Shown here piece after piece: positions 1 to 37,922 of a stretch of 37,922 bases of DNA. Below the pieces are notes generated by a model, which was given only the letters and a program-made list of their open reading frames with translations, did no database searches and was not told the origin of the DNA. Each line of letters opens with the position of its first letter. Position 1 is the first letter of the stretch. The stretch comes from Octopus sinensis (taxonomy: Eukaryota): positions 1-37,922 of the forward strand of contig NW_021829919.1 in NCBI RefSeq assembly GCF_006345805.1. Reading direction: 5' to 3'. A program made the position numbers and the translations under genes.

Positions 1-190
1 CCACGCGGCTCAGGCAGAAAGTAATGGCGAACTTCTGCTGACTCTTTCACCACAACTTTCTCTCACTCTTTCCTCCTGCATTTTGCAGCTCACCTGCGAC
101 AGACTGGCATCCCGTCCAGGTGGGGAACCTATACACCAAGGAAACTGGGAAACTGGCCCTATGAGCCAGGCGTGGCTCAAGAAGGCACAA
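1..190 (+). mobile_element. 3' part of tRNA-derived SINE, family C variant (5' end outside window)
   Basis: Shares ccacg(a/c)ggctc, gactggc(a/g)tcc(c/t)gtccag and gggaaac(t/c)gg(g)ccc blocks with the copies at 931-1143 and 19752-20016. Confidence 0.75.
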
Positions 191-404
191 ATAACAACAT
201 TATTTACCAAGGCCTAATTCCCCAAAGGAGAGAGCTGCTACAGCAAGACACACCCCAGGGATTCCATTCATTTCTCAGCTCAAAGAGGCAAGCCCCATCC
301 TTTGCTTGTGTCAAGGCAGAGAATGCAAACAGCCGGGAGGTTGCTTATCTCTTATACCACAACAAATATAAACACCATTAATACTACTCCCAACACCACA
401 ATAT

Positions 405-630
405 GTGGAGATGGATGACTCAGTGGTTATAGTGTTGGACTACTGATCCTAAGATCGTGGTTTCGACTCCTTGACTGGGCAATGGATTGTGTTCTTGAAC
501 AAATCACTTCATTTCATGTTGCTTCAATTAGGTCAGTGGACTAAAAATGAGTAACCCTGTGACAGACCAGCATCCTGTCCAAGTAGGAAACATACACATG
601 TCTACCTGACTCGAGGAAGGAACTTTACTT
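405..630 (+). mobile_element. tRNA-derived SINE, family C
   Basis: A-box-like tgactcagtggtta and B-box-like ggtttcgactcc; body matches 638-1143. Confidence 0.75.
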
Positions 631-637
631 CACTTGT

Positions 638-1143
638 GGAGGTGCATGGCTGGGTGGTTAGAGTATTGAACTCAAGGTTGTAAGATTCTTATTTCTTTAT
701 TGCCCACAAGGGACTAAACATAGAGGGGACAAACAAGGACAGACAAAGGGATTACGTCGATTACCTCAACCCCAGTGCATAACTAGTACTTAATTTATCA
801 ACCCCCGAAAAGATGAAAGGCAAAGTCGACCTCGGCGGAATTTTGAACTCAGAACGTAAAGGCAGATGAAATATCACTAAGCATTTTGCTCGGCGTGCTA
901 ACGTTTCTGCCAGCTCACCACCTTAAGATTGTAAGATTGTGGTTTCGATTCCTGGACTGGGTGATACATTGGGTTCTTGGGCCAAACACTTCATTTCACG
1001 TTGGCTTCAGTTCCCTCAGCTGGCAAAACTGAGTAATTCTGTCATGGATCAGCATCCTGTCCAGGTGGGAAATTTATACGCCAAGGAAACTGGGAAAATG
1101 GCCCTTATGAGTCAGCATGATTCGAGAAGGTAACTTTACTCTA
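638..1143 (+). mobile_element. tRNA-derived SINE, family C, interrupted by a family B SINE at 688-923
   Basis: Head ggaggtgcatggctgggtggttag at 638 resumes at 931 with gtaagattgtggtttcgattcc; taagatt duplicated at 681-687 and 924-930. Confidence 0.8.
688..923 (-). mobile_element. SINE, family B (near full length)
   Basis: Reverse complement of ggcggcgagctggcagaaacgttagc...gaggtcgactttgcctttcatcc...taaagaaataag, also seen at 25109 and 36305; 7-bp TSD taagatt. Confidence 0.9.
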
Positions 1144-1201
1144 CAACACCACAATAAATGACACCACTATTACTTTACTATATCCAATATTCTTTCTAAT
1201 T

Positions 1202-1415
1202 AGGGTGGTGAACTGGCAGAATCATTAGCACCCTGGGTGAAATGCTTAGCGGCATTTCATCCATCATTATGTTCTGGGTTCAAATGCCACTGGGGTCAAC
1301 TTTGCCTGCCATGCTTTCAGAGTCATTAAAATAAGTACCAGTTGAACACTGGGGTTGATGTAATTGACTTAGCCCCTACCCTCGAAATTGCTGGCCTTGT
1401 GCCAAAATTTGAAAC
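1202..1415 (+). mobile_element. SINE, family B (diverged subfamily)
   Basis: ctggcagaatcattagc...ataagtaccagttg...gtaattgacttagccc core. Confidence 0.8.
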
Positions 1416-1434
1416 CAATATTCTTTTTAATTAA

Positions 1435-1603
1435 AGTGGGATGATTGCAGAATCATTAGCATGCCGGGCAAAATGCCGAGCAGCATTTAATCTGTCTTTA
1501 TGTTCTGAGTTCAAACTTCACTGGGACTGAATTTGACTTTCATCTGTTTGGGGTCGATAAAATAAGTACCAGTTGAGTACTGGGTCAATGTAATTGACTT
1601 AGC
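1435..1603 (+). mobile_element. SINE, family B (diverged, 3' truncated)
   Basis: Same core: ttctgagttcaaa...ggggtcgataaaataagtaccagttg. Confidence 0.8.
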
Positions 1604-1674
1604 CTCATTTGTTCTTATATTAGAACAACAAATAGTAAATTTACTGATATGTGGTAAGGCTTGACCAAGTTAGA

Positions 1675-2403
1675 ATTAACAAAAGGTTCACAAAGCAGCA
1701 TTGAATAAAATATATTTGTTAAAGTCATTTAACATGCTGGAGTAAACTCTGACATGGAAAGACTTGCCACTGTGGAAGTAGTCTCCAGATAATATTCTCA
1801 TCCTAAATAATATGTGTGAAAACATAGGACCATAGGACAAAATTGCTGCTGCATTCTTTCCTGATACCAGGTACAAACACTAAATCTGTCATTTGTAACC
1901 CAAAAAGAATGATTCATTTTGGTTTAATGACCCACGGAAGTTGTTACTGTATCAAGGAAAGCATGGATTTCTGCATTCCACCACAAGAGGCCTGCTTATG
2001 TCTGATTGTACTCCAACATATTAAATATGATTATATATATATATATTCACTTCAACATTGCTTCATATGACTATAGCTAATTACTTCTAGCTTAACTAAA
2101 CTTTACACTCATCAAGAAATGTATTGTTTGCTATTCCAATTACAGAACAAATTTTCTTTCTGTGTAGTGAAGGGCAGATTTAGTGTTTGTTGTTCGTGGT
2201 GTGAAAGACTGTGTTCTGTGACGTTTTGGCGACATTCAGACACCAATGTGGAATCACACATATTGTTTATCTGAAAAATTTTTCTCCACAAGAATATTTC
2301 CACAGTAAAAGGTCTTTCTCTGTCCAAGTACACACAAATATGTTAAATATGATTTTACATGAATATATTTTATTCAACACTGCTTTGGGTGCCTTTAGTT
2401 AAT
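1675..2403. mobile_element. Old MITE-like element with ~150-bp diverged terminal inverted repeats
   Basis: 1675-1820 (attaacaaaaggttcacaaagcagcattgaataaaatatatt...) is the reverse complement, with mismatches, of 2255-2403 (...aatatattttattcaacactgctttgggtgcctttagttaat). Confidence 0.6.
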
Positions 2404-2404
2404 A

Positions 2405-2408
2405 CATG

Positions 2409-2448
<40 letters not shown>

Positions 2449-2579
2449 TACATACATATACATACACATGCACAAACATATACATCAATAGATATGTGTG
2501 CGTTTATATATATATATATATAATATACAGACACATGCTCAAACAGTACATCTATAGATATGTGTGTATGTATGTATGT

Positions 2580-2611
<32 letters not shown>

Positions 2612-3273
2612 TATATAATATACATATTATATATTATATACATATTATATATATATACATATATATATATATATTATATATATATATATATATATGCATA
2701 CATAGTTATGGTTATATCACATTGAAAAAAAAAGACATACCAGTCTTCAACCGAATATTGTATATACCACTAACCACCACAGCGACACCAACTGGCATCA
2801 TATATTACCACCAGAACCCCACCTACCAATGCTTTCCTTACCAACAACATTACCAAACTCACCACCGCCGCCACCGCCATCGCCACCACCGTCCCCACCC
2901 CACACCACCACAATCACCAAAAACACCTTCTTTGGAACCAACAGAAGACATCTGTAACTAGTTCATCAGTTAATTAACAATCTATTGTCTATACGCGAAC
3001 ATCAACAGCAACAACAACAACACACACACACACGCGTGTATGTACATGAAGTCATGCATGCAGAGAAACACATACATGCATACACACACACACACGCACA
3101 CACACACACATATATATTATATGTGCATGCATACATTCACACATACAGATACATATACAAATGCACACATATATGTGAATGGGTACATGAATACACACAC
3201 AAAAATTGAATATATATGCACATGTATGTATATTCATATACATATAAATATATATGTGTGTATATTGTATCTG

Positions 3274-3304
<31 letters not shown>

Positions 3305-3413
3305 TTACATATATATACATACACATATATACATATGTATATATATATATATATACACATATATATATATATACACACACACACATTTATATACATACAC
3401 ATATATACATATG

Positions 3414-3449
<36 letters not shown>

Positions 3450-4186
3450 CACACATTTACATATATATATATATACACACACACATTATATATATATATA
3501 GATATACACTACATATATATATATATACATATGTATATATATATATATATATACATTTACATACATGCATATATACACATAAATGTGTATGTATATTTGC
3601 GTACATGTACATACACATATATATATATGTACATACTTGTACATTTATAAATACACGCATAGATAGACACATATCTGTACATGTGTGTGTATATATATGT
3701 GTGTGTGTATATGTGTGTGGGTGTATATATTTATATTCATATGAACTCGCACATATACACACATGCACACACACACACCACACACACACACACTCACACA
3801 TGCACATGTACGTACGTATGTACGCATACAAAAAAAATTCAAACACATACAAGCAGCTAATAACATCATCAGGGAGAATTGGAAGAAAAGACACTCACAC
3901 ATACATGCGGTGTATACACACATTCATATAGGCATATAAATGTACAGACATAAATATATACATACGTACATACATATATAGAAGAAGATAGGGAGAAACA
4001 GAAGCACATATGCAAATATGAGAAACCGTATTAACACAGCTATGCACATACACATAAAGATTAGAGAACCTCTACAGATATACATGCTTATATGTATATA
4101 CATACATATATACATATCTCTCTGTGTCGGTCTGTCTGTCTGTCTCTCTCTCTACATGTATATATATATATGTATGTATTATATAT

Positions 4187-4235
<49 letters not shown>

Positions 4236-4410
4236 TACAAAGTTTTATATATATATATATAGTTAAAGATATAGATATTTATATGTGTCTATATATATAT
4301 ATATATGTTTATGCATATACATATCTATCTGTATGTATATATATATATATATATGTATATATATACACACACATATATAATGTGTTTGTGTGTACATATA
4401 TATATTATAT
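2405..4410. repeat. Compound (TA)n/(CA)n/(TACA)n microsatellite field with a short (CAC)n-rich island
   Basis: Directly visible dinucleotide repeats. Confidence 0.95.
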
Positions 4411-4991
4411 CAGCAGCTTACAACCAGTAGAGTGGTGTATACCAGAATAAGACAGCAACATATTGTGCACCCATACAAAATGTATATATATGAACACATA
4501 TACTAATTGCTTGTAGGGACACCGTATTTTTTTTATGCAATCATAATATACTACAAAGTATATTAAAGATTTTATAAGGAAATACTCTGTCCTACCTGTG
4601 TTAGTAGTGCAATTCAATCACATTTAAATGTTATCTCTACAGAATTCCTATAGAAATTAGAGCTAGCACAGAAAGCTATCGCATTTTGTATATGACTATG
4701 TCTATGTAAACAATGCAATCGAAGTGATAAAATTAGGTAATGGATGTATATGCACATTTCAGGAGTTCTTGCTCTTTCTTCAGTACAATATCCAATCTAT
4801 TAACCCTCTATGAACACATTGTTTAAATAGCCACTAAATATAGTGGTTTAACACAATTGAATATACCAATTTTACATCCTAAACCCATTCCTGGTAACTT
4901 GTATGTACATACTCTTCTCTACTCTAGGTACAAGTTCTTCATTTACATTATTTACAATTGACGGATATTTGTCCTCATCTTGTTTGTTGTT

Positions 4992-5037
4992 AACACAACG
5001 CTTCGGCTGATATACCCTCCAGCCCTCATCAGGTGTC
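4992..5037 (-). ncRNA. Minimal type-I hammerhead ribozyme motif (GAAA mutated to GAAG)
   Basis: Minus strand reads gacac CUGAUGA gggcug-gaggguauau-cagcc GAAG cg UU guguu: stem I, core, stem II, palindromic short stem III. Confidence 0.75.
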
Positions 5038-5175
5038 TTGGGGAAATTTCAAACCTGTGTCCTCATTTCTAAGATATTTTTCGATATTGCTATTATTATC
5101 ATTATTATTATTATTATTCAGGTCACTGCATGAAATCGAACTCGGAATAACCTGAATAATAATATTAATGACAAC

Positions 5176-5219
<44 letters not shown>

Positions 5220-5280
5220 CAATAATAATAGCATTGAAAAATACCTTGAGAATGAGAACCCAGGTTTGAAATTTCCCCAA

Positions 5281-5326
5281 GACACTTGATGAAGGCTGGA
5301 GGGTATATTAGCCGAAATATTGTGTT
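5281..5326 (+). ncRNA. Minimal type-I hammerhead ribozyme motif (decayed copy)
   Basis: gacac UUGAUGA a ggcug...uagcc GAAA ua UU guguu; the consensus of the two arms gives an intact CUGAUGA...GAAACGUU. Confidence 0.7.
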
Positions 5327-5374
5327 AACAACAAACAAGATGAGGACAAATATCCATCAAATGTAAATAATGTG

Positions 5375-5776
5375 TTTATTGAGAGCGAAACAAAGTTTCT
5401 TCTAAGCAAACAACTCTAGACTTGTTTTTTAAAAAGAAATCCACAAGTCCGTCTATGAGTGCTTGTGAATCAGTGTTTGTATCTACAAGTGATGTGAGTG
5501 TGAGTCTAGTCCACGTGAAAGTGATTCAGAAAATGATTATAATAATAATTTTTTTTTTATTATGAATGATCTTGAAATTCTTTTTACTTTACATAAAATA
5601 TTCTTTACATTTTACTGTTGTTTTATTGCCATTTATTTACGAGTATTATAAATTTTATAGATAAAATATTTTTCTGGGAATGAATTACGATTTATAACAT
5701 TGTTATTATGGGAAATTATTGCTCTGCTTTACAAGTGGTCTCCAGGAATGAATATACTCATACATTGGGGCATTAT

Positions 5777-5780
<4 letters not shown>
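5375..5780 (+). mobile_element. 3' remnant of a pogo/Tigger-like DNA transposon
   Basis: 5404-5433 translates KQTTLDLFFK, resembling the QxxLxxFF C-terminal motif of pogo transposases; repeated ggaatgaat blocks and an end at ...attgta resemble Tigger right ends. Confidence 0.45.
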
Positions 5781-5845
<65 letters not shown>

Positions 5846-5902
5846 ATAGTATGATAGTTTGCCAGTAGAGCACATTCACTGGGTTAGTGTTTGTTGAGTA
5901 TG

Positions 5903-6018
5903 TAATTAATGAGATAGAAGATGACGGGAATCTTAATTGATCACTACAATCGTTTCAACCCATCTAGTGATCAATAGAGATTCTCATATCTTTCATCTTC
6001 CATCTCTCTCATTAATTA
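5903..6018. repeat. Fold-back inverted repeat with a partial hammerhead 3' half in the loop
   Basis: taattaatgaga...gaatc...ttgatcacta pairs with tagtgatcaa...gattc...tctcattaatta; the loop on the minus strand reads GAAAC GAUU GUA. Confidence 0.55.
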
Positions 6019-6410
6019 TATATGTGTATATATATGTGTGTTTGTGTGTGTGTATCTAAAAATATATATATGTGCATATATATATTTATATATATATGAT
6101 GTTAAACGATGATGATGATGATGATATATATATATATATATATATAAATGGAACAAAAACGCAATAGAAGTCAATAAAACATTCGGACAGATAAATGATA
6201 CAAAGGTGGACAGGAGAATCAACAATTAGGACAGGCAAAAAGAGACGTGTCATTCGTGGCCTTATTTCCTCAGTCAAGTACCAGAAGTCATAACCATTTG
6301 ATATATATATATATATAAATATGTAACGTGAAGAAACAAAAGACCTGGTAATTCAATACGCAAACATGACTCCGATTAGAGATGGATTCAAAGGACAAAT
6401 GTACATGATA

Positions 6411-6816
6411 GGCGTAGGAGTGGCTGTGTGGTAAGTAGCTTGCTTAGCAACCACATGGTTCCGGGTTCATTCCCACTGCGTGGCACCTTGGGTAAGTGTC
6501 TTCTACTATAGCCTCGGGCCGACCAAAGCCTTGTGAGTGGATTTGGTAGACGGAAACTGAAAGAAGCCCGTCGTATATATGTATATATATGTGTGTGTGT
6601 GTGTTTGTGTGTCTGTGTTTGTTCCCCCAACATCGCTTGACAACCGATGCTGTTGTGTTTACGTCCCCGTAACTTAGCGGTTCGACAAAAGAGACCCATA
6701 GAATAAGTACTAGGCTTACAAAGAATAAGTCCTGAGGTCGATTTGCTCGACTAAAAGATGGTGATCCAGCATGGCCACAGTCAAATGACTGAAACAAGTA
6801 AAAGAGTAAAGAGAGT
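6411..6816 (+). mobile_element. tRNA-derived SINE, family A (full length, internal TA/TG microsatellite)
   Basis: A-box tggctgtgtggtaag, B-box-like gggttcattccc, tail aagtaaaagagtaaagag; TSD atgata at 6405-6410 and 6817-6822. Confidence 0.92.
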
Positions 6817-7054
6817 ATGATAGAATAAAAATATATAACCACACAGAGATTTTCTTTAAAAATCTACAAATAAATAAATATATTAAAAATATATACGTGC
6901 AAATTAGTAGATTTTTAAAAATCTCCGGATTGAGGCATAAAAACGTATAGGTACAAATATTGAAGAAAGTCTGAAGTGAAGGTGGAAGCGAACTAAAAGA
7001 TACAATGAGGAGCAAAGTTAAAATTTGGACTAGTTAAAATTAGTTAAAGTAGGG

Positions 7055-7140
7055 TACCAACGGCCGTTTCTGGGGGTTCATTGTGAGAAAATAAAGGGAT
7101 ATAGTGTACATTATTTGGCAATTCCTCCTTCTTCAGGGTA
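7055..7140 (-). ncRNA. Type-I hammerhead ribozyme in the Penelope pLTR
   Basis: uacc CUGAAGA a ggagg...ccccc a GAAA c ggcc g UU ggua; palindromic stem III ACGGCCGU. Confidence 0.8.
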
Positions 7141-7342
7141 ACTGGCTTTCCATGATAAAAGGCGAATAGTAGAGATTAAGTTATTTTTTCATAGATAAGA
7201 TGTATAGGTGGGGAAAGTAAAGAGTTAAATATATTCTAATAAAAATATTAATAAAAAGGAATGAACATTTCTATCCTAGTTCTCCGGTATCCTAGTTCAA
7301 TTCTGATCAAAGTCATTATAGTGCAAGAATGTGGTGTAAGTT

Positions 7343-7620
7343 TTATGTTTGCATGAAAAATACCACATTTAGTAGTGATGGGTTGTGCATTTGAAGAATG
7401 GTGAGTGCTTCCCTTATACATAATTTACACCTACCTAAGTTAGTGTTATATGAGGAGGATTCAGATTCAATGGACCATTTTAATGTATAGATTTTGTTCT
7501 CTACTTTGAGCTTGTGTATATAGTTAGCATGTATGGTAGCAGTTTTATATTTAAGTTCGTTAAAAGAGTTGATGTGATTTTGATATCTCCACTTGAAATA
7601 AGTGGTGCTACTGATATATA
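7343..7620 (-). pseudogene. Penelope-like GIY-YIG endonuclease fragment
   Basis: Motifs FKxRYxNHxxSF, Y(I)xxLK, KWSI, CxLCxxE and LLN recognisable in the translation. Confidence 0.8.
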
Positions 7621-7843
7621 TTTTATATATGTATTTATATATTTTCATGCTATCATATAAATTTGTCCTTTAAATCCATCTCTAATCAGAGTTGCATTTG
7701 TGGATTGAATTACCAGATCTTTTGTTTCTTCACATTTCATATTTATATCTTTTGTCTCAAGTTACTCTTCAGCATTTCTAAGTCCAAACCTCTACATTGT
7801 GAGAGAATTTCTAATCAATCTTCTTCCTCAAAACAATTATATG

Positions 7844-7886
<43 letters not shown>

Positions 7887-7913
7887 TATACATACACATA
7901 CACACACACAAAT

Positions 7914-7958
<45 letters not shown>

Positions 7959-7959
7959 A

Positions 7960-8095
7960 AAGTCTTCTACACAATTTCCATGTACAAAATCCATTCACAA
8001 GGCATTTGTTGTCCAATGGCTATAGTAGTGAGATTGAACCCGAAAATACTTAACAGCAAAGCAAGTTTCTTAACCACACAACCATGCCTGTGCCA
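7960..8095 (-). mobile_element. SINE, family A (old, 5' part)
   Basis: aaatccattcacaaggc...ttaaccacacaaccatgcctgtgcc matches the reverse complement of the family A head. Confidence 0.7.
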
Positions 8096-8519
8096 AAGTT
8101 ATTCCAAAAATTTTGTGATTTTTAAACTCGGAATAACTATGCCTTGCAACTTTAGCTGGCATTCAATTCTTGCTAAAGAATCCGAATGGAATAAAAACGA
8201 GTTCTAGTGTGAGATATTTGCATACAATTTTTGTCACAATTAAAATATTTTTTTTTCATATATTATGGGAAAATGTGCAATTCTAGCATTTCTCTGCACT
8301 TTTGATTCAACAATTGTGTGCAGGTGATGGTGGTGGGTGGGGGAGTAGTTCAGAGAGCTTGTGGTCGAGCAGGACACATATGTTGGTTCTCCGAGTTCTT
8401 CTGACTAACATCTGTAAGTTGCACATGTTGCCATATGATCAACATGTAATTAAAATACAAAGATCCATCACATGATGGTGGCTCCCGTTCCTTAGTTCCC
8501 AGCTGAATGTACTAATTAC

Positions 8520-8687
8520 ACACACACACACACAAGTGCGCATATATGAATATATATACATGTACATATACATGTATGCATGTGTGTGTGTGTATACATA
8601 TACATATAACATACATACATACATACATACGAATTTCTTCACACCAACACACATGCATATATATTCAAATATGTGTGTGAATATGTA

Positions 8688-8726
<39 letters not shown>

Positions 8727-9267
8727 CTGTGTGCATGTATATTATATATATATAAATATATATATATGTATATGTGTGTGTGTATATATCTATATGTATG
8801 TGTATATATATATACATATATATGTGTGTATATATATACTACACACACACACACACACATATACATATAGACATACACAAGCATATAAATGTGCATGTAC
8901 CAAAAATGCTTCGCAAACATTAACATAGTGAAAAACTCAATCGCATTCCTACATAACCACAACATGCACACACACTTACACACGCAAATGCGTACACACA
9001 GATGCACATGCTCACACACACACAACACACACACACACACACACACGTACATGCACAAAAAGTTACAGACACATTACTCATTTGAACTTCCATTTATTTA
9101 ATCATTAGCTGCGAAAAATTTCAAAGTAATTCTAAGAAATGTGAGATGTGCGTGCGATCGTGTGTGTGAGTGTGTGTGCTACTGTATGTGAGTGAATGTA
9201 TCATTATATGTGTCCGTATATTAGTGAGTGTATCATTGTTGAACACATGTTAGTATGTGTATATACA

Positions 9268-9352
<85 letters not shown>

Positions 9353-9460
9353 GTATATATTATATATAATATTATATATATATGTATATATATATGTATA
9401 TGTATATATATATATGTATATATATATAGATATCGGTATATATATATATATATATATCTA

Positions 9461-9495
<35 letters not shown>

Positions 9496-9610
9496 ATATA
9501 TATATATATATATAGATATATATATATTATGTATATATATATGTATATTATATATATCTATATATATATATATATATATCTATATATATAGTATATATAT
9601 GTATATGTAT

Positions 9611-9693
<83 letters not shown>

Positions 9694-9900
9694 GTATATG
9701 TATATATATGTATGCATGTATGAATGGCCTGTTTCAGCTTTTAGATGCATATGCATGTATGCGTATGTGTTTAGAATGTATGTGCATGCGTGCATATATG
9801 TGTGTGCATGTGTATACGTGTGTGTTCCTGTACATGTTTGCATGTAGACGCATTTTGTATGTGGGTGTGTGTGTGTGTGTGTGTGCTTGTAAGTATGACA
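8520..9900. repeat. (TA)n/(CA)n/(TG)n microsatellite field including a ~450-bp degenerate (TA)n tract
   Basis: Visible in sequence. Confidence 0.95.
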
Positions 9901-10320
9901 GCATGACGATGACGATGAGCGTGACGGCAGTGATGATGATGATGATGATGATGAAAAGGAGGAACAGATAAAAGAGGAGAGGGAGGGATGTGATTGTGAT
10001 GTTGGTGAGATGCGAATGATGATGGTAGTGGTGTTGGTGGCAGGGTGGTATTATGATGATGAATGATGATGATGACGATAATGATGGCGATGAAAAGACA
10101 GAAAGGGGATAAGAGGGGAGATGTGATTGTGATGATGGTGAGATCATGATAACAATGATGATCATGTTGATGATGATCATGACGATGATGATGTTGATGA
10201 TGATCATGACGATGATGATGATGGTGGTGGTGTTGGTATTATGATGATAATGACGATGATGATAATGATAATGGTAGTGATGATGATGATGATGATGGTG
10301 ATGATGGTGATGATATTGTT
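9901..10320. repeat. (GAT)n/(GGT)n trinucleotide low-complexity tract
   Basis: Visible in sequence. Confidence 0.9.
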
Positions 10321-10439
10321 ACTGTTACTCTCGTGCACTTAAGCTGCTAAAATTTGATTTTGTTTCATTCAGTCAGTATTAGTTTCATGTGATTCAGAAC
10401 TAACACTTTCCACTTAGAGTTCACACATGAAATACGTCC

Positions 10440-10720
10440 ATGGATGAATTTGACCTGCTATTTCTAGCAGGTCAAACAATCACCTAAGGCTTTCCAAATG
10501 TATAAACGTATATACATGTAATAGTCGGGTTGCTACAGTTGTTGCAGTTTGCTGTTAATCCTGGTGTTAACTCTTGATTGAGCATACCCTGATCAAAGGC
10601 CTTCTGGATGTGACCATCCTGTCATTTACTTACGTGCAGAGGGGAACCAAGGACAACATTGTTCAATGTCCTCTTTTTTAAGACAAGATTTGGCTGCTAT
10701 TTCTAGCAGGCTAGGTATCC
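10440..10720. mobile_element. Old interspersed repeat (family E), with related copies at ~16840-16990 and ~17110-17280
   Basis: Shared blocks gatttggctgctatttctagcagg / cctgctagaaatagcaaccaaatc, acattgt(t/c)caatgt and tgatcaaaggc. Confidence 0.55.
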
Positions 10721-10916
10721 TAAATGAGTGTGTGTATATGTGTATATATATATATGTATACATATATATATATTTGCTGAATTAACTGGTGCTCATCAAT
10801 AAGATAAGTCATGCTCCCACATTTCTTTAATATTGTTAAATCTTATAAATTATTTATAAATGTATAGAGTAATTATAATGTCTCCTTTTCTGTTGTAAAT
10901 TATTTTATATCATTGA

Positions 10917-11023
10917 GACCTGAAGAGTGGCTATGTATCGTTGGATCAAAGAAATATTAATTTTTGAGAGTATCGATTTTGATATGGTAGATTTGTATAC
11001 ATAGTCATGAAACGCGCGTCGTC
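10917..11023 (+). ncRNA. Type-I hammerhead ribozyme with long stem II
   Basis: gac CUGAAGA guggcuauguau...auacauagucau GAAA c gcgc g UC guc; 12-bp stem II (two G-U pairs), GUC cleavage triplet ending at 11020. Confidence 0.85.
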
Positions 11024-11329
11024 ATTTTAATGCGTATTTTTTAATGTGTATTATCTAGCATAGAAATTGTTAACACAATAATAATAATAATGTTGTTTTA
11101 ATGTGTATTTTTTTTAATGTATATTATTTAGTATAGAAATTTTTAGTACAATGTTAATAATAATATATTTAAATCTATATTTTAGAATAGATAATATCTT
11201 TCATTATGAATTACTTTATGGAGGTTCTATCCCTTAATATTATTTTCCGGTTGTAGGGAGAGGAGATTCGGAAAATTCTTACAGGCCTGGTTTGTTTCCT
11301 CACAACTCTCAAAAAAATAGGTATTCTTT

Positions 11330-11780
11330 TAGGAAATTTTCTACAAATATCTCTCAGGTTGTAAAGATTAAGATTATATCGGCATTTAATGTGAAAAACA
11401 AAAAAATTGTTGGCCACGCACACATACAGACGATACACTAATATTTCTTGAAGTTTCAACTTTCATTTTGTAGATACATGTGATATGTCAGTATGTATGT
11501 GTGTGCGTCCAACAGTTATGTTATTCATATTAAATTCTGATACAATCGTAATTTTCACGTTCTGAAAGGTCTCTGTAGAAAATTTCATTAAAAATTTGCT
11601 ATTTTTCTGAAAGTCATGAGAAAACAGAACCGACTCATGGGAATTTTCCACAAGCCTCGGAAAATTTATTTTCACAACAAAATCTGATACAATCAGATTC
11701 TACCCTCATCTGAAGCATATTTGTTGAAAATTTCATTAAAAAATTTCTATTTTTCTGAAAGTTAAGAGGAAACAAACTCT
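11330..11780. mobile_element. MITE-like repeat family with inverted and tandem sub-repeats; related copy at 23885-24190
   Basis: gaaattttct(a/g)caaata...tcag...atcgg(c/a)atttaat and its reverse complement occur at both loci. Confidence 0.55.
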
Positions 11781-11917
11781 GGGTGAGGCACACTTACGTA
11801 GATATATCTAAATATTTAAAGAATTTACCTTTGTATACTTAATACCACATACATATAAATAATAGCAATTACACAAAATCTTTACGACCAAGGTTTTAAA
11901 ATGTGCAAATTGGTTTA

Positions 11918-12392
11918 CCGTAAATCCTCGAGTATAGTCCGCCCTTGAGTATAATATGCAGGGGACTTTTAGGGGGCTGTACCTCTGAAAAACCTAAACC
12001 TTGTGTATAATACGCACCCCTTCTCTAACTTGAGTCAAGGAGGTCTATATAACGTCCTTGGTTTGTAAAACTGTATACGGTAACGTTCTTTATTATTATT
12101 GTATATTATAACATAATGCAAACGTGTAGCATTTTTGCGCATTTTGTTTGCAGAAAATAAAGAAATAACAATAAAAACGTTTAATAAATGTTGCTATGGA
12201 TGATTTAAGGTATTTTCACGCCTGACATCACAAAATGCGTCTGAATAAACATTAACAGACAGCAAATAGAGACTCGGACATTGCTTAGAAGATAATTTTC
12301 ATTTTTAACCTCGTATATAGTACGCACTAGGGATTTTGACCTTTAAATTTTTGGGAGAAAAAAATATGCGGATTATACTCGAGGATTTACGG
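11918..12392. mobile_element. Tc1/mariner-superfamily (Tc2/pogo-like) MITE
   Basis: TIR ccgtaaatcctcgagtata(g/a)tccgc at both ends, flanked by TA. Confidence 0.88.
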
Positions 12393-12942
12393 TATTCAAA
12401 AAGCAGAAACTATTTCATTCCGAATTACACACCACTGCCATTTTACATATTTCTGGCATCTAAAAACAGCTCTTGGAAAACACGACTAATGCATCACAAT
12501 TCACCCACGTTTCTCCTTAACCAGAAATCCAAAACAGCACCAAATACCCCTAACCAAGCTCTTTCCCATCTCATTTTAATCGCATTAGCCCATCTGCAGA
12601 AACAAAAGACTCAGGTAAAAAATTTCAATAACGTTAAGAGTTACGTCCCTTGTCTACATTGCAGCAATATCGATATTTGTTCAATTTCCATCTCTAAAAT
12701 ATGGTAGCTTCCAATTTTTCTTCTGTTTTTTTTTTTTTAATGCATTATTCTTCCATCTATCTATATATTTCAGTCTTTTCTAGTTCTTAAATTACCTACA
12801 CATTTCTAACGAACTTTCATGTATTCAGAATTTTTGAATTTTTGAATTTTTTTTTCCCCCCCTTATTTACTCTTATGATTTGTGAGATAAAACGACAGGT
12901 CTTTCCTAAGTAATTTAGCTTTCAGCCAAAAACTTTATACAG

Positions 12943-12981
<39 letters not shown>

Positions 12982-13113
12982 TACGTACGTACACACATAC
13001 ATACATAGACGGACAGACAGACACTTAGAAATAGATAGACAGACAGACAGTTTGATAGATAAATAGATAGACAGACAGTTAGATAGATAAATAGACAGAC
13101 AGATTAGATAGAT

Positions 13114-13193
<80 letters not shown>

Positions 13194-13411
13194 CAAACAG
13201 ACAGATAGACAGACAGATAAAAAAAACAGATAGCTAGAAAGATAGAGAGAGAGAATGAGAGAGAGAGAAAGAGAGGGGGCAGAGAAAGGCAGACGGAGAC
13301 AGACTGACAGACAGATAAATTGATAGACAGATAGATTAACAGAAAGACAGATAGATAGATCGATAGACAGATAAATAGAGAGTTTAGATATAAACACAGA
13401 CAGAGATAGAC

Positions 13412-13470
<59 letters not shown>

Positions 13471-13515
13471 CAAACAGAAATGGATAGATAAATACATACA
13501 TACATAAACACATAT
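12943..13515. repeat. (CA)n followed by (GATA)n/(GACA)n microsatellite
   Basis: Visible in sequence. Confidence 0.95.
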
Positions 13516-13733
13516 AGCTCACCTTTCTATGATCACATTTATTATATGCTTACAGGCCTATATATAATATCATACTATTCAAAATTAAATATAATACATG
13601 GAGTCACTCAAAAATTGCATAAATATTATATAAATATATACATACATATGTACATATATTCATGTATGTATGTATGTATGTATGTATGTATGTATGTATG
13701 TGTGTGTATGAATATGTGTCTTTATATATTAGA

Positions 13734-13939
13734 CTTTTATTCTTTTCCCTTGTTTCAGTCTTTTGACTGCTGCCATGCTGGAGCACCACCTTCAGTCGAG
13801 CAAATCGACCCCAGGACTTATTCTTTGTAAGCCTAGTTCTTATTCTGTTGGTCTCTTTTGCCGAACTGCTAAGTTATGGTGACGTAAACACACCAGCATC
13901 GGTTGTCAAGCGATGTTGGGGGACAAACACACACAAAAT

Positions 13940-14004
<65 letters not shown>

Positions 14005-14220
14005 CAAACATATATATATATATATACACACACATACATATATACATATGTATATATATGACGGGCTTCTTTCAGTTTCCGTCTACCAAATCCACTCACA
14101 AGGCTATGGTCGACCCAAGGCTATAGTAGAAGACACTTGCCCAAGGTGCTACACAGTGGGACTGAACCTGGAACCATGTGGTTGCTAAACAAGCTACTTA
14201 CTACACAGCCACTCTTGCGG
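13734..14220 (-). mobile_element. SINE, family A (full length)
   Basis: Reverse complement of 6411-6816 with an expanded internal microsatellite. Confidence 0.9.
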
Positions 14221-15401
14221 CCTATGGCCACTCCTGCATCATACACACACACACACTGACACACATGGATATTACATGTGTGTGTATATGACTAAATGAA
14301 TGTTGAGATTCCAATGTTTTACTAGTTGTCATCTTAGGGAGACAGTGATATAAGGCATTCTCAGTTGCTGTAAATCCTGAAAACCAATGAAATAAAATAA
14401 GTCTCTAGCAGGCATGGTTAAAAGTGCTGAAGGGTAGCTAAGAGAGTACTAAAGAAGTTCCTTGTATAACCATGTGGCTTCAGGTTCAGTCCCAAAGAAC
14501 AGCACCTTGAGCAAGTATCTTCTGCACACAGACACACACTCGCTTTTTCTTGTCCACCATATTCACTCACAAAGCATTGGTTGATCCTGAGTTAGAGCAA
14601 ATCTCAAAAACCCAAAGTACTAAACAGCAGTACAAACCCTAAAACGTGATTAAGAAGTGAACATAGATATGTATAAACACACTATATATATATTATATAT
14701 ATATATATATATATACAAACATATATATATATATATATACACACACATACATATATACATATGTATATATATGACGGGCTTCTTTCAGTTTCCGTCTACC
14801 AAATCCACTCACAAGGCTATGGTCGACCCGAGGCTATAGTAGAAGACACTTGCCCAAGGTGCTACACAGTGGGACTGAACCTGGAACCATGTGGTTGCTA
14901 AACAAGCTACTTACTACACAGCCACTCTTGCGGCCTATGGCCACTCCTGCATCATACACACACACACACTGACACACATGGATATTACATGTGTGTGTAT
15001 ATGACTAAATGAATGTTGAGATTCCAATGTTTTACTAGTTGTCATCTTAGGGAGACAGTGATATAAGGCATTCTCAGTTGCTGTAAATCCTGAAAACCAA
15101 TGAAATAAAATAAGTCTCTAGCAGGCATGGTTAAAAGTGCTGAAGGGTAGCTAAGAGAGTACTAAAGAAGTTCCTTGTATAACCATGTGGCTTCAGGTTC
15201 AGTCCAAAGAACAGCACCTTGAGCAAGTATCTTCTGCACACAGACACACACACACACACACTCACTTTTTCTTGTCTACCATATTCACTTACAAAGCATT
15301 GGTTGATCCTGAGTTAGAGCAAATCTCAAAAACCCAAAGTACTAAACAGCAGTACAAACCCTAAAACGTGATTAAGAAGTGAACATAGATATGTATAAAC
15401 A

Positions 15402-15410
<9 letters not shown>
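13970..15410. repeat. Near-identical ~715-bp tandem duplication
   Basis: ~13970-14685 is repeated at ~14686-15410 (acgggcttctttcag at 14061 and 14774); few substitutions and a CA-length difference. Confidence 0.95.
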
Positions 15411-15449
<39 letters not shown>

Positions 15450-15602
15450 TTTTTTATAGAGGCTGGAAAAAAAACTTAACAAAAAATACTGCCACTCAGT
15501 TTTTGTGATGCTTTTGCAGCTTTTATAAAAAAGCATATTATTCTACTTTTGATATTTGAGTCATATTTTTTCCCACCTTGCTTTGTATTTATGTACTTAC
15601 TC

Positions 15603-15647
<45 letters not shown>

Positions 15648-16191
15648 GGAGATATCTTATGGTAGCCGAATAGTATTTAACTGCTATTTCTAAATTTCGG
15701 TATATGGTGAAGTAATTTTGCTAAACCCTAATTATAATTATGTTTATAATTATAAAATTTATATATGTGTGTGTGTGTGTATACACCACACACACGTACA
15801 CATCAAAAATTAATACCCCATCCCTGTATTTAATAACCCTGTATTTAATAATTAATTAATTTCACTTAAAATTCCTTGCCTTACTTCACCAAGTATAATA
15901 TCCCTCACTTCACTATTAAAATTTTAAGGCAGCTGGTATCTGTACATATTTTTCTCACTCGTGTTTCTTTTTTTTCCTTAAATTTATAATGCTACTGAAA
16001 ATAGTAAAATATTTGCCAAATTATACATTAAATTCCATGTATTAAATTAGCATTTTCATAATGAATTGGGAAACATCTAATTTTTTTATATTGATTAATT
16101 AATACATATAGTTTTAATATAGTTTTAGTAACAGTAAATATTGCCTAACTTGGTAACTCATAGGGAAACGATATTATTATAAAGGCATACA

Positions 16192-16690
16192 AGGCAGCAA
16201 GCTGGCAGAAACGTTAGCACGCCGGGCGAAATGCTTAGCAGTATTTCGTCTGTCACTACGTTCTGAGTTCAAATTCTGCTGAGGTCGACTTTAACTTTCA
16301 TCCTTTCAGGTTGATTAAATAAGTACCAGTTACGCACCAGGGTCGATATAATCGACTTAATTCGTTTGTCTGTCCTTGTTTGTCCTCTCTGTGTTTAGCC
16401 CCTTGTGGGTAGTAAAGAAATAGGTATTTCGTCTGTGTTAGGTTCTGAGTTCAAATTCTGCCGAGGTCGACTTTGCCTTTCATCCTTTTGGGGTCGATTA
16501 AATAAGTAGCAGTTACGCACTGGGGTCGATATAATCGTCTTAATCCATTTGCCTGTCCTCTCTGTGTTTAGCCCCTTGTGGGTAGTAAAGAAAGAGGCAG
16601 CAAGCCGGCAGAATCGTTAGCACACTGGGCGAAATGCCTAGCTATACTTAGCCTGTTGCCACGTTCTGTGTTCAAATTCCGCTGAGGTCA
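16192..16690 (+). mobile_element. Head-to-tail cluster of three family B SINE units (16192-16422 full, 16423-16592 5' truncated, 16596-16690 3' truncated)
   Basis: Repeated ttctg(a/t)gttcaaattc...gaggtc and gccccttgtgggtagtaaagaaa blocks. Confidence 0.88.
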
Positions 16691-17329
16691 TTCAAAACTG
16701 AATGCTTTATTGATATCTGTCTGGATTTTTAAATCTCTTTTTCCTTCTTATATATATGTGTGTATGTGTGTGTGTGTGATCACCATGACCATAAAGCTAC
16801 CACACTAGCATGATCACAATGCCACCATAACAGACATAGCAGTCAAATTACTTTCAAATCACAATCCAGCATCTTGAAGAAGGATACCTTGGACAATGTA
16901 TTACTTGAAACACAAAAGCAGATGTGATTTACTAGTTGGAAAGCCTCTGATCTGATCTTTGCTTGATCAGGGCTGACACAGGGCAAAAATACACACACAC
17001 ACATACAAAAAAAAAATAGTACAAAGCTATCACAACCACGAATGCCACAGACGCCATCATCAGCATCACCTCTATAAAATTCTGAGTGCTAACATAGAGT
17101 ATTCTTTATGTGGTCACTGAACCTGCTAGAAATAGCAACCAAATCCCTTTTAAACCACGCCCTTCTGCATTAAAAAAGGAAGGACACATTGGACAATGTG
17201 ACCATAGATAAGATATACTGACGGGGTGGTCATATAGGGAATGGCTTTGAACATAGATCTACTTAATCAAGGCTAAGCTACTGATAAACACCAATTGGCT
17301 AAGATTACCTAACTTTAAATGCTTGTAAC

Positions 17330-17722
17330 TTTTTACTTTTCTTGGTTTCAGTCATTTGACTGTGGCCATGCTGGAGCACCGCCTTTAGTCGAACAAATCG
17401 ACACCAGAACTTATTCTTTGTAAGCCTAGTACTTATTCTATCGGTCTCTTTTGCCGAACCGCTGAGTTACGGGGATGTAAACACACCAGCATCAGTTGTC
17501 AAGTGATGGTGGGGGGACAAACACAGACACAAACATCTACACACACATATATACATATATGTATACATACAATGGGCTTCTTTCAGTTTCCGCCTACCAA
17601 ATCCACTCACAAGGCTTTGGTCAGCGAGAGGCTTTAGTGGAAGACACTCGCCCAAGGTGCCACGCAGTGGGACTGAACCCGAAACCATGTGGTTGGTAAG
17701 CAAGCTACTTACCACACAGCCA
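17330..17722 (-). mobile_element. SINE, family A
   Basis: Reverse complement of the family A consensus. Confidence 0.9.
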
Positions 17723-17845
17723 TCAATATGTAGAGAAAAAAATCCATTGCGATTTTTGCCAAGAACATGCAAAACTACATCAGAGCAATATGTTTTGTAA
17801 ATAATCTGGTTAAAATTTAAAAAATTTAAAAACTTAAAAGGCGCA

Positions 17846-17973
17846 TATGGTTCCGGGTTCAGTCCCACTGTGTGACATCTTGGGCAAGTGTCTTCTGCTA
17901 GAGCCCCGGGCCGACCAATGCCTTGTGAGTGGATTTGGTAGACGGAAACTGAAAGAAGCCTGTCGTATATATG

Positions 17974-18006
<33 letters not shown>

Positions 18007-18196
18007 ATATGTCTGTGTGTCTGTGTTTCTCCCCCTAGCATTTCTTGACAACCGATGCTGGTCTGTTAACGTCCCCGTCAGCTAGCGGTTTGACAAAAGA
18101 GATCGACAGAATAAGTACTGGGCTTACAAAGAATAAGTCCCGGGGTCGATTTGCTCGACTAAAGGCGGTGCTCCAGCATGGCCGCAGTCAAATGAC
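17846..18196 (+). mobile_element. SINE, family A (5' truncated)
   Basis: atggttccgggttcagtcccac...ggccgcagtcaaatgac. Confidence 0.9.
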
Positions 18197-18405
18197 AAAA
18201 ACGGTTTGAAGAAATTCGACAAGACCTAAAACAGTAGTTAAAATCTCGGCCATATGCCAAGCTTATCATCTTCGAAATAGAAAGAATTCGGCTGAATTCT
18301 GGTTTTAAGCACTCCATATAACCCTTCATAACCTTGTAATTTTTTCTTTTTTTTGTTAATTTTAGAAAAGTTTTCCGAATTTGTGCTCTGCACACGGGTA
18401 TTCAT

Positions 18406-18713
18406 GGTACTACTTAAGAAGAGTGGTCCCGGTGCGCGCACTCGCGTACTCGCGCATCCGTGCTAGCTAGTCGTGACTAGTCGATCCTACAACAACTACC
18501 TAGCAAAGTAAATAAAACACAAAATGAATAATTTTTTTTACACAAAGTAAATAATTTTGTTTAAAACAAAGTAAATAAAACAAACACAAAGTAAATAACT
18601 TTTTAAACAAAGTAAATAAAACACAAAAACACAAAGTACGGATCGACTAGTCACGACTAGCTAGCGCGGATGCGCGAGTACGCGCATCGGGACCACTCTT
18701 CTTAAGTAGTACC
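18406..18713. mobile_element. GG-terminal MITE with 9-bp TSD (Merlin- or MULE-like)
   Basis: TIR ggtactacttaagaagagtggtccc (~80 bp, CpG-rich); TSD ggtattcat at 18397-18405 and 18714-18722; internal acaaagtaaataa minirepeats. Confidence 0.92.
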
Positions 18714-19066
18714 GGTATTCATACGATTATGCAAAAAAAAAAAAAAAAAAATTTAAGGGCTGTTATTTTTTAACACATCTCACGACCTCGTTTCTTTGTT
18801 ACTGACATGTATTGATGTTTTGCAATATTTTTCTCTCCATAAAAACATTTAATGGTCCACTGCCTGTGTTTAAGCAAACAGTTCGTACTGTCCATATTTT
18901 AAAGAGTGGAAATGTTAGGATTTAGGGGTGAGAGGGTTCTAAAAAAATTATAAAATACTTTTTTTCATAATCATAGGAATTATCGTGTGTAGAAAACAAA
19001 TTCACAAAAATTTTCTGAAAATTCCCCAAAATAAAAAAAAGTTATGAAGATTTATATGATATACTT

Positions 19067-19218
19067 GGAGGCGTAATGGCCCAGTGGTTAGGGCAGTGGA
19101 CTCACGGTCGGAGGATCGTTGTGTGTGTTTATTGAGCGAAAACACCTAAAGCTCCACGAGGCTCCGGCAGGAGGTGTTGGCAACCCCTGTTGTACTCTTT
19201 TGCTCCAACTTTCTCTCA
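19067..19218 (+). mobile_element. SINE, family C variant (3' truncated duplicate)
   Basis: ggaggcgtaatggcccagtggttagggcag head; paralogous to 19752-19885. Confidence 0.8.
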
Positions 19219-19222
19219 ATTT

Positions 19223-19641
19223 GGATCTTTTCGGTTTGAACGGCAGTTTTTTTCTAGTGGTGTCATGTGAAATTGTTACCCATAATTATGACCATAGTAT
19301 CGATCTATTGCATTTCAATCTATTTTAGGGTTAGAGTTAGGAGTGGGGGAAGGGTATCTTTTTTTCTTCACAAATGTAAATAAACCCAATCTGTTTCTTA
19401 AACGACGGACATTTTCATACGGCACAGAATGTTTTCACCTCAACAGACGGTCAATGATTGGTTGAAATGGCAGAAATTGAAGAAAAAAAAACAACAAATA
19501 TCTTACAAACAATAGAATTTTCTCAATAAAGCCAAGAGAAAAAGTTGTTTTATAAACACATTCTACCAGTATACGAAGTTTAAAAGTGTTTAGTTACATG
19601 GAAATTATTTTTAAAAACTGCCGTTCAAACCGGAAAGATCC
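19223..19641. mobile_element. GG-terminal MITE (ggatc family)
   Basis: TIR ggatcttttcggtttgaacggcagttttt / aaaaactgccgttcaaaccggaaagatcc. Confidence 0.88.
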
Positions 19642-19751
19642 CTTTTCCATAATCATAGGAATTATCCGTGTGCAGAAAACAAATTCGCAAAAATTTTCTG
19701 AAAATTCAAAAAAATTTTTTAAAAAGTTATGAAGACTTATATGATGTACTT

Positions 19752-20016
19752 GGAGGCGCAATGGTCCAGTGGTTAGGGCAGCGGACTCGCGGTCGGAGGA
19801 TGGTTGTGTGTGTTTATTGAGCGAAAACACCTAAAGCTCCGCGAGGCTTCGGCAGGAGGGGAGGGCGACCCCTGTTGTACTCTTTCTTCCTGTTTCTTGA
19901 GTAACGCTGCGATGGACTGGCGTCCTGTCCAGCTGGGGGGAACACATACGCCACAGAAATCGGGAAACCGGGCCCATGAACCTGGCTAGGCTTGAAAAGG
20001 GCGCATGAATACATAA
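19752..20016 (+). mobile_element. tRNA-derived SINE, family C variant
   Basis: 13-bp TSD atatgatgtactt at 19739-19751 and 20017-20029. Confidence 0.9.
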
Positions 20017-20588
20017 ATATGATGTACTTAAACCAGAGTTCCTCCTGGAAGTCTATATTGGATGCAGAAAGCTGGAGATATGGAAATCATGGAACAATGC
20101 TGGGTGGAATGTAACTGGAATTCGAAGAGCAAGCTTTGATACACACACTGTACCAGGATAATTCTTTCTGCCTTAGAATTACGTAAAGTTTACCTGTGTT
20201 GGTGGAAATCTCGGGAGACGTCTTACTTATGAAGCACCAACAAGTTAGAATTTCTCCGTTTTGACGGGGATTTTTCAGATTTTTTTCCCCGGTGCCCTTG
20301 GAAATGCTCTGGGCTGTTTTAATTTATTAAAAAAAAAAGTTGCGAAAAATGATGGGGTTTTCCTTCACTCCCACATCGCGCGATTCTGGTCGATTTTTTG
20401 AGGCACTACACACTTACAAACAATAGGAGAAGCCGTTTCGGTTAAAAAAAAAAAAGGAAATATTTTCAGACGAAAAGATGTGATTAAAAGGCGATTTGGT
20501 CGTTGTTTCTAGCATATCTCATGACCACCATCCTCGTTTCTTTCTCACTCAGATAAGTATTGATGTTTTTTTAATATGTTCTCTCCAC

Positions 20589-20690
20589 GGATCTTTACCT
20601 TTTGACCTACAGATTTAAAAAGTAATTTTTTGTAACTTAAACACTTTCAAACTTCGCACACTGGTAGAATGTGTCAAAAGGTAAAGATCC
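20589..20690. mobile_element. 102-bp GG-terminal MITE (ggatc family)
   Basis: TIR ggatctttaccttttgac / gtcaaaaggtaaagatcc; 8-bp TSD ctctccac/ctctccat. Confidence 0.88.
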
Positions 20691-20911
20691 CTCTCCATTA
20701 ATAGCAGAAGCTCATTTATGCTATTAAAAAAAATGCTTTGGGAAAATTTATGATTTTTATGAATTTTTAAACCTTACCCATTAAAAGAAAACGAACTCTG
20801 TATATGATTCAAAGAGGTAAGCGGAGTTTCTTTTTTTTTTTTTTCGTGTTCACTACCTTTTGGAGAAGGGAAAGGTCAGGGAATTTAAATGTCTTTCCTT
20901 TTAAATGCCAC

Positions 20912-21125
20912 TTGTTTCAGCCGTTCAACTGTGGCCATGCTACAGCACCGCCTTGAAGAGTTCAGTCGAACAAAAAAGACTCCAGTACTCTAGGTACATA
21001 GACCAACAAAATAAGTACCAAATAAAAAAATATATATATATACAAGGGTCAATTTGTTCGACCAAACCCTTCACGACGGTGCCCCAGCATGGCCGCAGTC
21101 AAATGACTACTGAAACAAGTAAAAA
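20912..21125. mobile_element. Two inverted 3' ends of family A SINEs
   Basis: ttgtttcag...tgtggccatgc...caccgcc (minus) and cggtgccccagcatggccgcagtc...tgaaacaagtaaaa (plus). Confidence 0.7.
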
Positions 21126-21170
21126 ATCATATATATATATATATACATACATACATATAAAGTAATGTTT

Positions 21171-21258
21171 GTCGCCACTTCAACGTGGCTGTTCCGTAAA
21201 AACGGACGTTACTGCGGTGAAGTCCGTTCGTACGAAATAATCACGTCGAAGTGGCGAC
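21171..21258. repeat. 88-nt GC-rich imperfect palindrome or hairpin
   Basis: gtcgccacttc..acgtg...aacggac pairs with gtccgtt...cacgt..gaagtggcgac. Confidence 0.8.
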
Positions 21259-21300
21259 TTCATTTCTTACAGAGTTTATATATATATATATATATATACC

Positions 21301-21531
21301 GTTGTGTCTGGGGAGAGTCATTTTCTTTTTGTGCCTTATAATTTAAAACACTCACCGGTAAAATTTCCACTTATTTCTATTTTCTTAAAAGAGAGTCAAG
21401 ACTGTTCAAAAGGTTGCAAGACGCAACGAAAATTTTGGGAAAATAAAAAATAAGAAATAAGTGGAAATTTTACCGGTAAATGTGTTAAATTATAAGGCAC
21501 GAAAAGAAAATGACTCTTCACCAGACACAAC
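21301..21531. repeat. Fold-back inverted repeat with a degenerate hammerhead-like stem II + GAAA in the spacer
   Basis: gttgtgtctgg...ccggtaaaatttccacttatttc pairs with gaaataagtggaaattttaccgg...ccagacacaac; guugc-aagac-gcaac GAAA auuu at 21413-21435. Confidence 0.7.
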
Positions 21532-21610
21532 AGAATATGCTTCAACACACGAACTCATATAAAGATTCTTGCAAACTAAATCCAAAAACGAAATGTGTGT
21601 GTGTGTGTGT

Positions 21611-21695
21611 ATGACAAGAAGAAATTGAAGGGAATCCAGAGGTAGTATCCATCAGCCGAATACTTACCTCTGGATTCCCTCCATTTTCTTGGCAT
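21611..21695. repeat. Fold-back inverted repeat
   Basis: agggaatccagaggta pairs with tacctctggattccct; outer atgacaagaa pairs with ttcttggcat. Confidence 0.75.
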
Positions 21696-21959
21696 ATAAA
21701 TTAAGGGTAAAACCACTTATTACTCTCGCCTAATTATCATACTCAGTAGGGTAATTGCCACGCAATAACTAACACTTGTGTATTAATTAGGTATTCTATA
21801 ACAGCTGTATATTGGATAGATACTATCCCTTAGTTGGTTGGATTCACAACCTCTAACTCTCTTTGAATTATAAATATGTATATATGTATAGGATATTTAA
21901 AGTGGTGTGCAGATATTGTATATTTAGACAAAGGAGACAGTCAGAATTTTGGATAATTC

Positions 21960-22003
21960 TTTATTAGCCCTTTCGTTCGTTAAATCGAACTCTTCAAGAA
22001 AAA
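21960..22003 (-). ncRNA. Degenerate hammerhead ribozyme motif
   Basis: UUGAAGA guucg-auuuaa-cgaac GAAA gggc UA; stem II perfect, stem I imperfect. Confidence 0.5.
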
Positions 22004-22254
22004 CCGAACCCAAAAATAGATATATGTACATGCACGTGTGCACATACACAGAGTTTATGTCTCCCAAATCCAATCACAAGGCTTTGATTTGCTCTGGGTT
22101 ATTGTAGAAGACATTTGTCAGCGACACCGAACCTAGTACCATGTTAGTTGGGAAGCAAACTTTTAATACGCAGCCAAAGTACAAAGGAGCCTCCTTTGTA
22201 CTTTTTAATCCTTTTGTGTTTCATAGAAAAGAAATAATGATTCTGAGAGAATTT

Positions 22255-22802
22255 GGCAATCTTTCGTCTCTAGTAGACCTTTCCGTCGATTTCCGTAAAA
22301 AAATTTTTTTTTTTTACATATGGGCTTGCGGGAACTTTTGAAGTAATGAGAGCGAAAGAGACTAAGAGAAAGCGATTGTATGACGAGGGAAGTTCTTTTG
22401 AAGTTACCGTGCATGGGAAGCATTGATGTACATGTGTGTGTGTGTGTGTGTGTTTGATGGGGTGTGGGAGACAGACAGTATGTTGTGTAAGTGAAGTGCT
22501 TCTGTTAGTGTGTGTGAAGAGACAGAGTAATGTGTGAAAGAAAGAGATAACTGAAATTTTTTACTCGGTGTATGTGTATATGTATGTATATTACTTCATT
22601 TTGTCAAAAAAACTAGTTGAAATTATTGTTTTCTTTTGACACATTCTACCAGTATACGAAGTTTCAAATTATTTAGTTAACTAGAAAAATCTTTAAAATC
22701 TGGCTTTCAAAAAGAAAAGATCCCTTCCCGCAAGCCCATACGTAAAAAAAAAAATTTTTTACGGAAATCGACGGAAAGGTCTACTAGAGACGAAAGATCG
22801 CC
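22255..22802. mobile_element. GG-terminal MITE with 8-bp TSD (Merlin-like), containing the right end of a ggatc-family MITE
   Basis: ~80-bp TIR ggc(a/g)atctttcgtctctagtagacc; perfect TSD gagaattt at 22247-22254 and 22803-22810. Confidence 0.92.
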
Positions 22803-23141
22803 GAGAATTTTGTTATTATTACACTAGAATTTCAATTATTAAAACATTTTACCCTCCAATTCCATGTCCTCTTCTTTCTCCGTAAGATATTCTAGAATAG
22901 GCAGATTGGTAGAGTTATACCCCGACATTGTTATAGAGACCAGATTTTGTGTGCGTTACGACAGTTTTGCCCAGCGTGGTTGAGCTGGAGTAACTGACGA
23001 AGCACATAACTTATGGAGGATTCGGATAATCATAAACTGTATTCATCAACAGTAAAATGGAACTGCGAGCTCTGGGAGGGCTCGTAAACCATTGCATTTT
23101 TTTTCATTCGATTTTATTGTCACATACATTTTCATTATATA

Positions 23142-23532
23142 CTAGCAGTATCGCCCGGCGTTGCTCAGGTTTGTAAGGGAAATAACTATATAAGCATCTT
23201 TAGAGAGTTATAGCCAAAAAATAGTAAAAAAAATGCATTAAAAATGGAAAAAAATTATGGTAAATTTTTTTTAAATCGTTGACTCATCGTAGACATTTTT
23301 AGAGAGTCACCTCCCTTATATAATAGCGAAAAAAATGCATTAAAATGGGAAAAAATGATGGTAATTTTTTTAATCGTAGACTCATCGTAGACGCGCGCTA
23401 ATACCCAGAAGGGCTCGATATGAATCACGACTATAAGATACCCGGTTTTGGTTAAACTGCACCGCAAAATGTGGGAGTAGTTAGGAATCTAAATCGTAGG
23501 AGACAGACACACAACTCTTTTATATATAAAGA
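23142..23532 (-). mobile_element. Non-autonomous Helitron
   Basis: Minus strand starts A|TCtttatatataaa and ends with hairpin cctgagcaacgccggg followed by CTAG|T; no TSD. Confidence 0.85.
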
Positions 23533-24206
23533 TGTACTCCGCGTTTTGTGTTGTCTGTCCTTGTTTGTCCCCCTTCTATTTTGGGCCCTTGTGGCTAATA
23601 AAGAAAAAGAAGAAAAAAAAAGATATTCTGGAAACTCTGCCTTGACCAGCTTTTTTGCACACTGTGTCGCGCTGATTCAGTCTGAAAACTAAACTACGAG
23701 TACAAAGTATCTGTGGAATCCTCAGCCAGCTTACATTATTAACACAGGATGCATCCTCTCTGTGATTCAAAATTACAGCCTTGTCACTCTCAACGACAGG
23801 CTGATTCGGTTTGAGTATTATGGCATATCTACACAAGTGTGCCGAATTTTGTCTTTTTTCCCCTAACTTTCACCACAATAGATATTTTATAATGAAATTT
23901 TCTGCAAATACCTTTCAGATGGCGTAGATTCCGACTGTATCGGAATTTAATAAAAGAAAGAAACTGTTGGGGACCCGTACACACATTTACTGACACCACA
24001 TCATATATCTACGAAGTGAAACTTAAAATTTTGAAAAAAAAAATTATGCGATAAGTGTCAGAGTGAATGTGTGCGTACCCAACGATTTTTCTTTTTCCAC
24101 ATTAAATCCCGATATATTCGCAATCTCTACCATCTGAAAGATATTTGTAGAAAATTTCGTTAAAAAATATATACTTTTTCATTTATGAAGAAACAGAATT
24201 ACATTA

Positions 24207-24500
24207 CCGTATATACTCGCAAATAGTTTGCCCCCACCGTTTTTTTTTTTTACCAAAAATTTCGATAAAAATCAGGGATCTGAAGTAGACGGTGGCATAT
24301 CAATAGTCGAGTTGATTTATCAATCAGACTACCTTCATAAAATCACGTCTGCAAAAATGCTTTAAAATTTGTAAGCAATGTTTGGAAATAAAGGTGAATA
24401 TTTGATAATATCTAACAAATATTAGTTACATTTACGTTATAAAAGGGTCCATTGTAACTCCCCAGATTATAGTGCGACCTATCTGCGAGTCAACCGCAAA
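24207..24500. mobile_element. Possible decayed Tc2-like element end
   Basis: ta-ccgtatatactcgc start resembles the TIR at 11918; no clear matching right end. Confidence 0.35.
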
Positions 24501-24585
24501 TACCTACTTTGATAACCCCCAAAGAGGGCGGCCTGTCCGCGAGCGAGAAATACCCGGCCAGTTTATCTCTCATCTCTCATCTCTC

Positions 24586-24978
24586 ACTATATATAAAGGT
24601 GAAGTTGTCTGTGTATGGCAGGTTTGGTAGCCTTCAACTAACACTATCTCCTCCGAGACCTGCGGCGCAAGTTGACCAAAATTGAGGGTATGATAGAAGA
24701 AGGCTTGCTCTTCCTTCCGTAGAAGGAAAAAATTCAAATCGGACCATGTTAACACCAAACATTATTTACATCAAAAAGGTGCTTTTTTTTTTCTATTAAA
24801 ATCCTTATTTTTTACGATTTTTTTTCACTGCTGTGTCACCATTTTTCGGTGTATTTCAACCAGAAAAATGTTCACTTAAAGAGAATAACAAGCTACATAA
24901 TGCAAAATTTTTACGTTTCAAAAATTCCAATTCTAAAGGGTCGAAACAAACCCGAGTAACGCCGGACGATACTGCTAG
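24586..24978 (+). mobile_element. Non-autonomous Helitron
   Basis: Starts ctatatataaa...gttgtctgtgt and ends aaacccgagtaacgccggacgatactgCTAG|T; 3' end shared with 23142-23532. Confidence 0.82.
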
Positions 24979-25108
24979 TACTATATATAAGATTCACCAG
25001 GTCTGAAGTTCAAAAGGGACAGTCTTGTTCACACACCATGTTACGCTGATTGTTCAGACAGCTAATATTAAGGGGACTTATGGGGACTTATATATACGCG
25101 GAATACAC

Positions 25109-25332
25109 GAGCTGGCAGAAACGTTAGCATGCCGGGCGAAATGCTTAGCGGCATTTCGTCTGCGTTACGTTGTGAGTTCAAATTCCGCTGAGGTCGACTT
25201 TGCCTTTCATCCTTTCGGGGTGGATAAATTAAGTACCAGTTACGCACTGGGGTCGATGTAATCGACTTAATACCTATGTCTGTCCTTGTTTGTCCCCTCT
25301 GTGTTTAGCCCCTTGTGGGTAATAAAGAAATA
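25109..25332 (+). mobile_element. SINE, family B
   Basis: 9-bp TSD ggaatacac at 25100-25108 and 25333-25341. Confidence 0.92.
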
Positions 25333-25808
25333 GGAATACACAGCCGTACATGAACAGCTCGTCACAGAAACCGACGCAAGATCCATTTACGTATCTACTT
25401 TATTATTTTTCTTGTATTTATCATACGTATGGAGTTACTTTGATAGTAAGTCTTTCAGACCAGGAGCCGTCCTGGGGCTAAAACAGCTTATAACTAACGA
25501 CATTTTACAACACCAGCATGAAACCCGCTAACACTAACCACTCTTCCACCAAACACCGCGACACCCACCGACACCATTACCAATAATAATAATACTAACA
25601 TAAATAACCTAAACCTAAACCAAAATTTCCAATTTTCAGACTGATATCAAGATACCAAGAAATGATGTAGTGTGTGTTGTCTATAGTAGAACAGTCGTTT
25701 TGTGGAGCTAGGGTGAAAAATCGATAAGACTAGTCTGTGTACAAACACACGTCGTCGTCGTCGTCGTGGTCGTAGTCGTCGTCACCGCCGCCTTCACCTC
25801 CGCCGCCG

Positions 25809-25877
25809 ATGCCAGCATCGACAGTTAGCGGTGGTGGTGGTGGTGGTAGTGTGGAGGGAAGGAAGGAGACCATATCG
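25809..25877 (+). CDS. Candidate first coding exon of an unidentified host gene (MPASTVSGGGGGGSVEGRKETIS)
   Basis: gccgccgATG context, phase-0 donor CG|GTGAGC at 25878, upstream acceptor ttccaattttcag at 25639, locally CpG-rich unique sequence; protein not recognised. Confidence 0.45.
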
Positions 25878-26114
25878 GTGAGCTGCTTTGGCGCTTCCAC
25901 GTATCAGTCTTTTTTCTCCAGTCCCAGCTTCCACCGCACCACCACCACCCCTCCTCACCCCACCGACCAATACCTTCCACAACCCTTCTACCAACACACA
26001 CACATCACCGAAACTTCCATTCTGCTGCTGCTGCTGCTGCCACAACCAACACCACCACCTCTCTTTCTCCGAACTGTCTCTCTTGCTCATCCTTCCGTTT
26101 GACTATCTGGTTCG

Positions 26115-26186
26115 CTATATATATATATATAATGTGTGTGTGTGTGTGTTGGTGTGTATATATATATATATATGTATATATATGTA

Positions 26187-26217
<31 letters not shown>

Positions 26218-26238
26218 TATATCTATGATATTATAAAT

Positions 26239-26279
<41 letters not shown>

Positions 26280-26500
26280 TATATAAATTTATATGTATAT
26301 ATATATTATAATATATATATATATATAGATATATAAATTTATGTATATAATATAATTATAATATATATATATATATATATATTATATAAGATATATTTAT
26401 ATATATACACGTAATATACAGTGTATACACATTTATACACATGCATATGTATATAGATAGATAGAAAACACACAGATACAGGTTATAATACACATATGTG

Positions 26501-26548
<48 letters not shown>

Positions 26549-26564
26549 TATATATATATATATT

Positions 26565-26607
<43 letters not shown>

Positions 26608-26911
26608 TTATATATATATACATGCACACACATTTATATAACATACACATGAGTACGTATAAATATATATATAGATATATATATATGTGTGTGTGTATCA
26701 ATGTATATGCGTCTATATTTGTGTGTATATACATATATAGATACACACACACAGATACATGTAACATACATACGTACGTATACACACACAAATTCTCCCT
26801 GGCACTGTGGAATAGATAAGACACTTGTATTAACGACAATGACAACGACCACCACGCCAGTCATCTGATAGCATTTGCACCGCCAACACTGCCCCCACCA
26901 TCACCACTACC

Positions 26912-26943
<32 letters not shown>

Positions 26944-27476
26944 CAACAACAACTCACCGCTGAGGACTGACAATGGTGGAGGTAGTGGAGGTGGAGACGG
27001 CTGTGACGCTGAAGAGACATCGAATAGCGTTGCGGTGTGATAACTGCCAGTATGGGAATATGATATATTTTAATGTGTCTGTATGCCTACGTATATATTA
27101 TATATATATATATATATATAGTATATATAATATAATATATATATAATATATATATATATAAATATAAATATATTATATATGTGTGTATTATGTATATATA
27201 TATATTATAATATGTATGTATATGTATATATATATATTATAATATATATGTATAATGTATATACGTATATATAAATGTTTATGTATGTATTTGTGCATAT
27301 ATACGTACATAAACTGGTATATTCATATATATGTACACAGTACCATCTTCCACCCAATGTGTGAGTATACATACATACATGCATACAGACAGACAGACTA
27401 ACAGACACACCACAAACACACACACACACGTTTATATCAGGCAAAGAAAGTTAGACATACAAAGATAGGCTAAATG

Positions 27477-27533
<57 letters not shown>

Positions 27534-27545
27534 ATTATATATATA
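26115..27545. repeat. (TA)n-dominated microsatellite field with (CAC)n/(CAA)n island
   Basis: Visible in sequence. Confidence 0.93.
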
Positions 27546-28254
27546 TCGAAGAGAGGGGAATGGAGGGATAGATAGACAGATAGATAGATCAATAGACAGA
27601 TAGATGCAGTAGAGTCCCGCATGTATAAATAATATGGTGAGTTGAAAAACTGCCATCAACTGAGATTATTGAAACAAATTGTTGACAAAAACTCGCTCTA
27701 GAGAGATTTAAAATGTAAAAAAAAAAAAGAAAAAAACCCCGACATGCAAGGGTGACAGCTTCAGTGAGATCAGTTGATCATTTTTGTACAAAAGACAATG
27801 TATATTGGAGTGGATGGGATTCCACACAGTTTCTGTCAATCAAATTCACTCATACGTCATTGGTTGGTCCGGGGCTACGGTGGAAGATGTTTGCCCAAGG
27901 TACCGCACAATGGGACAGAATGTGGTTGCAAAGTGAAGTTCTTAATAAAACGGTTGAGACTGTGCCCACATGTAGTATAGTGTAACGTAACATAGAGTAC
28001 AAATACCTTGATAGAGTACAAAATCTTTCGATGTAAGATAGTGTACAAATACTTTGATAGTAGCATGAAACTATGATTCAGTAGATATCATTGTTTCTGG
28101 TACAAAACACACACACATACATGCACAGAAATGTTCAAAACATGCCTATGTTTAAAATGTGTGGAGTACCATGATGAGATGCTGGTATCCATCCACTTTT
28201 TTGAGAAAATTAAGTTCTCTCTGGAGACAAAACGGCAACTACTCTAATTGGAAA

Positions 28255-28832
28255 AAGAGGGACATTACATGGTATAACCCACCATTGAACGTCATCACAA
28301 AATCTCGTACCACAGAGATATCTGCACCACTTCTCATACACCAGTTAATACTTTCTGAGTGTCCAAAGATTCCCCCAGCTACTCAACAAAAACAATGTGA
28401 AGAAGTGATCATTAGCTCTTTAAGGAATATGTCAGATGTCATTATCAACAATGTATTTAACCTACAGCTTCACAACAAGGGCTGTCATGCAGTTGCCACG
28501 ATAAAGAGATCTACTGCCTGAAAAATAAATGCCTAGCAAGAAACAAACATTGTATACCATAGCAAATGTTAAATAACTACCCAGATTGCTAGACAAAGCT
28601 GACAAAGAGACACACTTTAAAAATAGTCTGCATCAATGCAACAGCAACATTCACCATTCTCAAAAAAAAAAAAAACACTACATAATTGTCAAAATACATT
28701 TGGAAATCAAAGGATGGAGAAAGGAATGCAAACGTCATGTGGGCAATGTTAGACATGACACCAGCGTTTAGAAAGAAATCTAAGTCTTGCAACATCTGAC
28801 TAACTGAGAAGCTCTACATCATTATCCACCCA
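28255..28832 (+). pseudogene. Decayed Penelope-like linker + GIY-YIG endonuclease fragment
   Basis: Frameshifted translation gives KRDITWYNPP, KCLARN, FKN, LSKYIWKSKD and WAML...KSCNI*LTEKLYIIIHP, matching PLE motifs WFNPP, LSxYIWxLK and CxLCLxEK. Confidence 0.8.
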
Positions 28833-29133
28833 CTCCATTCTTAGAGACCTTCCTGTATCAGGAGGTCCACATCTCTATCATCCTCCCAGCCCTTTATTCA
28901 AAACCCGTTGTATGCTAAACATATGTCCCTTCTTTTTCAGTGTATACCATGTATTCTTTCTTCCTTTCTTTCTTTCTTTCTTTAATCATTTCATTATATG
29001 TAAACCCCAACACTTTATGTTTGTCTTTGTATTGACCCCATCAACCTTGCCCTTGTGGCAAATAAATGGAATCATTATTATTATTATTATTATTATTATA
29101 TTATTATTATTATTATTGTTTATTATTATTATT

Positions 29134-29582
29134 AGGGCGGCGAGCTGGAATAATCGAAATACCACTTAGTGGTATTTCATCTATCTTCACGTTCTGAGTT
29201 CAAATTCTGCAGAGGTCGACTTTGCCTTTCATCCTTTCGGAGTCAATAAATTAAGTACCAGTTGAGCACTGGGGGTGATTTGATCGACTGTCACCCTCCC
29301 CACAAAATCCAGGCCTTGTGCCTTTAGTTGGTGGGATTATTTTTATCATCATCATCACCGTCATTATTTAAGGCAGCAAGCTGGCAAAATAGTTAGCATG
29401 TCGGGCAAAATGCTTTGAGGTATTTTCAGGCATTTTTACGTTCTGAGTTCAAATTCTGCCGAGGTTGACTTCGCTGTTCATCCTTTCCTGGGGTCGATAA
29501 AATAAGCACCAGTTAAACTCTGGCATTGATGTAATCAATTTACCACATTCCAGAAATTGCTGGTCTTGAACCAAAATTTGAA
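29134..29582 (+). mobile_element. Two tandem family B SINEs (29134-29335 and 29370-29582) among (ATT)n/(ATC)n tracts
   Basis: Both carry gttctgagttcaaattctgc...gact...catccttt...taag(t/c)accagtt. Confidence 0.85.
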
Positions 29583-30456
29583 AGCATCATCATCATCATC
29601 AATATTATTATTATTGTTATAATTATTATTATATTATTATTATTATTATTATTATTATTGGCAGAAGACGGACAAAATACTTGGTATTATTTGATCTGGT
29701 TCTTTTTGTCAGAGGAGAAACATAAATATTAGTATGCACCGATTTTCCTTTAGTATTATAGAAAAATTAGAGTATAGCCAGATTTATTATAATTGCTATG
29801 TAAAATATATTACAAAAATTTACGTATTCTAAACAAAACCGAAACAAATTCCAAAGCTGCTTTGGTACTCTACCAGTGTAGGCCTTAAATGTGCACCTAC
29901 CGTAAAGTCATGGGGGAAAATGTGCAGTACTAACAAGGTTCTGTGACAAAATATACAACAATAAGGAGACAAAGAGGTACACAGTCTGCTACGTCAATGA
30001 ACATTGAAAAACACTCTGTATGATCAGACAGTTTTTCCGTTGTGAAAGTGCAGTATTCAGCTTAATGTCTCTAGTGAGCAAAAAAAAAACAAAAAAAAAA
30101 CAACAACGAAAACGAAAAAAAGGTGTTGCAACAATAACAATAACAATAACAACAACAAAAAAAAACACCAAACATAAAAATAACAAGAATAAAAAAAAAA
30201 TTATTGAAAACAAAATGTTACCAAACTGAATTCACTGCAAGTTAATATTAAACGAAACGCTGTTCGTATCCATACAGTATGCAAGCATTTGACAACACGT
30301 ATTCAGTTATGCATGCTTTCCAATATTGCCCATATAGGCGTGCATTATGCATGCGCTGTTGCAATTTCGTGCAAGTATGCTGTAGACATTAGTATGTTCG
30401 TGTTAAGACAAAAGACAGTCGTAGAAGAACTGCATACTTTTTTTTTTTCCTTTTAG

Positions 30457-30465
30457 TGCATGGTG
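30457..30465 (+). CDS. Candidate 9-nt frame-preserving microexon (TGCATGGTG)
   Basis: Uninterrupted polypyrimidine tract plus TAG acceptor (30437-30456) followed 9 nt later by donor G|GTAAGC. Confidence 0.55.
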
Positions 30466-30924
30466 GTAAGCACACATTTAAATACGATAGTGCAAAACTT
30501 AAGTTGCATGAACGGGTTTTGCACTTGTTTATGTAAACAAGTGCTAACTCTGTAGCTTTCTCTTAGTCAAACTATTGGTTTCTCGGTTTTTTCTGCCTAT
30601 CTGCCTACCTAACCTTCAAATCTATTTGGCTGCCTGCCTGTCTGTCCGTGTGTCTATCTATCCGTGTGTGTGTGTATGTGTGTAAGTATGTAACTATTTT
30701 AGGCATCTGCCTTTTAATTACTCCAATGATCTTACAGTGTCTCTCTCTCTCACTATTCATAAATATATATGCATGTGTGTGTATATGCATATATATGTAT
30801 ATATATATATGTATATATATATATCTATATAGATATATGTATGTATGTATATATATGTATATATATATATATATATAATTATATATATAATATATATATA
30901 TATATATTATATATATATGGATTG

Positions 30925-30970
<46 letters not shown>

Positions 30971-31019
30971 ATATACAGAGAGGAGGAGAGAGAGAGAAAT
31001 ACACTCGTGTGTATATAAA

Positions 31020-31418
31020 GGTGCAGGAATGGCTGTGTGGTAAGTAGCTTGTTTACCAACCACATGGTTCTGGGTTCAGTCCCACTGCATGGCACCTTGG
31101 GCAAGTGTCTTCTACTATAGCCTCGGGCCGACCAATGCCTTGTGAGTGGATTTGGTAGACGGAAACTGAAAGAAGCTTGTCGTATATATGTATACGTATA
31201 TATGAGTGTTTGTGTATCTGTGTTTGCTCCCCCAACATCGCTTGACAACCGATGCTGATGTGTTCATGTCCCCGAAACTTAGCGGTTCGGCAAAAGAAAC
31301 TGATAGAATAAGTACTAGGCTTACAAACAATAAGTCCTGAGATTGATGTGCTTGACTAAAGGTGGTGCTCCAGCATGGCCACAGTCAAATGACTGAAACA
31401 AGTAAAAGAGTAAAAGAG
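31020..31418 (+). mobile_element. SINE, family A (full length)
   Basis: Matches 6411-6816 end to end. Confidence 0.92.
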
Positions 31419-31502
31419 ATATATACATACACACACACATAGTGTATCTCTATTTTTCTGCTTTCTTATCAAATCAATTGATCTCTCCTTCACCTTTCCC
31501 CT

Positions 31503-31537
<35 letters not shown>

Positions 31538-31685
31538 GTTAGTTGTTTGTTCAATAGTGTGACATCACTTCAAATGTATATAATTGTACATATCAACATT
31601 CCTCTATATGCGTATTTACATTTTATGTATGTAAATAGTAGACATGAACAAATACAGCAGTTGAAATTTTTAAAAGAAATTTAGA

Positions 31686-32386
31686 AGCACATGGGTGAAT
31701 GGTTAAGAAGGTCACTTTGTAGCCCCGTGGTTTCAGGTTCAATCCCAGCACCTTGGACAAATGTCTTCTTTTATATCCCTAAACTGACCAATGTTTTGTT
31801 AGTCAATTTCGTACACCAGAACTACTAGGAAGCCCATTGCATATATATATATATTTGTGTGTAGTTATATTATATTTATATGATGTGTTATATATATAAT
31901 ATATATATATAATATGTATGTGTTATATTTATCTATATATATATATATATATATATATAATGAATTACAGATAAGGGCAGAAGAAAAATCTAATGCCAAA
32001 TATGCCGAAAAAAGACAAAATTGTCAATCACCATTATAAAATTATAATGGTGATTGACAATATTTTGTCTTTTATTCGGCATATTTGGTATTAGAATTTT
32101 TCTTTTGCCTTTATCTTGTAAATTTTCCCGAAAAAATTTTTATCCTACATTAGTTATATATATATATAAATGCATATAAGTGTATGTTAGTGTCTCTGTC
32201 CTCCTCCTATGACCTGACAACCGATGTTGTTTTGCTTACATCCCCATAACATTACAGTTTGACAAAAGGGAGCAATAGAATACAAACCAGGCTTAAAAAT
32301 AACTACTGAGGGTTGATTTGTTTAACTGAAACTCTCCAAGGCAGTGTTCCAGCAAGGCCACAGTTCAATGACTGAAACAAGTAAAA
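31686..32386 (+). mobile_element. Old family A SINE whose internal microsatellite hosts a fold-back insertion
   Basis: Head at 31686-31840 and tail at 32185-32386 (ccagcaaggccacagttcaatgactgaaacaagtaaaa). Confidence 0.75.
31965..32121. repeat. ~155-bp fold-back palindrome with almost no spacer
   Basis: ccaaatatgccgaa...ttgtcaatcaccattataa pairs with ttataatggtgattgacaa...ttcggcatatttgg; centre at ~32040. Confidence 0.88.
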
Positions 32387-32605
32387 AACAAATATCAAGA
32401 TAGATTGGTGTCGCTATAATAATAACCAGCCTGCTTTCTGAAGCCCTTTTCTGTTGTTCTGAATAAGGAGGGTCTCCTTGATGCAAAGGTTCCCTACATT
32501 ATGTTTACTGGCTCTGATGGATACCGCGAAGTTCTGGGTCAGGTACGATCAATCACAGGAGTAAAATTTAACTAGTCATGAACCAAATCCAAAATGAAAT
32601 TAACA

Positions 32606-33080
32606 ACATCATCATCATCACCATCATCATCATCATTTAACATCCATTTTGCCTGCTGGCAATGAGTGGAGGATTTGACCAGAGCTGGTAAGGCGAGGAG
32701 CTACACCAAGCTCCATTGTCCATTATTTCTTTATTGCCCACAAGGGGCTAAACATAGAGGGGACAAACAAGGACAGACAAAGGGATTAAATCAATTACAT
32801 CAACCCCAGTGCGCAATTGGTACTTAATTTATCGACCCCGAAAGGATGAAAGGCAAAGTCGACCTCGGCGGAATTTGAACTCAGAATGTAAAGACAGACG
32901 AAATACTGTTAAACATTTCACCTGGTGTGCTAACGTTTCCGCCAGCTCACCGCCTTTGTCCATTTGGCATGGTTTGTGTGTCTATTGTCCATTCTGGCAT
33001 GGTTTCTATGGCTGAATGCCCTTCCTAATGCCAATCACTACACAGAGTGTACAGGGCACTATTTATGTGACACTAGCAAC
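32606..33080 (-). mobile_element. SINE, family D with (ATG)n tail, interrupted by a family B SINE
   Basis: (CAT)n-ttaacatccatttt tail and ggcatggtttctatggctgaatgcccttcctaatgccaa block. Confidence 0.65.
32725..32955 (-). mobile_element. SINE, family B
   Basis: 9-bp TSD ttgtccatt at 32716-32724 and 32956-32964. Confidence 0.92.
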
Positions 33081-33361
33081 AGTGCTTTTCACATGGAAGT
33101 AGCAGAAATGAAATTGATGCCAGCAAGCACCTCAAACAGAACTTGTAAGAAAGCTCAAGACTCAAAAGAAAATCAAAAATTCAAAGTAAATATGTTTAAC
33201 CAGGAAACAGAGAAGCAGGATTCAATTAAAACCAGTGGTCAAGTTTCACCAGGATGTAAATGAAACTGAAGTGAAATCAGCATTTGAATGAAACACAAGA
33301 AATGCCTGCACTCATATGAGATTAACATCCAAGAGAAAGCAGAAAGTTAAAGCAAAAGGAA

Positions 33362-33417
33362 ACTAGCATCGGTTGTCAAGTGATGTTAGTGGGACAAATT
33401 CAGACACACAAACATAA

Positions 33418-33452
<35 letters not shown>

Positions 33453-33650
33453 CACACACACACACATATATATATAAATACATATATACGATGGGCTTCT
33501 TTTAGTTTCCGTCTACCAAATTCACTCACAAGGCTTTGGTCGGCCTGAGGCTATAGTATAAGACACTTGCCCAAGGTGCCATGCAGTGGGACTGAACCCG
33601 GAACCATGTGGTTCGTAAGCAAGCTACTTACTACACAGCCACTCCTAAGC
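33362..33650 (-). mobile_element. SINE, family A (3' truncated)
   Basis: Reverse complement of the family A head and middle. Confidence 0.88.
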
Positions 33651-34159
33651 CCATACACACACCACACCACGCACACACTCACACAAAAATAAAAAAAGAA
33701 AATAATCTGTAAAAAAAGAAATAAGCCAAACACAAGTCTCTTGGTAATGATTGGAGGACACAGGAACCGTCTAATTAGACAAATTATTGGAGCGTCTATT
33801 AACGAAGATAACTTCCGAGTGTACGTACGTGACCAGAGATATATTATACATGCTGATAATGATACGATGCAATGACAAATAGATATAGAGACAGATGGAC
33901 AGACGCATCACGAACACACAGATATTTACACACATATATACATACACACACACACACACACACGTTTATATATAAGTATGTATGTATGAATGTGCACACA
34001 GATACACACACACACACACTGATGAATACAAATGGCAGAAGTTGCGCTACAATCAATACATCGCCAAAACAACAGGGAAGATATGAGCGGAGTTTGTATG
34101 CAATCAATGTGGAGTGAATCTAACTACATCTCATCTAAAGAAGACAGTAAATGATTTGT

Positions 34160-34287
34160 GATATATATATATGTACATATATATATATATATAATATATG
34201 TATGTACATACATAGATGCATATATTTGTGTATGTATGTACATATATATATATATTATTATATATATATATATTTATGTATGTATGT

Positions 34288-34345
<58 letters not shown>

Positions 34346-34704
34346 TTATATATAGACACAAATTCACACCTATCTATATAGTATACTAATGTATAATTAC
34401 ATAGTATGTATAATGAATATACAGATATATAATGTGTGTGCATATATATATATATATATATACACATATATATATATATATCATATATATATATACATAT
34501 ATATGCAAACATACACATGTATAAATAAACACACACGCACATATATATATAGATACACAAATATATATATATATTTACATATATATATGCATATGTATAT
34601 ATACATATATATACATACATACACAAATATATTTACATATATATATATGTATATATATATATGCATATGTATATATATATAATTGTATGTATGTATGTAT
34701 GTAT
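34160..34704. repeat. (TA)n/(TACA)n microsatellite field
   Basis: Visible in sequence. Confidence 0.95.
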
Positions 34705-34867
34705 AGGCACAGACGTGGCTGTGTGGTAAAAGGCTTACTCTTCAACCATATGGTTCAGGGTTCACTCTCACTACATGGCACTCACGCAAGTGTCTTCTAC
34801 TTTAGCTTCAGGCTGACCAAAGCCTTGTGAGTGGATTTTGCAGATGGAAACTGAAAGAAGTTTGTCG

Positions 34868-34902
<35 letters not shown>

Positions 34903-35165
34903 TATATATGTAGCATGTTCACTATATGTATGTATGTATAGTGTGTGTTTGTTTCTGTGCTTGTCCCCTCACCACCACCACCACCACCACCAACACTTGA
35001 CAACTGATGTTGGTGTGGTTACATCCCCATAACTTAGCAGATCAGCAAAGAGACCAATAGGATCAATACTGGGTTTATAAAGAATAAATTGAGAATTCGA
35101 TTTCTTCAACTAAAAGGCGGTGCTCCAGCATGGCCAGTCAAAATGACTGAAACAAGTAAATGAGT
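34705..35165 (+). mobile_element. SINE, family A
   Basis: tggctgtgtggtaa head through tgactgaaacaagtaaa tail. Confidence 0.88.
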
Positions 35166-35750
35166 ATATACATTTATATCATTGGGACTTTGGTGTTCAG
35201 ATTAATCTGTCAAATGTAATGCTTATTTCTTCACAGTATTTTGTATTATTCAGGTTCAAGAGGGGTGTCCACAATATTTGCTTGTAACTTTGTTAATTTT
35301 TTACATACAGATTTCAAATTTCGTCAGAGGGTGCTTTATATACCAGTGGATTGTAGTTATGTCATTTTAGCTGATCCTGCTAATTAAATTTGACTTTTAT
35401 GGGCAGGTAAATTTAATTAACAGGTGTAAAAGCAATAACACTATGGACAAACACTAAAACTGAAATTCTTAATGCATCTCACCTGTTTGATTTGTAACTA
35501 AAATTATCCCAGATGTCAACCGCCAACAATTCTACCATTTTTCAAGATGAGGTACATTAATTTGAATTAATTAAAATATAGGTATAATCGGTACAAGCCT
35601 TTTTCTTTCTCTATATTTCATTCAAACCTTTTCATTGAAAATAAAGTACAAAACTCTTTTACTGTCAATATACCATTGGTCATGTACTCTTATAAAATTT
35701 AATGAATACATTTACATAACAGAATGCATCTAATGAAAAAACGTTCATTA

Positions 35751-35841
35751 ACAGGTAAGGCAAAGGTGAATACAGGTGAGGCAAAGGTGAATACAGGTGA
35801 GGCAAAGGTGAATACAGGTGAGGCAAAGGTGAATACAGGTG
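35751..35841. repeat. 21-bp minisatellite, ~4.3 copies (acaggtgaggcaaaggtgaat)
   Basis: Visible tandem repeat starting at a TTAA. Confidence 0.92.
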
Positions 35842-36304
35842 TATAACATACTGAAAATTAATATGTATTTCTCCCTTTCACATAAAATTTGTAATAAAAT
35901 GAAAGGAATATATGATAGTATTACTATCAAACAACAAAATATGGTTATGCCATATTTCTACCGTGAAACTGTCCAAAGCGTCCTTTACACAAAGGCACTT
36001 TGCAAAATGAACATATATAAATGAGGTCTTGACCTGATATCCTTTCATAGGTTTTTTTGTTTTTTTTCATCAAACAGTCTATAAGCTTTTTTTTCCTTCC
36101 ATTTATTTTTTCCACTTTATGGAAGTCAATAGTTTCTCTGTTGACACCCATCTCAGTTAATTTTGCTTTTCTCATAGTTCTGTGCTTTCTGGAAAAAAAA
36201 TAACCCTTGTGTAACTGAGATGCGATGTCAACCCGAAATTTCAAATGATCGTAATCGTTTGGAGGCAGAGGTACCTTGTGGCTTTTTACATGAACAATAT
36301 ATAT

Positions 36305-36535
36305 ATTTCTTTACTACCCACAAGGGGCTAAACACAGAGGGGACAAACAAGGACAAACAAAGGGATTAAGTCGACTACATCGAACCCAGTGCGTAACTGG
36401 TACTTAATTTATCGACCCCAAAAGGATGAAAGGCAAAGTCGACCTCGGCAGAATTTGAACTCGGAACGTAACGACAGACGAAATACGGCTACGAATTTCG
36501 CCCGGCGTGATAACGTTTCTGCCAGCTCGCCGCCT
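36305..36535 (-). mobile_element. SINE, family B (young), inserted in the piggyBac remnant
   Basis: TSD tgaacaatatata on both sides. Confidence 0.92.
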
Positions 36536-36571
36536 TTTGAACAATATATAAATTAACTATAGTTGGACATA

Positions 36572-36969
36572 ATGCTGCTGTTGTTGTTAAGCAACAAGAC
36601 GGGTAAGGGTGATTAGGTGATGGTCTAGGGCTTAGGGGCGGGAGACTCCAAACCTTGGAAAAAAAAACTTTGGTCGTCTTGTTGTAGTCGAGGGCTCTTC
36701 GTTGACGCCCGACACCACTGAGAGGTGGCCCTCAAAGTCACTGGAAATGGAGATCTCCAGGTCCAATGAACAGATGCTGCTGTTGTTGTTGTTAAGCAAC
36801 AAGACGGGTAAGGGTGATTAGGTGATGGTCTAGGGTTTAGGGGAGGGAGACCCCAGACCTTGGGAAAAAAAAACTTTGGTCGTCTTGTTGTAGTCGAGGG
36901 CTCTTCATTGACGCCCGACACCACTGAGAGGTGGCCCTCGAAGTCCCTGGAAATAGAGATCTCCAGGTC
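36572..36969. repeat. ~200-bp tandem duplication replacing the piggyBac catalytic centre
   Basis: atgctgctgttgttgtt...gagatctccaggtc occurs at 36572-36763 and 36775-36969. Confidence 0.9.
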
Positions 36970-37334
36970 GAAATTTTTGAACGGCTGGACATAGTGCTGG
37001 AGATATATGGATCACCATACCTGATATCAAGATTCCAGTAGTTCCACAGTTGAGGAAGCTGCTCGATACCAAACATAATGTTTATAGAAAAAAAAGCTCA
37101 CGTTTCTACAGTATTGGTTGGCTACCATAGTGGATCAGGTCTTCCACAAATAGAAATTATGCGTTGAGCATTTGTTTCCTCCGCAACAGTTTCAAAAAAA
37201 CTTTTCGGTAAATATATATATATATATATACCGGAGTAAACACATAAATGTGAAACAAGGTGGAAAAAGGAGTACTCAAATACCAGTGGTAGAGTAATAT
37301 GCTTTATTTAAAGCAGCAGAAAATTCAACAAAAT

Positions 37335-37372
37335 CTGTTACTCTGAGTTTCTCGTTGCCGTTCATCAGACAG
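37335..37372 (-). ncRNA. Minimal type-I hammerhead ribozyme
   Basis: cugu CUGAUGA a cg-GCAA-cg a GAAA cuc-a-gag UA acag. Confidence 0.8.
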
Positions 37373-37395
37373 TTTTTGCTAGATTCTAGCAAAAA

Positions 37396-37432
37396 CTGTC
37401 TGATGAACGGCAACGAGAACTCAGAGTAACAG
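37396..37432 (+). ncRNA. Minimal type-I hammerhead ribozyme (one A of GAAA missing)
   Basis: cugu CUGAUGA acggcaacga GAA cucagag UA acag. Confidence 0.7.
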
Positions 37433-37463
37433 ATTTTGTTGAATTTTCTGCTGCTTAAATAAA

Positions 37464-37501
<38 letters not shown>

Positions 37502-37545
37502 TATACACATTATATACATATATACACATATATATACATATACAC

Positions 37546-37578
<33 letters not shown>

Positions 37579-37821
37579 TACATACACACGTATATATATG
37601 TATGTACATATCTATATATCCATATATACATGTAAATACATAAATAATAAAGGTAGCTTATTCACAATTTACAACCGAAAGGCAGAAGTCTATACGTCAC
37701 TAAAGTGACTAAGGGTGAGCAGCTGCACTGTTAGAAATAAGAGCCAAAACAACTCTTATCTACGAGAATGCACTTATCTTATGACTGACAAGGGAGGCAG
37801 GCTCCCTGTAGCATCCAGGGA

Positions 37822-37869
37822 AGCCAGATCACCTGTGATTTCGCATTTGATAAATGTTCATCAGTGGCT
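37822..37869 (-). ncRNA. Type-I hammerhead ribozyme
   Basis: agcca CUGAUGA a cauuu-auc-aaaug c GAAA ucac-ag-guga UC uggcu; all three stems present, AUC triplet. Confidence 0.85.
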
Positions 37870-37922
37870 CTCACACAGCTGCCTCGGAATAAGTTAGCTC
37901 GCCTTATCAGTTTATGATTTCC

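Follow-up and report, generated by a model that had tools for sequence, protein, structure and literature searches.

A tRNA-like head in the terminal repeat of a coding Penelope-like element of Octopus sinensis, with a putative Pol III promoter

The window, i.e. the whole stretch of 37,922 nucleotides of Octopus sinensis DNA that was analysed, contains what is almost certainly a head-to-head pair of 5'-truncated pLTRs of a Penelope-like element (PLE), and the tRNA-like head of which a remnant is kept belongs to the coding element itself. The family differs from known PLEs in that a coding element has a tRNA-like head with a likely Pol III promoter. Judged from the sequence, the RNA 5' end probably lies at offset -6 from the head and is made by Pol III from an internal tRNA-type promoter, and the short copies likely come from the 5' end of the element's RNA. 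A tentative extension, with the balance against it, is that the whole 2.9 kb coding element is transcribed by Pol III, that its RT-endonuclease is translated from an uncapped, tRNA-headed RNA and that SINE-looking copies are shed from the 5' end of this mRNA.

Results

The insert in the window

Positions in the family are counted from the first G of the tRNA-like head, offset 0 being that G. Self-comparison of the window revealed two inverted arms at 4945-5118 and 5200-5373, each 174 nt long and 89% complementary to one another. With the (AAT)n parts included, they widen to the arms in Table 1 (the right one from about 5150) and the whole insert becomes 4941-5373. Each arm reads outward as ACCTGA-(AAT)n-body-hammerhead-tail. 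The first-pass annotation had described this arrangement and had taken the inverted pair as inserted in a single PLE-type event; both points stand. Over 206 nt, the left arm has 91.7% identity with the family reference. The B-box-like piece that had been placed in a spacer at 5125-5149 is real too, with the coordinates 5124-5148 (minus); there is no spacer, only the 5' end of the left arm, which matches +46 to +76 of the family head at 29 of 31 nt.

Table 1. Features of the inverted insert, in coordinates of the window
Feature	Position	Strand	Basis
Left arm, 5'-truncated PLE pLTR, family about +46 to +247, short 3' end class	4941-5148	-	alignment to family reference
3' third of tRNA-like head	5118-5148	-	comparison with family head
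B box within head remnant of left arm, one conserved C to T	5132-5143	-	sequence comparison
(AAT)n run, left arm; limits approximate	5086-5117	-	sequence
Inferred PLE start codon position, left arm	5064-5066	-	frame read from sequence
Minimal type I hammerhead, left copy; A15.1>G at 5001	4992-5037	-	core pattern, folding
Head-to-head junction; one filler base separates the two 5' ends	5149-5149	.	read from sequence
Right arm, 5'-truncated PLE pLTR, family about +71 to +243/+250, short 3' end class	5150-5373	+	alignment
(AAT)n run, right arm, 25 units	5155-5230	+	repeat analysis
Inferred PLE start codon position, right arm	5252-5254	+	frame read from sequence
Minimal type I hammerhead, right copy; C3>U at 5286; loop 3 CG>TA, still self-complementary	5281-5326	+	core pattern, folding

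The head remnant of the window copy (minus strand) contains no A box. With the A box missing and the B box altered, this copy is an improbable source of Pol III transcripts. In both arms, codon 6 has become a stop, in the left one by CpG decay. A clean target-site duplication was not found around the insert, which is an ordinary dead PLE insertion of known geometry.

Both hammerheads fold into the minimal type I stems I and II, with z values of -2.3 and -1.6 that are weak alone. The left core reads GAAG instead of GAAA and the right one has C3>U, in agreement with the earlier observation that the two copies are damaged by different changes. Rfam matched neither a hammerhead nor a tRNA in the window, in the insert or in an intact family copy. 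Among family arms, the full core pattern is present in 43 of 77. Position N7 is polymorphic (38 T and 13 A among 52 cores), a change that is neutral for the core and gives Asp or Glu in the overlapping ORF. Hammerhead cleavage was rejected as the main source of 5' ends, with only 4 of 90 lying within 3 nt of the cut site and about 2 expected.

Several other features were observed in the window. A near-perfect (96%), MITE-like hairpin of 175 nt is located at 37297-37469, and self-inverted repeats are found at 31965-32121, 21294-21538, 11289-11631 and 23879-24173, the last two being related (74%). Another abundant repeat, whose start resembles a tRNA, occurs at 6400-6814, 17331-17723, 17844-18202, 31010-31419 and other positions; it is likely another SINE family, and BLAST showed no relation between it and the PLE tRNA-like head. 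A dispersed family of about 235 nt, 85-92% alike, is present at 685-924, 16191-16427, 25108-25337, 32723-32957 and 36304-36537. A recent tandem duplication (13951-14725 / 14661-15446) is 96% identical over 788 nt, and a 206-nt unit is repeated 1.9 times at 36573-36969 (94%). Finally, a 121-aa open frame at 35948-36310 (minus) ends in a Cys-rich stretch, which we take to resemble the C-terminus of a piggyBac transposase.

The tRNA-like head of the family

A complete 75-nt head (+1 to +75), whose A and B boxes are spaced as in tRNAs, is present in other copies of the family, bearing out the tRNA-headed parent element, with an A box upstream of the B box, that had been proposed from the window. 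The head was compared with 27 genomic tRNA sequences of six amino-acid types, a set outside which most isotypes fall. The best match is tRNA-Arg(TCT), with 49 of 76 columns (about 64% identity, z about 8). Other tRNAs reach a z of up to 7, and tRNA-Arg(TCT) is thus not a settled isotype. The head has no cloverleaf fold (z +1.2, no better than shuffled), and ARAGORN retrieved no tRNA from the window, a relaxed score giving noise only.

An exact 24-mer of the head has 3,221 matches in the genome and one of the tail has 9,889, with 0 for both reversed controls. Therefore, a chance origin of the B-box piece is ruled out, and the piece is not unique to this locus. Based on the same counts at about 6% divergence, some tens of thousands of arms are estimated to be present; a random 190 kb of the genome yielded a single partial copy, which does not suffice to give a density. 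Contigs from four runs labelled as four other organisms bridge the UTR-head junction too and have loose ends just before the head.

The coding element behind the arms

In the 2.7 Gb assembly, the order of the unit is head, (AAT)n, ATG (about +122), hammerhead (+151 to +195, inside the first ORF codons), ORF, stop codon, 29 nt, and again head and pLTR. The ORF has about 830 codons and an RT domain. All 30 loci found via the ORF 3' end (26 independent ones, the query's own locus included), using a query that stopped short of the head, continue into the tRNA-like head 29 nt past the stop codon, and 29 extend through (AAT)n to the hammerhead region, some with deletions. An autonomous coding PLE carrying the hammerhead tail, presumed earlier as the partner, was thus retrieved. 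At one of the loci (L007), decayed RT and C-terminal coding sequence is directly joined to the head. A direct pLTR precedes the ORF in 8 of 27 long loci, three near-duplicates having been dropped. One long copy, together with its flanks, is found at about 98% on contig C1 and again on three small contigs (L081, L088 / L241-L244), either as a segmental duplicate or as haplotigs.

The frame is open from the ATG across the hammerhead, giving 391 and 401 aa in two real copies. As it runs open through the hammerhead, what looked like the SINE tail of the window is the start of the ORF (first ~45 codons). RVT_1 matches in the middle of the ORF have E-values of 8.4e-6 and 1.3e-4, below the curated cut-off. 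The homologues are 529-847 aa long and PF00078 is present in 8 of 10. A PDB search gave weak RT matches only. Pfam identified no GIY-YIG match in the ORF product; its C-terminal motif VYSIPC..YKGET..R..EH resembles that of a GIY-YIG endonuclease. Based on its architecture, the family is assigned to the EN+ Penelope/Poseidon-type PLEs.

Inverted pairs and 3' ends

The sample of arms consisted of the first 90 exact tail matches in position order, all on contig C1, a few being two arms of the same insertion. An adjacent inverted arm was found for 52 of these, and direct short head-to-tail tandems are rare among them. The 3' ends lie at +244-252 in 43 arms and at +273-277 in 39, the reference itself having ended at +277; these two sites (+250 and +277) fit the optional PLE tail of 30-40 nt. 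Flanking duplications of at least 6 nt are present in 17 of 36 pair rows (33 insertions), compared to 0.6 with shuffled flanks. Twenty-two arms begin inside the (AAT)n run, and arms or heads are fused to other repeats at (AAT)n in six loci (L022 and L023, upstream of the arm; L138, L142, L144 and L147). The element PAc cuts preferentially at ATT (PMC11167929).

Where the copies begin

The head start is reached by 35 of the 90 arms, with 23 stopping at offsets -12 to +4 and 12 running past. The stop rate there is 0.059 per nt, versus 0.002-0.004 elsewhere outside the AAT run (about 17-30 times higher). Since 12 of the 35 extend past the head, read-through templates exist. By eye, 23 of 30 head-anchored loci stop at the head and 7 enter the 3' UTR (5 in a stricter script count; small deletions). 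Genome-wide, the exact upstream UTR 8-mer is carried by 377 of the 3,221 exact head matches. Each of the four full-length copies that extend to the head begins at -14 to +3.

A second set was based on 102 exact matches to the pLTR-ORF junction, of which 90 were fetched and one duplicate was dropped. Of the 89 loci, 45 are direct tandems of an ORF-start piece followed by a pLTR piece, the former ending mostly at +310 to +730. The rest comprise 26 loci ending in the ORF at the flank, nine internal deletions, seven ending by +290 and two running on. The tandems may represent cDNA that stopped and was then re-primed further downstream. Fourteen jump donors start upstream of +65; nine of these begin at -12 to +8 with a mode at -6, where four were mapped, and two extend into the 3' UTR. 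In three of the -6 donors, 1-2 filler bases are followed by a plain start at this G, and there is no fold-back. As the set represents ~1% of the tail matches and was selected for the ORF, it is silent on the share of short copies that come from ORF-containing RNA.

Pol III terminators at the jump sites were considered and rejected: 10 of 14 sites end in T in the first 29 loci, but 18 of 45 once all loci are included (p 0.008), and these ends are not tied to TTT runs. Three loci (L317, L318 and L358, at C3 8.41 Mb, C3 9.43 Mb and C12 22.4 Mb) have a common ORF-start re-entry point at +509. Either re-priming favours this site or the loci go back to a small derived master; in both L317 and L318, +509 is joined to offset -6, though the filler differs and the flanks are unrelated. 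At a single further locus (L326), the junction lies at a TTT run (+371) and holds an A-rich filler of 15 nt, as if the RNA end had been oligo-adenylated.

Discussion

Origin of the RNA 5' end

In the proposed mechanism, transcription would begin at the G of offset -6 and proceed into the ORF. This G precedes the A box by 13 nt, as is expected for a start of the tRNA type. By analogy with PAc, for which cutting and extension of both target strands and initiation at two internal positions of an uncleaved RNA are described (PMC11167929), the PLE protein would cut both strands of the target and prime cDNA on each at the internal positions +250/+277 of the uncleaved RNA. The two cDNAs would then join at their far ends, giving an inverted pair. 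A cDNA primed in the first pLTR would run off the RNA 5' end and leave a SINE-looking copy of 250-280 nt, with no need for a separate SINE master. In the window, the two cDNAs would have stopped early, at +46 and about +71.

No T4 run is present in the 2.9 kb consensus, which had frame errors; as the consensus lacks T4, Pol III could read the whole unit. For this family only, the absence is a weak sign, with a P of 0.04-0.05 with codon or dinucleotide controls and of 0.003 with a base shuffle, and G4 runs are absent too. In three raw RNA runs, perhaps from another species, family reads are about equal on both strands and molecule starts do not pile up, which fits copies inside other transcripts and is neutral on Pol III. 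Among the listed sequence records holding the family, no RNA record was found.

If the short copies were instead a true SINE mobilised by the PLE, solo pLTRs with intact boxes would be transcribed by Pol III and re-amplified in trans, the SINE being the PLE's own end. This is unlikely, although 23 of 30 head-containing copies have no ORF, both boxes are kept in many copies and position +64 is skewed between the short and long classes (p 0.014, uncorrected; a mild skew). Pieces of this kind can apparently move, as pLTRs alone are reported to have moved a host gene in trans in Adineta (PMC3846280). However, the head sits in the coding element, and 39 short copies compared with 41 ORF-linked ones (a set enriched by one query) reveal no fixed diagnostic base, with a divergence of 5.5-6.3% in both. 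According to the jump junctions, ORF-start sequence was on the templates of short pieces. PAc requires template beyond its RT start sites (the first 172 nt of the ORF; PMC11167929), which by analogy a solo pLTR may lack.

There are two further explanations. A hairpin of 3-4 bp spans offsets -6 to +3 and could be an RT stop in its own right: the nascent cDNA would fold there and leave a longer Pol II RNA, the head being a passive relic of an old SINE. The hairpin edge coincides exactly with the -6 mode, the fold-back 8-mer occurs at the head start in 366 of the 3,221 exact head matches genome-wide, and palindromic inverted junctions are described as common in PLEs without tRNA heads (PMC3846280). 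We consider this slightly less probable still than the re-amplified pLTRs, since the stem is so short, the three -6 donors mentioned above have no fold-back, 8 of 23 copies starting at the head adjoin unrelated flank with no inverted copy (by eye), and the boxes match the consensus though the cloverleaf stems have decayed. The least probable option, which we regard as quite improbable, is that the 5' end results from a Pol II start in the pLTR or from a longer transcript that is processed in an RNase P-type manner at the tRNA-like fold. Other PLE pLTRs have defined, often palindromic 5' ends and Pol II-type motifs, and the PLEs studied are described as starting in the pLTR, from an internal promoter recognised by TATA/Inr motifs or by H3K4me3 (PMC8557442, PMC3846280). 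Translation would also be accounted for more simply by a capped RNA, and Kojima argues that autonomous partners need Pol II (PMC10886601). A Pol II start, however, would have to fall by coincidence 13 nt ahead of an intact A box. Processing is opposed by a fold no better than shuffled; moreover, an RNase P cut is expected at +1 and not at -6. A start by Pol III from the internal promoter remains the reading we prefer.

SINE or terminal repeat

The first-pass annotation had regarded the parent element as a SINE with a borrowed PLE tail. This interpretation was abandoned: the head is the coding PLE's own pLTR at 30 of 30 ORF-end loci and is also located ahead of the ORF in full-length copies. 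Nor does a separate SINE unit hold, as short and ORF-linked copies are alike in sequence and divergence and the tail is the beginning of the ORF. No independent SINE that combines this head with a different tail was found as a donor among 30 head-anchored loci, where the other sequences following the heads are mutually different (by eye).

Measured against SINEBase (PMC3531059), the 49 of 76 matching columns exceed the tRNA identity of at least 60% over at least 60 nt, and the 3,221 exact head matches exceed the at least 100 copies of a short, interspersed repeat. A SINE should also be a non-autonomous family distinct from its partner, and here the head is within the coding element. Because the short and ORF-linked copies have no fixed difference and equal divergence, the family was not filed as a SINE; it resembles one in the look of its short copies and, likely, in its type of promoter. 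Non-LTR retrozymes are head-to-tail tandems of hammerhead units, and the pair in the window is inverted.

Comparison with known systems

The family resembles the Penelope/Poseidon EN+ PLEs PAc of Anolis (PMC11167929) and Pen2a_Av of Adineta (PMC3846280), for which a single RT ORF whose start lies at the hammerhead of the pLTR, a pair of 3' ends separated by about 30 nt (the optional tail), an inverted 5'-truncated pLTR, target duplications of 7-14 nt and partial tandems are described. For PLEs in general, an inverted pLTR, an optional tail and duplications of 8-10 bp are reported (PMC3846280, PMC8557442). Unlike in our family, a tRNA-derived head or Pol III promoter is not described for PAc and Pen2a_Av, and the word tRNA has 0 occurrences in the two papers (PMC11167929, PMC3846280). 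The PLE promoters that have been described are Pol II-like. According to Cervera and de la Pena (2014; PMC4209133), the minimal hammerheads of metazoan PLEs have a short stem I, a long stem II with a 5' bulged base and a palindromic loop 3, and form opposite-strand pairs 100-700 bp apart, all as observed here, whereas a tRNA-like module is unmentioned in the sections concerned.

A tRNA-derived short repeat with a type I hammerhead is known from the Schistosoma elements Sm-alpha and Sj-alpha (PMC2770079, PMC8490949). These are described as stand-alone, SINE-like elements, whereas the same layout is here the terminal repeat of a coding PLE. A tRNA-derived SINE with a hammerhead thus has a precedent in Sm-alpha (PMC2770079). 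A Pol III promoter derived from a small RNA is also located inside the terminal repeat of TRIMp3 elements (Cassandra, Helenus and Ajax; Kojima 2024, PMC10886601), where it is thought to derive from a SINE insertion; those are non-autonomous LTR elements of 0.3-1.3 kb, in contrast to a PLE whose ORF has about 830 codons. Non-LTR retrozymes are likewise non-coding hammerhead repeats related to PLE pLTRs, but are described as head-to-tail tandem arrays, with tRNA and Pol III unmentioned in the portion of the text concerned (bioRxiv 10.64898/2026.07.22.740005), whereas the copies here are dispersed, solo or inverted. In the literature covered, no PLE with a tRNA-derived head was found; Repbase, Dfam and subscription papers, which it does not include, may hold the family. 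Octopus tRNA SINEs were reportedly described by Ohshima and Okada in 1994.

Significance

Autonomous retroelements are generally held to be Pol II transcripts, Pol III promoters being a mark of non-coding parasites (PMC10886601, PMC3531059). If true, a coding PLE driven by a promoter of the tRNA type would not fit this division, and how an uncapped RNA gets translated would become a question. Should the whole element be read by Pol III, a LINE-like and a SINE-like element would be combined as a single unit. The jump junctions bear on how partial tandems of PLEs form, as cDNA that halts at the RNA 5' end or short of it appears to be primed anew further downstream. Annotation is concerned too, since a wrong SINE label would be given to tens of thousands of pieces. 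Finally, hammerhead SINEs such as Sm-alpha may arise in this way from the end of a PLE.

What the first reader, a model, noticed from the sequence alone, without database searches (positions are those of the whole stretch)
30230..30600. 9-nt microexon inside a TGCATG-rich, repeat-free intronic island
Seen: ctgcatac-(T/C tract)-tag|TGCATGGTG|gtaagc, a strong acceptor and donor 9 nt apart, open in all frames (CMV in phase 0). A TGC lies just upstream of the tract, TGCATG hexamers occur at ~30310, 30347, 30457 and 30505, and gctaac at 30542. About 370 bp are free of transposons and microsatellites in an otherwise saturated window. Established: neural microexons are activated by Srrm3/4-type eMIC proteins via upstream UGC, and by Rbfox via UGCAUG. 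Inference: a regulated neural microexon that annotation would likely miss, unusually carrying an Rbfox site within the exon.
Basis: partly seen in the sequence, partly recalled or inferred. Interest (0 to 1): 0.7.

Follow-up and report, generated by a model that had tools for sequence, protein, structure and literature searches.

The report
Candidate Rbfox-studded octopus microexon
A single-copy patch of octopus DNA holds a strong pair of splice signals nine bases apart and four copies of the binding word of the splicing regulator Rbfox; it is likely a tiny optional exon that Rbfox would tune, but no spliced RNA and no host gene were found.

Summary
The sequence is as described: pyrimidine tract, AG (30455-56), 9 nt, GTAAGC, in a single-copy patch of an unplaced 37.9-kb octopus contig. 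The bare splice motif is at chance level genome-wide (495 hits against 808 reversed controls), but the patch is an outlier: 4 TGCATG and 12 TGCA, against at most 3 and 6 in 841 background tiles. Exon, splice sites and TGCATG words are unchanged in close relatives, which is weak evidence; the gctaac is not kept. The layout does not fit Srrm234/eMIC activation: the tract abuts the AG, the UGC lies upstream of it, the AG-free zone is 29 nt and there is no branch-point consensus. The known MADD microexon of this genome, a positive control, has the eMIC layout. Three of four Rbfox words sit in repressive positions. Best reading: a real exon with strong splice sites (about 0.6), likely Rbfox-tuned and possibly silenced rather than activated in neurons. 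No spliced joint, host gene or flanking exon was found. The scan had not noted this DNA before.

The parts
30230..30600 (+). Single-copy patch rich in TGC/TGCA/TGCATG
   Evidence: One match in G000; 12 TGCA against at most 6, and 4 TGCATG against at most 3, in 841 non-microsatellite 371-nt tiles
30273..30384 (+). Predicted imperfect hairpin that would cover the two upstream TGCATG
   Evidence: -42.2 kcal/mol, z -2.97 on +, +0.94 on -; 7 of 541 GC-matched tiles fold as well; weakens to -34.9 with the letters of organism D, no compensating change
30310..30315 (+). TGCATG at -147 (upstream, repressive position by the Rbfox rule)
   Evidence: unchanged in X3, X9, X10, X12 contigs
30348..30353 (+). 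TGCATG at -109 (upstream)
   Evidence: unchanged in X3, X9, X10, X12 contigs
30431..30433 (+). UGC at -26, upstream of the tract and not between tract and AG
30437..30454 (+). 18-nt unbroken pyrimidine tract abutting the AG
   Evidence: 6 of 6 listed variants in relatives keep a pyrimidine, length changes by at most 1
30455..30456 (+). Acceptor AG (TAG)
30457..30465 (+). Candidate 9-nt exon; its first six bases are the Rbfox word; it also holds an ATG
   Evidence: unchanged in 5 of 5 listed contigs that span it (X3 twice, X9, X14, X16); splicing not seen
30466..30471 (+). Donor GTAAGC
   Evidence: unchanged in the same 5 contigs
30489..30525 (+). Predicted 12-bp stem with the downstream TGCATG (30505-30510, +40, activating position) in its loop; competes with a stem at 30521-30544
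   Evidence: z -3.64 locally; the rival stem wins in this genome (0.99) and is broken in organism D, where this stem has probability 0.65
30543..30566 (+). gctaac, short tract and AG: a second acceptor-like site, not conserved
   Evidence: 30545 T>A in X9, X14, X16 and 30543 G>A in X9

Best explanation
The patch holds a strong acceptor and donor nine bases apart amid four Rbfox words, and is likely a real 9-nt exon in a long intron of an unidentified plus-strand gene, which would be recognised without eMIC help and tuned, most likely silenced, by Rbfox. Shown: the motifs, their rarity together, single copy, retention in close relatives. Inferred: U2AF binds the U-rich tract that abuts the AG and U1 binds GTG/GTAAGC, so the exon is included by default, as human constitutive-type microexons are; where Rbfox is abundant it binds the word that forms exon bases 1-6 and the two upstream words and blocks the acceptor, so three residues are dropped; the single downstream word would act the other way, so the sign is the least certain step.
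For: Patch is an outlier for TGCATG and TGCA, and the words are strand-biased (4 TGCATG, 0 CATGCA) to the strand of the splice signals. A Y18-AG-N3-24-GTAAG motif occurs 495 times in 5.4 Gb of strand, about 3e-5 per 371 nt, so landing in such a patch by chance is unlikely (my estimate: under 0.2 cases genome-wide for this motif, under 35 for the loosest motif). Of 3 genome-wide hits of Y12-AG-TGCATG..GTRAG, one is this site; the other two have CT-repeat tracts and TG-repeat-like exons. Length is a multiple of three. No listed difference at 38 of 38 splice and Rbfox positions in organisms B, C, D; 6 of 6 tract variants stay pyrimidine. U-rich tract 5-20 nt upstream marks constitutive-type microexons, and TGCATG is enriched beside alternative ones (PMC4317164, passages). 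Rbfox activates from downstream and represses from upstream (PMC11874969, passages). RBFOX-like transcripts are reported in Octopus vulgaris (PMC5736919, passages).
Against: No joint and no loose end at either splice site in 8 of 8 runs laid. No YTNAY branch-point word within 110 nt of the AG, whereas 11 of 11 MADD acceptors have one and 330 of 2523 random 95-nt windows lack one. The bare motif is no commoner than its reversed control (5 against 4, 4 against 2, 495 against 808). Relatives are about 97.6% identical, so retention is weak: 7 changes would miss the 67 motif positions with probability 0.25, and slippage in a T run keeps pyrimidines anyway. TGCA is a palindrome and TGCATG clusters are common in octopus microsatellites (8 of 80 locus strands). 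No host exon on the contig. Fox-1_C found no match in G000. The upstream words are predicted to be paired (unpaired 0.00 and 0.21), which would hide them. PMC11874969 notes that repression does not always follow the position rule.
Confidence: 0.42

Rival explanations
1. Neural microexon activated by Srrm234/eMIC through the UGC, helped by Rbfox.
For: 9 nt, UGC present at -26, one downstream TGCATG at +40. UGC is not strictly needed for SRRM4 response (10.1101/2024.09.17.613571, section 10). An SRRM_C-like exon exists in G000 (E 3e-4).
Against: Tract abuts the AG (19 of 20 pyrimidines), AG-free zone 29 nt, UGC upstream of the tract, no branch-point word; the MADD DFE microexon has 10 of 20, 94 nt, UGC at -12 and CTAAT at -82 and -94, as described for eMIC targets (PMC8797185, passages). 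One control only.
Confidence: 0.13
2. A silent look-alike or decoy inside an RNA element: Rbfox and U2AF bind but the exon is never ligated; the patch acts on splicing of the long intron or as double-stranded RNA.
Against: Hairpins are not kept by compensating changes; frame-keeping length and a near-consensus donor are not needed for a decoy.
Confidence: 0.17
3. A DNA enhancer with clustered POU-type sites; the splice motif is chance.
For: TTATGCAT occurs twice (2 of 841 tiles do so) and TATGC[AT] five times (5 of 841); that these are POU-type sites is recalled, not tested with a matrix. TGCA reads the same on both strands.
Against: Does not explain the tract-AG-9-GTAAG unit or the 4:0 strand bias of TGCATG.
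Confidence: 0.12
4. Neutral DNA: a decayed palindrome or TATG/TGCA-type microsatellite next to a T run, picked out because hundreds of windows were read.
For: Bare motif at chance level genome-wide; TGCATG-rich microsatellites are common; a common repeat head also ends in GTGGTAAG.
Against: The patch scores as non-microsatellite and exceeds all 841 such tiles; no paralogous repeat.
Confidence: 0.12

Closest known systems
Rbfox-regulated alternative micro-exons of human brain (PMC4317164)
   Same: Frame-keeping exon under 51 nt with TGCATG in the near downstream intron
   Different: There the words are enriched downstream and enhance; here 3 of 4 are upstream or exonic, and the U-rich tract directly at the AG resembles their constitutive class
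eMIC (Srrm234, Srrm3/4)-dependent neural microexons (PMC8797185; 10.1101/2024.09.17.613571)
   Same: Length 9 nt, a UGC in the 3' splice region
   Different: Strong, not weak, acceptor; short AG-free zone; UGC upstream of the tract; no CUAAY branch point
Bilaterian-ancestral 9-nt MADD microexon (10.64898/2026.09.05.749416); DFE in octopus
   Same: 9 nt, same genome, long intron
   Different: Another locus (G000:C3, near 90267527, minus) and peptide; it has the eMIC layout and no TGCATG within 200 nt

Membership tests
eMIC-dependent neural microexon | 3-27 nt, frame-keeping | tested here: met
   9 nt between AG and GT, no internal stop
eMIC-dependent neural microexon | UGC close to the AG, between tract and AG | tested here: not met
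   Only UGC within 60 nt is at -26, upstream of the tract; control at -12
eMIC-dependent neural microexon | Weak 3' site, long AG-free zone, upstream-shifted UC-rich tract | tested here: not met
   19 of 20 pyrimidines, 29 nt, U run ending at -2; control 10 of 20, 94 nt, run ending at -28
eMIC-dependent neural microexon | Strong branch point (CUAAY) upstream | tested here: not met
   No YTNAY within 110 nt
eMIC-dependent neural microexon | Neural-specific inclusion, dependent on Srrm234 | not testable with these tools
   Only contigs could be laid; no tissue labels; SRRM_C hit does not show the eMIC domain
Rbfox-regulated cassette exon | UGCAUG words within about 150 nt of the exon, above background | tested here: met
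   4 words, p 0.0002 by shuffles; 0 of 841 tiles reach 4
Rbfox-regulated cassette exon | Words and flanks conserved | tested here: inconclusive
   4 of 4 kept in the organism D contig, but at about 97.6% identity
Rbfox-regulated cassette exon | Exon is spliced into an mRNA, alternatively | tested here: inconclusive
Rbfox-regulated cassette exon | Inclusion changes with Rbfox; Rbfox binds | not testable with these tools
   Needs knockdown, minigene or CLIP; Fox-1_C gave no match in G000, a paper reports the transcripts
Constitutive-type micro-exon (PMC4317164) | U-rich tract 5-20 nt before the exon and strong splice sites | tested here: met
   12 U in -20..-6, more than any of 11 MADD acceptors (4-11); judged by consensus, no entropy score
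Ancestral MADD microexon | Lies in the MADD PH intron and encodes the conserved tripeptide | tested here: not met
   MADD insert is DFE and is assembled on C3
Known RNA family (miRNA, snoRNA) | Rfam match at gathering score | tested here: not met
   5 matches, all far below the gathering score; lineage-specific miRNAs are not excluded

The most novel reading that the evidence does not exclude
A microexon two thirds of which is itself the Rbfox binding word: an octopus 'anti-neural' switch that is included by default and shut off by Rbfox sitting on the exon, with competing hairpins setting access to the downstream word. It would be the mirror image of the eMIC programme and invisible to annotation because it lies on an orphan contig.
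Probability: 0.2. Interest if true: 0.65.

Novelty: new member of a known kind. Interest (0 to 1): 0.36.

Why it matters
Two full-text searches for cephalopod microexon work listed no study of their regulation in octopus; the one octopus transcriptome paper read (PMC9699675, passages) does not use the word. If real, this exon would be a compact test case of whether the Rbfox position rule holds in molluscs and of an exon whose coding letters double as the regulatory site. Without a host gene or a spliced read it is only a good candidate of a well-known kind.

Tried and rejected
No RNA holder listed: none of the 17 runs that hold the stretch is on record as RNA; five runs guessed to be RNA gave only unspliced pieces at depth 2-4, which is no evidence on expression. 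The upstream flank 29845-30177 had little or no cover in X3, X4, X9 and X16, and X4 gave no long listed contig on the patch; holes prove nothing and were not counted as conservation. MADD as host (the contig might fill the 100-N gap in that intron): rejected. Placing the contig by its ends: only repeats. Host exons: 82 of the window's frames scanned against Pfam gave one transposase zinc finger and one sub-threshold hit; that set was 75 of the 118 plus-strand frames and 7 frames. Proteins ending or starting in the read-through of the exon: none; the third frame is too short to search. Paralogous exon: the look-alike at C24 shares 6 of 9 bases but lies between microsatellites and was set aside. 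Known RNA family: none; octopus miRNA lists could not be checked, since the data archive of PMC9699675 is not held as text. Recursive site: AG is followed by TG, not GT. U12 intron: no consensus by eye. Remnant of the common repeat head ending in GTGGTAAG: needs two deletions and the downstream part does not match. The paper that defined eMIC (10.1038/s41559-019-0813-6) is not held and was not seen; its octopus exon lists, and the closed supplements of the 2026 bioRxiv preprint, may list this exon and its gene.

Full report
Setting. The window is a whole unplaced contig (G000:C6390, 37,922 bases) of a 2.72-Gb genome. It is an octopus: an exon of its MADD gene is 100% identical to a protein that the source names Octopus sinensis. 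The window is mostly microsatellites and interspersed repeats. No host exon was found: 82 frames gave no Pfam domain of a cellular gene, scans for acceptor-donor pairs gave only weak candidates, and the two ends match only repeats elsewhere.

Observation. The unit is an 18-nt pyrimidine run, AG at 30455-56, nine bases, GTAAGC. Among 7 open acceptor-donor pairs in non-repeat DNA on both strands it has the best tract (14 of 14, next 12). The patch is single copy.

Is it more than chance? The two halves answer differently. The splice motif alone is not: TGC-N2-12-Y14-AG-N9-GTAAG has 5 hits in the genome against 4 for the reversed pattern, the 8-nt version 4 against 2, and Y18-AG-N3-24-GTAAG 495 against 808. 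In 800 kb of background strand a looser motif had 14 hits, 4 with TGC, 1 with TGC and a length divisible by three. The word content is: 4 TGCATG against 0.31 expected, 12 TGCA against 4.6, no CATGCA; among 841 non-microsatellite tiles of the same length none has more than 3 TGCATG or 6 TGCA. Clusters of four TGCATG in 200 nt did occur on 8 of 80 background locus strands, nearly all in microsatellites, and on none after a microsatellite filter. The case for function rests on the two meeting; my estimate of chance meetings is under 0.2 in the genome for the strict motif and under 35 for the loosest, that is under about 0.2 in the windows this scan has read.

Relatives. Runs under four organism labels hold the patch. 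Five listed contigs from four runs and three labels span the exon (X3 twice, X9, X14, X16); none differs in AG, exon or donor. The X9 contig covers 30207-30659 with 11 other letters, 9 of them listed. Six listed events fall in the tract and all keep a pyrimidine. Seven listed substitutions fall elsewhere; none hits the 38 splice and Rbfox positions or the TGCA words, which chance would give with probability 0.25. Two of them break the gctaac, so that element and the acceptor-like site behind it are not a kept feature. These organisms are too close to prove constraint.

RNA. No joint and no loose end at either splice site appeared in the 8 runs laid. This cannot refute the exon, because a spliced 9-nt exon shares no 31-letter word with the stretch and its flanking exons are not on the contig. 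Searches for proteins carrying the read-through of the exon were empty.

Positive control. A 2026 preprint (10.64898/2026.09.05.749416; passages and section 9 read) names a 9-nt MADD microexon as bilaterian-ancestral and neural. MADD lies on C3, and the relevant intron has an assembly gap, so I tested whether this contig fills it. It does not: the insert is DFE in octopus and arthropod proteins and is assembled in that intron. It then serves as a control. DFE has 10 of 20 pyrimidines before the AG, a 94-nt AG-free zone, a 31-nt UC-rich tract ending at -28, UGC at -12 and CTAAT words at -82 and -94, and no TGCATG within 200 nt. That matches the published eMIC layout (PMC8797185, passages; its preprint 10.1101/2021.02.24.432780, passages; 10.1101/2024.09.17.613571, abstract and section 10; PMC12871342, abstract only). 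The candidate has 19 of 20, 29 nt, a U run ending at -2, UGC at -26 and no branch-point word within 110 nt, while 11 of 11 MADD acceptors have one. So it fails the eMIC membership test on three features. The missing branch-point word also counts against its being an exon at all; 13% of random windows lack one.

Mechanism. In human brain data, constitutive micro-exons have U-rich tracts 5-20 nt upstream and alternative ones do not, and TGCATG is enriched downstream of alternative ones (PMC4317164, passages). Rbfox usually activates from downstream and represses from upstream, with exceptions (PMC11874969, passages). Here the core signals look self-sufficient, and the words lie at -147, -109, exon +1 and +40. 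I therefore infer a default-included exon that Rbfox tunes, more likely down than up; a protein on exon bases 1-6 would sit on the acceptor junction (inference). Folding adds a caveat: the upstream words are predicted to be paired in a plus-strand hairpin (z -2.97), and the downstream word lies in the loop of a 12-bp stem that competes with another. With the letters of organism D the first hairpin weakens from -42.2 to -34.9 kcal/mol and the balance of the two small stems flips, so no structure is supported by compensating changes. Rbfox itself was not found by its vertebrate-type C-terminal family; O. vulgaris transcripts are reported (PMC5736919, passages). The protein effect cannot be given without the host: CMV, xAWx or xHGx by phase, or a start codon if the exon is in a 5' leader.

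Verdict. The scan's notes hold nothing on this DNA; they hold one real and one skipped small exon elsewhere in this genome (not checked). If real it is a new member of a known kind, with one unusual trait, the Rbfox word as the exon's first six bases. Supplements that I could not see (the eMIC paper, the 2026 preprint, the data archive of PMC9699675) may already list it.

Noticed in passing
L043 (G000:C8591:21387-24500): A second, very divergent and compact MADD-like gene (death and PH domains within about 900 bp, no microsatellites) on a 379-kb unplaced contig; it looks like DNA of another eukaryote, such as a parasite, in the assembly.
   Followed up: no
L046, G000:C3 near 90267527, minus strand: The octopus MADD DFE microexon with a textbook eMIC layout; squid-like and octopus isoforms also join DFE to a short alternative end (IPKLGK) that drops most of the PH domain.
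   Followed up: partly
window 26958-27008, minus strand: A 51-nt acceptor-donor pair open for a proline-rich peptide (SQPSPPPLPPPLSVLS); if real, a gene would run on the minus strand. It lies in trinucleotide-repeat DNA and may be chance.
   Followed up: no
L057 (G000:C1:166917078-166917112, minus): Two tiny exon-like units in tandem (23 nt and 9 nt) separated by only 29 nt, each with tract, AG and GT(A/G)AG.
   Followed up: no
window 35188-37226: A DNA-transposon remnant with a DDE_Tnp_1-like zinc finger, about 80% identical to many copies, interrupted by a 206-bp tandem duplication.
   Followed up: partly
window 13950-14680 and 14680-15410: A near-perfect direct duplication of about 720 bp, seen by eye and in the twin frames; recent duplication or assembly artefact.
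   Followed up: no
L062 (G000:C11337:11167-11301, minus): An isolated SR-rich exon matching SRRM_C over the cut-off on an unplaced contig; possibly part of Srrm234.
   Followed up: partly

What the first reader, a model, noticed from the sequence alone, without database searches (positions are those of the whole stretch)
37680..37922. Highly structured retrozyme-like segment with a complete three-stem hammerhead
The HHR at 37822-37869(-) has a 5-bp stem I, 5-bp stem II and an extended stem III. Adjacent sequence forms more hairpins (gtcac-taaa-gtgac; ataagag...ctcttat nested in taagggtgag...cttatctta; gggag-gcagg-ctccc) and is more GC-rich than its flanks. Established: non-LTR retrozymes are tandem 150-400-nt structured units that yield circular RNAs. 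Inference: this may be one monomer, truncated by the window edge.
Basis: partly seen in the sequence, partly recalled or inferred. Interest (0 to 1): 0.7.

Follow-up and report, generated by a model that had tools for sequence, protein, structure and literature searches.

The report
Decayed hammerhead retrozyme copy, Penelope footprint
This is one old, likely inactive copy of a scattered 341-base protein-free repeat that carries a predicted self-cutting RNA motif, and the way its sister copies end suggests they were likely pasted in by a Penelope-type jumping-gene enzyme; elements of this kind are already known in animals.

Summary
The type I hammerhead at 37822-37869(-) is real, with cleavage site 37827/37826, but it is damaged: A10.1·C11.1 where 37 of 52 copies of its subfamily have G-C. 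The window is the whole contig, so it cannot be extended. The segment (37640-37915) is a copy of a dispersed ~341-nt ORF-less unit with over 1000 first-look candidates in the genome, often in partial tandems. Copies are about 79% identical to each other. None of 8 loci with two or more same-strand hammerheads has two intact ones, so the family looks dead. Three subfamilies show compensatory stem changes and keep a 12-nt palindromic stem III, which suggests cleavage as a dimer. 82 of 119 arms end at two fixed sites, mostly beside microsatellites. In 13 of 13 back-to-back pairs with both ends at these sites, one arm used each site. That is the published Penelope 'tail' footprint. No coding Penelope element was linked. 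Expression, circles and cleavage are untested. Verdict: a new member of the known metazoan non-LTR retrozymes. This scan has already noted similar families, possibly this one, elsewhere in this genome.

The parts
37640..37915 (-). Decayed copy of the ~341-nt retrozyme unit (unit positions 19-305, numbered on the natural monomer L004:1483-1823)
   Evidence: blastn 79% to the monomer; profile hit q19-305; 240 of 271 columns match the family majority
37822..37869 (-). Type I hammerhead motif: stem I 5 bp, core CUGAUGA/GAAA, AUC, predicted cut between 37827 and 37826
37843..37857 (-). Stem II with A10.1·C11.1 mismatch (subfamily: G-C)
37828..37839 (-). Stem III, 12-nt near-palindrome AUCACAGGUGAU (subfamily majority AUCACUGGUGAU); predicted dimer helix, weakened here
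   Evidence: self-duplex -11.2 against -14.4 kcal/mol for a copy with the majority sequence
37792..37806 (.). Small hairpin gggag/ctccc
   Evidence: sequence
37737..37759 (.). Hairpin ataagag/ctcttat; this region is shared by the subfamilies
   Evidence: sequence, alignment, 103 exact genome matches of the family 23-mer
37696..37709 (.). Hairpin gtcac-taaa-gtgac, immediately 5' of family end site B on the minus strand
37640..37650 (-). 3' end of this arm at family end site A (unit position ~305)
37465..37646 (.). (TA)n-type microsatellite abutting the 3' end; inferred target site
   Evidence: 38 of 49 site-A ends have a microsatellite within 40 nt
37916..37922 (.). Last 7 bases of the contig; 6 match the unit (position 341 on +, 328 on -): possible start of an inverted arm or a deleted tandem unit
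   Evidence: random 6-mers match 6.5% of the time, so a weak hint only

Best explanation
This is one decayed, likely inactive copy of a dispersed ~341-nt protein-free repeat with a type I hammerhead motif, a metazoan non-LTR retrozyme, which was likely copied into a TA microsatellite by a Penelope-like element's reverse transcriptase and endonuclease acting in trans. Shown: unit length, dispersal, partial tandems, lack of a linked ORF, the motif, compensatory changes between subfamilies, two fixed 3' end sites, back-to-back arms, microsatellite neighbours and old age. Inferred for the once-active ancestor: tandem copies were transcribed; two hammerheads paired through the 12-nt palindromic stem III and cut out monomers, which may have been circularised. 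A PLE enzyme nicked AT-rich DNA and primed reverse transcription at one of two internal sites about 50 nt apart (A ~305, B ~255, just 3' of a small hairpin), using one site for each arm in two-armed insertions. It copied through the cleavage site, so the template was an uncut multimer or a circle. This copy is an arm ending at site A.
For: 1056 and 1121 first-look candidates. Tandem periods 317-368 nt, 5 of 8 within 336-342. 41 of 119 arms run through site A into the next unit with no ORF between. 82 of 119 arm ends fall in two windows that cover 12% of the unit. Microsatellite within 40 nt for 38 of 49 A ends and 26 of 33 B ends, against 819 of 4300 random 40-mers. 28 divergent pairs, 0 convergent; of 13 pairs with both ends in A or B, 13 are A+B (p 7e-5). 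Subfamily 2 swaps pairs on both sides: I.3 C-G to U-A (7 of 8), II.1 G-C to A-U (7 of 8), II.2 C-G to G-C (6 of 8). The stem III palindrome is kept with different letters in three subfamilies. The optional tail on one inverted arm and two RT start sites are published PLE features (PMC3846280; PMC11167929; PMC8557442). Age: mean pairwise identity 79% over 987 pairs, CpG-like columns 0.72 against 0.89 elsewhere; 5 of 72 hammerhead regions fully canonical; 0 of 8 multi-hammerhead loci with two intact cores.
Against: No partner PLE was identified: the unit profile found nothing in 30 loci of one coding PLE group, and other PLE clades were not sampled. Rfam found no hammerhead. RNAalifold gave 0 consensus pairs on 25 copies. 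Five natural monomers folded as circles gave z from -2.26 to +1.09 on the sense strand, so a strongly paired circle is not evident in present copies. No TSD could be read (flanks are mostly microsatellite; 14 loci inspected by eye). Windows A and B were drawn after seeing the histogram, subfamilies were assigned by eye, and loci were chosen by best score or exact motif, so counts are biased. 15 of 28 pairs have at least one end outside A and B.
Confidence: 0.82

Rival explanations
1. The unit is the pLTR (solo or 5'-truncated) of a coding Penelope-like element whose ORF lies beyond the contig end or has not been sampled.
For: All the insertion marks are those of PLEs. The genome is rich in coding PLEs (10539 candidates). 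The upstream side of this copy is missing. bioRxiv 10.64898/2026.07.22.740005 reports 24 of 57 Xenopus retrozyme families homologous to 22 TEs, 21 of them PLEs, at their pLTR ends.
Against: 41 of 119 arms loop from site A back into the unit without an ORF. Only 3 of 1653 pairs of 5' flanks share junction-near sequence, each 42, 41 or 148 nt. 4 of 86 loci have a PLE protein hit, each 200 nt or more from the unit. No unit hit in 30 coding PLE loci.
Confidence: 0.1
2. The copy is a working source of circular RNA today, as in coral, mussel and axolotl.
For: The 11 conserved core letters and stem I are intact; this copy is one of 21 of 72 with an intact core. A second unit beyond the contig end cannot be excluded.
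Against: 10.1-11.1 mismatch, weakened palindrome, hammerhead helices at 0.09 probability or less; core columns only slightly more conserved than the rest (0.915 against 0.876); no young subfamily among the sampled copies (highest non-duplicate identity 89-90%).
Confidence: 0.05
3. The unit spread as a satellite or by DNA-level duplication, and the ends cluster only because they are AT-rich and microsatellites grew there later.
For: Sites A and B are AT-rich with TA steps.
Against: Equally AT-rich stretches (positions 1-20, 81-100, 321-341) hold 1 end each. Arrays are short (longest arm 952 nt) and dispersed. The A+B pairing in inverted arms is not expected from slippage.
Confidence: 0.03

Closest known systems
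Metazoan non-LTR retrozymes (Cervera and de la Pena 2020, PMC7229834: coral, mussel, axolotl 330/350 nt; Li, Clavereau and Pollet, bioRxiv 10.64898/2026.07.22.740005)
   Same: Unit of 150-450 nt, GC under 50%, one type I hammerhead per unit, dispersed monomers and short tandems, no ORF, coexisting PLEs.
   Different: This family appears dead; arrays are at most ~2.8 units; it often has back-to-back arms with two fixed ends, which I did not see described for retrozymes in the parts read; expression and circles are not shown.
EN+ Penelope-like elements: pLTR, inverted 5' copy and optional tail (PMC3846280, PMC8557442, PMC11167929)
   Same: Head-to-head inverted arms, 5' truncation, an extension on one arm only, AT-rich or microsatellite targets, two RT start sites.
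   Different: No RT/GIY-YIG ORF; the two ends are ~50 nt apart rather than 30-40; the hammerhead has a 5-bp stem II and a stem III rather than the minimal form.
Dimeric hammerheads with palindromic helix III (PMC4209133)
   Same: Short self-complementary helix III, predicted to work when two copies are near.
   Different: The palindrome here is 12 nt and could also close a 3-bp hairpin, so monomer activity in the ancestor is not excluded.

Membership tests
Metazoan non-LTR retrozyme | Type I hammerhead in each unit | tested here: met
Metazoan non-LTR retrozyme | Short unit (150-450 nt), GC under 50% | tested here: met
   341 nt, GC 39.9%
Metazoan non-LTR retrozyme | Tandem copies | tested here: met
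   Met for the family (25 of 119 arms longer than one unit); not testable at this locus because the contig ends
Metazoan non-LTR retrozyme | No protein-coding body | tested here: met
   one PLE group sampled
Metazoan non-LTR retrozyme | Self-cleavage of the transcript | not testable with these tools
   needs a bench assay
Metazoan non-LTR retrozyme | Accumulates as circular RNA | not testable with these tools
   only assembled contigs of guessed RNA runs were available
Active retrozyme (operational rule of Li et al.) | Two consecutive units with complete hammerheads | tested here: not met
   0 of 8 sampled multi-hammerhead loci; sample only
Autonomous EN+ Penelope-like element (pLTR) | Adjoining RT + GIY-YIG ORF | tested here: not met
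   upstream of this copy is off the contig
PLE-mobilised element | Inverted 5' arm, two alternative 3' ends, AT-rich targets | tested here: met
PLE-mobilised element | Target-site duplication | tested here: inconclusive
   flanks mostly microsatellite in 14 loci inspected
PLE-mobilised element | Sequence kinship to the pLTR of a partner PLE | tested here: inconclusive
   no hit in 30 loci of one PLE group; other clades not sampled

The most novel reading that the evidence does not exclude
In two-armed insertions of this retrozyme a PLE enzyme primes the two DNA ends of one break at two different, fixed sites on a small circular RNA (one just 3' of a 5-bp hairpin, one ~50 nt further on), never the same site twice, and rolls past the ligated cleavage site. 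Retrozyme insertions would then be a clean, ORF-free record of an asymmetric PLE dimer copying an RNA circle.
Probability: 0.3. Interest if true: 0.55.

Novelty: new member of a known kind. Interest (0 to 1): 0.22.

Why it matters
The locus itself is a fossil of a known class. The family adds one more case in which a retrozyme carries the Penelope insertion footprint, which supports the open proposal that PLEs mobilise animal retrozymes. The A+B rule gives a testable prediction for in vitro PLE assays. Younger families in the same genome, noted earlier by this scan, would be better material for that test. My searches ('retrozyme hammerhead octopus', 'octopus Penelope hammerhead', 'cephalopod retrozyme') listed no paper devoted to such a family, but the supplement of PMC7229834 and the bioRxiv supplements could not be read.

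Tried and rejected
Extending the window: the contig ends at 37922; contigs of three unlabelled, probably DNA, runs did not bridge the end. Expression: no RNA holder listed; five guessed-RNA runs gave only partial, diverged pieces and no contig spanning the unit; this is not evidence either way. Rfam: no hammerhead among the 150 of 207 rows shown for the window, 0 rows on the finding. RNAalifold: no consensus pairs. Pfam on four window ORFs: nothing significant; a Pfam accession recalled for a PLE domain is not in the library. Pile-up of 5' ends at the cleavage site, expected if self-cleaved linear monomers were the template: not seen (4 of 119, 3.8 expected). Tandem neighbours as identical products of one event: not readable, 75-85% identity in 10 same-locus pairs against a mean of 79%. 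A second element landing at a fixed site near this copy's 5' end: 9 arms with 5' ends at positions 14-26 share no junction sequence. Rows dropped before counts: duplicate places and haplotig-like duplicates (L011, L020, L025, L058, L059, L116, L118, L120, L124, L142, L154, L065, L067 and the repeats among L032-L061); hits under 30 bits. L122 gives two of the 28 pairs; L017 (A+B by eye) fell outside the pairing rule and is not counted.

Full report
Observation. The minus strand reads stem I AGCCA, core CUGAUGA (37864-37858), stem II, GAAA (37842-37839), stem III, AUC and UGGCU, spanning 37869-37822, with the cut at 37827/37826. Two details differ. The base of stem II is an A·C mismatch, and stem III is A15.1-U16.1 plus 3 bp and a 4-nt loop. 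The 263-nt segment folds better than shuffles (z -2.79; other strand -2.17), but the hammerhead helices are not part of that fold (pair probabilities 0.09 or less). Rfam gave no match. The three small hairpins are present; the outer stem is not predicted on either strand.

Context. The window is all of contig C6390 in a 2.72-Gb animal genome. Earlier scan notes call it an octopus; I did not verify that. The copy spans 37640-37915 and its 3' end abuts a (TA)n-type tract at 37465-37646. No ORF of 100 aa or more overlaps it. The last 6 matching bases of the contig hint weakly that the element goes on (6.5% chance).

Family. DNA searches gave 1056 and 1121 first-look candidates, 40 scored each. 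Exact motifs occur 13 times (hammerhead 26-mer), 20 times (18-mer) and 103 times (23-mer nearer the 3' end), with 0 for each reversed control. I analysed 86 distinct loci holding 119 arms. The natural monomer is 341 nt, 39.9% GC. Arms have a median length of 215 nt and a maximum of 952; 25 exceed one unit. 41 of 119 run through the main end site into the next unit, so the unit closes on itself without an ORF.

Age. 45 hammerhead-spanning pieces average 79% pairwise identity (987 pairs); apart from one duplicate pair the highest is 89%; ten same-locus pairs are 75-85%; CpG-like columns are the most eroded. Of 72 hammerhead regions in 59 loci, 51 have a broken core, 16 an intact core with stem defects (including this copy) and 5 are fully canonical; none of 8 loci with two or more same-strand hammerheads has two intact cores. 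Part of this sample was selected for an intact motif, so the true share is probably lower. I infer a family that is no longer active.

Evidence that the ribozyme once worked. Three subfamilies were assigned by eye (52, 8 and 9 regions; 3 intermediate). Subfamily 2 changes both sides of three pairs (I.3, II.1, II.2) and has AUA for AUC; subfamily 3 has an extra hairpin in loop II. Stem III is a 12-nt palindrome in each: majority AUCACUGGUGAU, AUCAGCGUUGAU and AUCAUCGAUGAU, with the fifth pair C-G, G-C or G-U, and U-A. That pair closes only a 2-nt loop in a monomer, so it fits a two-ribozyme helix, as described for metazoan hammerheads in PMC4209133 (passages). These are a few inherited events, not many independent ones. 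RNAalifold on 25 copies found no consensus pairs, and monomers folded as circles are not consistently more stable than shuffles.

Insertion footprint. 49 arm ends fall at unit positions 293-312 (site A) and 33 at 246-266 (site B), 82 of 119 in 12% of the unit. Site B lies directly 3' of the gtcac hairpin. Microsatellites follow 38 of 49 and 26 of 33 of these ends, against 14 of 37 other ends and 819 of 4300 random 40-mers. There are 28 divergent arm pairs in 27 loci and no convergent ones; 13 have both ends in A or B and all 13 are A+B (p 7e-5); 15 have an end elsewhere. 5' ends are scattered and do not pile up at the cleavage site (4 of 119, 3.8 expected); 78 of 119 arms cross it (sample biased to long arms). 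The windows were set after viewing the data. This copy ends at site A. The pattern matches published PLE anatomy: a tail on one of the inverted pLTRs (PMC3846280, passages; PMC8557442, passages) and two RT start sites with AT-rich targets, where uncut RNA was the main substrate (PMC11167929, parts 1-2 of 4). I saw the two-site idea first in earlier scan notes and then tested it here.

pLTR test. A remnant in the window that resembles a PLE endonuclease (recalled resemblance; no Pfam hit) retrieved 10539 candidates; five fetched regions hold open frames of 572-919 aa with RT-like and endonuclease-like parts read by eye. The unit profile found nothing in 30 such loci. 4 of 86 family loci have a hit to those proteins, none abutting the unit; 3 of 1653 pairs of 5' flanks share junction-near sequence. 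Only one PLE group was sampled, so the partner is unknown.

Mechanism. Shown: anatomy, dispersal, ends, age. Inferred: transcription of tandem copies, dimer-type self-cleavage, possible circularisation, and target-primed copying in trans by a PLE protein from site A or B. Circle and uncut multimer explain the read-through equally well; my data do not separate them. Expression could not be judged.

Comparison. It works like, and meets the sequence-level features of, metazoan non-LTR retrozymes (PMC7229834, passages and Discussion; bioRxiv 10.64898/2026.07.22.740005, parts 1-3 of 5; PMC8969392, passages). It fails the latter paper's rule for an active element in the loci sampled. Cleavage and circles are untested. 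The supplement of PMC7229834 and the bioRxiv supplements could not be read and may list related families; two of three supplementary files of PMC4209133 were searched with no hit for octopus or cephalopod.

Verdict. A real but decayed hammerhead in an old retrozyme family with a clear Penelope footprint: a new member of a known kind. This scan has noted the same architecture in several other families of this genome, and one note describes a decayed 342-nt family that may be this one (sequence look-ups found nothing). Interest 0.22.

Noticed in passing
window 37231-37467: A different, young element: head-to-head inverted arms, each with a minimal hammerhead (the + copy lacks one A of GAAA), one arm ~70 nt longer, set in TA repeats; 662 candidates, best copies 97-99% identical over the whole hairpin. 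It lies at the far end of the same TA tract as the finding.
   Followed up: partly
window 7346-7669 (-): Open frame resembling a PLE GIY-YIG endonuclease (recalled resemblance); 10539 candidates in the genome.
   Followed up: partly
window 28156-28521 (+): Short frame with a 'ITWYNPP' motif like the linker of the PLE open frames; probable PLE remnant.
   Followed up: no
L105, L107, L108 (3' of the ORF): Coding PLEs with asparagine-rich inserts and a hammerhead-like CUGACGA...GAAA motif with a long stem II; L107 ends in CACCTTATTAT, resembling site A of this family (CACCTTTATTAT). May be chance.
   Followed up: no
window 36573-36969: 206-nt tandem repeat, 1.9 copies, 94% identical, GC-richer than its surroundings.
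   Followed up: no
L018:1233-1461: A common ~230-nt repeat, also seen at window ~36310-36535, interrupts a tandem pair of units with an apparent ~14-nt duplication.
   Followed up: no
L111, L117, L119, L121, L122, L125, L128, L134: Subfamily with an extra GAUGC/GCAUC hairpin inside loop II of the hammerhead.
   Followed up: partly
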